In this document: piece after piece, positions 1 to 64,000 of the stretch
Layout of the letters: each line of letters opens with the position of its first letter
Position numbering within the stretch: the stretch's first letter is position 1
From: Acidobacteriota bacterium
GTDB lineage: Bacteria > Acidobacteriota > UBA6911 > RPQK01 > JAJDTT01
Length of the DNA stretch: 64,000 nt
Direction: 5' to 3'
Assembly: GCA_965263035.1 (NCBI GenBank)
Contig: OZ253580.1
Coordinates: forward strand, 2,848,001 to 2,912,000
Translations under genes and position numbers: made by a program
Notes under the pieces: generated by a model
What the model was told of the DNA's origin: nothing
What the model saw: only the letters and a program-made list of their open reading frames with translations
The model's database searches: none

Positions 1-24
1 ATCGCGTCTCTCGCGACCAGGCCT

Positions 25-234
25 CTACGGAAGAGGGTCGAACCCTCCGGCGTGCCAAGGGTGACAACATGCCACTCGCCTGAGCCCAAGCAGGATCCCC
101 CTGAGCACTCCTTTTTTCTGAATCGCTTGGCGCATGTACTCCGAACAGGAGGGGTGAAACCGACAGCACGGGGGCACCACAGGAGAAACGAACTTCTGGT
201 ACAAGCTCAGACCTTCGGTCAGGAACCGTCTCAC
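25..234 (-). CDS. yidD: membrane protein insertion efficiency factor YidD
   Basis: YQKFVSP..CCRFHPSCSEY..CCHPWHAGGFDP; GTG start overlaps rnpA stop (GTGA); canonical position after rnpA. Confidence 0.9.
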   Translation of the reverse strand: MRRFLTEGLSLYQKFVSPVVPPCCRFHPSCSEYMRQAIQKKGVLRGILLGLRRVACCHPWHAGGFDPLP

Positions 235-590
235 GACCCCTGCTTCCTTCTCTTCCAGCGCGAAACCACTCGAAGAAATTCTCCTTGAAGTTCCCGGAAC
301 GTTGCCACCGCGGCGCAACGCCGAACGTTGACCACTAGATCGGAGCAGGGAAGGATCCCCTGCTTGTTCGTGCGGAAGCTTTCCCGCAGGCGCCGTCTGA
401 TGCGGTTCCTCACGACCGGCCGTCCCACCTTCCGCGACGCGGCAAGCCCCAGCCGGCTGAACTGCCGCCCGTTCTCCCGGAAGTAGAGGACGAAGTAGGG
501 CGTGAAGACCTTGTACCCTTCCCGGTAAACGGCTAGATATTCTTTCCGGGTGTGCAGGCGCTCTTCCCAGGAGAAACCGAACTGTTTCAC
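231..590 (-). CDS. rnpA: ribonuclease P protein component
   Basis: [25 protein letters not shown] (RNR motif); follows rpmH with GTGA overlap. Confidence 0.95.
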
Positions 591-727
591 CCGCTCACCG
601 AAAGCATCGTCCGCTTTTTGGCTCGCCGCCGCCTCAGAATCGACCGGCCCGCCGGCGACGCCATGCGCGCCCGGAATCCATGATTCTTTTTGCGACGACG
701 ATTGTTCGGTTGAAAGGTTCGCTTCAT
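587..727 (-). CDS. rpmH: 50S ribosomal protein L34
   Basis: [22 protein letters not shown], 46 aa. Confidence 0.97.
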
Positions 728-842
728 CTCCGTCTCCGCCCGTATCGAAAGGAACCAGATGCTATCAATTCCGGGCGCCGGGTTCAACTCGCCCCGACAC
801 CTCCCGACCCGAGCCTCTTTCCTCTCTCATCTGCGGGCACGG

Positions 843-1712
843 CTACATGCCCTTCTTTTCATGAGTCGCATCCCTGAGGTAACAACCCAGCACGGTCAAG
901 AACTCCGTCAATTCACCGAGGTGGCTCAACGCATTGCGCACCCGCGCCTCACCCGTGTTCCCGAGAAAGTCGAGGTAGAACAGATACTCCCAGGGACGGC
1001 CATGGATGGGGCGGGACTCGATCTTGGTGAGGTCGATGTCCCGCAGTGCGAAGACGCTCAGACACTTGAAGAGCGCCCCTGCGGCGTTCTTGAAACTGAA
1101 GACGATGGAGGTCTTGTCCGCGGCTTCGGATACCGAGGATTCGTCCGAGAGCAGAAAGAAACGGGTGAAGTTCTCCTCTCTGTCCTCGATCCGCTCCATC
1201 AGGACTTTCGCGCCATAAAACCAGGCGGCATTCTTGCCGGCGATGGCGGCATGTTCCCGGAGGCCTCCTTCTACGATCTCCTTGACGCTTCCGGAAGTAT
1301 CGTAGCCGGTTTCCCGCACCAAATGCGGATACCGCTTGAAGAACAGCTCACACTGATCCAGCGCCACCGGATGGGAGCGGACCGTTTTCACGTCCTCGAA
1401 AGTACCTCCGGCCAGCGTGATCAGGCTGTGCTCAACGGGCAGATTCGTCTCCTGTCGAATTTTCAATCCGTGACGAACCAGAAGATCGTAGTTCCGGTGA
1501 ATCGATCCCGCCAGAGAATTCTCGATGGGAATGACGCAACAGCCACATTCTCCCTGGGCCGTACGCAAAAAGACGTCGTCAAACGTCCGGCAGCAGAGAA
1601 ACTCCACGGGTCCCGGGACCATCTGCACGGACGCCTGCTCGCTGAACGATCCGCGTTCTCCCTGAATCGCAACCCCGGTCGCCTTTTCCTCATCGTGCAG
1701 ATCCACGTCCAA
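843..1712 (-). CDS. pheA: prephenate dehydratase (PDT + ACT domain)
   Basis: VAIQGERGSFSE, PIENSLAGSI, NFTRF, LTKIESRP motifs; TTG start after GGGAGG; the ORF-track extension to 2033 runs through tRNA-Sec. Confidence 0.9.
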   Translation of the reverse strand: MDVDLHDEEKATGVAIQGERGSFSEQASVQMVPGPVEFLCCRTFDDVFLRTAQGECGCCVIPIENSLAGSIHRNYDLLVRHGLKIRQETNLPVEHSLITLAGGTFEDVKTVRSHPVALDQCELFFKRYPHLVRETGYDTSGSVKEIVEGGLREHAAIAGKNAAWFYGAKVLMERIEDREENFTRFFLLSDESSVSEAADKTSIVFSFKNAAGALFKCLSVFALRDIDLTKIESRPIHGRPWEYLFYLDFLGNTGEARVRNALSHLGELTEFLTVLGCYLRDATHEKKGM

Positions 1713-1763
1713 CCCGAACCTCCCTTTCTGCTCTCGTCCACCCTCTGCCCCGGAGCCATCCGG

Positions 1764-1859
1764 CGGAGGCACATGGGAATCGAACCCACCGGCCCCGACT
1801 CTCGCCGCGGCCCGACTGATTTTGAAGACCAGGCCCGTCACCAGACGAGAAGTGCCTCC
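1764..1859 (-). tRNA. selC: tRNA-Sec (anticodon UCA)
   Basis: 8-bp acceptor stem GGAGGCAC/GTGCCTCC, 6-bp D stem with 4-nt loop, anticodon loop CTTCAAA, long variable arm, GGTTCGATTCC T arm, G discriminator. Confidence 0.93.
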
Positions 1860-1969
1860 GTGCCGACATTTTAGCCCGAATTTCTCGCCGCGGGGCGCGA
1901 TGAGGAATGCGGGCCGGCGTTCGGGCTGCTCTTTTCCAGCCGGACGCCGGGTGCTACCATCACGCAAGT

Positions 1970-3136
1970 ATGGCCAAGACGCGGGAACGGCGGCGGCCGG
2001 AGTCCGTGCAATCGCTCTGCCGCACCGCCACACGCTTACGCGACCAAGCCAAGGGCCGAACCATCAGTTTTTCTCCCAAAGTCTTCATTCCCCTGACCCG
2101 CCTCTGCCGCGACCGTTGCGGCTACTGTGCCTTCCGCCAGGATCCCAGTGATGAGTTCCCATCCTACATGACCCCGGACCAGGTCCTCACCGTCGTTCGG
2201 CGGGGAGAAGAACTGGGCTGCCGCGAGGCCCTTTTCGTTTTGGGCGACCGCCCTGAGCGATGCTACCCGCGAGCGCGCCGCTGGCTGCGTCAGCACGGAT
2301 ACGACAGCACCATCGAGTATCTCTACGATATGTGTTCCCTGGTTCTGGAGGAGACCCGTCTCTTCCCCCACAGCAATCCCGGCATCCTCACTCGGCGCGA
2401 GTTGGCGGCCCTGAAACAGGTCAACGCCTCCATGGGTCTGATGCTGGAAAGCGCGAGCCGTAGACTCTCCGAACCGGGAGGGCCGCATTATCAGAATCCG
2501 ACCAAGGATCCCCAGCTTCGCCTCCGAGTGCTTCAGGACGCCGGCGAGCTGAAGATCCCTTTTACAACAGGCCTCCTCATCGGAATCGGAGAAACCTTCC
2601 AGGAACGAATCGATTCCCTTCACCGGCTCCGGCGTCTCCAGAGCCGATACGGCCACCTGCAGGAATTCATCATCCAGAACTTCGTTCCCAAGCCGGGAAC
2701 CCCCATGGAGTCAGTCCCCGGTGCGACCGGCCGGGAGATGATGGAAACCATCTCACACGCCCGTCTGATCCTGGGCGGCTCCGCCAACCTGCAGGCACCC
2801 CCCAATCTCTCGGCGCACAACCGTCGCTATCTGGATTACCTGGATGCGGGAATCAACGATTGGGGCGGCATTTCTCCACTGACCATCGACTTCGTGAATC
2901 CCGAGGCGCCCTGGCCCCGAATAGCCGACTTGGCGCGCCAGGCCGAATCGCGGGGCTTCCGGCTCAGGGCCCGCTATCCCGTCTATCCCGAATACATTCG
3001 AGGCCCTTCTCCATATCTGACCCCCTCTCTTCGCTCCCGATTGCAATCCGAGGCGGACCCGGACGGGTATTTCCCGGTCGATTCCCTCCGCACTCCGGTG
3101 CCGGTTTCAGCAGGGGAGCACACCGGTGCCAACTGA
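1970..3136 (+). CDS. cofG: FO synthase subunit CofG (radical SAM)
   Basis: SFSPKVFIPLTRLCRDRCGYC, PHSNPG, SMGLMLE, GINDWGGISPLTIDFVNPEAPWP. Confidence 0.93.
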   Translation: MAKTRERRRPESVQSLCRTATRLRDQAKGRTISFSPKVFIPLTRLCRDRCGYCAFRQDPSDEFPSYMTPDQVLTVVRRGEELGCREALFVLGDRPERCYPRARRWLRQHGYDSTIEYLYDMCSLVLEETRLFPHSNPGILTRRELAALKQVNASMGLMLESASRRLSEPGGPHYQNPTKDPQLRLRVLQDAGELKIPFTTGLLIGIGETFQERIDSLHRLRRLQSRYGHLQEFIIQNFVPKPGTPMESVPGATGREMMETISHARLILGGSANLQAPPNLSAHNRRYLDYLDAGINDWGGISPLTIDFVNPEAPWPRIADLARQAESRGFRLRARYPVYPEYIRGPSPYLTPSLRSRLQSEADPDGYFPVDSLRTPVPVSAGEHTGAN

Positions 3137-4409
3137 TCTGGAGCGGGTGCTGAGCGGCGTTCGAATCGACGTCGCCCGTATCTTGGGCAACTCCCTGGAT
3201 GGGCGCGATCTCGCGGTCCCCGACATGGTCGTGATGTTAAAGTGCCAGGGACCCGAGTTTCTCGCCCTACTACAAGCCGCCGACTCCCTGAGGCGCCGTT
3301 CCGTCGGCGATCGAGTGACCTACGTGGTCAACCGAAATATCAATTTCACCAATGTCTGCGCAAAGAAATGCAGCTTTTGCGCCTTTAGCCGAACCTACCG
3401 CAGCGACGAAGGCTATTTGCTGCCCGTGTCTGAAATCGTCCGCCGGGCCCGGGAGGCTTGGCAATTCGGCGCAACGGAGGTCTGCATTCAGGCTGGCCTG
3501 CCACCGGCCATGCCGGGAGACCTCTACATTCGAATCTGCCAAGCCGTGACCGACGCCCTGCCGGGGCTGCACGTCCACGCCTTTTCGCCGGAGGAGATCT
3601 CTTACGGGTGCCAGTGTTCCGGGATGCAGGTTCGAGATTACCTGGCAGAACTCCTCGACGCGGGGATCGGCAGCCTGCCCGGCACATCGGCCGAAATCCT
3701 GGACGACGATCTGCGCAACCTCATCTCGCCCGGACGTATCAGCAGCGGGGAATGGACCCGAATCATCTCGACGGCCCACTCCCTCGGCATCCGGACCTCC
3801 TCCACCATGATGTTCGGTCACCTCGAGACCCCGGTGCACGTCGCCCGGCACCTGGCACACCTGAGAACCATCCAACGCCGGACCGGCGGCTTCACCGAGT
3901 TCGTTCCCTTGGGCTTCGTCCACACGGAGGCGCCCCTGTACCAGAGCAAACGGCTGCCGAATCTCCGGCCCGGGCCCACGGGTTGGGAGGTTCTGAAGGT
4001 CCACGCCGTCTCCCGGCTGGCCCTCGACAAGGATATCCCCAACCTTCAGGTCTCCTGGGTCAAGGAAGGGATGAAACTGGCTCAACTCTGCCTGGCAGCC
4101 GGTGGAAACGACCTGGGGGGCACGCTGATCAACGAGAGTATTTCCACCACCGCCGGGGCCGGCCACGGCCAACTGGTGACCCCGGAAGAGTTGCATCGCC
4201 TGATTCGCGATGCGGGCAGAGTTCCGGCGGAACGGAACACACTCTACGGGACCCTGCGCACCTTCTCCGGCAGCGACGAAGACGGGGCTCACCCTCTGGA
4301 CTCCTTGCGCCCTGACGACCGGGACCGCTTCGGCTCCTACGCCCAGTTGACCCGGTCGCGGAGGTTTCGCTTCAACCCCGGTGCACCCCGGAGACATTCC
4401 TCGGATTGA
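3126..4409 (+). CDS. cofH: FO synthase subunit CofH (radical SAM)
   Basis: VTYVVNRNINFTNVCAKKCSFCAF, PGTSAEILDD, QVSWVKEG, NDLGGTLINESIS; overlaps cofG. Confidence 0.9.
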   Translation: MPTDLERVLSGVRIDVARILGNSLDGRDLAVPDMVVMLKCQGPEFLALLQAADSLRRRSVGDRVTYVVNRNINFTNVCAKKCSFCAFSRTYRSDEGYLLPVSEIVRRAREAWQFGATEVCIQAGLPPAMPGDLYIRICQAVTDALPGLHVHAFSPEEISYGCQCSGMQVRDYLAELLDAGIGSLPGTSAEILDDDLRNLISPGRISSGEWTRIISTAHSLGIRTSSTMMFGHLETPVHVARHLAHLRTIQRRTGGFTEFVPLGFVHTEAPLYQSKRLPNLRPGPTGWEVLKVHAVSRLALDKDIPNLQVSWVKEGMKLAQLCLAAGGNDLGGTLINESISTTAGAGHGQLVTPEELHRLIRDAGRVPAERNTLYGTLRTFSGSDEDGAHPLDSLRPDDRDRFGSYAQLTRSRRFRFNPGAPRRHSSD

Positions 4410-4446
4410 CTGCCAAGCCGATGTGCCGAATGTAGACTGCCCGGGG

Positions 4447-5202
4447 TTAGCGAAACAGGTCCCGCTCCGGAAGCCGCACCAGATTTGACCCGGCGCCTGG
4501 GCCTGCTTCCAGCCGCGCACCCTGGACCAAGGCCGCCGGCACCCGTCGCCGCTTTCCCATCACCAGCTCCGCCGCGGCGGCGATTTCGTCGGCACGGGCG
4601 ATGCAGGTGGCCTGAAGCGTTCGGCCGAACCCGTCCTTTCTTCCCCGATAGTCCGACAGCGGCATTCCTCCCGCCACGCCAATGGCCACGTTTACCTGTC
4701 CGTCGCGCCAGGGGCGGCCGAAGGTATCGGCGATGATCACCGCCAGGTCCACCCCCAATGCCTCTATCAGACACGTCCTGATGGCGGCTGCGGACCGGTC
4801 CGGGTCCTCCGGAAGCAAGGTGGCCATCCCTTCCGGACTGTTGGAGAGATCGACACCGGCATTGGCGCAAACGAACCCGTGCCTGGTTTCAGCCAGCAGC
4901 ACGCCCCGATCCATCCTCACGATCCTCCGACTCTCGGACAGGGCCAATTCGACCACCCTGGGATCCCGGCCCCATTCACGCGCCCAGGAGTTGGCCAACG
5001 GCGACGGGGTGACCGTCGCCAGAGGAACAGTCCGCCCCTCCGCCTTGGAAACGATCTTGTGAGCCAGCACCAGAATATCCCCTCGGCGGACCTGGAAAGG
5101 GATCCTCCTCAGCGCCTCCACCAGCAACGGGCCCAGAGCGTCCCCCGCCTTCACTTCAGGGAGTCCCGGGATGCCCAGGATGCGCACGCCGATGTCACTC
5201 AT
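4447..5202 (-). CDS. cofE: coenzyme F420-0:L-glutamate ligase (single domain)
   Basis: HKIVSKAEGR, GFVCANAGVDLSN, LPEDPDRSA, DTFGRPWRDGQVNVAIG, ADEIAAAAELVMGK. Confidence 0.93.
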   Translation of the reverse strand: MSDIGVRILGIPGLPEVKAGDALGPLLVEALRRIPFQVRRGDILVLAHKIVSKAEGRTVPLATVTPSPLANSWAREWGRDPRVVELALSESRRIVRMDRGVLLAETRHGFVCANAGVDLSNSPEGMATLLPEDPDRSAAAIRTCLIEALGVDLAVIIADTFGRPWRDGQVNVAIGVAGGMPLSDYRGRKDGFGRTLQATCIARADEIAAAAELVMGKRRRVPAALVQGARLEAGPGAGSNLVRLPERDLFR

Positions 5203-5869
5203 AAGGATTCCACACCTTCTCAGCCAGACGGGCGACGAGGCCACTCTCGGCGAGGTAGTTCCTGGTCGCTGCCCCTCCCTCCCTCTGCCAGAACCGCACC
5301 AGATCTTCGGGTCCGTCCAGATCCAGACCGAACCGCGGGTTCGACAGCACGGTGGCAGGCACCCGTGCGCGGCGCGCCTCGGCCAGATGCCGGCGCAGGC
5401 TGTCCCGGCCGAAACGGGACGGAAAGGCATCCGGCGGCATTCTCAACAGGGCATTGGTGCCCCGGCCGTCTCGCGAGGGCACCAGAAGAGCCCCCGGGGA
5501 AGCCAGCGGGCGGCCCAGCAGAGCGTCCACATCCCGTCCCTGGATGAGCGGGACGTCCAACGGCACCCGGAGAACACACGTTGCTCCCTGTTGGTGAAGC
5601 GCGACTGCGCTCTCGTCCACGGAGCGGCTCTCGGAGGATTGGCACCGCTCCCGAATGAATCCCCACTGCCGCCGTGCGGCGTAGGCCGCAAGCTCCGGGT
5701 CTCGGCCGGCCACGACCACCTTGTCCGGCGTTCCCGCGCAAGCCAGCGCCCTGCCCACATCCTCCAACATGGCCCAGACCAGCCCAATCCTTTCCCGGCG
5801 GGACAGCCACGGAGCCATTCGCCGCTTGGCCTGGACGATCTCCTTGACTGGTATCAGAACGACTTTCAC
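5195..5869 (-). CDS. cofC: 2-phospho-L-lactate/PEP guanylyltransferase CofC (FbiD)
   Basis: LIPVK..AKRRMA, DVP, GRGTNALL, RFGRDS..H, LDLDGPEDL. Confidence 0.88.
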   Translation of the reverse strand: MKVVLIPVKEIVQAKRRMAPWLSRRERIGLVWAMLEDVGRALACAGTPDKVVVAGRDPELAAYAARRQWGFIRERCQSSESRSVDESAVALHQQGATCVLRVPLDVPLIQGRDVDALLGRPLASPGALLVPSRDGRGTNALLRMPPDAFPSRFGRDSLRRHLAEARRARVPATVLSNPRFGLDLDGPEDLVRFWQREGGAATRNYLAESGLVARLAEKVWNPYE

Positions 5870-6846
5870 GCCAACCGCAGCAGGGCGCGAGCCAACGCCC
5901 GTTTCGCGCCGGAGGTGTCCATGACCGTATTCCGGACCACGACCCGGATGCCCAGGCGCTCGATGGACGCCGCGCTGCCCGCATCGCGCTCATCCAATAC
6001 GAAAACGTCCAGAAGACCCTGATAAATCCGGGCAACTCCCTCGGCCGAGACCGGATGGCCCAGCTCCCTGAGCATTTTTGCCGCCGGCCCTTTGAGGGCG
6101 CGCCCGCCCACGATCGGACTCACCGCCACCACCAGACCCCGGCTCTTCACCACGGCCCTCCTGACCCCGGGGACCGCCAGAATGGGCCCCACGCTGATAA
6201 AGGGGTTGCTGGGACAGATGACGATGATCCGGGCATTTCGAATGACCTTCTCCACACCCGGGGCGGCACGCTGACAACTTAGCCCAGTGTATTCGAAGCC
6301 GCGAACCCGGGGCGCGCACTTCTCCCTGACCAGATACTCCTGAAGATGAAGGCGGCCGACATCGGTCTCCACCAGCGTCGGCGTGTAGCCTTCAGCCATG
6401 GGCAGAACCGAGACCTCCACACCCAGGGCTTCGCAGATGTGCGCGGTCACGACGGCGAGGCCCCACCCCCGGTTCAACAAGGATGTCCGCCAGAGATGAG
6501 TCGCCAGATCCTGGTCCCCCAAGCCGAACCAAGTGTTCGCGCCGAAGCGCCCGAGGGCTTCCAGACACCGGAAGGTGTCACCTTCGAGGCCCCACCCCCA
6601 CGTCCGGTTGGACAAACCTGCCAGCGTATAGGTGATGGTGTCGAGATCCGGGCAGACCCGGAGCCCGAAAATCTCCAGATCATCCCCGGTGTTGACGACG
6701 ACGGAAAGGCGCCTCCCGAGCCCCTCCTGCGCCATGCCCCAGACCAGTTTCGCGGCGCCGACGCCTCCGGCCAATGCCACGACGCGGACATCACCCTCTG
6801 GGGACGGTCCATCACCGAATTCGGCGCGACGAGGGGCTGTCGCCAC
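5866..6846 (-). CDS. cofD: 2-phospho-L-lactate transferase CofD (FbiA)
   Basis: LAGGVGAAKL, VNTGDD, CPDLDT, WFGLGDQDLATH, PSNPFISVGPIL, KGPAAKM. Confidence 0.93.
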   Translation of the reverse strand: MATAPRRAEFGDGPSPEGDVRVVALAGGVGAAKLVWGMAQEGLGRRLSVVVNTGDDLEIFGLRVCPDLDTITYTLAGLSNRTWGWGLEGDTFRCLEALGRFGANTWFGLGDQDLATHLWRTSLLNRGWGLAVVTAHICEALGVEVSVLPMAEGYTPTLVETDVGRLHLQEYLVREKCAPRVRGFEYTGLSCQRAAPGVEKVIRNARIIVICPSNPFISVGPILAVPGVRRAVVKSRGLVVAVSPIVGGRALKGPAAKMLRELGHPVSAEGVARIYQGLLDVFVLDERDAGSAASIERLGIRVVVRNTVMDTSGAKRALARALLRLA

Positions 6847-6852
6847 GGATCG

Positions 6853-7512
6853 TCAAAGCCCCACGACACGGAAACGCGACCCGTGAACCCGGTATCGGCG
6901 ATTGACGCTGATCAGAAGGGCACTCATTCGCTCCAGCGTGCGGGCCGCACTGAGCGGACCCGCATCCACCGTTCGGACTCCCGGCCATCGGCTCAGCAAT
7001 TGCGCCACCTCCCGCTTCCGGCGCGGCGATTCCCCACACACGAAGACATCGCAGTCGAGCGGAGCCGCCACCTCTCCCAGAAGGCGCGCCGGCACCGTCT
7101 TCAGGGCTGCCACCAAGGCACCCGGATCAGGGAGGCCCGCAGCCAACTGCTCGCTGCCGGAGCCGGCCTCCAAGGGGGCCATCTTGACCCGGCCAGCGTG
7201 GAACACCACCGGAACCGTGACATCCACCCAAGTCGTCCCCTTCGCCGCGTGCGGCGCACAAGTGGACACCAACTCGGCGGCCCCGGTGAAGGGCGCCGCC
7301 AGAAAAAGGGTCCCGGACTGCGTTGCCACGTCTGCGTTCAGGCCGCCTCGGATCCGGGATTCGCCGCCCAGGAGCCGATTCAGTTCCGACGCCGTCCTGG
7401 TCGCTCGGGTCCGGCTTCGGGATCCTACAAGCACATCGAACCCCGCTTTGGCCAGACGCAGGGCGATGCCCCGGCCCTCCTGCCCGGTGCCGCCGAGCAC
7501 ACCCAGCTTCAC
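6853..7512 (-). CDS. npdG: NADPH-dependent F420 reductase (Fno/NpdG)
   Basis: LGVLGGTGQEGRGIALRLA..VGSR, VDVTVP, DAGPL; heads the cofD-cofC-cofE operon. Confidence 0.85.
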   Translation of the reverse strand: MKLGVLGGTGQEGRGIALRLAKAGFDVLVGSRSRTRATRTASELNRLLGGESRIRGGLNADVATQSGTLFLAAPFTGAAELVSTCAPHAAKGTTWVDVTVPVVFHAGRVKMAPLEAGSGSEQLAAGLPDPGALVAALKTVPARLLGEVAAPLDCDVFVCGESPRRKREVAQLLSRWPGVRTVDAGPLSAARTLERMSALLISVNRRYRVHGSRFRVVGL

Positions 7513-7788
7513 AATCCGCCCTCTTTCTTCACCTGTCCCCCGGGACCCCAACCCGAGATCTACGCTTCCCGGAAGCCGCATTACAACAAAGCGGGATGGC
7601 CCCCACAAGTCTCACATTCAGCGGCTTTTGTCCGCTCGGTGCCACTGGCTTCACGGGCGCGCAAGGCTTGCGAGGGAGAGAGCGTCCGCGTAATCTCTCC
7701 ACTGCATTGATGAGTTGATGGAGGGGCCGCCAGCAGCATTTTCGCGGCGGTGTAACGGCTTGGGCCCGGATGTTCCGGGTGGCTGTCA

Positions 7789-10700
7789 ATGAACTCAGTA
7801 TCCGAATACCTCAAGGGCAAGACACTGTTCATCACCGGAGCCACCGGCTTCCTGGGGCAGTGCCTGGTCGAGAAAATCATCTGGGCGGTACCGGACGTCG
7901 AGCGCGTCTACGTCCTGATCCGCCCGCGAACGAACCTGCGCGGCGCGGTCGTGACCGCCCAGATGAGGTTGGAACGGGAACTCTTCCAATCCAGTTGCTT
8001 CGACCGCCTCCGGGGCAGGCTCGGTGACGGCTTTTTGGCCTTCCTGAAAGAAAAACTGGTCGCGGTTTCCGGAGACTTGTCCAGGGACGGCCTGAACATC
8101 GACGAGCCGACGCGGCTTCGCCTTCAGGGCGAGACCGACATCGTCATCAACAGTGCCGCCGTCGTCTCCTTCGACGCCCCGTTGGACGAAGCCTACCACC
8201 TGAACGTCCGGGGAGCTCAGCGCGTCGCCCGGTTCGCCCAATCCTGCGACCACTGCGTCCTGGTGCACGTTTCCACCGCCTACGTCTGCGGCGCCGCCGT
8301 CGGTTCCGTGCCGGAAACGATTCCGGGGGGATCGGTTCAGGGCGCTGGGCTCTTCCCGGCGCGAGCCTTCAGCGACGTGGATCTGGACATCGAACGCATC
8401 GAGACGATACTCACCTCGGTCCGGGAACGCGCCTATGCGCCCGAACTCGAGCGCGAATTCGCGGCGGCCCTGCTGCGCCGGTTCAAGCGGTCGAAGCGGG
8501 GCCGCAACGTTCGGAGACGGGAGAAGATCGAGAATCTCCGCAAGAAATGGATCCAGAACCAGCTTTCCCACGAAGGGATGCGCTGGGCTCGCGAGCGGGG
8601 CTGGAACGACACGTACACCTACACCAAGGCCATCGGGGAGCGGATGGTCTTGCGGACCCGGAACGGAGCTCCGACCATCATCATTCGCCCCTCCGTCATC
8701 GAGAGCGGTTTTTCCGAACCGAGCCCCGGATGGCTCGAGGGCCTTCGCATGGCGGACCCTCTAATTGCCGCCATCGGCAAGGGGCGCCTCCGGGCCCTGC
8801 CCCTGAGCCCCAAGGTCATCATCGACCTGGTGCCCGTGGATATGGTGGTGAACGCGCTGCTGGCGGCGCTCCCCGCCGTCTCGACCGCGACGGGCGTCCA
8901 GATCTACCAGGTGGCCACCGGGTCCTGCAATCCCATCACGCTGGGCTATCTCTACGATCTCATCTATCGCTATTTCAAGAGAAACCCCATGTTCGACAAG
9001 TCGGGGCGGCCGATCAACATCCGCCGCCTCCGCTTCCCGAAACCGACCAGCTTCCGTTTGCAACATCGACTCAAGGCGTTGCCCCTGAACGCGGCGGCCA
9101 GCATCTTGGACAAGCTCTCCGTATTCGAAGCGTTCGACGGCGCCCAGCGCTTCAACCGCCGCCTTTCGGCCCTGAAGGCCGCTCATGAGAAGCTGTATTA
9201 CTTCGGAGAAATCTACGAACCGTATCTGAACCTGAATTGCCGCTTCGGAGTGGAGAACACGCTGGGCCTTCTGGACACGATGCCCCCCGAGGAGCGGGAA
9301 GTCTTCAACTTCGACGTGACGCGCCTGAACTGGCGCCACTACGTTCAGAACATCCACATCCCAGGGGTCAAGAAATTCATTTTGAAGATGGAGGGAGCCG
9401 GAACGCTGGAACTGGATGTCCAACCGTCCGGTGAAGGCCAATCCGTCTCGACCATCAACGACCTCCTGGCATACAGCGCATCCCGGTACTCCGAGAAGAC
9501 CGCGCTTCGGATGCAGCGCGCCGGTGAGTGGATCAGCTATACGTACGCGGATCTCCAGCGCCGGGCCCGGACCGTCGGCCGGCAACTCCAGATCGAGGGC
9601 CTGGTCAAGGGCGACCGAGTGGTCCTTTTTGCGGAAAACCAGCCGGACTGGGGCGCCGCGTACCTGGGTGCAGCTTCCCGGGGCGTCGTGGTCGTTCCCC
9701 TCGATGCCCAGGCGTGGCACCGTGAGGTCTGGTCCGTCGCCCGCTTCACCGAGGCCCGTGCCATCCTGGCTTCCGATCGCACGATCGAGCGGCTGACGCC
9801 CGGCAGCCTGGCGCGGAATGAAGCCGGCGAGACCCCAATTCGACTCCTGAACATCAACGACCTGGCCCAACCGTTCGACCTTCCGCAATACCCCGGAAGC
9901 ACCGGAACGGCGGCCCCTGTTCCCGAGCCGCCCGGCGACCGCCCGGTGAGAGTCGAAGCCGAGGATCCGGCTTCCATCATCTTCACCACCACCACGGCAG
10001 CGGACCCCAAGGGGGCCGTTCACACTCATTCCAGCTTCCTCAGCAATCTCCACGGCATGAACCGTTATCTGGCGGCAGAGGAGACGGATCAGATCCTTTC
10101 AGTACTCCCTCTTTACCATGCTCTGGAGTTCACGTGCGGCTTCCTGTCCCCCCTGTACGGGGGCGCGACCATCACCTACCTTCACTCCCTGAAGCCGCGA
10201 GTCATCCTGAAGACCATGCGGGAGACGGGCACCACCTGCATGTTGGGCGTCCCCAGTCTCTACGCACTGATCCGGGACGACATCAACCGGCGCACCCTGC
10301 GCGCCTCCAAGTCACCTCTGAAGTCCAACCTGGTGGCCAAATCGCGCCAGCTCAGCAAGTCCATCGACAAGACCTTCGGCAAGAACCTGGGGCGCCAGAT
10401 CTTCGCTCGGGTCCACCAGGAATTCGGGGGCAAGATCCGAGCATTCGTCAGTGGCGGTTCTTCTCTGGGCGACGAACTCTACGATGACTTCAAGGCCTTG
10501 GGCCTGACCATCTACGAGGGCTACGGGCTCACCGAGACCGCGCCGGTCCTCACGGTCAATCCGTTGAATCGAAGCCGTCGGGGCTCGGCCGGCAAGCCGT
10601 TGCCCGGGACCGAGTTGCGGATCTTTCGGGCCAATGACCGGGGAGAGGGCGAGATCATCGTCCGTACGCCCAGCCTTATGAAGGGCTATTACAAGAACCC

Positions 10701-12159
10701 GAAAGCCACCCGGGCCGCGATGCGAGACGGCTGGTTTCACACCGGTGATCTGGGGTGGGTGGACGAGGACGGGTACCTCTACATTACAGGGCGCAAGAAA
10801 AACGTCATCGTCACAGGCGCCGGCAAGAACGTCTACCCCGTGGACCTGGAGGCCATCTACCGCAACGTTCCGGCCGTCGAAGACATCTGCGTGGTGGGAA
10901 CGCCCAAGGGACTGACCGAAGACGTCCATGCCGTGATCGTGCCCAAGAAGGAGATATTGCGGGACGTGGCGATGGAGGAATGGCCGCGGGCCATGAAGCG
11001 GGCCACTCGCGCCCTGGCCCGCCAGCTCCCGGGCTATCAGCGGCTGCAGCACATCCATCTTGCGGAAACGCCCCTACCGCGGCGCGGTGACGGGTCTCTC
11101 GCCCGCGACGTGATCCTGCAAAACGTGCGCCGAAGCCTCGCCCGCTCTCAGGCTCGCGGCGGACCGGGAGCGCGTCCCCGGGACAGTGACGTCGCAGCGG
11201 AGCTGACTCGGGAGCTGAGCCGCATTTCCGGGATTCCCGCAGCGGAAATCACGCCCGAATCTCATCTCTACACCGACGTGGGCCTGGATTCGCTCGCCGC
11301 CATGGAGCTGCTGATTCAACTGGAGCACCGGTTCGGCATCTCGCTATCGGAAGAGCGCGTCGCCTCCCTGGTGAGCTTTGGCCATCTGGTCGATGCGGTG
11401 AAGGAGAGCAAGGCGGCGACTGTGGCCGGACGCACCGACACCATCGCCGTCCGGTCCACCTTGCCATGGTCACAGCGCCCGTCCGTAGACCGCGCCCTCC
11501 TCGGCCTCTCCTTCTCCGCTCTGCGGCTCCTGTACGCAAGCTACTTCCGGCTGCAGCTGCGTTTTCCGGAACACCTTCCCCGTGAGGAGGCCTACATCAT
11601 CGCCGCCAACCATTCCAGCCATCTGGACAGCGGCGCCATCATTGCCGCATTGGCGGGGGCGCTGGGACCAAGCCAAGCCAGGAAGCTCCATCTTCTCGGG
11701 GCCCGCGACTACTTCTTCAACAATCCCCTTCGCGCCTGGTTTTTCAGCACCTTTCTCAACGTGGTGCCCATCGAACGGGAGGAGACCTCGCTGGCGGGAC
11801 TCCGCACCATCCAGACGATCCTGCAGGAAGGCGAACCCGTTCTCATCTTTCCGGAGGGGACGCGGTCCCGCACCGGGGAACTCCGATCCTTCAAGCCGGG
11901 GCTGGGCCTCATCGCCCGGGAGCTCAGGGTGCCGATCGTCCCCACTCACATCGACGGCACCTATCGGGCCTTCCCGGCGGGACGCTACCTTCCCCGTCCG
12001 GGACGGCTGGCGGTGACATTCGGCAAACCGATCAGGACCGAGCAATACTTCACGGACGGCGTCGATGAGTCCCGCGTCCGCCTCTACCGAAAGATCGCCG
12101 GGGACATCCGCGAGCATGTCATCCGGTTGGGGGACGGGGTCCGGGAGGAACCGGTTTGA
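7789..12159 (+). CDS. ElbD-like multidomain protein: fatty acyl reductase + AMP-binding + ACP + PlsC-type acyltransferase
   Basis: TGATGFLG and YTYTK (reductase); YGLTE and TGDLG (adenylation); GLDSL (ACP serine); NHSSHLD and FPEGTRS (acyltransferase). Confidence 0.85.
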   Translation: MNSVSEYLKGKTLFITGATGFLGQCLVEKIIWAVPDVERVYVLIRPRTNLRGAVVTAQMRLERELFQSSCFDRLRGRLGDGFLAFLKEKLVAVSGDLSRDGLNIDEPTRLRLQGETDIVINSAAVVSFDAPLDEAYHLNVRGAQRVARFAQSCDHCVLVHVSTAYVCGAAVGSVPETIPGGSVQGAGLFPARAFSDVDLDIERIETILTSVRERAYAPELEREFAAALLRRFKRSKRGRNVRRREKIENLRKKWIQNQLSHEGMRWARERGWNDTYTYTKAIGERMVLRTRNGAPTIIIRPSVIESGFSEPSPGWLEGLRMADPLIAAIGKGRLRALPLSPKVIIDLVPVDMVVNALLAALPAVSTATGVQIYQVATGSCNPITLGYLYDLIYRYFKRNPMFDKSGRPINIRRLRFPKPTSFRLQHRLKALPLNAAASILDKLSVFEAFDGAQRFNRRLSALKAAHEKLYYFGEIYEPYLNLNCRFGVENTLGLLDTMPPEEREVFNFDVTRLNWRHYVQNIHIPGVKKFILKMEGAGTLELDVQPSGEGQSVSTINDLLAYSASRYSEKTALRMQRAGEWISYTYADLQRRARTVGRQLQIEGLVKGDRVVLFAENQPDWGAAYLGAASRGVVVVPLDAQAWHREVWSVARFTEARAILASDRTIERLTPGSLARNEAGETPIRLLNINDLAQPFDLPQYPGSTGTAAPVPEPPGDRPVRVEAEDPASIIFTTTTAADPKGAVHTHSSFLSNLHGMNRYLAAEETDQILSVLPLYHALEFTCGFLSPLYGGATITYLHSLKPRVILKTMRETGTTCMLGVPSLYALIRDDINRRTLRASKSPLKSNLVAKSRQLSKSIDKTFGKNLGRQIFARVHQEFGGKIRAFVSGGSSLGDELYDDFKALGLTIYEGYGLTETAPVLTVNPLNRSRRGSAGKPLPGTELRIFRANDRGEGEIIVRTPSLMKGYYKNPKATRAAMRDGWFHTGDLGWVDEDGYLYITGRKKNVIVTGAGKNVYPVDLEAIYRNVPAVEDICVVGTPKGLTEDVHAVIVPKKEILRDVAMEEWPRAMKRATRALARQLPGYQRLQHIHLAETPLPRRGDGSLARDVILQNVRRSLARSQARGGPGARPRDSDVAAELTRELSRISGIPAAEITPESHLYTDVGLDSLAAMELLIQLEHRFGISLSEERVASLVSFGHLVDAVKESKAATVAGRTDTIAVRSTLPWSQRPSVDRALLGLSFSALRLLYASYFRLQLRFPEHLPREEAYIIAANHSSHLDSGAIIAALAGALGPSQARKLHLLGARDYFFNNPLRAWFFSTFLNVVPIEREETSLAGLRTIQTILQEGEPVLIFPEGTRSRTGELRSFKPGLGLIARELRVPIVPTHIDGTYRAFPAGRYLPRPGRLAVTFGKPIRTEQYFTDGVDESRVRLYRKIAGDIREHVIRLGDGVREEPV

Positions 12160-12202
12160 CCCGGCAGGCCACGCCCCTCTAGAATGGCGTCCTTCTCTGG
12201 CC

Positions 12203-12294
12203 GGAGAGGTGCTGGAGTGGCTGAACAGGGCTGCCTGCTAAGCAGTTACTCGGGGGAACCTGGGTCGGGGGTTCGAATCCCCCCCTCTCCGCCA
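12203..12294 (+). tRNA. tRNA-Ser (GCT)
   Basis: GGAGAGG/CCTCTCC acceptor stem, CTGCTAA anticodon loop, long variable arm, GTTCGAATC, encoded CCA. Confidence 0.95.
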
Positions 12295-12329
12295 CCCGCC
12301 TGCCTTCACTCTCCTCTTTCCTGTGTTTC

Positions 12330-13133
12330 TCAGAAACGGAACACCAACAAGAACTGAGGAATCACTTCGTCCGCGTCCTCGAAGCCGAACTTGTTGATCC
12401 AGACGTGCATTTCGACCCCTGCGAAGATCCGGCCCGGGCGCTTGGCGATTGCCTTGCCCACGTCGAACCGCAACTGCGGCTGAAGCAGGACCCAGTAGGG
12501 TGCGCGGGTCCCGAACTCGGTGTCTCGCGGGCTCTGCCATTCTCCGTGCCCCTCGAAAGAGAACGACCCGCCGGCGATCTCGAAGGGCAGGCCCCAGTTG
12601 AAGTCGACAAGATGGCTGTTGCCTTCCTTTGGGGCGCCGCCGGCCGCAACTCCCTGGTTGCGATCCACCAGATACACGTAATCGACGTTCGCAAAGGCGA
12701 AACCGGCAAGATCGAGCTGGAACCGGAAACCGGGGCCGATCTTGAGAACCTTTGCCTGAGCTCCCCAGTTCAGCCCCCCCAGGGGACCGATCCCCCGGAT
12801 GCGCCCCCAAGACAGTTTCTGTCCGGTGATCGATCCCAGGTCGAAGTAGGGATACCACTCCATGTAGATATCCCGGTCCGCACTCGACCCCGAGCAGCAG
12901 ATCATGTCCACGAAGAAGAAGTTCTCTCCGTGGCTCCAGCCGCTGGCGTGCTGAAGGGTCAGAATATTCTGAAACCCACTGGGGCTCACCAGGTGAGGCC
13001 GGAGTGCGCTGCCACCCTGGTAATGAGCCTCGGTAACGCTCCACCCCTGGGCCAGAACGTCCCCCTCGAACACCAGTGGACAAACCGCAATCAGAACCAG
13101 GACGACGCTGCAACGGCGGCTCGTCTTCTTCAT
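12330..13133 (-). CDS. Tsx/OmpK-like nucleoside-channel outer membrane protein
   Basis: signal peptide, TLQHASGWSHGENFFFVD, WINKFG, C-terminal Phe typical of beta-barrels. Confidence 0.65.
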   Translation of the reverse strand: MKKTSRRCSVVLVLIAVCPLVFEGDVLAQGWSVTEAHYQGGSALRPHLVSPSGFQNILTLQHASGWSHGENFFFVDMICCSGSSADRDIYMEWYPYFDLGSITGQKLSWGRIRGIGPLGGLNWGAQAKVLKIGPGFRFQLDLAGFAFANVDYVYLVDRNQGVAAGGAPKEGNSHLVDFNWGLPFEIAGGSFSFEGHGEWQSPRDTEFGTRAPYWVLLQPQLRFDVGKAIAKRPGRIFAGVEMHVWINKFGFEDADEVIPQFLLVFRF

Positions 13134-13188
13134 GGCATGCAATGGCTACAAATTCGGTGCGGACCTCTGGACGCCGCGCTGTGGCCTT

Positions 13189-13857
13189 TCAGTGCGCCGC
13201 CGGTTTCCGCTTCCAGGCAAATTTGCCGATCAAGGGTACGAAAATACATCGTTCCGCGCGGCTGGTTCGATATCCGTCTCCCCCCCGGGTCACGATGTGC
13301 AGGACCTGCGAAAAATCCCGTCCCACGGGGATCACCAAGCGCCCTGTTTCGCTCAGCTGCAGCAGCAGGGGCTCGGGGATTCTGGGAGATGCTGCGCCGA
13401 CGATGATGCTCTTGAACGGTGCGCATTCTTCCCAGCCCAGCGTCCCGTCGGCCACTCTCACTTGGACATCCTGATACCCCAGCTCGGCGAGCCGATTCAC
13501 CGCCTGGTTGGCGAGTTCCGGGATCCGTTCCACGGTGAAGACCTGAGCCTTCATGGTCGAAAGCAACGCAGCCTGATACCCGCTTCCGGTCCCTATCTCC
13601 AGCACCCGGTTGCCCGGGGACACCCTCGCCGCCTGAACCATGGCGGCAATCATGTAGGGCTGACTGACGGTCTGATCATGGCCGATGGGAATGGGGCCGT
13701 CATCGTACGCCCGCTCAACCCATTTGTCAGGCACGAAACGATGACGGGGGACTTCCAGGAACGCCTCCAGGATCCTGCGGTCCCGGATGCCTCGGGCTCT
13801 CAGTTGCTTCTCCACCATCTTGCGGCGTTCCGGGCCGTAGGATGCGCGTCGTTTCAT
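13189..13857 (-). CDS. pcm: protein-L-isoaspartate O-methyltransferase
   Basis: VPRHRFVP, QTVSQPYM, VLEIGTGSGYQAA, GRLVIPVG, FVPLIG. Confidence 0.95.
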   Translation of the reverse strand: MKRRASYGPERRKMVEKQLRARGIRDRRILEAFLEVPRHRFVPDKWVERAYDDGPIPIGHDQTVSQPYMIAAMVQAARVSPGNRVLEIGTGSGYQAALLSTMKAQVFTVERIPELANQAVNRLAELGYQDVQVRVADGTLGWEECAPFKSIIVGAASPRIPEPLLLQLSETGRLVIPVGRDFSQVLHIVTRGGDGYRTSRAERCIFVPLIGKFAWKRKPAAH

Positions 13858-14636
13858 GCCGCTCCCCGGCAGAATGACCTCCGATGAACCGGCGTCCTCC
13901 CATATTTCTCGATTGCCCGACGGTGCTGTCTGGTCGGGTAGCCCTTGTGGCGGGCAAATCCATATTCCGGATACACGCGGTCCAGCTTGATCATGATCCG
14001 ATCCCGATGGGTCTTCGCCAGGATCGATGCCCCGGCTATTGAGAAGTGCCTGCGATCCCCGCCGACGCAGGTCTCCTGCGGGATCTCGAGGTCCGGAATC
14101 CGGCGGCCGTCCACCAGAGCAACCTCCGGCGCCGGCCGGAGAACTGCGACGGCCCGCTTCATGGCCAGAAGACCGGCATGGAAGATATTCAGCCGGTCGA
14201 TCTCCGGCACCGACGCCTCTCCGATCCCCATGGCCACCGCGTCTCGGGAAATGATCTCGGCCAGCTCGTTGCGGCGGGCGCTCGAGAGTCTCTTGGAGTC
14301 GTCCATCCCGCAGATTTCAGTGCCCGGTTGGAAAATCACCGCGGCAGCGACGACCGGTCCCGCCAGCGGGCCCATGCCGGCTTCGTCTACGCCGGCGACC
14401 CGTACGGTCCCACTCCGCCACAGCCCTCGCTCCTTTTCCAGCATCGAATTCAACCGGCGGCTCTCCGCTCGGGCTGCGGCTCTCGCTCGCGCCAGGCGAC
14501 GCCCAAGACGCCGCACGCCGACTCTCGCGTCCCCCGCCAAGGTGGACAGGACCGCGGAAGTCACCCGGACTTCACCGGTGGCGAGGACTTCCCTGATCTG
14601 GGACAGGGTCAACCGAGACAGCTCCAGTGCCACCAT
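13854..14636 (-). CDS. rnhB: ribonuclease HII
   Basis: AGVDEAGMGPLAGPVVAAAV, DDSKRL, ASILAK..RD, HKGYPT, HRRSF. Confidence 0.95.
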   Translation of the reverse strand: MVALELSRLTLSQIREVLATGEVRVTSAVLSTLAGDARVGVRRLGRRLARARAAARAESRRLNSMLEKERGLWRSGTVRVAGVDEAGMGPLAGPVVAAAVIFQPGTEICGMDDSKRLSSARRNELAEIISRDAVAMGIGEASVPEIDRLNIFHAGLLAMKRAVAVLRPAPEVALVDGRRIPDLEIPQETCVGGDRRHFSIAGASILAKTHRDRIMIKLDRVYPEYGFARHKGYPTRQHRRAIEKYGRTPVHRRSFCRGAA

Positions 14637-14756
14637 GTAGTTCGCCACTCCAGCCGATTTCGACACGCATGAGCTCGGCCAGGGCACCGGCAGGCAGGGA
14701 ATGCGAAAAGGCCAGATCTTTTTCGGGTACCCGAAAGTCCATTATAATGCCCCGTT

Positions 14757-15506
14757 GTGAGCACCGGCAATATCGGCCTCCTGGGCTTTGGGCGCTTTGG
14801 CCAACTGGTCTACCGCCACCTGCCCGCCGGTAAGGTCGCCGGCGTATTCGATCAAGATCCCGCAAAACTGGCCGGCTTGTCCGATGCCGCCACCCTGGAG
14901 CAGGTTCTCACGGCCAAGTACATCATTATCGCCACCCCCATCTCCGCCATCGACCCCGTCTGCAAACAGATTTCTCCGAGCCTCAGGACCGGCCAAGTGA
15001 TCGTGGACACCTGCAGTGTCAAACAATATCCCGTCGACTGCATGTTGTCCCGCCTCCCCGCCGGGATTCAGATTCTGGGCACCCACCCCCTGTTCGGACC
15101 CGACAGCGGCAGGAATGGAATCGGGGGCATGAAGATCGCAGTCTGCCCGGTGCGAATCGAGTCCGCGAATTACGACCGCATACACGTCTTTCTCCACGAC
15201 CTCGGGTTGGAGGTCATCGAGACGACGCCGCGGGAGCACGACCGCAGACTCGCTCGCACTCAAGCCATCTTCCACCTCATCTCCCAGGCGCTGAAGGAGT
15301 TGGATTGGCGGGGGCAGCGACTCTCCACACCGGGCCCGGCTGCCTTCTATCGGCTGGCCGAAACCGTTCAGAACGACACGGCAGAGCTGTTTCTGGATAT
15401 GGAGCGGCGCAACGTCTACGCCCGCGCGTACCGGCGACAGTTCATCAGCAAACTGGTCGAGATCGACGAACTTCTCTCCCGGGGCGAGACGTCCGATCCG
15501 GCTTGA
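14757..15506 (+). CDS. tyrA: prephenate/arogenate dehydrogenase
   Basis: GLLGFGRFG Rossmann motif, DTCSVK, THPLFGP, EHD. Confidence 0.85.
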   Translation: MSTGNIGLLGFGRFGQLVYRHLPAGKVAGVFDQDPAKLAGLSDAATLEQVLTAKYIIIATPISAIDPVCKQISPSLRTGQVIVDTCSVKQYPVDCMLSRLPAGIQILGTHPLFGPDSGRNGIGGMKIAVCPVRIESANYDRIHVFLHDLGLEVIETTPREHDRRLARTQAIFHLISQALKELDWRGQRLSTPGPAAFYRLAETVQNDTAELFLDMERRNVYARAYRRQFISKLVEIDELLSRGETSDPA

Positions 15507-15512
15507 GAAATC

Positions 15513-16196
15513 ATGAGCGCCGAAGCAGTGCACCTGTCGCAGCGCCTTCGTCTGGCCGCAGGGAGTACGGCCGGGTGGGCCCTGATTTGGAGCCTTGGCA
15601 CACTCCTTCGGTATCGAGTCGAAGGTTGGGAACACTTTGCCCGGTTAAATCGCCGGGGCATTCCCTTCATCTTCAGCTTCTGGCACAACCAGATCTTTTG
15701 CGCCACCCATTTCTGGCGATTCCGGGAGATCGGCGTGATCACCAGCCAGCATGCCGACGGGGAGTACATGGCTCGCATCATTCGCCGATTCGGGTACTTT
15801 CCGGCCAGGGGATCCAGCCGTCGGGGCTCTACCCAGGCTCTCCTCCAACTCAAACGCCATCTGGCCGACGGCCGGCCCGTGGGTTTTGCCGCCGACGGAC
15901 CCGTGGGCCCGGTCTACAAGGTCAAGCCGGGGCCGCTCTGGCTCTCCATGAAGACTGGGGTTCCCATCCTTCCGTTCCACATCCAGCCTCGCCGATTCTG
16001 GGCAGGGTCCGGTTGGGACGGATTTCGAATCCCCAAGCCCTTCTCCCAAGCTCTGGTGAAGATCGGACAGCCGCTCCTTGTACCCCCCGAACAATCCGCC
16101 GCGGACTGCCTGACCAGGTATCAGGAAACAATGGACGCCCTCAAGGAATACTGCGAATCCTACCCCTGGAGCCGGAAGAGCCGCCTGGAGGGCTGA
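15513..16196 (+). CDS. DUF374 / lysophospholipid acyltransferase family protein
   Basis: FWHNQI, SQHADGE, RGSSRRG, DGPVGP, WDGFRIPKPFS. Confidence 0.8.
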   Translation: MSAEAVHLSQRLRLAAGSTAGWALIWSLGTLLRYRVEGWEHFARLNRRGIPFIFSFWHNQIFCATHFWRFREIGVITSQHADGEYMARIIRRFGYFPARGSSRRGSTQALLQLKRHLADGRPVGFAADGPVGPVYKVKPGPLWLSMKTGVPILPFHIQPRRFWAGSGWDGFRIPKPFSQALVKIGQPLLVPPEQSAADCLTRYQETMDALKEYCESYPWSRKSRLEG

Positions 16197-17625
16197 TACT
16201 GACGTCGCGCTGGAAGAAGAACATTTTCCAGGTAGGGATTTCCAACAGGGCTATTCGAAAATTGTATCGTCCCGGCCGTGCGAACAGCTTGTTGGTGTAG
16301 ATGATTCCGCGGCCCGATCGGAGCTCCTTCCTTTCCAGGGTGGCCCTGAAGAACTCTCTCATCCTTACGACTTCCCGCCCGTTCGCATCCACCAGCTGGC
16401 CGATGATTCCCAATTGGGTTCGCACATCTCCTCCCTTCTCCCGAGACAGCGTATGGGGGCTGATCTTGATTCGGAAGGGCAACCCGACCTTGCCCGCGAT
16501 CTGCCCCCTGGGCCGGAGGATGTCGACATCGGCACCCAGCTCGTACCGTTCCAGACCCTCGTCCTCGGGTTGTCCCAGCTCGACCTCGCTGAAGAACAGG
16601 GCCTCGATGAACTTTTTCTTGGCGCGGAGACGGCCGGGTGCCCGAGTGAACGGACGCGACACCAATAAATTGGAGTTCGGAGTGGTGACCACTGCCGGCG
16701 AGTCGGGATCGATCCCCGGCGCCGCGTCGCCGTAGACACCAAGGGAGTAGAGGTTGCCGAAAACGTCGTCGTTAATTCTTGCCAGAGTGGAATCGAAATC
16801 CAGGATGGTTTCGATTCCGCTGAAGTGCATTCCACCGGTCTTCGCGGCCAAACGCGCGAAGGCGGCTGCCTTCTCCTCAGCCTTCGGGTCCGCCGCAGCG
16901 ATGAGGCCCGGCGCCGTCGGCAGCGCCGTCGCCGACGGAACCAGAATGGTATAGATTCTCACATCCTCGCGCAGGGCCAGGGCTGCGGTCCGCTCCGCTC
17001 GGCGGTAGGCATCGTCCATCCCGTCGGATACCAGAATCAACACCTTTCCGTCGCCGGGCCTCGCCCGGGTGCCGAGCGGTGCAAGCAGTGCCTCCACCGA
17101 CTGGTAAATTGCGGTTCGCCCCTGGTGCGGGCGGGCCGCCGCGAAGGCCTTTTCCGCAAGTTCCTTGCGGGAGGTGAACTCTTGAAACACCAGCAACTTG
17201 TCGGTAAACCCGAAGACGCCGATCTGGGTGAACAGGTGGATGTTGTCCAAGAAGTTCTGGGCGGCCATGATCTCCTCCGCCCTGGTGCCAAAGGTGCTTC
17301 CACTCACGTCCAGAAGAAAGGCTATCCAGAGGCGACCCAGATCGGGTGTCTGTTTTCGCGGGGGCCGAAAAAAGACGATCTCCCTTTCCGCTCCTCCCTG
17401 GATAACGCGGAAGTCCTCCTGCGTCAGGGAGTTGACCAACCTGTTCCGGGAATCTCTGACGGTGAATCGAAGCAGAACCAGATCCACTCTGACCCGGATC
17501 GCTTCGTCCTGAGCCTGGTCCTGTGGAATCGCCCAAGTCGGACCCAGCCAGATCCAGAGAATCGGGGCCAGGGTCAGCCGCCTGAGCTGCCCCCACCGTC
17601 GCCGACTCCGGATCTCACGTTTCAT
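16141..17625 (-). CDS. exported VWA-domain protein (Acidobacteria-type)
   Basis: signal peptide, IRVRVDLVLLRFTVRD..LTQEDF, MIDAS motif DVSGS, TAIY, SDGMD. Confidence 0.75.
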   Translation of the reverse strand: MKREIRSRRRWGQLRRLTLAPILWIWLGPTWAIPQDQAQDEAIRVRVDLVLLRFTVRDSRNRLVNSLTQEDFRVIQGGAEREIVFFRPPRKQTPDLGRLWIAFLLDVSGSTFGTRAEEIMAAQNFLDNIHLFTQIGVFGFTDKLLVFQEFTSRKELAEKAFAAARPHQGRTAIYQSVEALLAPLGTRARPGDGKVLILVSDGMDDAYRRAERTAALALREDVRIYTILVPSATALPTAPGLIAAADPKAEEKAAAFARLAAKTGGMHFSGIETILDFDSTLARINDDVFGNLYSLGVYGDAAPGIDPDSPAVVTTPNSNLLVSRPFTRAPGRLRAKKKFIEALFFSEVELGQPEDEGLERYELGADVDILRPRGQIAGKVGLPFRIKISPHTLSREKGGDVRTQLGIIGQLVDANGREVVRMREFFRATLERKELRSGRGIIYTNKLFARPGRYNFRIALLEIPTWKMFFFQRDVSISPPGGSSGSRGRIRSIP

Positions 17626-17626
17626 T

Positions 17627-18178
17627 TCAAATTTTCCGGGCGCCCACCAAGTGCAGAAACTCACTCCGGGACCGCTGATCATCCCTGAACTTGCCCAGCA
17701 TGGCGGAAGTCATGATCCGAGCTTGCCGCTTTTCGACCCCCCGCATCAACATGCACAAGTGCTGCGCCTCGACAACGACCGCTACGCCCTTGGGCCGAAT
17801 CTTGCTGTTGACGGTCTCGGCAATTTGTTGGGTGAGCCGTTCCTGGACTTGTAGGCGCCGCGCGAACATGTCCACGATTCTCGGAATCTTGCTGAGCCCG
17901 ATGACCCGGCCCGAAGGTAGGTATCCGACATGGCATCTGCCGAAGAAGGGGAGCAGATGATGTTCGCAAAGGCTATAGACCTCGATGTCTTTGACGATGA
18001 CCATTTCATCGTAATTCACCTTGAAATAGGCGCCGTTGAGCAACTCGTCCACATCCTGCGCGTATCCTCTGGTCAGGAAACGCATAGTGCGCCCCACCCT
18101 TTCAGGGGTGCCGACAAGCCCCTCCCGCTCGGGGTCCTCTCCGATCTCATGAAGCAACTGTCTGACCAACTCCTCCAC
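17627..18178 (-). CDS. folE: GTP cyclohydrolase I
   Basis: [47 protein letters not shown]; AGGAGG before GTG. Confidence 0.95.
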
Positions 18179-18230
18179 GGCCAACCTCCTGCTATTCCCG
18201 TTCCCCGAACTTCCGTCCTGGCAACCAGTA

Positions 18231-18572
18231 TCAACCCGGAGGCCAGCCCAGGTGTCGACCGCCCAAAACATGGGCGTGAATGTGAAACGCGCTCTGCCCG
18301 GCCGCGGCGCCGTTGTTCAGGACGACACGATAGCCCGAGGCCAACCCTTCATCGCGCGCTACCACCTTGGCGAGCAGCAACAGCCGGCCAAGCAGGACGG
18401 CGTCTTCCTCCGCCGCTTCGCCCAAAGAGCCAATGTGCTGCTTGGGAATCACCAGGATATGGGTGGGGGCCTGTGGGTTGATGTCTCGAAAAGCCATCGC
18501 CCATTCGTCCTCCGCCACCACAGCCGCGCGAAGTTCTCCGCTCACGATCCTGCAGAACAGGCAATCGCTCAT
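18231..18572 (-). CDS. histidine triad nucleotide-binding protein (HinT-like)
   Basis: [40 protein letters not shown]. Confidence 0.93.
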
Positions 18573-18573
18573 G

Positions 18574-19482
18574 CTACACCTCGCCTTGGTTCTCCCGGAC
18601 CAACACCAGACAACGTTCGATGCCCGCCAGATCCTTCCTGGTTTCCACGTCCCGCCAGCCCCAACGCCGCGCCAATCGGCCGACACGCTCCTTGGCGCCC
18701 GCGCCGATCTCCAGAACCAGAGGACCCGACGGCTCCAACACCGACGGACATCCCTCCAGCAACGCTTTGTACATCTCCATCCCGTCTCGGCCCGCAAAGA
18801 CGGCCTCGCAGGGCTCATAGGCGGCGACAGCCCGGTCGACACTCCCGCGGTCGGCGGTTGCCACGTAGGGGGGGTTCGCCACTACCAAGTCCCAACGGCC
18901 CGTCCACCCCGACTGCGCTGACAGGGCTCGCCCCTCCAGAAACTCGACCCGGGATTCGCAACCGTGGCGCACCGCGTTCTTCTTCGCCACCACCAGGGCA
19001 CGCTGCGATATGTCCGTGGCCGTTACCCGGACCCGCTGCCGTTCGGCGGCCAACGTCACCGCTATGGCCCCCGAACCCGTTCCCACGTCGAGCACTCTCG
19101 GATTGCGCTGGGCCATGCCGTCGAGCCATTCCAAACAGACATCCACCAAAAGTTCCGTCTCCGACCGCGGAATCAGCACTCCCGGCCCAACCGCGAAACT
19201 CCTTCCGTAGAACTCCTGATTCCCCAACAGATACTGGATCGGATAATGCGCTCCTCGCTTCTGGAGCCAGCTTGCCCATCTCGCGACCTGACCGGGGACC
19301 AATCGCAATTCGGGGTGCGCCAACAGGTACGCTCGAGGACGCCCCAGAATGGAACCAAGCATCAACTCCGCATCCAGACGAGGACAACGGAGACGATTTC
19401 GCTTGAGGTGCGAGGTTCCCTGCCGAACCGCCTCCGCCACCGTCAGCCCTGCCGGAATCCTGTCCAGATGCGATTCAAGCAA
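18574..19482 (-). CDS. prmC: release factor glutamine methyltransferase
   Basis: VLIPRSETE, LDVGTGSGAI, NPPY; follows prfA. Confidence 0.93.
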   Translation of the reverse strand: MLESHLDRIPAGLTVAEAVRQGTSHLKRNRLRCPRLDAELMLGSILGRPRAYLLAHPELRLVPGQVARWASWLQKRGAHYPIQYLLGNQEFYGRSFAVGPGVLIPRSETELLVDVCLEWLDGMAQRNPRVLDVGTGSGAIAVTLAAERQRVRVTATDISQRALVVAKKNAVRHGCESRVEFLEGRALSAQSGWTGRWDLVVANPPYVATADRGSVDRAVAAYEPCEAVFAGRDGMEMYKALLEGCPSVLEPSGPLVLEIGAGAKERVGRLARRWGWRDVETRKDLAGIERCLVLVRENQGEV

Positions 19483-20548
19483 TTTTCTCTGCTTTCAGCG
19501 CTTCAGCCTGATTGAAAGCGATCAGGGGATCGAGAACGTCGTCGAGCGCGCCCCCCAGCACGGCTTCCAACCGGTGAAACGAGACCCCGATCCTGTGGTC
19601 GGTGATGCGATTCTGGGGAAAGTTGTAGGTTCGGATCTTCTCGCTTCGATCGCCGCTGCCGACCAGGGCCCGGCGCGTTGCCGCCACCTCGTCGTGCCGT
19701 TCTCTGAGAGCCCGCTCGTACAACCGGGATCTCAACACTTTGAGCGCCTTGTTCTTGTTCTTGAGCTGCGACTTTTCGTCCTGGCAGGTTACAACCTCGC
19801 CGCTGGGAATGTGGGTGACACGCACCGCTGAGTAAGTCGTGTTCACCGACTGGCCACCGGGACCGGAGGAGCAGTAGGTGTCCCACCGCAGGTCCTTGGG
19901 ATGGATCTTGACATCGATGTCATCCGCTTCCGGCAAAACGGCAACCGTCACGGCGGAAGTGTGAACCCTTCCCTGAGTCTCCGTTTCCGGAACCCGTTGG
20001 ACGCGATGCACGCCGCCCTCGAATTTCAGCCGGCCGTAGACCTTTTTGCCTTCGATGGTGGCGCTTACCTCCTTCAGTCCGCCCGCATCGTTGGCATGCG
20101 CGGAGATGATGTCCACCCTCCACCCGTGCGACTCGGCATACCTTCCGTACATACGGAACATTTCCTGTGCGAACAGGCTGGCTTCGGTGCCCCCCGTGCC
20201 GGCCCGGATCTCCAGGATGGCATTCTTTCCGTCGTTCGGGTCCCGGGGCAGGAGCAAGACACGCAACTCCTCTTCCTGCTCGCAGACGCGAGCCTCGAGC
20301 AGCTTCAACTCGCCTCTTGCCAACTCCACCAACTCAGAGTCCGCCTCGGCCCGAGCCATCTCCCTGAGATCCTTCACCTCCCGCTGCGTTCGCCGGTGCT
20401 CCCTGTATTTTTCCACCAGTGGGCGCAACTCCGAATGTGTTTTCGCGACCTCCCGGAAACGATCTCGGGAGGCAACGACCTGAGGATCTCCCAATTGTCG
20501 GGAAACCTCCTCGTACGTTGCTTCCAGGGCCCGCAATTTCTCTAACAT
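19475..20548 (-). CDS. prfA: peptide chain release factor 1
   Basis: EIRAGTGG, VQRVPETE (PxT), GPGGQSVN, GDRSEKIRTYNFPQ. Confidence 0.97.
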   Translation of the reverse strand: MLEKLRALEATYEEVSRQLGDPQVVASRDRFREVAKTHSELRPLVEKYREHRRTQREVKDLREMARAEADSELVELARGELKLLEARVCEQEEELRVLLLPRDPNDGKNAILEIRAGTGGTEASLFAQEMFRMYGRYAESHGWRVDIISAHANDAGGLKEVSATIEGKKVYGRLKFEGGVHRVQRVPETETQGRVHTSAVTVAVLPEADDIDVKIHPKDLRWDTYCSSGPGGQSVNTTYSAVRVTHIPSGEVVTCQDEKSQLKNKNKALKVLRSRLYERALRERHDEVAATRRALVGSGDRSEKIRTYNFPQNRITDHRIGVSFHRLEAVLGGALDDVLDPLIAFNQAEALKAEKIA

Positions 20549-20677
20549 GACGGGGGCTGCCGGAGACTTGTCTCCCCAGCTCTGGGTCTGGGTTCCAAGG
20601 TCCCGCGACGGAAGTCGCCACGGCATTCGGGCGCAACACCGGCACCGGCGCGCCGCTGGGACCGCCGCCGCAGACTC

Positions 20678-20884
20678 CTATCGGATGAGGCCGTACTTCC
20701 TCTGGAACCGCTCGACGCGGCCTGCGGTGTCTATCAGCTTCTGCTTACCGGTGAAAAAGGGGTGACAACTGGAACAGATCTCGAGGCGCAGTTGGCCCGT
20801 GTGGGTGGATCGGGTCTCCCAACCCGCACCGCACGCACAGTGCACCGTGACCACACCGTAGTCGGGATGGATGCCTGCTTTCAT
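20678..20884 (-). CDS. rpmE: 50S ribosomal protein L31 (zinc-binding form)
   Basis: [32 protein letters not shown]. Confidence 0.96.
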
Positions 20885-21235
20885 CTCGGACCGTTCCCCT
20901 TTCTCGCTCGCCTTGCACGCAACCACCGCGGAGTTTAGCAAATCGGCGGCTTCGAGTCGAGCCCGGCCCCGCTGAGGGGCCGAGCGTCCCTGGGATCCCG
21001 GCGAGACCGAAACGGTCGCCGGGCGAGCCGCTTCTCACGCCTCGAACCTTCGGGCCGCGACCCTTGACAACACGGACGGACGACGGTACATGATCAACCT
21101 CACGCACCCGGGGCGGTTGCGGAAGGCGGACTGAATATCCTATCCTGAGTGCTCCCTCTTTGAGTATGTCAGCCGGTGAGGAGGGGGGAGTTTGCAGTTT
21201 GCCAGGGAAGATGACGACGGCCGGCAGGAGGAACA

Positions 21236-23029
21236 TTGCGGATGGCTCCAACTGGAACCGACAAAGGGCTTGAACGCCTGATTGCTGCGGGGCTCTCGAA
21301 CGTCGCGCTCCCCACCATCGAGATCGCCGACGACCTCGATCACGATGCGTTGGCGCAAGCGTACGATTCGAGCTTCAAGAACCTTTCCGAGGGTGAGGTG
21401 ATCCCCGGAACGGTCATCGAGGTCACCGATTCTCATGTTCTGATCGATATTGGATTCAAGTCCGAAGGCCGGGTTCCCATCAGCGAGTTCCGCGAGCGGG
21501 GCGGTGTCATCAACGTCAAGCCCGGCGATACCGTAGACGTTCTGATGGAGAATTCGGAGACGTTGGACGGCGGGGTGATTCTCTCTCGCGAGAAGGCCGA
21601 GAGAATGAAGATCTGGGATAGCATCGAGCGCGCCTACCAGGAACAGGCGGTGATCCCGGGGCGCGTCATCGAGCGGGTGAAGGGGGGTCTTTCCGTCGAT
21701 ATTGGCGTTCGTGCCTTCCTGCCGGGATCCCAGGTCGACATGCATCCGGTTCGTAATTTGGACAGCTTGCGCGACCAGGAACTCCAACTCCGGGTGATCA
21801 AGGTAAACAAGCGCCGCGGTAACATTGTCCTATCGCGAAAGGCTGTCCTGGAGGAGGAATACTTCAAGCGCAAGAAGGAAACTCTCCAGAGCCTGGAAGA
21901 GGGGAAGGTCACGCCGGGCATCGTGAAGAACATCACCGATTACGGCGCCTTTGTCGACCTGGGTGGTATCGACGGCCTGCTGCACATCACCGACATGTCC
22001 TGGGGCCGGGTCAACCACCCGTCCGACCTCTTCAAGGTAGGTGACAAGATCGACGTCAAGATTCTCAAATTCGACAGAATCGACGAGAAAGTCTCCCTCG
22101 GATACAAGCAACTCACTGCTGATCCCTGGTACACCGTGGCCCAGCGATACCCACGTGGCTCCCGTGTCCCCTCCGTGGTCGTCAGCATTACCGATTACGG
22201 CGCCTTCGTCGAACTCGAGGAGGGTGTCGAGGGGCTCATCCACATCTCCGAGATGACTTGGAACCGCCGGATCAAGCATCCGTCCAAGATCCTCTCCATC
22301 CGAGACGAGGTCCAAGCCGTCGTCCTCGATGTCGACGCCAAGGCCAGGCGCATCTCCATGGGCATAAAACAGACCGAACCGAATCCCTGGGATTCGGTTG
22401 AGGAGCGCTACGCCATCAACTCCGTCATCAACGGCATCGTCCGGAATCTGACCGATTTCGGCGCCTTTGTCGAGGTGGAGGAGGGAATCGAGGGCCTGGT
22501 CCATATCTCCGACCTGAGCTGGACGAAAAAGATCAAGCATCCATCGGATGTTCTAAAGAAAGGGGATGAGGTCACCGCCGTGGTTCTGAGTGTCGACGGC
22601 GAAAACCAGCGCCTGTCGCTTGGGATCAAGCAACTGGGACCCGACAAGTGGGAGGATTTTTTCTCCCGGCACCAGGTCGGCGATCGCTTGCTGGGCAAGG
22701 TTGTCCGGCTGACCTCCTTTGGCGCGTTCGTGGAGCTGGAGGAGGGCGTGGAAGGTCTCTGCCACATCTCCGAGCTGTCCGAGGATCGAGTCGAGGATCC
22801 CACATCCCACGTCTCGGTAGGCCAGGAACTCGATTTCGAGATCATCAAGCTCAACCTCCTCGAGCGGAAAATCGGGCTTTCCCTGAAGGCCCTGGTCGAG
22901 CGGAGCAACCGGGAAACCTGGTCCTACCGTCCGGAAGTGGGCAAGACCTCCATTGGAGAATTGGCGGGTGGCCAACTGGGCGGCCTCAAGCAGCGGGCCA
23001 TCGACGCAACGAGCACCAAGAATGACTAA
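21236..23029 (+). CDS. rpsA: 30S ribosomal protein S1
   Basis: repeated S1 domains (DYGAFVDLGGIDGLLHITDMSW etc.); exact start uncertain. Confidence 0.97.
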   Translation: MRMAPTGTDKGLERLIAAGLSNVALPTIEIADDLDHDALAQAYDSSFKNLSEGEVIPGTVIEVTDSHVLIDIGFKSEGRVPISEFRERGGVINVKPGDTVDVLMENSETLDGGVILSREKAERMKIWDSIERAYQEQAVIPGRVIERVKGGLSVDIGVRAFLPGSQVDMHPVRNLDSLRDQELQLRVIKVNKRRGNIVLSRKAVLEEEYFKRKKETLQSLEEGKVTPGIVKNITDYGAFVDLGGIDGLLHITDMSWGRVNHPSDLFKVGDKIDVKILKFDRIDEKVSLGYKQLTADPWYTVAQRYPRGSRVPSVVVSITDYGAFVELEEGVEGLIHISEMTWNRRIKHPSKILSIRDEVQAVVLDVDAKARRISMGIKQTEPNPWDSVEERYAINSVINGIVRNLTDFGAFVEVEEGIEGLVHISDLSWTKKIKHPSDVLKKGDEVTAVVLSVDGENQRLSLGIKQLGPDKWEDFFSRHQVGDRLLGKVVRLTSFGAFVELEEGVEGLCHISELSEDRVEDPTSHVSVGQELDFEIIKLNLLERKIGLSLKALVERSNRETWSYRPEVGKTSIGELAGGQLGGLKQRAIDATSTKND

Positions 23030-23297
23030 AGCCCAGCTGGTTGAGCGCGTTGCCGGTGGCTCAAGCCTCACCAGAAAGGAAGCCGAGGTCGTCGTCCAGG
23101 CCGTCCTTGACAGCATCGTCCAATCTCTGAAAGGCGGCACCAAGGTCGAGTTGCGAGGCTTCGGCAGCTTCCGGCTACGCAACCGTGCGGCACGCATCGG
23201 GCGCAATCCCAAGACCGGTGCCATGGTCCACGTTCCCGCCAAGCGGGTCCCCTATTTCAAGCCGGGCAAGGACCTGAAAGAGTTGATCAACTCCTAA
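23022..23297 (+). CDS. ihfB: integration host factor beta / HU family protein
   Basis: MTKAQLV, VELRGFGSF, GRNPKTG, PYFKPGKDLKE; follows rpsA. Confidence 0.85.
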   Translation: MTKAQLVERVAGGSSLTRKEAEVVVQAVLDSIVQSLKGGTKVELRGFGSFRLRNRAARIGRNPKTGAMVHVPAKRVPYFKPGKDLKELINS

Positions 23298-23748
23298 ACA
23301 ACGACAACGCCGGCAAGTCGTCACCCGCCACCGGAATACTCCAATGCGGCCAACTTCTCGCCGGTGCGGTGTCGGCAGGAGTCGAATCAGCGACCGGGAA
23401 AACACCCAAAACGTCAAAAAACGCCCAACCGCCGCTCCTCGCGAAACGCAAGCGGACCCAAATTTAACTAAATCTTCATAAAACCCTTGCGGGCACTGAA
23501 AAAAGGGCATTCCCTGTCACACAACCTTACTGAACAGCTCGTTTTTGTTCCGTAAGTTATTGGATCAAAAAGGATTTCTAATCACCAGATGGGCTCGTCC
23601 CGGGACCACGAAAGAATCTTCTTTCTCCTCTGAGACGCTCTGTGCTACCTTGTTTCGCACCGGGACCGTAGATGATCGCGGGCGTAGCGCCGCTTGCCCG
23701 TTTCTGCATTTCAAAGTCCACAGAAGTTTCGGTAGAGAGTGGTGAGTT

Positions 23749-25074
23749 TTGGATTTATGGAGCGACATCGTAGCTTCCCTCAAAGCTGCGGGGCAGATCT
23801 CACCCGAGAATCTGGCCGTCTATTTCCAGGCCACCTCGCAAGTTCACTACGACCATATCTCACGGCAACTCGTGGTCCGGGTTCCCAACCGCCGCTTCAG
23901 CAGGTGGATCTCCCACCAATACGGCGATCTCCTAAAAGCGAAGATGGGAGAGATGGGGTTTCCAAATGCGGAAATTGTTTTCCAGGTAGATCTGGACGAA
24001 CCCAAATCAAGCCTGATCTCGTCGCCTCATCTGCTGGGCTCCTACATCGGCGCGGCCGAGTGCAACCTGAACCAACGTTACACGTTTGCCAACTTCGTCG
24101 TCGGGTCGAGCAACCAATTCGCCCACGCCGCCGCGCTGGCAGTCGCGGAACGTCCTTCCAGGAGCTACAACCCTCTCTTTCTCTACGGCGGCGTCGGGCT
24201 GGGCAAAACTCACCTCATGCACGCTATCGGACACTCGATCAAGATTGAATTGCCCACTGTAACTCTGGCCTACGTCCCCTCGGAACGCTTCACCAACGAC
24301 CTCGTCAACTCCATCCGTTACGACCGGACCGCCGGTTTTCGACAGAAATACCGGAACATCGACGTGCTGCTGATGGACGACGTCCAGTTCCTCGCCGGCA
24401 AGGAAAAGACTCAAGAGGAATTCTTCCACACCTTCAACAGCCTGTACGACGCCCAAAAGCAGATCGTCATCTCCAGCGATTCCCCGCCTCACGAAATCCC
24501 GACCCTGGAGGAGCGTCTACACAGTCGCTTCCAGTGGGGCTTGATTGCAGACATACAAGCCCCGGACCTGGAAACCAAGGTAGCCATTCTTCGGAAGAAA
24601 GCAGCCTTGCAACGAGTGGAACTCCCGGATGACGTTGCTTTCTTCATCTCAAGCAACACCAAGTCCAACATCCGCCAACTCGAAGGATCCCTCATTCGTC
24701 TCATCGCCTACAGTAGTCTGATCGGCGAGGAGATCACCCTCGACCTGGCCCAATCCACCCTCAAGGATCTCGCCGAGTCCGCCCAGCGAGTGATCACCAT
24801 CGGTGAAATTCAACGGGTCGTCGCCCAACACTACTCCCTGACGCTGTCCCAGCTCATGAGTCGGAGCAACTCCCCGAGAATTGTGGTTCCGAGACAGATC
24901 GCCATGTACCTCTGCAAGGAGTTGACCCAGGCCTCTCTACCTCAGACCGGCCGCGCCTTCGGAAACAGGCATCACACGACCGTGCTTCACGCTGTCCGGA
25001 AGATCTCTCGGCTCATCAAGCATGACCCGCTCATGCGTTCCACCGTCAACAAGCTGACCGACGAAGTTTCATGA
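23749..25074 (+). CDS. dnaA: chromosomal replication initiator DnaA
   Basis: YNPLFLYGGVGLGKTHL, DDVQFLAGKEKTQEEFFHTFN, RQIAMYL, HTTVLHA. Confidence 0.97.
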   Translation: MDLWSDIVASLKAAGQISPENLAVYFQATSQVHYDHISRQLVVRVPNRRFSRWISHQYGDLLKAKMGEMGFPNAEIVFQVDLDEPKSSLISSPHLLGSYIGAAECNLNQRYTFANFVVGSSNQFAHAAALAVAERPSRSYNPLFLYGGVGLGKTHLMHAIGHSIKIELPTVTLAYVPSERFTNDLVNSIRYDRTAGFRQKYRNIDVLLMDDVQFLAGKEKTQEEFFHTFNSLYDAQKQIVISSDSPPHEIPTLEERLHSRFQWGLIADIQAPDLETKVAILRKKAALQRVELPDDVAFFISSNTKSNIRQLEGSLIRLIAYSSLIGEEITLDLAQSTLKDLAESAQRVITIGEIQRVVAQHYSLTLSQLMSRSNSPRIVVPRQIAMYLCKELTQASLPQTGRAFGNRHHTTVLHAVRKISRLIKHDPLMRSTVNKLTDEVS

Positions 25075-25302
25075 CGTTTTCCCGCTTTTCCACCGGTGGT
25101 AGAATGTAATGGCTGTGGAAAAGGCCGGCGGGGCTCACACTTGGCCTTTTTCCACCTCGTGTCATGAGCCGAATTCACAACTGGAGAGTAACTATATCCG
25201 CTTGAAAACAAACGTTTCTTTCAACTCTTCCACAGTCTGCACAACCTCTACGACGACGATTAGATATACATTTTCTCTTGTGACCCGGAGACGGAGAACA
25301 CC
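25075..25302. other. probable oriC (dnaA-dnaN intergenic): DnaA boxes plus DnaA-trio-like unwinding element
   Basis: TTTTCCACA on - strand 25114-25122, TTTTCCACC twice, tandem TCTTCCACA/GTCTGCACA 25226-25243, then CTA CGA CGA CGA TTA and an AT-rich run. Confidence 0.75.
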
Positions 25303-26442
25303 ATGGACATAACTTTGAAGCGGGAGCATTTGTTCCCCGAGGTCCAACACCTTCAGACCATCGTCGAAAGAAAAACGACGGTGCCCATCCTTGGGCATGT
25401 ACTTCTTGAGACTATCGGGAACAATATCCTCCTGACAGCCACCGACCTGGATGTATCCCTGCGTTGCCGCTGTGAAGCTCAAGTGCGGGTGAGCGGCACC
25501 TTTACCATTTCAGCGAGAAAACTCTTCGAGATCGTCCGCTTGGCCCCCCAAGATTCCGCCATTCACATTAAATCCATAGACGAGGGGGATTGGGTCGAGA
25601 TCAGCTACGGCCGATCCCGGTTCAAGGTGGCTGCTTTGGGGAAGGAAAACTTTCCCGAGATCGGCGAGGCGGAAGGTCAGATCATTCGCATGGACGCGGC
25701 CATGGTTCGGCGTATGATCGGAAGTTGCGTCTTCGCCATCACCCAGGAGGAGAGCCGGTATACTCTAAGTGGTGCGTTGGCCGTGATTACTCCTTCGGAT
25801 TTGTCCCTGGTCACCACGGATGGGCATCGTCTGGTCATTGTCCAACGGGATGTGGAGATGGGTATCGACCAGGAGGAGCTTCGAGTTCTGATTCCCAAGA
25901 AAGCACTTGTCGAAATGATGAAGTTGCTGGGTGAAACCGACGGGGATATCGAATTCCGGAGTGGAGAAAGAAGGATCTCGTTTCGAATGGGCCGACGGCT
26001 CTTGATCTCACGCATGCTCAGCGGCGAGTTTCCAAACTACAAGATGGTCATACCGCAAGGGAACGATCTGGACGCGCAGTTGGGCACCTTGGGCTTCACA
26101 GCGGCCTTGAGGCGGGTCGCGGTCGTAGCGGATCGGGAGACACGGTCGGTCGAGCTGAGCCTGAACGAGGGACAGGTCAAGCTGGCGTGCCAAAATGCGA
26201 ATGGGGAGCGGGCCGCCGAAGCGATGGAGACGAGCTACAAGGGGACACCGATCGTGATCGGTTTCAACGTGGATTATCTACTTGACTTCGTCAACGTCGT
26301 CGACAGCGGGCAGGTGCGCATCTCGCTCAAAGACTCGGATACTCAGGGGTTGCTCCAACCCATCAGTGCGCCCGATGCAGACGACTCCGAAGCGGGCGGC
26401 GAATACAAGATTCACTATGTCGTCATGCCTCTGAGCCTCTGA
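25303..26442 (+). CDS. dnaN: DNA polymerase III beta clamp
   Basis: TVPILGHVLL, ATDLD, ESRYTLSG, TTDGHRL, GEFPNY, IGFN, YVVMPL. Confidence 0.95.
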   Translation: MDITLKREHLFPEVQHLQTIVERKTTVPILGHVLLETIGNNILLTATDLDVSLRCRCEAQVRVSGTFTISARKLFEIVRLAPQDSAIHIKSIDEGDWVEISYGRSRFKVAALGKENFPEIGEAEGQIIRMDAAMVRRMIGSCVFAITQEESRYTLSGALAVITPSDLSLVTTDGHRLVIVQRDVEMGIDQEELRVLIPKKALVEMMKLLGETDGDIEFRSGERRISFRMGRRLLISRMLSGEFPNYKMVIPQGNDLDAQLGTLGFTAALRRVAVVADRETRSVELSLNEGQVKLACQNANGERAAEAMETSYKGTPIVIGFNVDYLLDFVNVVDSGQVRISLKDSDTQGLLQPISAPDADDSEAGGEYKIHYVVMPLSL

Positions 26443-26452
26443 GCCTCTGAGC
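26427..26452 (+). repeat. three tandem copies of GCCTCTGA spanning the dnaN stop
   Basis: GCCTCTGA GCCTCTGA GCCTCTGA GC read directly. Confidence 0.9.
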
Positions 26453-26489
26453 TGTACCGTTCCGTCTGCGACACATGCACCGGGTATAA

Positions 26490-29015
<2,526 letters not shown>

Positions 29016-29153
29016 GCGCTCGCGATCGAGATCGTCGCGGCCGGTTTCCTGGCGTTTCTACCGTGACCCCGGCGCCGCACCTCTCCCCAGTCGGGCGCCG
29101 CCTCGCCCGCGGCTCGTGATTTTTCGAATGGCTAGGATCGGAGGAACAAGTCG

Positions 29154-31616
29154 ATGAGAGAGTACCAGGGCCGGGAGATCCCGGTGACCATCGAAGCGGA
29201 GATGAAGACCTCCTACCTGGACTACGCCATGTCGGTCATCGTGGGGCGGGCCCTGCCGGATGTCCGAGACGGGTTGAAGCCGGTTCATCGGCGCATCCTC
29301 TACGCCATGAGTGAGATGAACAACACCAGGAGGAGGCCCCACAAGAAGTCGGCGCGGGTCGTGGGCGAGGTCATCGGAAAGTATCATCCCCACGGCGATG
29401 TGGCGGTCTACGATGCGCTGGTCCGAATGGCTCAGGACTTTTCCATGCGGGAGATGCTGATCGACGGACAGGGGAACTTCGGATCCATCGACGGAGACTC
29501 GCCGGCAGCCATGCGGTACACCGAGGTCCGAATGGCGCAAATCGCCGGTGAGATCCTGGCGGACATCGAGAAGGAGACGGTCGATTTTCAGGCCAACTAC
29601 GACGAGTCACTGCAGGAGCCGACCGTTTTGCCGGCTCGAATTCCCAATCTCTTGATCAACGGGGCCTCCGGGATTGCCGTGGGGATGGCGACCAATGTGC
29701 CTCCCCACAACCTCAGTGAGGTCATCGACGGCCTTTTGCTCCTGCTCGATCGACCGGATGCGACATTGTCGGAGCTTATGCAGTTGATTCGGGGACCGGA
29801 TTTTCCCACCGCGGGCATCATCTACGGGCGCAAGGCCATCCACAGTGCGTACGCTACGGGCCGCGGCATCATCCAGCTGCGGGCCAAGGCCGCCATCGAG
29901 AAGATCAGAAAAGACAAGGAGGCCATCATCATCGATGAGCTCCCGTATCAGGTCAACAAAGCCAAGCTCATCGAGACGATTGCAGCGCTCGTTCGCAGCA
30001 AGAGAATCGATGGGATCAGCGACTTGAGAGACGAGTCCGATCGGGACGGGATGCGGGTCGTCATCGAGCTGAAACGAGGCGAGCAGCCACAGGTGGTCCT
30101 GAACCAGCTCTACAAACTGACGCCGATGCAGAATTCGTTCGGGATTATTCTGCTGGCCCTGACGGCCGGCCGGCCGCGCGTCCTGACCCTCAAGGAAATG
30201 CTGAACCATTTCCTTGCACACCGCAGGATCGTCGTTCGGCGGCGCACACAGTTCGACCTGAAGAAGGCCGAAAAGCGGGCACACATCCTGGAGGGCCTTG
30301 CCAAGGCGCTGAATCACCTGGATCTGGTGATCGCCCTGATCCGAGGTTCGAGGACGCCGGCGGAGGCCAAGACACAGTTGATCCAGCGCCTTGAGTTCAC
30401 CGAAATCCAGGCTCAGGCCATACTTGAAATGCGGCTGCAGCGCCTCACAGGCCTGGAACGGGACAAGATCGTGGAGGAACTGGAGCGGATTCGGGACCGG
30501 ATCGTCCAGCTGCGGAAGATTCTCACCAGCGGGGCCGAACTCAGGCGGGTGATCCGCGACGAACTCATGGAGATTCAGGACAGGTACCATTCGCCGCGCC
30601 GCACGGTGATCCTGGACGAGGCGATCGACCTGACGATCGAGGACCTCATCGCCGAGGAGCAAGTGGTCATCACAGCCACGCACGGTGGCTACATCAAGCG
30701 GACGGCCCTTCACATCTACCGTAGTCAGCATCGCGGAGGCAAGGGCCGGATCGGAATGTCCACGCGCACGGTCGTTGACGTCCTCGACTATCTTTTTGTC
30801 GCCTCCACGCACAGTTACATCCTCATCTTCACGAACCAGGGGAGAGTCTATTGGCTGAAAGTTTATGAGATTCCCGATGTGGGGGCCGCCGGCAAGGGGA
30901 AGCCGATCGTCAATTTGGTCAAGTTGGAGCGGGGCGAGAAGGTCGCGGATATGATCGCCGTGCAGGACTTCAAGACGCCCGGGTTCATCATCATGGCGTC
31001 GCGCCGAGGACGAGTGAAGAAGACGGCATTGACGGCGTACTCCAGACCGAGAGCAAAGGGGATCATCGCATGTTCGGTGGAGCGGGGGGATGAGCTGATC
31101 GTGGTGAGCCGAACCAGCGGCCAGGACGACATTCTTCTCTGCACCGCCGACGGTCAGGCCGCGCGCTTCGCGGAAGATCAGGTTCGGGAGATGGGACGCG
31201 TCGCGCGGGGAGTACGGGGCATCCGGCTCAGGCCAGGCGACTCAGTAGTCAGCATGGGCGTCATCCAAAGGGACCATGAGAGTATTCTGGCGGTGACCGA
31301 GAGAGGGTTCGGAAAACGAACCCCCGAGACGGAGTACCCGCGCAAGGGCCGCGCCTGTCTGGGCGTGATCAACATCAAGACCACCGCCCGCAATGGCAAG
31401 GTCGTTACCACCTTCCCAGTGGGACGCGGGGCGGAGTTGATCATCATTACCGAAAAAGGCAAGATCATTCGCCTGGAGGCGGACACCATCCGGCTGACGA
31501 CGACCCGCGCCGCTCTGGGCGTGAAGCTGATGGATTTGGGGGACGGAGACACAGTGGCCGATGTGAGCCTGGTGGCCGACGGGGCCGACGGATTGGAATC
31601 GGAGGCTTCGGAATGA
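29154..31616 (+). CDS. gyrA: DNA gyrase subunit A
   Basis: [28 protein letters not shown], GyrA box QHRGGKG. Confidence 0.97.
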
Positions 31617-32404
31617 GATCTGCGGTCCCCTGGTTGGTCCTCGTCGCAGCGGCCGCGATTCTGTTCCTCTACGGTCACGACCAGGCGAGAGCGGAATTCG
31701 AGAGGGCACGTGAACTCTGGCTCACTGGGGAGTATCGGGCGGCGACCCGAGTCTTTGAAAGCGTCCGCCGCTTTCACCCCGACAGCCGGCATGCTGCGGA
31801 AGCCCTCTGGGAGATCGCTTCCATCTACTACTCGCATCACTACGACCTGTCCGAGGCGCGTACGCATCTGGAGGAGCTGGTCTCCCAATACCCGGCGAGC
31901 TCCCGTGTCGACGCCGCGCTTGTCCGCCTGGCGGAAATCCATGAAGCTGGAGAATATGACCTGGCTGCGGCCGTGAAGTATTGGTCCCTGGTCCTGGACC
32001 GGAAGCTGCCCCTGGAGGAGCAGCGGGAAATCCTCTATAAGCGGGGACGCGCACTACTGAAGCTGGAACAGATCGACGAGTCGGAGCGCGACTTGTGGGC
32101 GGCGGCGGGTGACTCGTCGGACCACCTATCCCAACAGGCACATGTCTGTCTTGGAACGATCGCCCAGATCAGGGGGGACCATCGGGAGGCGGTCCGTCTT
32201 TTTGAGAAGACCCGGGAACTCGGCAGCTGTGGCGAATGCCTGCTCCAATGCCGGCTCAGCATGATTGAAAGCTTCGAATATACGGGCGAACTGGACAAGG
32301 CAATCGAGGTCGCCGGAGCACTGGACAAAACGGGCTACCCGAAGGCCGGCGAGCTGATCGTCCGGCTCAGGCAGAAGCGGGATTTCTACGCCGACAAGAA
32401 GTAG
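31613..32404 (+). CDS. membrane-anchored tetratricopeptide repeat protein
   Basis: N-terminal hydrophobic segment, helical TPR-like repeats ([22 protein letters not shown]); ATGA overlap with gyrA. Confidence 0.7.
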
Positions 32405-32453
32405 CGTCTCGCCTGAATCGCACGCCTCCCATTTCGCTCTTCGCTCATATTCG

Positions 32454-32483
32454 TTGACACGAGGCACGAACCGGGACTATATT
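32454..32483 (+). promoter_or_regulatory. sigma70-type promoter of rpsU
   Basis: TTGACA-N18-TATATT upstream of the rpsU RBS. Confidence 0.5.
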
Positions 32484-32509
32484 GGCGCCGCCCAGAAAGG
32501 TGGAACGAA

Positions 32510-32713
32510 GTGGCATACGTCTTCATTCATGATGGTGAGCCCCTGGAAAGCGCCCTCAGGCGCTTCAAGCGAAAGGTGCAGCAGGAAGACATCATCAAGG
32601 ATGTCAAGCGTCATTCCTACTATCTGAAACCGGGCGAGAAGCGGCGCCTCAAGCAGGCCTTGGCTCGGAAGAGAGCCCGGAAGAAGTTCCTGAAGCAACA
32701 GCTTCACAGATAA
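32510..32713 (+). CDS. rpsU: 30S ribosomal protein S21
   Basis: GEPLESALRRFKRKV..YYLKPGEKRR. Confidence 0.95.
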   Translation: MAYVFIHDGEPLESALRRFKRKVQQEDIIKDVKRHSYYLKPGEKRRLKQALARKRARKKFLKQQLHR

Positions 32714-32795
32714 TACGCGCGACTCGTTTCCGGACCCCTCAAGTCTGCTGTCCGCACCCCGTACCGGTCCTCCCGGTAGGCGAACAATTACGCCC

Positions 32796-33416
32796 TCAGG
32801 GATTGATGCAGCGGATCGCCTTCCAATGGCCCAGGAAGTCGATGGGCATTTCCGATTCGATTTCCAGCCCGCACTCGCGCATCAGCTTCTTGCGATCCAG
32901 ATCGGTTCGGAATCCGATCCGGTAGCAGAGGGGGGAAATGAGCGCCTCGAGGGAACCGAGGACAGGATTCTCGTTGCGAAAGTGGTTCAGAAAGACGAGG
33001 TATCCGCCCTTCTTGCAGACCCTCTTCATTTCTTCAATCACCATCACGGCGTCGGGGACCACGGAGATGAAATAGGCGGCAAGGATTCGATCGAAGCTGC
33101 CGGAGGGAAAATCGAGCCTGGTCGCGTCCATTTTCAGCAACTGGATATTTTCCAACTCCAATTTCGCCGTCCGGAGCCGCGCCTGGTCCAACATCTTCTC
33201 GGACAGGTCGATCCCCGTTATCTGGACGTTTCGTGGGAGCATCGGAAGGGAGAGGCCGGTTCCCACGCCCACTTCCAAGAGCCGAGAGCCGGCCGCCAGG
33301 TCCAGCAGCAGGGGGGCAATTTCCCGCCCACTGTGGAAGATGGGCCCGAACAGGAGATCGTAAAAACGAGAGTACCAGTTGTAAACCTTCTCGATGTGTT
33401 CGACATCGACATTCAC
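32796..33416 (-). CDS. class I SAM methyltransferase, PmtA-like phospholipid N-methyltransferase
   Basis: YDLLFGPIF..GR, LLEVGVGTG, GIDLSEKML, ISVVPD, RVCKKGG..FLNHF. Confidence 0.7.
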   Translation of the reverse strand: MNVDVEHIEKVYNWYSRFYDLLFGPIFHSGREIAPLLLDLAAGSRLLEVGVGTGLSLPMLPRNVQITGIDLSEKMLDQARLRTAKLELENIQLLKMDATRLDFPSGSFDRILAAYFISVVPDAVMVIEEMKRVCKKGGYLVFLNHFRNENPVLGSLEALISPLCYRIGFRTDLDRKKLMRECGLEIESEMPIDFLGHWKAIRCINP

Positions 33417-33496
33417 AAATCAGCCCCCCCTTTGTCCGCGCCATTGTAGCATTATCCCCGCCGGAGGACAGAACCTGCCTGTGCTATCATCAGGCG

Positions 33497-34084
33497 GTGT
33501 CTCAAGGGGGGGCTGAGGGGCTCGACGTACTCATCGAAGAGGCCGAGATCCGGCAGCGCGTCGCCGAAATGGCCCGTCGCATCGAGGCCGACTACGAGGG
33601 CAGGGAACCGCATTTTGTCGGCGTCCTCAAGGGGGCGGCCATATTCCACGCCGACCTGGTCCGAGAGCTGGCCCTGCCGCTGACCATGGATTTCGTGTCA
33701 GTTTCCAGCTATGGCGCCGCCACGTCTCCGGTGGGCCCGATGACCCTGGACAAGGACTTGGAGGATGACATCGAGGGCAAGGACGTCATTCTGGTTGAGG
33801 ACATCGTCGACACGGGCCGCACCGCCGCCTTTCTGTTCCAATGGTTGCCGGAGCGGAAACCGGCTTCCGTGAAGCTTTGCGCTTTTTTGTCCAAGTCTGC
33901 CCGCCGCCGGTTTTCCGCCCACCTCGACTACGTAGGCTTCGATGTTCCCGACCGTTTCGTCGTCGGCTATGGCCTGGACTACAATCAGATGTATCGCAAC
34001 CTGCCGTACATAGCGGCCCTGCGGCGTCCGCGCCGGGAGCCGCCCGCCGTGCATTTGGAGCACACCGCTACGGGCGAACCGTGA
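33497..34084 (+). CDS. hpt: hypoxanthine phosphoribosyltransferase
   Basis: VGVLKGA, VSSYG, VILVEDIVDTGRT, FVVGYGLDY..YRNLPYI. Confidence 0.95.
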   Translation: MSQGGAEGLDVLIEEAEIRQRVAEMARRIEADYEGREPHFVGVLKGAAIFHADLVRELALPLTMDFVSVSSYGAATSPVGPMTLDKDLEDDIEGKDVILVEDIVDTGRTAAFLFQWLPERKPASVKLCAFLSKSARRRFSAHLDYVGFDVPDRFVVGYGLDYNQMYRNLPYIAALRRPRREPPAVHLEHTATGEP

Positions 34085-34130
34085 GGCCGTCGAGGCCTGG
34101 GACGCGGCTTGCGAATGAGGAGAATCTGGG

Positions 34131-36089
34131 ATGAGCGACAAAGAAGGAACCATATCTGCATTGATGACGGAGGACCGGCGGTACTCCCCCGCCGAGGAGT
34201 TCACCGCCCACGCCAATTGGAGCGACCCGGAAGTCTACCGGCGAGCACTGGATGATCCGGAGGGCTTCTGGAGCGAGATGGCTCAGGCCATCGACTGGTT
34301 TGAGCCTTGGGACTCCGTTCTGGAGTGGGACCCGCCCACCTCGAAGTGGTTTCTGGGGGCGAAGGTCAACGTTTCCTACAACTGTGTCGATCGGCATCTG
34401 GCGACGTGGAGAAAGAACAAGGCGGCCATCATCTGGGAAGGGGAACCTGGTGACACGCGGGTCCTGACCTACCAGGACCTGTACCGCGAGGTCAATCGGT
34501 GCGCCGCCGCCATGAGGCGGCTGGGGATTCAAAAGGGAGACCGGGTAGCGCTCTATCTGGGAATGGTGCCGGAGCTCCCAATCGCCATGTTGGCCTGTGC
34601 GCGGCTGGGTGCTCCCCACACCGTCGTTTTCGGCGGCTTCAGCCCCGAGTCCCTCCGCGACCGCATCGCGGATTGCCAGGCCAAACTCCTGGTCACGGCC
34701 GACGGCGCCTGGCGCCGGGGAAAAGTGGTGGAGCTGAAGGAGAATGCCGATCGAGCGTTGGAGGGCGGCTCCAGCATCGAGAACGTTCTGGTGGTGAACC
34801 GGGTAGCACGACCTGAACAGGTTTCCATGGTGGAGGGGCGGGATCGATGGTGGCACCACGAAATGGAGGCCAGCGGCACGGAAACCGTCGAGGCCGAGTC
34901 GCTGGACAGTGAGCACCCTCTGTACATTCTGTACACCTCCGGCACCACGGGGAAGCCGAAAGGCCTGCTCCATACCACCGGTGGCTATCTCGTCGGCGTC
35001 CACACGACTGCCAGGTACGTGTTCGACCTGAAGGACAATGACACCTACTGGTGCGCTGCCGATGTGGGGTGGGTCACTGGGCACAGCTACATCGTATATG
35101 GTCCCCTATCCAACGGCGCCTCCTCCATCATGTACGAGGGGGCGCCCGATTATCCTGGGAAGAACCGTTTCTGGCAGATCATCGAGAAATACCGGGCCAA
35201 CATTCTGTACACGGCACCGACCGCGATCCGCACGTTCATGAAGTGGGGGACGGAGTATCCCGCAGGCCACGACCTGAGCTCTCTCCGGCTCCTGGGAACG
35301 GTGGGAGAGCCCATCAACCCGGAGGCCTGGGTCTGGTATCGGGACTATATCGGTTCCGGCCGGACGCCGGTGGTCGATACCTGGTGGCAGACCGAGACGG
35401 GCATGACGCTCATCACTCCTTTGCCGGGGCTGACGGTGTTGAAGCCGGGGTCGGCAACCTTTCCCTTTCCGGGAGTGGAGGCCGACATCGTGGACGAAGC
35501 CGGAGAATCGGTGCCTCTCGGCGGCGGCGGCTATCTGGTACTGAAACGCCCGTGGCCAGCCATGGCTCGAACCATCTGGGGCGATCCGGAGCGATGGTAC
35601 GATCAGTATTGGTCACAATTTCCCGGAATCTACTTCACGGGAGACGGGGCCAAGCGCGACGAGGACGGCTACTTTTGGCTACTGGGCCGCGTCGACGACG
35701 TCCTGAACGTGGCCGGTCACCGAATCGGGACCATGGAGGTGGAAAGCGCACTGGTCAGCCACCCCAGCGTTGCCGAAGCGGCAGTCATCGGCATCACCCA
35801 CGAAATCAAGGGTCAGGCGATTGGCGCGTTCGTCACCCTCAGGGGAGATCAGGTGGCGTCGCCGGAGCTGATCGCCGAACTCAAGCTCCACGTGGGTGAA
35901 AAGATCGGGCCCATTGCCCGGCCCGACACCCTGATCCCTACCGGGGAGCTGCCCAAGACGCGCAGCGGGAAGATCATGCGGCGCCTGCTCCGGGACATCG
36001 CCGAGGGGCGGGTCGTCGGCGACACCACGACGCTTCAGGACCCAGGGGTCCTGGACGCGATCAAGGACGAATACGAAGAGAGCGAGTAA
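34131..36089 (+). CDS. acs: acetyl-CoA synthetase
   Basis: [32 protein letters not shown]. Confidence 0.97.
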
Positions 36090-36106
36090 CGCCGGCGAGG
36101 AATGAG

Positions 36107-36144
36107 GAGAGAGAAGAGAAGTTGGCCCCGTTCTCTTCCCTCTC
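36107..36144. terminator. hairpin between convergent acs and brx genes, possible bidirectional terminator
   Basis: GAGAGAGAAGAGAA-N10-TTCTCTTCCCTCTC, 14-bp stem with one mismatch. Confidence 0.45.
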
Positions 36145-36215
36145 GCTCTTCAGTCGTCTCGGCTCACCGCTGAGCAGCTGGCCGTTGCCGTCCCGCCGCC
36201 CAGCCGGAGAACTCT

Positions 36216-36656
36216 TCAGGAAGTCGCAGTTTCTGCCTTGGCGCAATGCCGCCCGAAGGCCTCCCGTAGATCCCCGGAAATTTCGTAGGCTTCCCGGCTC
36301 TCGATCAGGTGGCGCTCCATCATGTAGACGAGCTTGCCGTCCTGCAGCAGTGCGATGCTGGGAGAAGACGGCGGATAGGGAAAGAAGTATTCCCTGGCTC
36401 TCGCCGTCGCCTCGAGGTCCTGGCCGGCGAATACCGTGGTCAGCCGATCCGGTTTGGGCTCATTCCTGAGCGCATCCGCGATCGCGGGGCGGGCCCGCCC
36501 CGCCGCACAGCCGCAAATGGAGTTGACGACCACCAGAACGGTGCCCTGCTCTCCAGTAATCGCCTGGTCCACAGCTTCAGCCGTGCGCAACTCTTCGACG
36601 CCGATGCGGGTCAGTTCCTGTCGCATCGGGGTCACCCATTCTTCAGGATATGGCAT
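36216..36656 (-). CDS. bacilliredoxin, BrxA/BrxB (YphP/YqiW) family
   Basis: PMRQELT, VVNSICGCAAGRARP, TVFAGQD.EAT..AR, PPSSPS. Confidence 0.9.
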   Translation of the reverse strand: MPYPEEWVTPMRQELTRIGVEELRTAEAVDQAITGEQGTVLVVVNSICGCAAGRARPAIADALRNEPKPDRLTTVFAGQDLEATARAREYFFPYPPSSPSIALLQDGKLVYMMERHLIESREAYEISGDLREAFGRHCAKAETATS

Positions 36657-36732
36657 GAGATTCTCCTCCTTCCGAATTTTTGTTCGTCGATTCGCCTTCC
36701 ATTCTAAATCGGAAGGCGTCCCCAATTCCAGG

Positions 36733-37899
36733 TTACTCGAACGCGGGGATTCCGGTGATGGACTGGCCCAGGATCAGGGTGTGGATGTCGTGGGTTCCCT
36801 CGTAGGTCGAAACCGTCTCCAGGTTGGACATGTGGCGAAAGACCGGATAGTCGGCGAGGATTCCGTTGGCCCCCAGGAGGTCCCGGGCCAGCCGCGCGAT
36901 CCGAAGTGCGATGGCGACGTTGTTGCGTTTCGCCATGGAGATCTGATCGTGCCGGCACTTGCCCTGTTCCATGAGTTGCCCCAATCGGTAAGTCAGCAGT
37001 TGGCCCTTCGTGATTTCCGTCAACATGTACACGAGCTTCTGCTGGACCAGCTGATGGCTGGCGATGGGGCGGTCCCCGAACTGGCGCCGTTCGAGAGTCC
37101 AGCGCCGGGCGGTTTCGTAACAGGCCATGGCCGCCCCCAAGGCCCCCCAGGCGATGCCGTACCGAGCCTTGTTCAAGCACATGAGGGCACTTTTCAGGCC
37201 AGTCGTCCCGGCGAGGAGACGGTCTTCAGGGATCCAGCAGTCATCCAGGACCAATTCCGAGGTGACCGAGGCACGTAACGAATGCTTGTGGCGGTAGTCC
37301 CTGGTGGAGAAGCCTTCGGTGGAGGGTTCCACCAGGAATCCGCGGATACCCGCTCCCTCCAGGCGCGCCCAGACGAGGGCGACGTCGGCGAGGCTGCCGT
37401 TGGTGATCCAGGCCTTGTTGCCGCTCAGGACAAACCCCCCGCCGTCACGTCGCGCGCGCGTCCGCATTCCAGCGGGATTCGATCCGAAGTCGGGTTCGGT
37501 GAGGCCAAAACAGCCGATGGCCCGTCCGGCCTGGAGCCGGGGTAGCCAGTACGCTCGCTGTTCCTCGCTGCCGAAACGGTGAATGGGGTACATGACCAGG
37601 GCGTTCTGGACCGAGACGAAGCTGCGCAGGCCGCTGTCGCCCCGCTCCAGCTCCTGCATGATGAGGCCGTAGCCCACCGCCTTCAGGCCGGCGCAGTTGT
37701 AACCGGTCAAGCTGGCCCCCAGGTATCCGAGACGAGCCATGGGCTCGACCAACTGCAGGGGGAAGGTGCCGGCTTGGAAATGGTCTTCGATGATGGGGAT
37801 GACCTGTTTCTCGACGAATGAACGGACGCTGTCTCGAATCAGCCGTTCCTCGTGCGACAGCAGGTCGTCGAGACCCATGAAATCCACGTTTTCCGCCAC
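36733..37899 (-). CDS. acyl-CoA dehydrogenase, glutaryl-CoA dehydrogenase-like
   Basis: ELERGDSGLRSFVSVQ, GCFGLTEPDFGSNP, WITNG, LNKARYGIAWG, TYEGTHDIH. Confidence 0.88.
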   Translation of the reverse strand: MAENVDFMGLDDLLSHEERLIRDSVRSFVEKQVIPIIEDHFQAGTFPLQLVEPMARLGYLGASLTGYNCAGLKAVGYGLIMQELERGDSGLRSFVSVQNALVMYPIHRFGSEEQRAYWLPRLQAGRAIGCFGLTEPDFGSNPAGMRTRARRDGGGFVLSGNKAWITNGSLADVALVWARLEGAGIRGFLVEPSTEGFSTRDYRHKHSLRASVTSELVLDDCWIPEDRLLAGTTGLKSALMCLNKARYGIAWGALGAAMACYETARRWTLERRQFGDRPIASHQLVQQKLVYMLTEITKGQLLTYRLGQLMEQGKCRHDQISMAKRNNVAIALRIARLARDLLGANGILADYPVFRHMSNLETVSTYEGTHDIHTLILGQSITGIPAFE

Positions 37900-38072
37900 G
37901 GCGACGAATATAGCAGGCTCCAGGCGGAGGCGCGCGGCCCCCCACCCGGAGGGCGAACCTCCCCCCACTTCGGCGGGAGCGCAGCCCGTGCCACGGGGAA
38001 AAAGAAATCTCCCGCACCACTCCCGAATTCCCGCACCATTATTCTCGCTCCCCCGTGTGCTATAAGGGTCTC

Positions 38073-39074
38073 GTGATCATTGGCCTGACCGGTCGCAACG
38101 GCTCCGGCAAGGGCGTCGTGGCCGACTTCCTGCAAACCAAGGGCTTCGGTTTCTGGTCCCTCTCGGACGTAATTCGCGAAGAGATCACGCGGCGGGGGGA
38201 GGAAGTGACGCGGCCCCAGCTGATCCGTGCCGGAAGGGAGCTGCGGTCCAAGTACGGCAACGACTACCTGGCGCATGAAATCCTGGCCAAGCTGGAGGCG
38301 GATCGGAACTACGTCGTGGACTCCTTTCGCCACCCGGCGGAGGTCCGGGCATTCTCACGCCAGCCCGATTTCTATCTGGTGGCGGTTGAGGCAGACGCCG
38401 AAATTCGCCACCAGCGCGTCTGCGCCCGCGCCCGCGAGAGCGATCCCGTCTCATTCGAGAAGTTTCTCGACCTGGAACGGCAGGAACTGTCCAGTCCGGA
38501 CACGCAAGGCCAGCAACTCCTGGCCACTGGCCGGTTGGCCAGTATCAGCTTCGCCAACAACGGCACCAAGCAGGACCTCCGGAGCAAGGTCGCCGATTGG
38601 TTGCTGCGAACGGCTCCCAAGATGACCCGGCCCCATTGGGATCCTTATTTCATGAAACTGGCGCAAGTGGTGGCGCTCAGGAGCAACTGCATCAAGCGCA
38701 AGGTGGGGTCCATCATCGTGCGCGATCTACGGGTGATCTCCACCGGCTACAACGGCACTCCCCGCGGCACGCGAAACTGTTTCGAGGGGGGCTGTCCCCG
38801 CTGTGCCGGGCTGGCGGACAGTGGAACGCAACTGGGGGACTGCCTCTGCTCCCATGCCGAGGAGAATGCCATCACCCAGGCGGCCTATCATGGCGTGAGC
38901 GTCAACGGAGGCGTTCTCTATACGACGTACTCGCCCTGCCTGACCTGCAGCAAGATGATCATCAACTCGGGTGTCGTCGAGGTGGTCTACAACGTGGAGT
39001 ATCCTCTCTCCGGCAGGTCGTTTCGCCTGCTCCGGGAGGCCTCCGTCGCCTGCCGCCAGCCGACTGCCGGTTAA
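38073..39074 (+). CDS. P-loop kinase-like domain fused to dCMP deaminase
   Basis: N-terminal IIGLTGRNGSGKG; C-terminal RPHWDPYFM, TGYNGTP, HAEENA, PCLTC zinc site. Confidence 0.88.
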   Translation: MIIGLTGRNGSGKGVVADFLQTKGFGFWSLSDVIREEITRRGEEVTRPQLIRAGRELRSKYGNDYLAHEILAKLEADRNYVVDSFRHPAEVRAFSRQPDFYLVAVEADAEIRHQRVCARARESDPVSFEKFLDLERQELSSPDTQGQQLLATGRLASISFANNGTKQDLRSKVADWLLRTAPKMTRPHWDPYFMKLAQVVALRSNCIKRKVGSIIVRDLRVISTGYNGTPRGTRNCFEGGCPRCAGLADSGTQLGDCLCSHAEENAITQAAYHGVSVNGGVLYTTYSPCLTCSKMIINSGVVEVVYNVEYPLSGRSFRLLREASVACRQPTAG

Positions 39075-39114
39075 CCAGGGTGCAGCCGGCAATGGCGCGG
39101 CCGCCCGGGCCAAG

Positions 39115-40476
39115 TCAGAGGTGGGACCGCCGTAGATTGCTCTCCGCCTCCTGCAGCCGCAGGCTGTACCGAACCGGATAGGGATCACCCTCGAGCCTCC
39201 ACAATCGCGGCGGCAAGGCATCCAGTTGGGTCCGAGCGTAGTCCCTGATCTGACGGATATCGGGCAGTTCTCCCTTCGTCTCCCCGGCTTCGACGTATTG
39301 GACCAGCAATGGGGAGTGTCCGCCGGCGATGGCTTCCCCTTCCGCCGCCAGCAGGTCCCCGCCGAAATCCCCCCCCTCCCGGTGCCGATAAAGTTCCTTC
39401 CGGAGAGGGAACGACGCCTTGTCCCTGCTGATCTTCATTCGGGGCAAGATCCGGCCCTGGTGAATCCGCTCCACCAGTTTGTAGACCAGATCGCAGGTGG
39501 GGGCTTCCGGGCAAATGACCAGGTCCGTGCCCACGCCGTAGCCGTCGATGGGCGCCTCCTCCTTTGCCAGAGCGCGCACTTTCTCCGGGTCCAGATCGCC
39601 GCTGACCAGGATCCGGGTCTCGCTGCGCCCGCTATGGTCCAGGAGCGCCCGGGCCGCGCGAGCCATCCGGCCCAGGTCTCCGCTGTCCACCCGCAGTCCT
39701 TGCACCGGTGCGCCGAGGCTGAGCGCGTTCCTGACGCCGCAGAGCGTGTCATAGGTGTCCACGAGCAGAATCGTGTGCCGGGGAAAGGTCCGCTGGAAGC
39801 TCTCGAAGGCGTGTGTCTCGTCGTCGAAGAATTGAATGAAGGAGTGGGCCATGGTCCCGTAGAGGGGAAGGCCGAGCTGATATCCAGCCAAGACGTTGCT
39901 GGTCCCGGCGCAACCGCCGATGAACGATGCCCGGGCCGCAAGCAGTCCGGCCTGCGGCCCCTGTGCTCGGCGGCTGCCGAAATCGATCACCGGCCGCCCC
40001 CGGGCGGCGCGGCAGAGCAGGCTTGCCTTGGTAGCCACCGTCGTCTGGTAGCTGATCGACGCAATCAGGTAGGTTTCCAGGAGTTGTGCCTCCATGACGG
40101 GGGCCCTGACCTGGAGAACGGGCTCGTAAGGGAAGAATGGAGTCCCCTCGGGCAAGGCCCAGAGGTCCCCGCCGAACCGGAAATCACGGAGGTAGTCGAA
40201 GAACTCCGGAGAGACCCCGCGGAAGACGTCCAGGGTCTGCAGCCAGGCCAGAATCTCTTCCGGAAAGTGCAAGTTCAGAACCTGGTGCAGCGCCTGTTCC
40301 AGCCCGGCGGCAACCAGAAAACCCCTCTCTGCCGGCAAGCGGCGGGTAAAGAGCTCGAAGGTGGCGCGCTCCTCGGCGAATCCCGCCTCGAAGTAGGCGG
40401 CGAGCATGGTCAATTCGTAGAGGTCGGTGTGGATGCCCAGGGTTTCCTGGGAGGGAAACAGGGGCCGCAGATTCAT
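39115..40476 (-). CDS. pncB: nicotinate phosphoribosyltransferase
   Basis: TDLYELTM, DFGSRRAQG, GTMAHS, LVDTYD, RVDSGDL, SGDLD, VYKL. Confidence 0.93.
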   Translation of the reverse strand: MNLRPLFPSQETLGIHTDLYELTMLAAYFEAGFAEERATFELFTRRLPAERGFLVAAGLEQALHQVLNLHFPEEILAWLQTLDVFRGVSPEFFDYLRDFRFGGDLWALPEGTPFFPYEPVLQVRAPVMEAQLLETYLIASISYQTTVATKASLLCRAARGRPVIDFGSRRAQGPQAGLLAARASFIGGCAGTSNVLAGYQLGLPLYGTMAHSFIQFFDDETHAFESFQRTFPRHTILLVDTYDTLCGVRNALSLGAPVQGLRVDSGDLGRMARAARALLDHSGRSETRILVSGDLDPEKVRALAKEEAPIDGYGVGTDLVICPEAPTCDLVYKLVERIHQGRILPRMKISRDKASFPLRKELYRHREGGDFGGDLLAAEGEAIAGGHSPLLVQYVEAGETKGELPDIRQIRDYARTQLDALPPRLWRLEGDPYPVRYSLRLQEAESNLRRSHL

Positions 40477-41771
40477 GCTTCAGGAAACACTCGGGCGAAG
40501 ACCGTGTCGACGTGCTCAAGGGTCTGCCGGAGGTCGAATGCGGCTTCGATCTGTTCCGTCGAGAGGTGGGATCCGATGTCGGGGTCGGCGAGGATGAGGG
40601 TCTTGAAATCAACCTTCTCGTTCCAGACTCGGAGGGCGTTGCGTTGGACCCATTCGTAAGCCCGGCTGCGGAGAACTCCCGCCATGACGAGTTTCAGCAA
40701 CAGGGTGCCCGAATACACCAGTCCCCCGGTCAGCTCCAGGTTGGCCAGCATTCTCTCCCGGTTCACCACCAGGTTCTCCACCACCCGACCGAGCCTCAGG
40801 GTGAGGTAATGGGCCAGTGTCGTGCTGTCGGGCAGGATGATCCGCTCCACCGAGGAGTGAGAGATGTCCCGCTCGTGCCAAAGGGGAATGTTTTCCAGCG
40901 CAGCCAGGGCGTTGGCGCGGAGCACCCGCGAAAGTCCGCTCACATTCTCGGAGCTGATGGGGTTCTTCTTGTGAGGCATGGCGGAGCTGCCTGTCTGGCC
41001 GGTCCGGAAGGCCTCGCTGGCTTCGCCCACTTCGGTTCGCTGCAGATGGCGTATCTCGGTGGCGATCTTGTCGTAGGTCGAACCCAGGATGGCCAAGGTG
41101 CACAGGTATTCGGCGTGGCGGTCCCGTTGCAGGGTCTGCGTGGAGGCGGCGGCGTAGCCGATGCCGAGTGCGGTACAGACCTTCTCTTCGACCTCGGGGG
41201 GGAGATGGGAAAAGGTACCCACCGGGCCGCTGATCTTACCCACCTCCAAGATCTTGCGGGCCTTCCGGAACCGCTCCAGGTTGCGCTCCATTTCCGAGTA
41301 CCAGACGGTCACTTTGAGGCCGAACGTCGTGGGCTCGGCATGGATCCCGTGGGTCCGTCCCATCATCGGGGTGTCCTGGTACCGGTGGGCCTTGCGGCGC
41401 AGCACTTCCATAAAATCCAGGAGCGCGGATTCGATCAACTCAGAGGCTTCCTTGACCTGGAGCGCCTGGGCCGTGTCCACGACGTCGGTGGAGGTCAAGC
41501 CCATGTGTATGAACCGGGAGGCCGGTCCCACCACTTCTGAGACGGCTCGGATGAAGGCCACGACATCGTGACGCGTGACCGCCTCGATCTCATGAATCCG
41601 CTCGACGGAAAATCCCGCCTTTTCGCGGATCTCCGACATGGCAGCCGGCGGAATGCGTCCCGAATCGCTCAGCACCTGGCAGACTGCCACCTCCACCTCG
41701 AGCCATTTCCGGAACTTGTTTTCTTCGGACCAGATTCGGGCCATTTCGGGCCGACTGTACCGGGGAATCAT
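40473..41771 (-). CDS. purB: adenylosuccinate lyase
   Basis: MIPRYSRPEM, GRTHGIHAEPTTFG, GSSAMPHKKNP, LWHERDISHSS. Confidence 0.96.
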   Translation of the reverse strand: MIPRYSRPEMARIWSEENKFRKWLEVEVAVCQVLSDSGRIPPAAMSEIREKAGFSVERIHEIEAVTRHDVVAFIRAVSEVVGPASRFIHMGLTSTDVVDTAQALQVKEASELIESALLDFMEVLRRKAHRYQDTPMMGRTHGIHAEPTTFGLKVTVWYSEMERNLERFRKARKILEVGKISGPVGTFSHLPPEVEEKVCTALGIGYAAASTQTLQRDRHAEYLCTLAILGSTYDKIATEIRHLQRTEVGEASEAFRTGQTGSSAMPHKKNPISSENVSGLSRVLRANALAALENIPLWHERDISHSSVERIILPDSTTLAHYLTLRLGRVVENLVVNRERMLANLELTGGLVYSGTLLLKLVMAGVLRSRAYEWVQRNALRVWNEKVDFKTLILADPDIGSHLSTEQIEAAFDLRQTLEHVDTVFARVFPEA

Positions 41772-42547
41772 AGGTTCAAAACTATGGAGGGCCGGTTCTG
41801 GTGAGTCAAGTGAACCCTGGGGCCGGATTCGCTCCTTCCGGAAGGGTCGGAGAGGGCCTCCGACACCTGATCCAACGCCAGTTGGGGATGATTGTTGGTG
41901 CGGCTCAAATGGGCCAGGAATATGTGTTTGGTCTTGGCGCCCAGGTGGGTCTTGAGGCACCGGCCCAGGGCGTGGTTGGAAAGGTGCCCTTTTGGTCCCA
42001 TCAGCCGTTTCTTGAGGAGCCAGGGATAGGGTCCGGCCAGCACCATCTCCTCGTCGTGGTTGGACTCCATGATCAACCAGTCGCAGTCCGGCAGATGTTC
42101 CAGGATTTCCTGGGTCGGTTCACCCAGGTCGGTGGCCAGAAGGCCTTGAGTCCCTTCGGCCGCAAAGCGGAATCCGACCGGCTGGGCCGCATCGTGGGAG
42201 ACGGGGAAGGCTTCGACCTCCAGGTCGCCGATTTGAAAGGGAGAGCCGACAGGGACGATCTTCACCCGGTTCAATTCCTGAAGCGGGGGGCTCTGTTGCA
42301 AGGTCCCTTCGGTCATGAGCACGGGGGCATCCAGATCCCGGACCAGGGCCGGGACGCCGCTGACGTGATCCGTGTGTTCGTGCGTCAGGAGGAGAGCATC
42401 CAGCCGATCCAGGGACAGGCCCGCCTGCCGCAGGCGCCGGTGAAGGCTGATTCGACCGAAGCCCAGATCGACCAGAATCCGGATCTCTCGCGTCGCGATG
42501 TACGTGCAGTTTCCCGCGCTGCCACTTCCCAGAACGCAGAGTTTCAT
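41768..42547 (-). CDS. MBL-fold metallo-hydrolase (YycJ/WalJ-like)
   Basis: LGSGSAGN, THEHTDH, SHDA, ESNHD, GHLSN, LAHLS..NN. Confidence 0.88.
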   Translation of the reverse strand: MKLCVLGSGSAGNCTYIATREIRILVDLGFGRISLHRRLRQAGLSLDRLDALLLTHEHTDHVSGVPALVRDLDAPVLMTEGTLQQSPPLQELNRVKIVPVGSPFQIGDLEVEAFPVSHDAAQPVGFRFAAEGTQGLLATDLGEPTQEILEHLPDCDWLIMESNHDEEMVLAGPYPWLLKKRLMGPKGHLSNHALGRCLKTHLGAKTKHIFLAHLSRTNNHPQLALDQVSEALSDPSGRSESGPRVHLTHQNRPSIVLNL

Positions 42548-42691
42548 GTTGGAGTCCGGACACTCCGCAGTGATGGTCTTGCGAAGCGCCGATCGAATGC
42601 CGTGAATTTGTTTTGCTTCGGCTGCTAGAATTTACCAGTCGGGTGTGAAAGGGGTGATCGGGTCCAGGATCAGGGGAAGAGGCGGAATCAG

Positions 42692-44044
42692 GTGGCTTCC
42701 AGTTTCCATATCTTCAGTTTCGGCTGCCGTACAAACCAGTCCGACAGCGCCGCCATCCGGCAGGACTTCCTGGGGCGCGGCTACCGGGAGGCATGGGACT
42801 GGCGGGAAGCGGGGATCATCGTCGTCAACTCCTGTACCGTCACGCATCGATCCGATCAGCAGGTGCGGCAACTGGTCCGCCGGTTTCACCGCGAAAATGC
42901 GGCAGCCCGGATCGTGGTGACGGGTTGCTATGCCCAACGGGATCCGGAAAGTCTGTCCCGAATTCCTGGCGTCGCAGCCGTCATCGGCAACACCCACAAG
43001 AGTGATCTGATCGGGATCGTGGATGGGACGACGGAGTCCCCCCTGACGGCGGACGAGCTGGCGGACGTGTACCGGCAGGAGTTCGTCAAGGTCCGAACCA
43101 TGGAGGGTGCGACCGCCGGATCGCCGGGGCTTCGAGTCCGACCCTTCGTCAAGGTCCAGGACGGCTGCGACGCCAAGTGCACGTACTGCATCATTCCGCT
43201 GGTTCGCGGACCCGGACGGAGCCTGCCACCGGAGCAGGTGCTGGCCCAGGTGCGGCAGCTGACCCGAAAGGGGTTCCAGGAGGTGGTTCTGACCGGAATC
43301 CACATCGGGACCTACGGATTGCATATGAAGCCGCGTTATTCTCTGGGTCGCCTCCTGGCGGACGTGGCCGAGACACCGGGGCTGGTCCGGGTGCGGTTGA
43401 GTTCCATCGAACCCATGGAGCTGTCGCGGCGGGTGATCCAGTTGGCGGCCGGGAACGACAAGATCTGCCCGCATTTCCACATCTGCCTGCAGAGCGGGAG
43501 CAACCGGATCCTGCGGAAGATGTTTCGCCCGTACAACACGTCCAGGTTTGGAGAGATCGTGCAGGAGGTCCGGGCCACGTTGCCACAGGCGGCCATCGGA
43601 ACGGATCTGGTGGTTGGATTTCCGGGGGAGACCCCCCGGGACCACCTTGAAACAGTCCGTTTCGTCCAGGCCATGCCCTTCACCTATCTCCACGTGTTCC
43701 CTTACAGCGACCGGCCCGGAACCCGAGCTTCGGCAATGCGGCCCAAAGTCGACCCGCGGGTGCGGCGTCAGCGGTGTTGGGAGCTGAGGCAGATTTCGGC
43801 GGCCAAGAATCGCGCCTTCCGGCGACGGTTCATGGGCAGGAAGCTTTCGGTTCTGACCCTGGGAGAGTCTGCCGGCGGCAGGTGGGAGGGGATCTCCGCA
43901 AACTACATCAAGATTCGTTTTCCGGTCCCCGTGGCGCCCAACAGAATGGTCCAGGTCGAGGCCGTAGGGGAAACGGAGGATGGCCTGACCGGGCACCCCG
44001 GGTCAGCGTGTCATCCGTCGAGGACGACGCACGCCACTGCGTAG
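42692..44044 (+). CDS. mtaB: tRNA t6A methylthiotransferase MtaB
   Basis: FGCRTNQ, NSCTVT, VKVQDGCDAKCTYC, RLSSIEP, HVFPYSDRPGT. Confidence 0.9.
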   Translation: MASSFHIFSFGCRTNQSDSAAIRQDFLGRGYREAWDWREAGIIVVNSCTVTHRSDQQVRQLVRRFHRENAAARIVVTGCYAQRDPESLSRIPGVAAVIGNTHKSDLIGIVDGTTESPLTADELADVYRQEFVKVRTMEGATAGSPGLRVRPFVKVQDGCDAKCTYCIIPLVRGPGRSLPPEQVLAQVRQLTRKGFQEVVLTGIHIGTYGLHMKPRYSLGRLLADVAETPGLVRVRLSSIEPMELSRRVIQLAAGNDKICPHFHICLQSGSNRILRKMFRPYNTSRFGEIVQEVRATLPQAAIGTDLVVGFPGETPRDHLETVRFVQAMPFTYLHVFPYSDRPGTRASAMRPKVDPRVRRQRCWELRQISAAKNRAFRRRFMGRKLSVLTLGESAGGRWEGISANYIKIRFPVPVAPNRMVQVEAVGETEDGLTGHPGSACHPSRTTHATA

Positions 44045-44385
44045 TCGGTGGCGTGGGTGATGGTGAGGAGGCTCCTTTGAGCCTTCGATTCCTCGAAGAT
44101 GGCCGCCGCCTTTCCGTAAAGGGTCAAGCGGGGTTCACCCATCGGGCCGGCCGTGGTTTCGACGTCGCGCCACCGGATCCCGGCCTGCCAACCGGTCCCC
44201 AGGGCCTTCAGGGCCGCCTCTTTGGCTGCGAATCGCCCGGAGAAATGCTGGTATTTGTTCCGGCGCCGGGAGCAGTATCGTATTTCTTCAGGTGTGAAGA
44301 CTCGCTCGGTGATGGATTTGCTGCCGCGTAGAGCCTTGGCGATGCGCGCGACCTCCACGATATCCAGTCCGATTCCGACGACCAT
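44011..44385 (-). CDS. acpS: holo-ACP synthase
   Basis: GIGLDIVEV.RI, RFAAKEAALKALGTG, LTITH. Confidence 0.95.
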   Translation of the reverse strand: MVVGIGLDIVEVARIAKALRGSKSITERVFTPEEIRYCSRRRNKYQHFSGRFAAKEAALKALGTGWQAGIRWRDVETTAGPMGEPRLTLYGKAAAIFEESKAQRSLLTITHATDYAVACVVLDG

Positions 44386-44525
44386 GGGGAACCCTCTGTG
44401 AACCGGGCACAGTTTACCGTGGGGAGGCCGGTCAGTTCCAGCAGTCCGCGCACGATGCAGGGACGGTCGAATGCCGTGACGACTTTCGCTACGGGCTGCA
44501 AGGCCATGGTACCTTGGCTCCGCCC

Positions 44526-45278
44526 ATGATGGTGGAGAAGACGGCCGGTGATATCCCCTACCTGGCCTTCCAGGGCCTGACGGCAATCCCGGGTTTCGTC
44601 CACGCCGTCACGACCCGGGCAACCGACGGGTGCCGACGGGCTCGGCAGGCCGCCCGCCCGCCGGAACCGGGAGCGGAATTTCTGAATGCTCTCGGCATTC
44701 CCGCCCGGAACCTGATCCTGTTGAAACAGGAGCACGGAGACGAGGTGCTTGCAGTCGAGGCCGCGAGGCCGCCTGCCGCCGGAGGAAAACCTTCTGCGGA
44801 TGCCGTTGTCCTCTCATCCCCGGGCTGGTATTCGGCGATTCGGACGGCGGATTGTCTTTCGGTGTTGGCCGTGGAGCCGCGGCGGCGGGTGGTGGGGTTG
44901 GTGCACGCCGGCTGGCGGGGAACCTGCAAGCGGGTGACTGCCAAGGCGTTGGCTCACCTGCTCCGTTTGTCGGGGGCAGCTCCCGAGGACCTGTGGGTCG
45001 GGTTCGGTCCCTGCATCCGGAATTGTTGTTACGAGGTCGGCGAGGAGGTGAGGGTCGCCTACCGGGAGCGCGGCCACGAAACACGGGAGATCTTCCGGGG
45101 GAGGTGCCTGGACCTGATCCGGGCCAACCGGCTCCAACTGGAGCAACTGGGCATCAGCCGCATTGTGGACTCCGGCCTCTGCACCTCCTGCTGCAATGAT
45201 CGGTTCTATTCCTACCGGCGGGAGAAGACGGCGCGGAGGATGTGGACTCTGGCCGGCTTTCGTCCCGGCCCGGCGTAA
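44526..45278 (+). CDS. pgeF: PgeF/YfiH purine nucleoside phosphorylase-like protein
   Basis: QEHG, TADC, HAGWRG, GPCI..CCYEVG, FYSYRR. Confidence 0.88.
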   Translation: MMVEKTAGDIPYLAFQGLTAIPGFVHAVTTRATDGCRRARQAARPPEPGAEFLNALGIPARNLILLKQEHGDEVLAVEAARPPAAGGKPSADAVVLSSPGWYSAIRTADCLSVLAVEPRRRVVGLVHAGWRGTCKRVTAKALAHLLRLSGAAPEDLWVGFGPCIRNCCYEVGEEVRVAYRERGHETREIFRGRCLDLIRANRLQLEQLGISRIVDSGLCTSCCNDRFYSYRREKTARRMWTLAGFRPGPA

Positions 45279-45350
45279 CCGTCCCAGTCCAGGGCGCGGA
45301 GCTGTCAAGGCTCCATCCGCTCGAATGGTCAGGCGGCCCGTGAGCCGGCG

Positions 45351-45833
45351 TCAGAGTTGGATGTTCTCGATCTTCTTCTGTTGCGCCGCCTTGTAGGCCC
45401 TCAGCTTGTCCTGAAGTCCGGCGTCGCTGCGACTCAAGATCTGGACCGCCACCAGGCCCGCGTTGCGGGCGCCGGCTTTGCCGATGGCCATGGTGGCCAC
45501 CGGCACCCCGCCCGGCATCTGAACCGTGGCCAAAAGGGCGTCCAGGCCTTTCAGTGGCGAAGAGTCGATGGGCACACCGATCACGGGGAGAATGGTATGG
45601 GCCGCCAGCACGCCGGCCAGATGGGCGGCCGCACCGGCGCCTGCAATCAAGACCTGAATTCCACGGCCTTCCGCATCCCGTGCAAAGTCCTGGGTCAGAG
45701 TGGGCGAGCGGTGGGCCGAAAGAACTCGGATGTCGTAGGGAACGCCAAAATCCTCCAGGATCTTGCTCGCCTCCCGCATCACTCCGAGATCGGAAACGCT
45801 GCCCATGAGGATGCCGACTTTCGGTGCGCTCAT
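45351..45833 (-). CDS. purE: N5-CAIR mutase
   Basis: [30 protein letters not shown]. Confidence 0.96.
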
Positions 45834-47128
45834 TCTGAATTCCTTTCTGATGGGGACAATCGCCTGTACGCGATGTCTCGCCGACAGTAGATACCGTCGA
45901 AGTGGATCTCATTCAATCCCGCATAGGCTCGCCGAACCGCCTCCTCGAGAGAGGGGGCCAGTGCCGTGACGCCCAGGACCCTCCCGCCGCTGGTCACGAA
46001 CCGGCCGCCGGCGTGGGAGGTGCCGGCGTGGAACACCACGAGCTTCTCCATCCGTCCTGCCCTCTCCAATCCGGAGATCTCCTGTCCTTTGAGGTAGGAC
46101 CCGGGGTAGCCCTGCGAAGCGGCGACCACGCAGACCGCTGCGCCGGGGGTCCATTCGGCCCGGGCACCCGCCAGGTCGCCGCAGGCCGCCCGGAACAGAA
46201 GCGTGGAGAGGTCGCTCTGGAGCCGCGGCAGGATGACCTGTGCTTCCGGGTCCCCGAAGCGCACGTTGAACTCCAGGACTTTGGGGCCGTCGGCCGTGAG
46301 CATCAGTCCGGCGTAGAGGATTCCGGCGAAGGGATGGCCCTCCTGGTTCATACCCTCTACCGTGGGGAGAATGACTTCGTCCAGGATCCGCAGCCGCAGT
46401 TCGGGGGACAAGAGACCGTCCATGGAGTAGGCGCCCATTCCGCCTGTGTTGGGTCCCCGGCCTCCTTCGAAGATCTGCTTGTGGTCCTGGGAGGGAACCA
46501 TGGGGACCACGTTGCCGGTTCCATCGGCCAGGACCATGAACGACGCTTCCTCGCCTCGTAGAAACTCCTCGATCACCAGCCGGTCGCCGGCGCTTCCGAA
46601 TCGTCTTTCGCGCATGATCCGGTCGACGGACGCGATGGCCTCCTGCAGGTCGGTGCAGATCAGGACTCCCTTGCCGGCCGCCAGACCATCGGCCTTGAGC
46701 ACCACGGGAAAGTCGAAGCGGCCGTTTCGGAGCGCCTGTTCCGCCGCGGCGGCTTGTTCGTATACGTGGTAGGCAGCCGTGGGGATCTGATGGCGGGCCA
46801 TGAAATCCTTGGCGAACGCCTTGCTCCCCTCCAGCCGGGCCGCTTTCGCCGAAGGACCCACGAGCGGTACGCCGGCTTGACGAAAAAGGTCCCCGATGCC
46901 GTCCACCAGGCTGGCTTCCGGTCCGACGACGGCCAGATCCACACCTTGGCTGACGGAGAAGTCCAACAGTTGCCGGGGAGAGAGCTTGGGAAGGAGACGG
47001 GTCTTGGCGGCCTCCGCAATGCCGGCGTTTCCGGGAGAGCAGTAAAGCTTCCGGACCCGGTCGCTCAGGCCCAGTTTCCAGACCAGCGTATGTTCTCTTC
47101 CGCCTGAGCCGACAACTAGTATTTTCAC
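45830..47128 (-). CDS. purD: phosphoribosylamine-glycine ligase
   Basis: GSGGREH, KADGLAAGKGV, QDHK, GPNTGGMGAY, EFNVRFGDPE. Confidence 0.97.
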   Translation of the reverse strand: MKILVVGSGGREHTLVWKLGLSDRVRKLYCSPGNAGIAEAAKTRLLPKLSPRQLLDFSVSQGVDLAVVGPEASLVDGIGDLFRQAGVPLVGPSAKAARLEGSKAFAKDFMARHQIPTAAYHVYEQAAAAEQALRNGRFDFPVVLKADGLAAGKGVLICTDLQEAIASVDRIMRERRFGSAGDRLVIEEFLRGEEASFMVLADGTGNVVPMVPSQDHKQIFEGGRGPNTGGMGAYSMDGLLSPELRLRILDEVILPTVEGMNQEGHPFAGILYAGLMLTADGPKVLEFNVRFGDPEAQVILPRLQSDLSTLLFRAACGDLAGARAEWTPGAAVCVVAASQGYPGSYLKGQEISGLERAGRMEKLVVFHAGTSHAGGRFVTSGGRVLGVTALAPSLEEAVRRAYAGLNEIHFDGIYCRRDIAYRRLSPSERNSE

Positions 47129-47166
47129 TCTTGCTCAGCGACCAGCAGGCAGGAACCGTGCTTGGG

Positions 47167-47448
47167 TCAGCTCTTCTTTTTGGAGTCAGCCTTGGGGGCC
47201 GAACTCTCGGCGGCGGCCTTGGCCGGGTCCTTCTTGTCGGTTTCGGTTTTCTTCTGGGAGTCGGCACCCTTGCGGGCGTAGTCGGTAACGTACCAGCCTG
47301 TCCCCTTGAACTGGATGCTGGGAGCCGAAATCAGCTTTTCCAGCGTTCCGCCGCAAGAACCGCACGTCTCCAAGGGTGGATCCGAGAATCGTTGAAGCGC
47401 TTCGATCGTCTCTCCGCAACTGTCGCAAGCGTACTCGTAAAGCGGCAT
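47167..47448 (-). CDS. FmdB family zinc-ribbon protein
   Basis: MPLYEYACDSCG..CGSCGG..FKGTGWYVTDY with low-complexity tail. Confidence 0.88.
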   Translation of the reverse strand: MPLYEYACDSCGETIEALQRFSDPPLETCGSCGGTLEKLISAPSIQFKGTGWYVTDYARKGADSQKKTETDKKDPAKAAAESSAPKADSKKKS

Positions 47449-47604
47449 AGTGGCACCCGCAAGCAACCCCTCCGAAAACCGTAGAATATAGCAGTCCTTG
47501 CCGGTGTTTTCCACGGCGTGGTGCAGTCGCCTCTGCAACGGTATCCGCGACCACCGGTCATCCCTGATTCCTCTTTCCCCTCCTCTTTGAGATACTGACT
47601 CACG

Positions 47605-48894
47605 ATGTTGGATCGGGCCTTCATCAGGGGCAATTTGGAGCAGGTCGAGACCAGGCTGAAGACCCGCCGCTTTTCCTTGGCCGTCGAGGAGTTTCGGTCT
47701 CTGGACGCTCGCGAGCGGACGGTCCGGATCGAATCGGAGGAGCTGAGGGCCGGCCGCAACCGAACCAGCAACGAGATCGCACAGCGGCGCAAGCGGGGCG
47801 ATGATGCCAGTTCCCAGATCCGGGAGATGAAGCGGGTTTCCGCCAGGATCAAGGAGTTGGATGAGAGCCTGACCGACCTCCGGGGCCGAATGGAAGCCTT
47901 CCTCTCCTGGATCCCGAATCTGCCGGCCGAGGGGGTTCCGGTGGGAAGAGACAGCGGTGCCAATAAAGTCGTCCGCGTGGTGGGCGACCCGCCCGAGTTT
48001 TCCTTTCCCGTCCGGGACCATGTCGAGCTGGGGGCCCGCCTGGGCATCCTGGACCTGGAGCGGGCCAGCAAGATCGCCGGCGCCCGTTTCAGCCTCTATT
48101 CCGGCGCCGGCGCCCTGCTGGAGCGGGCGCTTATCAACATGATGCTGGACCTCCACACCCGTTCCCACGGATACAGGGAGGTGATTCCTCCCTTCATGGC
48201 CAATCGCAGCAGTTTCTTCGGGACCGGAAACCTCCCCAAGTTCGAGGAAGACCTCTTCCGGGTGGCGGACTCCGACTACTTCCTCGTCCCCACCGCCGAG
48301 GTCCCGCTGACCAATATTTTTGCCGGCGAGATCTTGGAGGAGGTGGATCTTCCCATCAACCTCACGGCATACACGCCCTGCTTCCGGAGGGAGGCCGGCT
48401 CTTACGGCAAGGACACCCGGGGGTTGATTCGCCTGCACCAGTTCAACAAGGTCGAGCTGGTCAAGTTCACGCAGCCGGAAGAGTCGTCCCGGCAATTGGA
48501 GCAGCTGACAAGCCACGCCGAAGCCGTTCTCAAGGCGCTGGGAATCCCCTACCGGGTTGTGGTGCTTTCCACCGGCGACATGGGATTCAGCGCGGCCAAG
48601 ACGTACGATCTGGAGGCGTGGGTCCCCAGCCAGAACACTTATCGGGAGATTTCCTCCTGCAGCAACTTCACCGACTTCCAGGCTCGGCGCTGCAGGATTC
48701 GTTGCCGCCCGGCTCAGGGCTCGGGAAACCGGCTGGTCCACACCCTGAACGGGTCCGGACTGGCGGTCGGACGGACCTGGGTAGCCTTGGTGGAGAATTT
48801 CCAGGAGGAGAACGGAAGCGTTCGGATTCCAGAGGCGCTCCACCCCTATATGCATGGACTGGAGCGTCTGGTGCCGGGGGGGCGTTCAGGATGA
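47605..48894 (+). CDS. serS: serine-tRNA ligase
   Basis: [40 protein letters not shown]. Confidence 0.97.
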
Positions 48895-48943
48895 ACGCGG
48901 CGGGCCAAAGGCGCCGGATCGACCCGGGAGCGTTCCTGAAGAG

Positions 48944-49894
48944 ATGATCGGTTTCAATCTGGACAGGTCCGTTCGGCTCACTTTCTACGAGCAGATCAAG
49001 GGACAGCTGCTCTCGGCCATCTACTGCGGCAAGATTCGAGCGGGCGATCGGCTCCCGTCCATGCGGGAGGTGTCCGATGATCTGGGAATCAACTACAAGA
49101 CGACCCGCAAGATCTACTTGAAATTGGCCGGGGAGAACTATCTGGAGATCGTGAAGGGAAGCGGGGCCTTCCTGAAGGAAAGGAGCGGCGAGGCCTCCTA
49201 TGAGCAGATGCGGCGGCAGGCGGTCTTCAACCTGCTGGGGGAAGTGTCCGACAAGGCCAGGAGCCTGGGCCTCTCCCCGGCCAAGTTCAGCGACCTGCTG
49301 GACGCCTACTGGACCGGGACCGATCTGCGGGAGCTGCATCTGGCCGTCGTGGACCACGAAGAGGAGGCGTACGTCTTCTCCCGGGAGCTGGAGCTCCGCA
49401 TGAAGAGAGTGCGGGCCCGGAGCGTTTCGTTGGGCGACGTCGACAGCGAGGCTGCCCGGGCGCTCCTCAGGGACAGCGAGTTCCTTCTGACGACCAGTTA
49501 CCACCTGGAGGAAGTCAAGGAGCTGGCCCGCCGTTTTAGAAAGAAGCTGGTGGAGATCAAGCCCAGCCACGAGATCTATCGTGAGGTTCTGAGTGCGGCC
49601 CGCCATGAGAACGTGGCCATCGTGGTGCGGGATGAGGATACCCTGCATGCTTCCTGGGACGTCTTCATGAACCTCTACCACCCTTCGACGGAGATGAAGT
49701 TCTGGATCGCTCCCATTTCCAGGCAGGACCTCATTGAGAAGATCGTCCGGGATGCGGATCTGATTTTCGTTTCGCCCATGTGCTGGGACGAGATGCGAAA
49801 GCGGACGCCGCCGGCAAAGACGCTGAAGACGTACGACAAGTTCATTTCCCAGGAAACAATCGACCAGCTCCGAGCGCTCCAGCTCTTGGGGTAG
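48944..49894 (+). CDS. GntR family regulator with long C-terminal domain
   Basis: YEQIK..GDRLPSMREV..LGINYKT..Y..L..GSGAF winged helix followed by about 240 aa alpha/beta region. Confidence 0.75.
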   Translation: MIGFNLDRSVRLTFYEQIKGQLLSAIYCGKIRAGDRLPSMREVSDDLGINYKTTRKIYLKLAGENYLEIVKGSGAFLKERSGEASYEQMRRQAVFNLLGEVSDKARSLGLSPAKFSDLLDAYWTGTDLRELHLAVVDHEEEAYVFSRELELRMKRVRARSVSLGDVDSEAARALLRDSEFLLTTSYHLEEVKELARRFRKKLVEIKPSHEIYREVLSAARHENVAIVVRDEDTLHASWDVFMNLYHPSTEMKFWIAPISRQDLIEKIVRDADLIFVSPMCWDEMRKRTPPAKTLKTYDKFISQETIDQLRALQLLG

Positions 49895-49934
49895 CGGTCG
49901 AGAGTAAACGGCCGATCCCACGGCAGGCGCAGGA

Positions 49935-51023
49935 ATGATCGATCGGGAAGGCCGCGTGACGCGGCCAAACGCCGGGCGGACAGCCGTCTCCGAGCCCTAT
50001 GTTCGGAGTCTCCCCAAGGCCGAGTTGCATCTTCATCTCGAGGGCAGCGTCGGGCCTGAGCGGCTCCATGCCCTCGCCTGCAAGTACGGCACGGAATACG
50101 CTTCCCTGAGCGTCGCCGAGCTGACGGAGAAACTTTACCGGTACCGGAGCCTCCATGAATTCCTGGGCGCTTTCAAAGTGGTTTGCCAACACTTGCGCGG
50201 CAAGGAGGACTATGCCGGCATCCTGGAGGACTTGGCCGAGAGTCTCCTCAGGCAGGGAGTCTTCTATGCGGAGATCACCTACGCCCCTTCCATTCCCTGG
50301 ATCTGGGGCCGGGACGGCCGGGAAATCCTGCAGCATCTATTGAAAACAGGATCCCGGTTCGAGGAGAAGGGTCTGATCATTCGCTGGGTGTTGGACTGCG
50401 TTCGCCAGTTCGGTGTGGAAGCGGCCTGGAGGACGGCCCGGCTGTCGGCGGAGCACCGGACCGAAGGCGTCGTGGCGTTGGGGATGGGAGGGGACGAATT
50501 GTCCCTTCCCCTGATCGAGTATCGCGACGTTTTTCTGTGGGCCAAGGCCCATGAGATCTACGTCCATATCCACGCCGGCGAGATCGGCGGGCCGGATCAG
50601 GTCTGGAGCGCCCTCAAGGACCTGGGCGCGAACCGGATCGGCCACGGCGTCCAGGCGGCCCGGGACCCGCGCCTGATCGAGTATCTGCGGGAGCATGCCG
50701 TGGGGTTGGACGTCTGCCTCACCAGCAACCTCAGGACCCGGGCGTGGGCGCCACTGTCGCAGCATCCCTTTCCCCTCTTGTACCGTCGCGGGGTTCCGGT
50801 AACCCTGAACACGGACGATCCCGGCCTGTTCCAGACCAGCTTGACCCAAGAATACCTGAAGGCCTCGCGGATTTTCGGACTGACGGCAAAGGACCTTCAA
50901 CGGGTCGCGTTGCAGGCGGTTCGGTGTTCCTTCCTGCCTCACGAGGCCAAGATGGCCCACATGCAGCGGATCCAGGACCAGATGGAGCCGGGCGGAATTC
51001 CGCAAACTGGACGGGGGCTGTGA
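49935..51023 (+). CDS. add: adenosine/adenine deaminase family protein
   Basis: PKAELHLHLEGS, HAGE, RIGHG, NTDDP. Confidence 0.88.
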   Translation: MIDREGRVTRPNAGRTAVSEPYVRSLPKAELHLHLEGSVGPERLHALACKYGTEYASLSVAELTEKLYRYRSLHEFLGAFKVVCQHLRGKEDYAGILEDLAESLLRQGVFYAEITYAPSIPWIWGRDGREILQHLLKTGSRFEEKGLIIRWVLDCVRQFGVEAAWRTARLSAEHRTEGVVALGMGGDELSLPLIEYRDVFLWAKAHEIYVHIHAGEIGGPDQVWSALKDLGANRIGHGVQAARDPRLIEYLREHAVGLDVCLTSNLRTRAWAPLSQHPFPLLYRRGVPVTLNTDDPGLFQTSLTQEYLKASRIFGLTAKDLQRVALQAVRCSFLPHEAKMAHMQRIQDQMEPGGIPQTGRGL

Positions 51024-51048
51024 GAGAATGGAGGCGACTCACAAGCCC

Positions 51049-51138
51049 GGAGGAGTGGCCGAGTGGTTTAAGGCGGCGGTCTTGAAAACCGCTGTGTCCG
51101 GAAGGGCACCGTGGGTTCGAATCCTACCTCCTCCGCCA
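51049..51138 (+). tRNA. tRNA-Ser (TGA)
   Basis: GGAGGAG/CTCCTCC acceptor stem, CTTGAAA anticodon loop, long variable arm, GTTCGAATC, CCA. Confidence 0.95.
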
Positions 51139-51233
51139 CCACGTATTTGTAAATCTCTATAAATAAAGTATAATTTAGGATTTAGGGAAATTAGATATCA
51201 CTTTAAAGATCAGAAGTGATACTGAGCGGTCGG

Positions 51234-51760
51234 CTATTTCCCTGCCAGAAGCCCCGACGTGGCCAGCACCTCAGTGACGGCCACACCCCCGGTGACTAGC
51301 TTTTGGAACGCTTACGCCCTTCCCGCCAAATTCAGCGGACCGCTGTCGAATTTCAGGCTCACGTCCCCTTCCAGCTTCAGCACCAGTTCATGCTCCAAGA
51401 GCCGAGCCAGCGGTAATATGGTGTTCAGGCGCCACCGCCTTTTCGCCTCCCGTTGAGCCGTCCCGTCTGCATCGAGAAACAAACTCGGAGGAGTTCTGCA
51501 CGCTGCCAGCACCGACCGGCTCACGTCCTCATGGAGCGTACACAGTGCCTCCGGTGAACCCGGCCCGAGCTTGGACAGAATCAATCCTTCTGCAAAGATC
51601 CACCGCGTCCCTCTCCCCAACGGGTAGCCGTCGTCTAGACCAAGGCCAGTCCTCCGCCCAGGGACTTGAAATCCGCCTACATGTCTGCAAGAGGGTCCGG
51701 TTCTTCGTCCTGGTCGGCATCTTCGCCCTGGGGAACCGGGAGCAAGAATCCGGTAAGAGT
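51234..51760 (-). pseudogene. decayed phage portal-like gene (C-terminal half)
   Basis: reading through stops and one frameshift: GFLLPVPQG..DPLADM*ADFKSLGGGLALV*TTATRWGEG / LGP..VLAACRTPPSLF..DGTAQREA..TILPLARLLEHEL..KL..GRA*AFQKLVTGG; family recalled from memory. Confidence 0.55.
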
Positions 51761-52514
51761 TGAAGACTCAGAAGCTAGCGAACTCTCCAAGGCCCCAACG
51801 AACGTACCAGTCTAGTCTGCTACCTCAAGCGGCCCCTGTCCCTTCCATGCATTCGCAGGATCGACGGCCTACTGGCTCAGAGCCACGGAATCCCAGGGAA
51901 CCATCCGGGGAGAGTCCGTGTCCGGTCCGCACAGATCCGCCGCGAAGCGCCAGGACGCGGGAGACGGCCCGCACTTCACGTCTCAACTTCCAACCGGCGT
52001 CAGGATCCGTCGCCCGTGTTCGCAGCTGATCAGAAACAAGACTTCTCCGGTGCGGACCAATTTACGTTCTATCGGATTCAGGACCGATGGAGTCGGCACC
52101 TGCGCTGGTTTCCTGACCCGCTGTGCCCCTCAGCCGGCTATCCAGATGAATGTCGGGGGCGTGCTTGAACCGAGTCAATCGCAGAAGCTGAACTTTGGTG
52201 TGCATCGCATTGCGCGGCGGTTCCAGGTCCATCCTGGCCTCCTCTCTGTTGGGAAGAAAGCTCATCCTAACCTCGCCCTGAATGGAGCGGACAGATCATG
52301 GACTAACGACACTCGGAGCAGTTGGGACTTGTTGCGGGGAGGCCAATGGAATATTCTTGGGATTCCCAAGTCGAGCCCGCCGAGTGATGACACACTCGGC
52401 AGGCTCTGGACCGACCCCGTCCTGCGATGGAGGAGGAGTCAGCCTTACCGGTATTCTACCTGAATCCCACCGCTATCTGAGTCCGTCGCAGGACAATCTC
52501 CTGGAAGACTTGCC

Positions 52515-53384
52515 ATGTCTGATGCACCCAAAGACGACACCAGACGTAATCTGACCATTATTGGAATCATTCTGGCTGTACTAATCCTTATGATTTCGCT
52601 AGTTGTCCTGATCGATCCCGAACTGCGGGCAGCTTTCATGCAGGTTCAGAAGGACCAGCATGAAGACATGATCGAAACGGAGAGTTCACAGGAATCCCTG
52701 AACGCCTTAGATCTTCGACAGAATCCGGTTCCGGAATCTAGCCACTCCGAGTCCGACCCATCTGTCGTCCGGGTCAGCAACGAAGTGCCCGACGACAATG
52801 GGACCGTCGGCGTATGGTGGAGGGACGCCGGTGCCCTTTCCGGAAAACTTCGGATCAAGCAGGTGGGAGCCAAGCTGACGGCAAACTGGACCTTCATGAA
52901 CGGGCAAACCATGACTCGGAAACTCGTAGAGTCCAAGGAAGCCGGACTGAGGCGGTTCGACATCCCGGAGAGCGCACCCCACAACGAGTATTACATCCTC
53001 CAAGAGGATGGGTGGTTGCGCCTGGGTGGTCCCAACGGCGTGTTTCAAGTAATCCCACCCGACTCGTTGAACATCCCTAAAAGCGCCCCTCCAAACCCGC
53101 AGGCATACTCGCCTGCAAGAGGGCACTCCTCTTGTGACGGATTGAAGCACCTTGATCCCTGGAACGGGGAGAGTCCCGAATTGAACCGGGCAGTGCAGCT
53201 CCGCCTGAACGATCCCAATAGCTTGGAGGTGTTGGAAACGAAGATCGGCGAGAACGAGTCCGGGCGTCACCTCATCACGATGGAGTTCACGGCCCGAACC
53301 CCATTTGGGGGAAGAAAAAGAATGCGGGCTGTGGGCTGGCTGGATCACGACACCAAGGATGTGGAATTGACCTTCTTGAGATAG
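52515..53384 (+). CDS. membrane-anchored hypothetical protein
   Basis: N-terminal TM helix; C-terminal LNDPNS..ET..MEF.A..PFGG segment. Confidence 0.7.
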   Translation: MSDAPKDDTRRNLTIIGIILAVLILMISLVVLIDPELRAAFMQVQKDQHEDMIETESSQESLNALDLRQNPVPESSHSESDPSVVRVSNEVPDDNGTVGVWWRDAGALSGKLRIKQVGAKLTANWTFMNGQTMTRKLVESKEAGLRRFDIPESAPHNEYYILQEDGWLRLGGPNGVFQVIPPDSLNIPKSAPPNPQAYSPARGHSSCDGLKHLDPWNGESPELNRAVQLRLNDPNSLEVLETKIGENESGRHLITMEFTARTPFGGRKRMRAVGWLDHDTKDVELTFLR

Positions 53385-53906
53385 CCTGGAGGTAGTCGTA
53401 AGTCCGGTTGGGCAAGACTGATATTAAGATCCACCGCCTCCGCGCTTGGCCCGTGTCGCTTGATTTTCCATTGACGGTACCAATGGGACATTACCCAAGC
53501 GAAATCGAAGACGCGCTGCATGACCTGCTCTCCCAACCAGCCTACTTCCATCGTGTAACTCGTTTTCAAGGTCCTCGCGCTCGCACCACTGGAGAAACCA
53601 CCGGACGACCCAGGCATAGGGCTGCCGGGTCTCGGCGTTGGATTATCCGGGCAGAGAACAACTCGTCGGCCGCAACGCAGGCGGTGGCGCCAGCCCGTTC
53701 CAGGACCGGCGGGGGAACCTCCGCAGGCAGGTCCCCGCGGGCGGCCTGTGAGCGGGTCCGGGAACTGGTGAGTTAGCACGATGACCAGGTGGTCCTGAAA
53801 TCCCTCCGGTGACTGAACATGCCGGTCCGTTCCAGCCGGCATATTCGTGGAGGACGGGAGAACTCCTCCCGAGACAATACGGAACAGTGTGAAAACGAGG
53901 AGTCTA

Positions 53907-54569
53907 ATGAATCACGCAGTAGTAACACTCGACGAAACCGGTTCTATGAGGGGGCAAGAGGAACGTGTCGTCAGTGCACTCAACCAGTACGTCAATGCCT
54001 TGCCGAAGGGCACGAACCTCACCGTGTTCAAGTTCGACAGCAAGCGGTGGGTCACGCAGTTCGCCGGGTTCGCCAAGGGCTGGAAGCCGTTGACCCTCAA
54101 GGACTATCGGCCCGGAGCCTCGACTCCGCTGTATGACGCGATTGCCTGGACCATCCATCATGCCGAGTCACTCGCGTCTGATGGGGACAAGGTGATGGTG
54201 ATGATCGATACCGATGGGCGGGAGAATTCCAGCCGCGAGTTCGATCATGCGGCCTGCCAGCGGATGATCTGCGATAAAAAGAAGGCCGGGTGGGAGTTCG
54301 TGTTCATGGCAAGCGGCATCACCGATCGTGCCGCCGCGTCTGTCGGGGCGACCGGGCAGTCTCTCGGAATGACGGTGAACACCGCAGCCTACCGAGCGAG
54401 ACGCAGGAACTACGCGACCGCATCCAAGCAGACGCTCTCCTACTTCTCCAGAAACACCCCGACTTCAACTTCGCAGGCCGCCAGGAATGTTGTCGACCAG
54501 AAGTCAGCTCACAGACGATCCGACAGAGACGCTGAGGTGATCCCTTCGGGCCAAAGATCGATGTTCTGA
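53907..54569 (+). CDS. stand-alone VWA domain protein
   Basis: MIDAS motif LDETGSM, TPLYDAI, DTDGRENSS, GWEFVFM; GAGGAG RBS. Confidence 0.85.
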   Translation: MNHAVVTLDETGSMRGQEERVVSALNQYVNALPKGTNLTVFKFDSKRWVTQFAGFAKGWKPLTLKDYRPGASTPLYDAIAWTIHHAESLASDGDKVMVMIDTDGRENSSREFDHAACQRMICDKKKAGWEFVFMASGITDRAAASVGATGQSLGMTVNTAAYRARRRNYATASKQTLSYFSRNTPTSTSQAARNVVDQKSAHRRSDRDAEVIPSGQRSMF

Positions 54570-54577
54570 GTCCGGGG

Positions 54578-54787
54578 ATGCCGGTCACATACAAGATCTC
54601 GAAATCCAGAACCAAGAATCTTGCGGAGAGCCTTTTGCGGATGGTCAAGACACTTGGTCCCGACAACAACCCTGGAAAGGACGTTGGCCGGGGTGTGTGC
54701 GACTACCACGTTGGAGTCTACTATCCCAACGAAAAAGAGGTCGTTGGGGGCTTCAAGGCGAGTTCCAATTACTGGATCACGTGGTGA
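54578..54787 (+). CDS. small hypothetical protein
   Basis: 69 aa, starts 8 nt after the VWA gene, GTGA overlap with next ORF. Confidence 0.45.
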   Translation: MPVTYKISKSRTKNLAESLLRMVKTLGPDNNPGKDVGRGVCDYHVGVYYPNEKEVVGGFKASSNYWITW

Positions 54788-55035
54788 GTCCCGACAAAGA
54801 GGAAGACGTCAGCACTGGGAGCGACGGGCTGCTGAAGCCGTGCAGAGAGTGTGAGAACCCAGTCTCGATTACAGCGGGGTTCTGTCCCAAGTGCGGAGCG
54901 AAGAAACCGGCGCTGTCAGCGGCTGGACCCCTGCTGGAGAGCCTCGGTCAAGGCTTGATGGGAGTAGGCTGCCTGTTGACCCTCCTGATAACAATCCCCG
55001 TCCTCTTTTTCCTACTCGTCCTGGGAGCCTGCTGA
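54784..55035 (+). CDS. zinc-ribbon membrane protein
   Basis: CRECENPVS..AGFCPKCG followed by a hydrophobic helix. Confidence 0.7.
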   Translation: MSPDKEEDVSTGSDGLLKPCRECENPVSITAGFCPKCGAKKPALSAAGPLLESLGQGLMGVGCLLTLLITIPVLFFLLVLGAC

Positions 55036-55386
55036 TACTGCTCCTGCCGTCCCGGCAATCTGAGAGGGGACGGGTAGAAAGGCCGTCGGGAGGTCCGTTT
55101 CGGCCGACGGTGTCGGGGTTTTTGGGACGAGATCCAGATCCATCATTAAAAAACACAATCATATACTTTATCGTATTGTATACTACGCTCCTGACTCTCT
55201 ATTGTCTGCGACGGAACCGGCCCTGGTCGAGCAAGCGGACCGGGCTTGGTAACAGACCTGTCGGGGTCACCTTGAGAGCAACTTGAAGATTGCTGATAAT
55301 ACCTACCCGCACACGATGGGCGCGGGTTGAGGTATCCTCAATCACCTCCAGTAATACCATCTCTGGAAAGAAACGCGGGGATCACC

Positions 55387-56760
55387 ATGTCCCATATCGA
55401 CATCGAAGGGACAGCCTACGTCTACGAAGAAACAAGGATGCGGAGCTTCGAGACGCTCGCCGACCGCGTCCGAGAAATGCGATCCGACGGGAAGCTCTCT
55501 CGTGATGTCCTCTACCGAATTCGCAAGCACTTTCGCATCAAGAACATTTACCATTCCAACGCCATCGAGGGTAACGTACTTGCGGTTGGTGAGACCCGTG
55601 AGGTGATCGAGCATGGTCTGACGATTACTGGGAAGCCCCTCAAGGACCAAGCCGAAGCGCGCAACCTATCGCATGCTTTGGATTTTCTTGAGGATCTGGC
55701 GGGCAACACACACACGCCAATCACCGAGAGTGATGTCCGCCAACTCCATGCCTTCGTCCTCGACGGAATCAGTGATGAAGCCGGTGCCTATCGGACCGTC
55801 CCCGTCGCCATCAGCGGTTCGGACTACTCGCCGACGGGGCCGGAGTCGGTTCCCGTGCAGATGGCGGAGTTTGGCCGTTGGCTCTTGAACGCTAGCATTC
55901 CTACCGACGACGCCTTCGCCGGAGTCAGGGGACTCTTGACGGCGGCCGTGGCGCACACCTGGTTTGTCACGGTTCATCCGTTTGTAGACGGCAACGGCCG
56001 CGTAGCTCGGCTGCTCATGAACCTCATGCTCATGCGCCACGGCTACCCGATCGCAATCGTCACGAAGGAAGACCGCCACCGGTACTATGATGCCTTGGAG
56101 TTCTCCCAAGCGTCCGATCTCACTCCGTTCGTCATCCTCGTCGCGGAGTGCATTGAGGAGAGCCTCGAAGAGTACGAGGCCGCAGCCAAGGAGCAGCGAG
56201 AGAATGCCGAATGGGCGGCTTCCCTCGCACAGAAGTTCACGCGGCCGGAGCGCATACGCGCGGAGAACGAATACGAAGTGTGGAAGAACGCTATGGAGTT
56301 GATGAAGAGCCATCTCCAGAAAACGGTCCATGTGTTCGACCAAGCTATCGACATCGGAAACGTCTACCTCAAGGATTTCGGCAGTCTAGAGTTCGAGAAA
56401 TACTCTGCCCTTCGGCGCGGAGAATCCGCGAAGCGTACATGGTTCCTCCGGGTCGACTTCCGCCGCGCCGATAGATCCGCACGCTACCTCTTCTTCTTCG
56501 GCCATGCGAGCTACGCTATGCGACGCCGATGCGATCGCGTCACGCTCCACGTCGCCCGCGAGGAGCCGCCCAACTCCTTCCACTACGAACGGCTTGAGAA
56601 CATTCAAGCCCTGAACGTCCCTAATCTCGCCGAGGTCGGCTATGAGATGTCTAAAGAGCGCTTTGTCACCAAACAGCGGAACGGCCGCCCCAGCAAGAGC
56701 CGTGTGGAGGATTTCACGAAACATTTCTTCAACGATGTCGTGGCGAAACACTTCGGGTAA
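55387..56760 (+). CDS. Fic family protein with extra C-terminal domain
   Basis: HPFVDGNGRVARL catalytic motif; SNAIEGN inhibitory-type motif. Confidence 0.9.
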   Translation: MSHIDIEGTAYVYEETRMRSFETLADRVREMRSDGKLSRDVLYRIRKHFRIKNIYHSNAIEGNVLAVGETREVIEHGLTITGKPLKDQAEARNLSHALDFLEDLAGNTHTPITESDVRQLHAFVLDGISDEAGAYRTVPVAISGSDYSPTGPESVPVQMAEFGRWLLNASIPTDDAFAGVRGLLTAAVAHTWFVTVHPFVDGNGRVARLLMNLMLMRHGYPIAIVTKEDRHRYYDALEFSQASDLTPFVILVAECIEESLEEYEAAAKEQRENAEWAASLAQKFTRPERIRAENEYEVWKNAMELMKSHLQKTVHVFDQAIDIGNVYLKDFGSLEFEKYSALRRGESAKRTWFLRVDFRRADRSARYLFFFGHASYAMRRRCDRVTLHVAREEPPNSFHYERLENIQALNVPNLAEVGYEMSKERFVTKQRNGRPSKSRVEDFTKHFFNDVVAKHFG

Positions 56761-56854
56761 CCGATTGTCCGGACGCCGCGCGGCGTCCCAGCGGGGCGGG
56801 CGGCGGCCCGTTCGAGCTGGCGTGACTGGGTCGGTCGAGGGCTGCGGACTCCTA

Positions 56855-58073
56855 GTACCTACTAACACTTAAAGTTTCTGGTACAGGCTCTTCAGCTTGA
56901 TCCGTGCATCCTCCGTCTTGAATTGCCAGTTGATCTCGGTTTTCCGTTGATTCCGATCGCCGACCCAAGCCTCGATCTCGCGTTGCATCTGGGCCAAGCT
57001 TGGAATGCGGCGGTCGAGGCATTGTCCGCACAGCGTGCTCAGTTCGATTTCCGCAATGTTGAGCCAGCTCCCGTGCTTCGGCGTGTAATGGATTTCGAGT
57101 CGTTCCGCCAGTTGGCGAGCGTGTCGGGGCTCGTAGGTCGCGTACAGCGATTCGATTCCGTGCGTGTTCAGGTTGTCCATGACCAGGACCACCCGCTCGG
57201 CCTCCGGATATCGCCGCTCCAGCATGCCCTCAATCCAGCGGGCCCAATCCTGGCGCGTACGCCGCTCGCCCGCCTCCACATGGCTGCGGCCGGTCAGCGG
57301 CTCCACCTCCAGGAAGATCTGCGCGACCCCGTTGCGCACGTACTCGTGCTCGATCCGCTCCGGCTGGCCCGGCTCCACGGGCAGCGGCTCCCGCACTTCG
57401 CCGATCAACTGCTTGTGGGTCTCATCCATGCAGACCACCGGCCGACGGGGATGGTAGGCACGGGCATAGACTTCCAAAACGTCCTCCATGCAGGCTACGA
57501 ATGCGGCGCTGCCCCGCGGCGGGATCCGCCAATACTTCTTCCGATGAGGCTGTAGTTGGTTTTTTTTAGCGTCCGCTGCACCGTCATCACCGACACCCGT
57601 TCGACCCAGCCCAGTTCCACTGCTTTCTCCGCCAGCAGGCGCAGGGTCCAGCGCTTCCGCCCCGGCGGGGCCTGGGAACAGGCCAAGGCGACCAAGCGAG
57701 CCTCGAACACGCCGTCGAAGATGACTTCCCGCGGCGGCCGCACCCGCCGCTTGCGCTCCAAGGCGAACTCCAGACCCTGCTCCACAAACCGCCGTTTCAA
57801 GCGCTCGACCGTGCGGACTGAGACGCCCAGCGCCTCGGCCACCCGGGCCACGGTCCATCCCGGCCCCTCCGACCCGCGGTCGCACAACAATAGAGCCCGT
57901 GCGTACAGGAACCGCTTGCCGGTGGTCTTGGTCGCGGCCCGGGTCAATGCCTTCAATTCCGAGCGCTCTTCCACAGTGAGCGTGACACGATAGCGTGGTG
58001 CCATGAGAACCCCTCCTTCCGAGTTCTCCAGCCTCCTACTATAGTATACGACCAATTACATGTTATGGGGTAC
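56855..58073 (-). mobile_element. IS630 family insertion sequence, about 1219 bp
   Basis: inverted ends (TA)GTACCTACTAACA and (TA)GTACCCCATAACA, duplicated TA at 56853-56854 and 58074-58075, both in CTAG context. Confidence 0.9.
56869..58004 (-). CDS. IS630 transposase, two ORFs joined by a probable -1 frameshift at an A8 run (57560-57567)
   Basis: orfA HTH with GRKRWTLRLLA; orfB VCMDET, VMDNLNTH, YTPKHGSWLNIAE. Confidence 0.9.
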
Positions 58074-58984
58074 TAGGCCCGCTCCCCACGGTTCGGCAAG
58101 ACCGCGAGGGCGGAATAGATAGCCAGCCGGTACGCCCCGTCTTCGCGACCGGCGATGCGGATGCCGCCGACGCTGAATCCGCCCCCGTTCTTGGTCACCT
58201 CCACGTCGGCAACCATGTTGAGGCTGACGCGTGCACGCACGAAGAACCTCGAGCCGTCCGGATCGTTCAGCCGCTCCATCGGGATGATGCCCCAATAGGG
58301 AACGTCGGGCACGGAACCTTCTTCGTTGACCGCCTGGAGTATGAAGGCCCAGATCGTGGGATCGTACTCCTCCTGCTGCAACACGGCCTCTTCCTCGCGG
58401 GTTATTTTTTTTAGATCTTCCGGCGTTCCCGCCGCCGGAATGAGCTTGATGCGCCGCTTCACGGGATTGCCGTGCCGGTCGCCGTCCGGATAGTTGGACC
58501 AGAGGGCCCGCCCCAACGTCGACATCAATTCCTCGTACAGCGTCAGCGTGGTCGATGTCCACACCTCGGAGGTCTCCGCGTACCCGCTCGGAATCACGTG
58601 GCCTGCCTTGGTGGCCTTACCGCCGCCCGCTCCATAGCGAACCTGAGACGGGTCGCATTCGCCGTCCATGATCTCAATCACGAAGTCGAGATCAGCGCCC
58701 CATAATTCTCTCAGCATGCGTTCGAGCGGCGGAAAGTCGCCGAGCAACGCGCTCAGGCGGTGTCCGAATCTGAGTTCCATATTAGGGCCCTGAAGTAGTG
58801 TGTGGAGGATCTTGACGGCGAGCTCAAAGCTCTCGCCCACGAGCCGTGCCGCAAGCGGCGGATGGTCGGTGCGCTCGGCCGATACGCGGGTCGCCCAACT
58901 CATGCAGTAGTACTCATAAAACGTGGTCCGTGCCCAGATCCACGGACGGAACTTCAAAATCGGTCTTGCGGTGCAGCGTGTCAT
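58073..58984 (-). CDS. hypothetical protein with HEPN-like N-terminal region
   Basis: ESFELAVK..FGHRLSALL..QVRY resembles the E..K/H.L..L/RY HEPN pattern. Confidence 0.55.
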   Translation of the reverse strand: MTRCTARPILKFRPWIWARTTFYEYYCMSWATRVSAERTDHPPLAARLVGESFELAVKILHTLLQGPNMELRFGHRLSALLGDFPPLERMLRELWGADLDFVIEIMDGECDPSQVRYGAGGGKATKAGHVIPSGYAETSEVWTSTTLTLYEELMSTLGRALWSNYPDGDRHGNPVKRRIKLIPAAGTPEDLKKITREEEAVLQQEEYDPTIWAFILQAVNEEGSVPDVPYWGIIPMERLNDPDGSRFFVRARVSLNMVADVEVTKNGGGFSVGGIRIAGREDGAYRLAIYSALAVLPNRGERA

Positions 58985-59412
58985 GTTTCTAATCTCTCTG
59001 GTTGTGCCGCCGGAATGCGGAAACGTGCATGAAATGGCGAACTAGACCACCGGCTCATCTCCGAGCGTACCCACGATGGCATCGCCACAGTCAGGAAACG
59101 CGGATGAACACCATGCTTGCGATGCCCCCTTCTCGATTCCGCGGTCAAGTTTGGCACAGGCCGCCACGTTCCGGACTCCCCAAGTTTTCAGACCATAAAA
59201 AAGGGAATTATATCCCAAAGTCACAATTCGGCAGGGTAATCGGACGCGAACGGTTGTTAGTGTCTAAATTGAATTCGCCCCCTGAAAGTTTTCAGCTTTC
59301 AACTGTGTGGGGATGGCACGATAGAAGAACCAGAGGCCCAGCCCAAATGGGACACAGATTGGAAGTGTGCGGGGTGTACGAAGTCGAGTAATCCCTTTCC
59401 CCTAGGAAATGA

Positions 59413-59805
59413 CTAACCGACGGGGATGCGATCCGGCAGCTTGACTTTTGTGGATTGGCGGGCTAATGCCTTCTGGCAATCCTTTCTGGCGACTTTATCT
59501 TCTGGCCATCCAATGACGTGGGAATGGTCAGGCGGGTCATCGTCGTCCTCCACAGTAAGTCCAGTCTCATGAACTGCACTAACAGTCAACCTACCCCATC
59601 CATACAGAAATTCCGTATTTCGACGTCTTCTGACAACCGTGATACCGGCCTCCAAGATCTCGGGATCAGTTTTATTCCCAATTCCGGAGACAGAGAGCCT
59701 GAGACGTTTGTCCGGTGCGAATAGACTTGGACGCGGACGGATCCCAGTAGATGGTAAGTGATTGCTCTGCGTTGCGAACCGGGCGATTTCGGAATGCGGA
59801 CTCAT
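59413..59805 (-). CDS. hypothetical protein, candidate ART/RES-like toxin
   Basis: IARF..F.P..LSVS..PDHSHVIGWP; TGATG overlap with upstream gene. Confidence 0.6.
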   Translation of the reverse strand: MSPHSEIARFATQSNHLPSTGIRPRPSLFAPDKRLRLSVSGIGNKTDPEILEAGITVVRRRRNTEFLYGWGRLTVSAVHETGLTVEDDDDPPDHSHVIGWPEDKVARKDCQKALARQSTKVKLPDRIPVG

Positions 59806-60425
59806 CAGGACGATTCCACGACAGGGGCGTCCAACATCTTTCTAATCGCATCCGAAGCGGAATCGGGGATTGTGCCCTCCCACAGTTCTCTGTTTGTATC
59901 CCTGTCATCTGAAATCCAATACGAAACTCCGATCTCACCAGAGGTTAGAATAATGATGGTCAGCATCACATCATCGTGAGGAACCCACTCGAACTCGATG
60001 TCTCCAAATGGACTTGCCTCAAGGAAGAGATCCTCAGAAATGGCTTTGTCAGAAAGTTGGTCCAAAAAGGACCGTGCGATCTCTAGCGTTTCGGAAGAGA
60101 CTGGGTCTGCATCTTCACCGTCCCAGTTTCTTTCACGGCAATCGTGTTCTAACCGTTCAATCTCCAAAAGCAGCTCTCCTCGCCGATCTGGCGGCTCCGA
60201 TGGCAGAATCGGGAGGAGCCTTTGATCCTCCGTGAAGCCCTGTCGCACATTTTCATTGCCCGAAGGGGACGCCACTTCCCCTCCAGTGGTGCAGATTGGC
60301 TCCGCACTTGAAATCTGGAGCACAAAAACACAAGTGACTGCGGTAGCTTTCAGTAACAGTATGGGAGCGCTTTGTTTGGACCCGGTAGAGGGGTCATTGG
60401 AGTAATTTGCCTCTGGATTAGTCAT
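59805..60425 (-). CDS. acidic hypothetical protein, candidate antitoxin
   Basis: NWDGEDADPVS..A..FL..SPFGDIEFEW; ATGA overlap with upstream gene. Confidence 0.65.
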   Translation of the reverse strand: MTNPEANYSNDPSTGSKQSAPILLLKATAVTCVFVLQISSAEPICTTGGEVASPSGNENVRQGFTEDQRLLPILPSEPPDRRGELLLEIERLEHDCRERNWDGEDADPVSSETLEIARSFLDQLSDKAISEDLFLEASPFGDIEFEWVPHDDVMLTIIILTSGEIGVSYWISDDRDTNRELWEGTIPDSASDAIRKMLDAPVVESS

Positions 60426-60790
60426 TGTACCTTGTCCCCGAGTGTTCCCACGTTGGTTGCGTGGACATCTTCGACATTCTGAATCTTAACTTGTAGCCAC
60501 GAGATGAGAGCTTTCGCCACGCCTACGCTGAGGACAACCTGAACCTCAGCTTCTCGGACAATACCCTTCCTCACGGTCCTCGATAGCTCGCCCCCAAGTC
60601 TACCATCCGGCGTGATCTCATGGACTAGCCGAGTCGGTATAGGAGAACGCTCAGAGTAGAACGTCATTCCAATGTTGCCGGCTGGGGTTGTCCCTCCCCA
60701 TGCTCCATCCGCGTGAATCACTCGGAACCAGTTGGACTTGATGAAATGCAGGTCCACTTTGTCTCGTCTGACTGGTGTCTTTCGGGCCAT
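60422..60790 (-). CDS. hypothetical protein, DUF3467-like
   Basis: FRVIHADGAWGG.TP.G.I.M.FYSER..VREAEV.V.LS..AKAL..WL; GAGGAGG RBS. Confidence 0.65.
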   Translation of the reverse strand: MARKTPVRRDKVDLHFIKSNWFRVIHADGAWGGTTPAGNIGMTFYSERSPIPTRLVHEITPDGRLGGELSRTVRKGIVREAEVQVVLSVGVAKALISWLQVKIQNVEDVHATNVGTLGDKVQ

Positions 60791-60883
60791 ATGTTCCTCC
60801 TCATCTCACCAATTATTAACCCGCACCCATCGGGTCTGAGTACATGGTGTAGTTAATCCGCCGAATACGGAACCAGTCGCCAA

Positions 60884-61057
60884 TTAGTCGTCCTTGAACT
60901 TGAAAGGCCGAAAGAACGCCTTACGCGCCTGGTCCAGCGACAATCCCGGCATACCAACCTCTTCCCTCAACTCCTCGCGTGAAGGCTGATAATCACGCTT
61001 CGGGAGGCGCATGGTCACGGGTTTCTGGATGGAGTGCTTTTGCTTGGGTTTGGACAT
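60884..61057 (-). CDS. small hypothetical protein (YQPS..ELREE motif)
   Basis: 57 aa, upstream TATAAT and AGGGA RBS. Confidence 0.55.
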   Translation of the reverse strand: MSKPKQKHSIQKPVTMRLPKRDYQPSREELREEVGMPGLSLDQARKAFFRPFKFKDD

Positions 61058-61628
61058 TGGTCTGTGTCCCTTCACGCTTCTATTATACGTCGGGAAGGGT
61101 CTCTGCGAACAGTGGAGCGGACGTGCTGAACGGCCCAGCACCGTGCATTTCTTCGGTTCCACCTCCGCGCCGCCATTTGCGTCCCGCTACTCGCACCCCC
61201 ACTTTTCAGCGTGATGAGTTTTTTGGGTACTGGATTCTGTAACATCCCTTGACCCCGTTGTCAATCTGAGCCACAATCCCACCGCCATCATTCGCAGAGA
61301 ACCCTGTGTCGGGTCCTCCGCTGAATAGAACAGTCCATATATCCAGAGGCAGGGTAGCTCCCAGTCTCTATGGACGAACAGGCGGGCATTCCTACAGTTT
61401 CTCTGTGTGATGATGGCAGACCCGACTCCTTTAGCGGAGCCGGGATTGCTTGGGGACGTGTGCTGACGTTCGTCCTCTACAATTGGCGAGACCGCCGAGT
61501 GCGGTATCACTCGACGGCCTCTGAGCCAACTTGCCCTGTGCCAAGGGTAAGTCAGCCTGACGGCGATTCTGCGTCACCAGGCACAGTCCTACCACCTTGG
61601 CCCAGGGCCTCCAACTCAGGAGGTATCC

Positions 61629-62174
61629 ATGCCCATAGCTGGTAACAAGACTAAAACCATCATCACCAAAGTTGCCGGCGTCACCCAATCCAACCCAGAC
61701 GGCACCGAACGCCAGGACATCATCAAAGAACTGAAGATGGGAGAGAAAATCCTCTTGGTCCGTGACTACGAAAACGAGCACGATTTGTACGCGACTCAGG
61801 TTCAGACAGGGTCCGGGCAAGTCATCGGGTGGGTGCCTCGGCAAAGGACTCCCGAGGTAGGAGCATGGCTGGACCAAGGGCAGCTTGCCATTGCCGGAGT
61901 GGCCAGCCGGGGATCAGCTCCCGGGAAGAAGACCGTGGGGGTCAACATTGAAATCATGCTGGTCGGAGAGGCCGAGCGGCAAGTGGTAGAGACGGAGCTC
62001 AGGAATCATGAACGCTGGAAGAGACAGGAACTCAGGAGGCTGTCGGAACCGAAACCGGATCCGGTCCCTACATTTCAAGTGACGGAGGACAACGGGTTTC
62101 CGAAGAGCGTCATTCTTCTCTGTATCGGCCTCTTCCTTTTCATGGCGTGCGGCTTCGCTGTGTGTGGCGGGTGA
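61629..62174 (+). CDS. HIRAN domain protein with C-terminal TM helix
   Basis: TKVAGVT..RQ..I..L..G..L.RDYENEHD..A..V..IGWVPR; AGGAGG RBS. Confidence 0.8.
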   Translation: MPIAGNKTKTIITKVAGVTQSNPDGTERQDIIKELKMGEKILLVRDYENEHDLYATQVQTGSGQVIGWVPRQRTPEVGAWLDQGQLAIAGVASRGSAPGKKTVGVNIEIMLVGEAERQVVETELRNHERWKRQELRRLSEPKPDPVPTFQVTEDNGFPKSVILLCIGLFLFMACGFAVCGG

Positions 62175-62415
62175 ACTTGAATTAGGGCACTACCACACGG
62201 CACCGACCCTGTCCCATTTCCCCTCCTGCCGAGTATAATTCTGAGTGACGTGTCCTTCTTGATTCCGTGTCAGCACCCAAGGTGTATACTTTGCCCATAA
62301 GTGTTAGAGAGAGCCTCAAAAAGGTCTTGGTGGAGCGATGTGTGCAGCTTTCCGGGCATCCGAGCTCACCTGTATTCAAATTAACAAACCCCTAAATTGT
62401 AGGAGGGTGCTCATC

Positions 62416-62781
62416 ATGAAAAGTCGTGGACAGATCAGTGTTTTCAAATCCCATATACCTGGGGAAATCAAGGTCAAGTTAACTCGTCCGGTTTCTGAGT
62501 TGCGCCACATTCTCAGGAATGTAGGACAGGAGATGGGGGTCACGGAAACATTCACCTACAAACCACAGGCGACAATTGTCGTGCGTGTCCGCAAAGTAGG
62601 CACTCGGAAGTGGATCATGGGATTTGAGTGTTTCGATATGGGCTGGGTAAATTTTTTGGAGCTGGAGAGCGGCATCGAGTACGAAGTGCAGATCACGCGG
62701 AAGAATGAGGCTGGCGAGAGCGAGCCACGACTTGAACGGGTTCGGCTTGAAGACGGTGACAGTAGTGGTTTTGTCATGTGA
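62416..62781 (+). CDS. hypothetical protein with fibronectin type III-like C-terminal motif
   Basis: LESGIEYEVQITRKNEAGESEP; AGGAGG RBS. Confidence 0.6.
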   Translation: MKSRGQISVFKSHIPGEIKVKLTRPVSELRHILRNVGQEMGVTETFTYKPQATIVVRVRKVGTRKWIMGFECFDMGWVNFLELESGIEYEVQITRKNEAGESEPRLERVRLEDGDSSGFVM

Positions 62782-62836
62782 ACACCACCGGGAGTCTGGC
62801 GACTAGGGTACTACCTACACTCAGGAAGTCACGACG

Positions 62837-63064
62837 ATGAAGTCTCCATCTGGATGGGACCGGCAATTCCGATTCCTAGATTTGTTCCGGGATAAAGAAG
62901 GCCACCCGTCGTTGGGTAGGGTCATCGCAGCAATCCCGATGGCACTGCTCATCATAATGGTACTTGTGAGGATGATCGATCAATTTCAGGAACTCATGGT
63001 GGGCGCGGTGATTCTTTCAGTTCTCTCCATCATCGTCATCACTTTTCTACGTAGACACGAATAA
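62837..63064 (+). CDS. small membrane protein with two predicted TM helices
   Basis: two hydrophobic segments, AGGA RBS. Confidence 0.6.
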   Translation: MKSPSGWDRQFRFLDLFRDKEGHPSLGRVIAAIPMALLIIMVLVRMIDQFQELMVGAVILSVLSIIVITFLRRHE

Positions 63065-63169
63065 CAACCTCGATTCAAATTAGGACACTACCGCCACAAG
63101 CGGAACCTTGACAGGGAGATAGAAGGGGATTAAGGCACATCCGTTATTGGCAACTACCGTTTGATTCTG

Positions 63170-63403
63170 TCAATCAGCGGAATTGGATAATACTTGGACT
63201 TCGAGTTCATGAACAGAGCGGCCAGCTTGGCACCTGGGTCGGTGGCCTCGACTCGGGGCCGTCGCAGAGCGGCCAGTATTCTTCCCTTGATCCATCCAAA
63301 ACGCATAGCTTCCTCCTTTGGAGAGCAACAGACACATCTCCCCTAGAAAATGGTTGACCTTCAGAAAAAGAGGAATTAGAATGGCAGGGTTCTTGGTTGC
63401 CAC
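63170..63403 (-). CDS. small hypothetical protein
   Basis: 77 aa ORF below a TTGACA-N18-TAGACT promoter-like sequence (63492-63463); no recognisable motif. Confidence 0.3.
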   Translation of the reverse strand: MATKNPAILIPLFLKVNHFLGEMCLLLSKGGSYAFWMDQGKNTGRSATAPSRGHRPRCQAGRSVHELEVQVLSNSAD

Positions 63404-63583
63404 TCTAATTCACGGCCTCGCTGTTTCAGCAGCGGGGCCTCTCTTTTTCGATTACAAAAAACAGTCTATATAGGCGGGCTGTCTTTTGTCAACGGGATTT
63501 ATCACTCCTAATTAACAAACATTCCAGATGGGCTCAGGAATGACGGTTACAGGCAGAGTAGACAACTCCCCTGGTTCTGACCC

Positions 63584-64000
63584 CTATACGGTAGGTCTCG
63601 CCCCACTATCAAGGCCGTTGTCAGCGATCAGTTCCCGGTATTTCAAACGCTTGCCGTGCATCCCCACGGCAACGCATCCCATCTGGTCTTCCGTGTCCGC
63701 TTCGCGGATGTTGTGACGGCCGGTGAACTCATTGACATACCGGTGCAGATGCTTGGGACTGATTTTATGAAATGTACCAACATGCCCACGCTTGAGCATG
63801 GACCAGAAGGACTCGACTCCATTGGTGTGAGCCTTGCCTCGAACGTACTCACCAACCGAGTGCTTCACAGTCTCGTGATTGGGCAGAGCATGGTAGGTCA
63901 GAGCGTCATCGGTGTAAATCTTCGCTCCATCCTCAACATGTTCCATGATGAAGCGGCTCATGGTCTCGCTCTTGGTGTTTTCAACGACTCTGGCGGAAAC
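63584..64000 (-). mobile_element. IS1595 family transposase, C-terminal part (5' end outside window)
   Basis: IYTDD..Y..L..H.TV.HS..EYV..HTNGVESFWSMLKRG..G.FH..S.KHL.RY..EF. Confidence 0.92.

Follow-up and report, generated by a model that had tools for sequence, protein, structure and literature searches.

What is the 12-base motif that closes three unrelated, co-oriented small genes near one end of the 64,000-nucleotide stretch of DNA analysed here (the window)? The motif, TAGGRYACTACC, occupies three sites on the + strand (62183, 62804 and 63081), lying 8, 22 and 16 nt 3' of three stop codons, and the original prediction took it for the novel recombination site of a gene-capture system. 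We find that the region is a transposon leftover and not a new gene-capture system. Very probably, the motif is the tip of an IS1-family terminal repeat, and the window holds a decayed, transposase-less element followed by two further units that each have a right end. The features on which this reading rests are as follows.

59203..59228, + strand: IS1595-type element, left terminal inverted repeat (25/26 bases; partner at window-equivalent 65160-65185)
59256..59276, - strand: left-end relic of an IS1-type transposon (inverted motif, 15/21; 17/20 with one deleted base)
59413..60790, - strand: three cargo genes (130, 206 and 122 aa), with homologues in the G004 IS1-family transposon
60884..61057, - strand: 57-aa ORF, at the position of the IS1 transposase in the G004 element
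61279..61440, + strand: conserved structured leader RNA preceding the HIRAN gene, belonging to the cargo and not to the motif
61629..62174, + strand: HIRAN-domain protein carrying a membrane helix at its C-terminus; final cargo gene in the G004-type transposon
62174..62194, + strand: IS1-type right end, copy 1 (repeat identity 16/21)
62183-62194, + strand: copy 1 of the 12-mer, TAGGGCACTACC, 8 nt past the stop of ORF 61629-62174
62416..62781, + strand: 121-aa orphan ORF, "FN3-like" only below threshold
62795..62815, + strand: probable diverged IS1-type right end, copy 2 (tip 10/12, whole repeat 12/21)
62804-62815, + strand: copy 2 of the 12-mer, TAGGGTACTACC, 22 nt past the stop of ORF 62416-62781
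62837..63064, + strand: 75-aa two-helix membrane protein, the ORF before copy 3
63072..63092, + strand: IS1-type right end, copy 3 (canonical, 21/21)
63081-63092, + strand: copy 3 of the 12-mer, TAGGACACTACC, 16 nt past the stop of ORF 62837-63064
63147..63158, + strand: weak fourth copy, TTGGCAACTACC (tip 9/12, repeat 12/21, score -3.5; chance level)
63584..64000, - strand: IS1595-family transposase (C-terminal 138 aa in the window; full ORF of 330 aa reaching window-equivalent 64576)

The coordinates and spacing of the three copies are exactly those originally predicted, and the chance level of the motif is zero, with no match in any of 100 shuffles of the window. A scan of the whole 6.2-Mb genome yields only four matches, the three window copies and one at 370978 on the - strand. 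As had also been correctly noted, the copies are direct, non-palindromic repeats. They have no attC-like fold, and none is accompanied by a hairpin or T-run, terminator-like sites being located elsewhere. Copy 3 attains the maximum weight-matrix score of 35.8, and copy 1, with 19.9, is the fifth best among 12.4 million genome positions; its GGGC variant is also present in two other genomes. Copies 1 and 3 are secure transposon ends. Copy 2 is probably a true end (p about 0.01), as it shows two mismatches to the canonical tip and only 0.012 such sites are expected over the 886 nt from copy 1 to copy 3. It is set in a 55-nt intergenic gap, 21 nt upstream of the next start codon, and its inner part is not conserved (12/21; score -3.5). 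The weight matrix was trained on ends found by the canonical 18-mer and is therefore biased against variants. The weaker copy proposed at 63147-63158 does exist but is not above chance: it has three mismatches to the canonical tip, equally good sites are expected 0.2 times per 886 nt of one strand, and its 12/21 identity to the full repeat is reached at many positions of the region. Two other candidates were discarded: a right-end-like site at 62373-62393 (14/21), about one such site being expected in the region by a binomial estimate, and a tRNA-derived att site, as CACTACC forms the end of none of the genome's tRNAs and the supposed T-stem is unpaired.

Comparison with other genomes identifies the motif as the tip of a terminal inverted repeat of about 18-21 bp with the consensus GATTCAAATTAGGACACTACC, which is cut after ...CACTACC. 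The 15-mer AWTTAGGRYACTACC is present in 15 of the 136 other genomes of the class, at 18 sites against 5 for a reversed-pattern control, and 13 of these sites read exactly AATTAGGACACTACC; sequence similarity ends sharply after ...CACTACC and extends inward to GATTCAAATT. Inverted pairs of the repeat elsewhere enclose IS1-family transposases, cargo genes or nothing, and perfect 8-bp target duplications surround 22 of them, six at the level of the class (G009, 3.35 kb; G004, 4.43 kb; G029, 5.36 kb; G040, 4.73 kb; G024, 3.0 kb; and a 34-bp mini-element in G015) and 16 in other phyla. The 18-mer TCAAATTAGGACACTACC occurs at more than 125 loci across many phyla, and the 77 non-duplicate loci examined as the other-phyla set contain the latter 16 pairs (42-2956 bp, duplications 8/8). 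A transposase homologue lies inside seven of these 16 pairs and is absent from the other nine; one was detected in 22 of the 77 loci. The transposase enclosed in G009 is Pfam DDE_Tnp_IS1 (PF03400; 51 bits against a cut-off of 24.1), and the best NCBIfam family of the lineage transposases is IS1, with 83 and 76 bits, below the equivalog cut-off of 100. The repeat is kept at both ends in 25 elements, and its 18-base tip is nearly invariant although the enclosed transposases share no more than 35-56% identity with those of G004 and G009. The earlier view of the motif as a recombination or insertion site is right in that it is the recombinase site of a mobile element, but the enzyme is an IS1-family DDE transposase and not that of IS1595. 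Nor is the site novel: the motif proved to belong to a known IS family as its terminal repeat, the very outcome that the original prediction had named as speaking against it.

Several traits of this lineage recur in the window. Cargo is packed up to the element ends, which accounts for stop codons so near the motif; six ORFs found in other elements use as their stop codon a TAG within the terminal repeat itself. Small membrane proteins are a common cargo, and transposase-less cassettes with perfect duplications are represented by L055 (1253 bp), L071 (1281 bp) and L105 (861 bp). Same-direction ends recur in G004, L099, L109 and the window; among the 77 other-phyla loci such extra ends (two mismatches at most) are rare, being confined to two (L099 and L109), and a three-end stack is therefore unusual.

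A genome of the same genus (G004) contains a complete 4.4-kb IS1-type copy with a perfect target duplication, which carries homologues of the 130-, 206- and 122-aa genes of the window in the same order (protein identity 42.5%, 40.1% and 57.4%), the RNA leader and a HIRAN gene. The product of the latter is 48.9% identical to its window counterpart, and 13 nt separate its stop from the right end of the element. The earlier proposal that the small genes are mobile cargo was right. The left-end relic at 59256-59276 aligns with the duplication-proven left end of the G004 element; a second, inner left-end relic also aligns, and the window and G004 share two left ends in tandem. Paralogues of the three cargo genes lie at genome positions 371231-372550, adjoining the fourth genomic motif copy. 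Searches for a Pfam or NCBIfam family found none for the 130-, 206- and 122-aa genes, and PADLOC returned one marginal match for the 206-aa protein. The 57-aa ORF has another affinity: window positions 60893-61036 are 75.7% identical to genome positions 973010-973153, which belong to a sister IS1595 element, and its product matches the small ORF of that element over 46 aa (65%, tblastn). The presence of an ORF akin to the IS1595 sister in the middle of the IS1-type relic fits no simple single-insertion history.

No target duplication was found when the left-end relic was paired with end 1, 2 or 3 (left flank GAACGGTT; right flanks ACACGGCA, TACACTCA and GCCACAAG). The genome lacks an IS1-family transposase, the best tblastn match having an E-value of 0.27 and the PF03400 profile search of the genome giving no match, with a positive E. 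coli control; the IS1-type ends would thus be inert here unless the enzyme arrives in trans. The IS1-type ends at genome positions 370978, 1782943, 1802556 and 2922845 have no partner within 7 kb.

The HIRAN assignment is upheld by Pfam (33.3 bits against a cut-off of 24.7), and PADLOC gives only weak HIRAN-domain matches to a candidate system. In homologues of the cargo the motif is not a part of the gene itself: two HIRAN homologues were found in the 136 other genomes of the class, one of them located at the end of a complete transposon, the other truncated and without the motif. The structured RNA upstream of the HIRAN gene is previously unrecorded. It is 80.7% identical at the DNA level to its G004 counterpart, as against about 70% for the coding parts, its covariance model finds 15 copies in 8 of the 137 genomes, and 40 of its 51 base pairs show covariation; an Rfam search of 58500-64000 gave nothing credible, leaving the leader without a match. 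The "FN3-like" label of the orphan ORF corresponds to no more than a sub-threshold match (17.6 bits against a threshold of 39). A near-length search against 5.8 billion proteins recovered only the ORF itself, and metagenome contigs yielded relatives of neither this protein nor the HIRAN protein. Distant matches to the orphan ORF occur in G004 (38-40% over about 70 aa), and no motif is found near such matches in G004, G007 or others. The membrane protein has no credible relative in the 137 genomes, the one match, with an E-value of 0.005, being doubtful.

The IS1-type relic is in turn wholly contained in a 6-kb element bounded by IS1595-type repeats, from 59203 to window-equivalent 65185. It had been noted that some IS1595 elements carry passenger genes, and the array does lie between the repeats at 59203-59228 and 65160-65185, the matching pair that also encloses the IS1595 transposase (Pfam DDE_Tnp_IS1595, 90.1 bits; NCBIfam IS1595, 178.6 bits, cut-off 75). 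The compact sister element, which spans genome positions 972968-974594, has the same repeats and a perfect 8-bp target duplication, TTTCCAAT, whereas the flanks of the window element, ATAAAAAA and TTTGAAAA, agree at only 5/8 and form no target duplication. The statement that the IS1595 transposase is the only recombinase nearby is true inside the window, but an Xer-like tyrosine recombinase gene is situated about 1.4 kb beyond its end.

The read comparison proposed for finding breakpoints at the motif located one at end 3. A contig of run X9, about 97% identical to the window, spans 62058-63092; its homology breaks off exactly at 63092, where copy 3 has its tip, and past this point it continues for 171 unlike bases. 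Given this span, ends 1 and 2 are internal to it. It also has 469 additional bases between 62348 and 62349. The X9 evidence is a single contig with a depth of about 3, and the comparison relies on the covered parts of X9 and X12; runs X2 and X6 carry identical sequence and are not independent.

The most probable reading of the locus is as follows. Elements of this lineage transpose through a DDE enzyme bound at both inverted ends, and each insertion duplicates 8 bp of the target; many pack cargo genes right up to their ends, and many have decayed to cassettes without a transposase, to miniature elements or to solo ends. The window element starts with the left-end relic at 59256 and continues through the three cargo genes, the leader RNA and the HIRAN gene to right end 1, which corresponds to the complete 4.4-kb transposon of the same genus with the 57-aa ORF in place of the IS1 transposase. 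Downstream of it there would be two more units, each closed by a right end, namely the orphan ORF with end 2 and the membrane protein with end 3. The canonical, outermost end 3 is very probably the boundary that was used last.

How the two further units came to lie there admits a tentative alternative, in which the HIRAN gene, the orphan ORF and the membrane protein were each once a transposase-less, two-ended mobile insertion cassette of the IS1-type system. Each cassette could have inserted beside the previous right end, giving the order right end, 8 nt, left end, and with decay of the inner left ends the stack could then have moved as a single unit using its outermost end. It is conceivable, if we would not favor it, that such a junction was formed here, as exactly this order is seen in L099, where a 32-bp mini-element adjoins a full element (flanks 6/8), and again in L109, and in L068 a left-end tip lies 1 nt past a right end. 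The existence of transposase-less cassettes of one or a few genes with perfect duplications (L055, L071, L105), the tandem left ends common to G004 and the window, and the three-end block that forms one unit bounded by end 3 in X9 are likewise consistent with stacking, as are left-end-like sequences 10 nt past end 1 (11/21) and 8 nt past end 2 (10/21). However, these relics are weak, equally good ones occurring at 3% and 10-11% of random positions, and they were sought after the idea was formed. By a strict test, an abutting left-end tip is found at 1 of 101 ends against 0.28 expected; the putative left end of the third unit would partly coincide with the ribosome-binding site and the start codon from which the membrane protein is read; and the orphan ORF and the membrane protein are found in no other element. 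For the capture of genes by stacked single-gene cassettes, as originally envisaged, no evidence of cassette-by-cassette capture was found, and what survives is a possible stack origin. The broader notion that the lineage builds multi-gene cargo arrays in an integron-like but DDE-driven manner, by inserting single genes beside an existing right end, strikes us as rather unlikely. Were it so, the cassettes may share the 8-bp flank of the right end, their inner left ends may later decay, and the stack may keep several right ends while moving whole from the outermost one.

It is improbable that only copies 1 and 3 are real ends, belonging for example to nested or abutting elements, with copy 2 a chance resemblance and no three-unit array. 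By its 12/21 identity and its weight-matrix score copy 2 equals background, and a natural GGGT variant with the canonical prefix occurs in 0 of 137 genomes; yet a site within two mismatches of the 12-base tip is too rarely expected on that strand of that interval (0.012 times), and copy 2 shares the orientation and the similar stop-codon distance of its neighbors as well as an intergenic setting. A new gene-capture system, with the motif as the recombination site of the IS1595 transposase or of the nearby tyrosine recombinase, is very improbable and already largely refuted. In its favor, the array is enclosed by IS1595-type repeats and adjoins an intact IS1595 transposase, the Xer-like tyrosine recombinase and a tRNA-Leu lie about 1.4-2.9 kb past the window end, and IS1595 and IS1 are reportedly related families. 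Yet the IS1595 repeats differ from the motif in sequence, no copy of it is present in the sister IS1595 element, the inverted motif pairs with 8-bp duplications around IS1-family transposases bespeak transposition and not site-specific recombination, the tyrosine recombinase scores 60.7 bits against an integron integrase cut-off of 265, and the motif is neither palindromic nor able to form an attC-like fold. Hardly credible, finally, is a transcription or translation signal common to the three genes, be it a terminator, promoter element or RNA-processing site: the motif does directly follow stop codons, and copy 2 does precede a start codon by 21 nt, but hairpins and T-runs are missing from all copies, and the identical sequence bounds duplication-flanked elements in many phyla irrespective of the genes inside.

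Under the preferred reading, that of a decayed IS1-type element with two further right-end units, the result is mainly one of clean-up, as an apparent new gene-capture site turns out to be a transposon end of a known kind. The region is aptly annotated as a nested IS1-type relic in an IS1595-type element. With its near-invariance at more than 125 loci despite the divergence of the transposases, the 18-mer TCAAATTAGGACACTACC makes a handy annotation marker for solo ends, miniature elements and cargo cassettes that are missed by gene callers. As the cargo of the lineage typically consists of small membrane or orphan proteins, these elements are a source of mobile "dark" genes. The recurring same-direction ends may also show how such elements grow; if the integron-like building of arrays were true, the ends would be modular cassette joints of a system spread over many phyla.

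Among known systems, the IS1 family is characterized by repeats of about 23 bp and target duplications of 8-9 bp, and in ISfinder it includes a single-ORF / ISMhu11-like subgroup with passengers; among the papers listed by a literature search, none contained the name "ISMhu11". The present lineage resembles this family in its short terminal inverted repeats starting with GGT, its 8-bp duplications and the DDE_Tnp_IS1 domain of complete copies, and also in having cargo within the ends and in occurring as cassettes that lack a transposase, as miniature elements and as solo ends, classes that are defined in PMC3129680 and PMC7986276. The lineage differs in that its transposases fall under the NCBIfam IS1 cut-off and its 18-base tip has hardly changed between elements whose enzymes are 35-56% identical to those of G004 and G009, and the window copy differs further in the loss of the transposase, the lack of a target duplication and the presence of two or three right ends that all point the same way. 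The enclosing element is like a transporter IS of the IS1595 family: its repeats are of the IS1595 type and 26 bp long, its transposase is intact, and it contains about 4.5 kb that its 1.63-kb sister does not have. Unlike such elements it is single-copy and without a target duplication (5/8), and what it carries as "passengers" is for the most part the remains of another transposon. Tn1721, which contains Tn1722, belongs to the Tn3 family; it has an extra internal end and a resolvase, and its ends are 38 bp long. Like the window, it repeats an end in one orientation, so that one enzyme could in principle move nested units of different length, but the window genome is without the enzyme and shows no sign of inner-end use. 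Integron cassettes present the closest outward likeness, with unrelated, co-oriented small genes each followed by a conserved site (attC). The window, by contrast, has neither the imperfect palindrome nor an integron integrase (60.7 bits against 265), and elsewhere its motif stands in inverted pairs with 8-bp duplications and a DDE transposase inside.

On the strength of comparative sequence analysis, the 12-bp motif is identified as the terminal inverted repeat of a lineage of IS1-family transposons, because it occurs in inverted pairs that are flanked by 8-bp duplications and enclose transposases, and because similarity between its sites ends at a sharp border. A search of the 136 other genomes of the class with AWTTAGGRYACTACC recovered 18 sites, spread over 15 genomes, where a reversed-pattern control gave 5; 13 of the 18 have exact AATTAGGACACTACC. 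Across the sites the likeness extends inward to GATTCAAATT and stops abruptly after ...CACTACC, the signature of a mobile element that lies on the 5' side of the motif and ends there. In G009, a member of the class, an inverted motif pair 3.35 kb apart with identical 8-bp flanks (CGGCGGCG) encloses a 261-aa protein with a Pfam IS1 transposase domain (51 bits, cut-off 24.1), along with other ORFs. Perfect 8-bp duplications likewise flank inverted pairs in G004, a genome of the same genus (4.43 kb, CGTTCGCT), and in the class members G029 (5.36 kb), G040 (4.73 kb) and G024 (3.0 kb, with a variant end), as well as a 34-bp mini-element in G015 (locus L007) that consists of the two tips alone.

A scan with TCAAATTAGGACACTACC of one genome per species found at least 125 loci, and the phyla among the matches listed include Acidobacteriota, Verrucomicrobiota, Planctomycetota, Proteobacteria, Binatia, Bacteroidota and others. 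The conserved core of the repeat spans about 18 bases. From the matches listed we took 77 non-duplicate loci with flanks; 22 of these have a transposase homologue, and there are 16 inverted pairs with 8/8 duplications (42-2956 bp), seven with a transposase homologue inside and nine with none. The 18-base end is near-invariant over these loci, at least 125 in many phyla (L039-L118 among them), and the IS1-family transposases inside such elements share about 35-56% identity with the G004 and G009 enzymes. The smallest elements are tip pairs of 33-53 bp that retain the 8-bp duplications (L094, and L007 in G015). A small cargo protein, recognisable by its conserved stretch ...VWEGVVHVFDL.GHP.ATRAYAWSS..., recurs at L055, L071, L105 and L106, its carriers being several transposase-less cassettes of the lineage from different phyla.

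In the window, the three motif positions of the original prediction are exact, all on the + strand, and the stop codons of ORFs 61629-62174, 62416-62781 and 62837-63064 precede them by 8, 22 and 16 nt, respectively. The HIRAN label of the first ORF corresponds to a genuine Pfam match; the "FN3-like" label of the second falls away, its match being below threshold. No motif match arose in 100 shuffles of the window, and the 6.2-Mb genome has one further copy, at 370978 (-), with 20 bases in common with copy 3 (ATTCAAATTAGGACACTACC).

Motif copies of the window, scored with a weight matrix trained on 50 validated ends and biased towards the canonical form, and compared with the 21-base repeat and its 12-base tip
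62183, + strand: copy 1; matrix score 19.9 (rank 5 of 12.4 million positions); repeat 16/21; tip 11/12
62804, + strand: copy 2; matrix score -3.5; repeat 12/21; tip 10/12
63081, + strand: copy 3; matrix score 35.8 (the maximum); repeat 21/21; tip 12/12
63147-63158: weak fourth copy; matrix score -3.5; repeat 12/21; tip 9/12

On these matrix scores, repeat identities and tip expectations we accept copies 1 and 3 as IS1-type ends and regard copy 2 as a probable one, 0.012 sites of its quality being expected between copies 1 and 3 from the 12-base tip alone. The proposed fourth copy was dropped, as 0.2 sites of its quality are expected by chance on the same basis.

The complete G004 element comprises, in order, two tandem left ends, homologues of the 130-, 206- and 122-aa genes of the window (42.5%, 40.1% and 57.4% identity), followed by an IS1 transposase and a 167-aa gene, then a conserved non-coding stretch, and last a HIRAN-membrane gene (48.9% identity) that stops 13 nt short of the right end. 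The window keeps this order, with a left-end relic, the three genes, then the leader, the HIRAN gene and end 1 (copy 1). Its left-end relic (59256-59276, 15/21) can be aligned with the proven left end of G004, a relic of the second left end likewise aligns, and end 1 closes the G004-like part. Beyond it, end 2 follows an orphan ORF, and the perfect end 3 follows a two-helix membrane protein. The G004-type transposase and 167-aa gene are missing from the window, their position being taken by a 57-aa ORF related to a small ORF that an IS1595 element carries at another genomic site. A profile search, positive for its control in E. coli, found no IS1-family transposase encoded in the whole genome, and four other IS1-type ends examined there have no partner within 7 kb and are thus solo. 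An older paralogous three-gene module (genome 370978-372830, genes 371231-372550) ends in the fourth genomic motif copy. The module, which has no known family, is thus found as G004 transposon cargo and twice in this genome (59413-60790; 371231-372550), adjoining IS1-type and IS1595-type ends at each occurrence; its 206-aa protein gives a marginal PADLOC match (PDC-M32A, E 2.9e-4).

The IS1-type relic is enclosed by 26-bp IS1595-type repeats (59203-59228 and window-equivalent 65160-65185), between which lies an intact 330-aa IS1595 transposase. A sister element of 1.63 kb (genome 972968-974594) has the same repeats and a perfect duplication, TTTCCAAT, with its small ORF and transposase just 340-380 bp apart; relative to it, the window element contains three extra blocks. 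The flanks of the window IS1595-type element agree at only 5/8 positions, so it may not have arisen by a single insertion.

A 160-nt stretch ahead of the HIRAN gene (61279-61440, +) looks like a new cis-regulatory RNA leader. This structured RNA has no Rfam match. With a covariance model trained on three copies, 15 full-length copies were detected among the 137 genomes of the class, in 8 of them; these include genome 47775-47932 (-), 2097625-2097784 (+) and loci L174-L187. In the alignment, which was fitted to the covariance model and so favours the structure, 88.9% of cells pair, against 41-44% with partners slid, and 40 of 51 base pairs change on both sides, as in none of 500 shuffles. Its conserved loops are GUCGGG, CYGAAUAYAACA, GGGUAGCUCCC and GAAYAGGC, and it always precedes small membrane-associated proteins (HIRAN-membrane, zinc-ribbon-membrane and others). 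Also in the neighbourhood, an Xer-like tyrosine recombinase (window-equivalent 65447-66424, -; genome 2913447-2914424) lies beside tRNA-Leu(taa) (window-equivalent 66932-67018, +; genome 2914932-2915018). A 1.47-kb stretch containing this tRNA occurs a second time, with 99.3% identity, at genome 2100968-2102439; this may mark an island boundary. A 1.23-kb insertion sequence (56844-58076), whose first ORF has HTH_32 and HTH_23 domains, has 15 other genomic copies of 92-99% identity, and ARAGORN predicts a tRNA-Sec (anticodon tca) at 1762-1859 (-).

The proximity of stop codons to the motif is a by-product rather than a function, because cargo in this lineage is packed up to the very ends of the elements; six ORFs in other elements terminate at the TAG within the repeat itself. 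Nor is the motif part of the cargo genes, since the sole other HIRAN homologue besides that of G004, a truncated one in G005 of the same class, lacks a motif copy within 18 kb when up to 4 mismatches in 15 are allowed.

The inverted pairs, 8-bp duplications and IS1 transposase linkage are at odds with site-specific recombination, be it by the IS1595 transposase or the Xer-like recombinase. Family scoring ruled out the latter enzyme, which lies outside the window, as an integron integrase. A terminator or promoter role is unsupported, and the motif does not fit as an attachment site derived from a tRNA. The sole unusual feature of the array is its stack of same-direction ends. Among the matches listed, extra same-direction ends with at most 2 mismatches are seen at 2 of the 77 loci (L099 and L109), and the tandem left ends of G004 are another such case. 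At L099 a full element is followed, 8 nt past its right end, by a 32-bp mini-element, with the flanking 8 bp nearly repeated, and L109 has the same junction of right end, 8 nt and left end, which suggests insertion directly beside an existing end. In view of these junctions and of weak left-end-like sequences past ends 1 and 2, serial cassette insertion is a reasonable candidate, though at well below even odds, for the origin of the three-end stack. The left-end-like sequences, sought post hoc, lie 10 nt past end 1 (11/21, equalled at about 3% of random positions) and 8 nt past end 2 (10/21, about 10%). Alternatively, the stack could have arisen by nested insertions and subsequent deletions, or copy 2, with its low matrix score but high tip match, could resemble an end by chance.

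Among public sequencing runs, contigs of X2 and X6 are identical to the window region and add no information. A single X9 contig, about 97% identical and of depth about 3, aligns with 62058-63092 and has 469 additional bases between 62348 and 62349. The match ends exactly at 63092, the final base of end 3, and gives way to 171 unlike bases. Judged by alignment, another organism thus has the three-end block, there with other DNA on its right and with its border at the tip of the outermost end. The match of a single low-depth X12 contig starts at 61271, where homology to G004 begins. A comparison of strains for breakpoints at the motif is what the original prediction had called for, and this single low-depth X9 contig points to transposition from end 3.

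A new capture system, as originally proposed, is unsupported, the motif being the end of a known kind of transposon. The array of the window is the relic of one such element, which lacks a transposase, has two or three right ends and lies inside an IS1595-type element. Members of the IS1-family lineage range from full, cargo-bearing elements through transposase-less cassettes and miniature elements to solo ends, classes that are defined in passages of PMC3129680 and PMC7986276; the window transposon itself is new and unnamed, and belongs to a kind already known.
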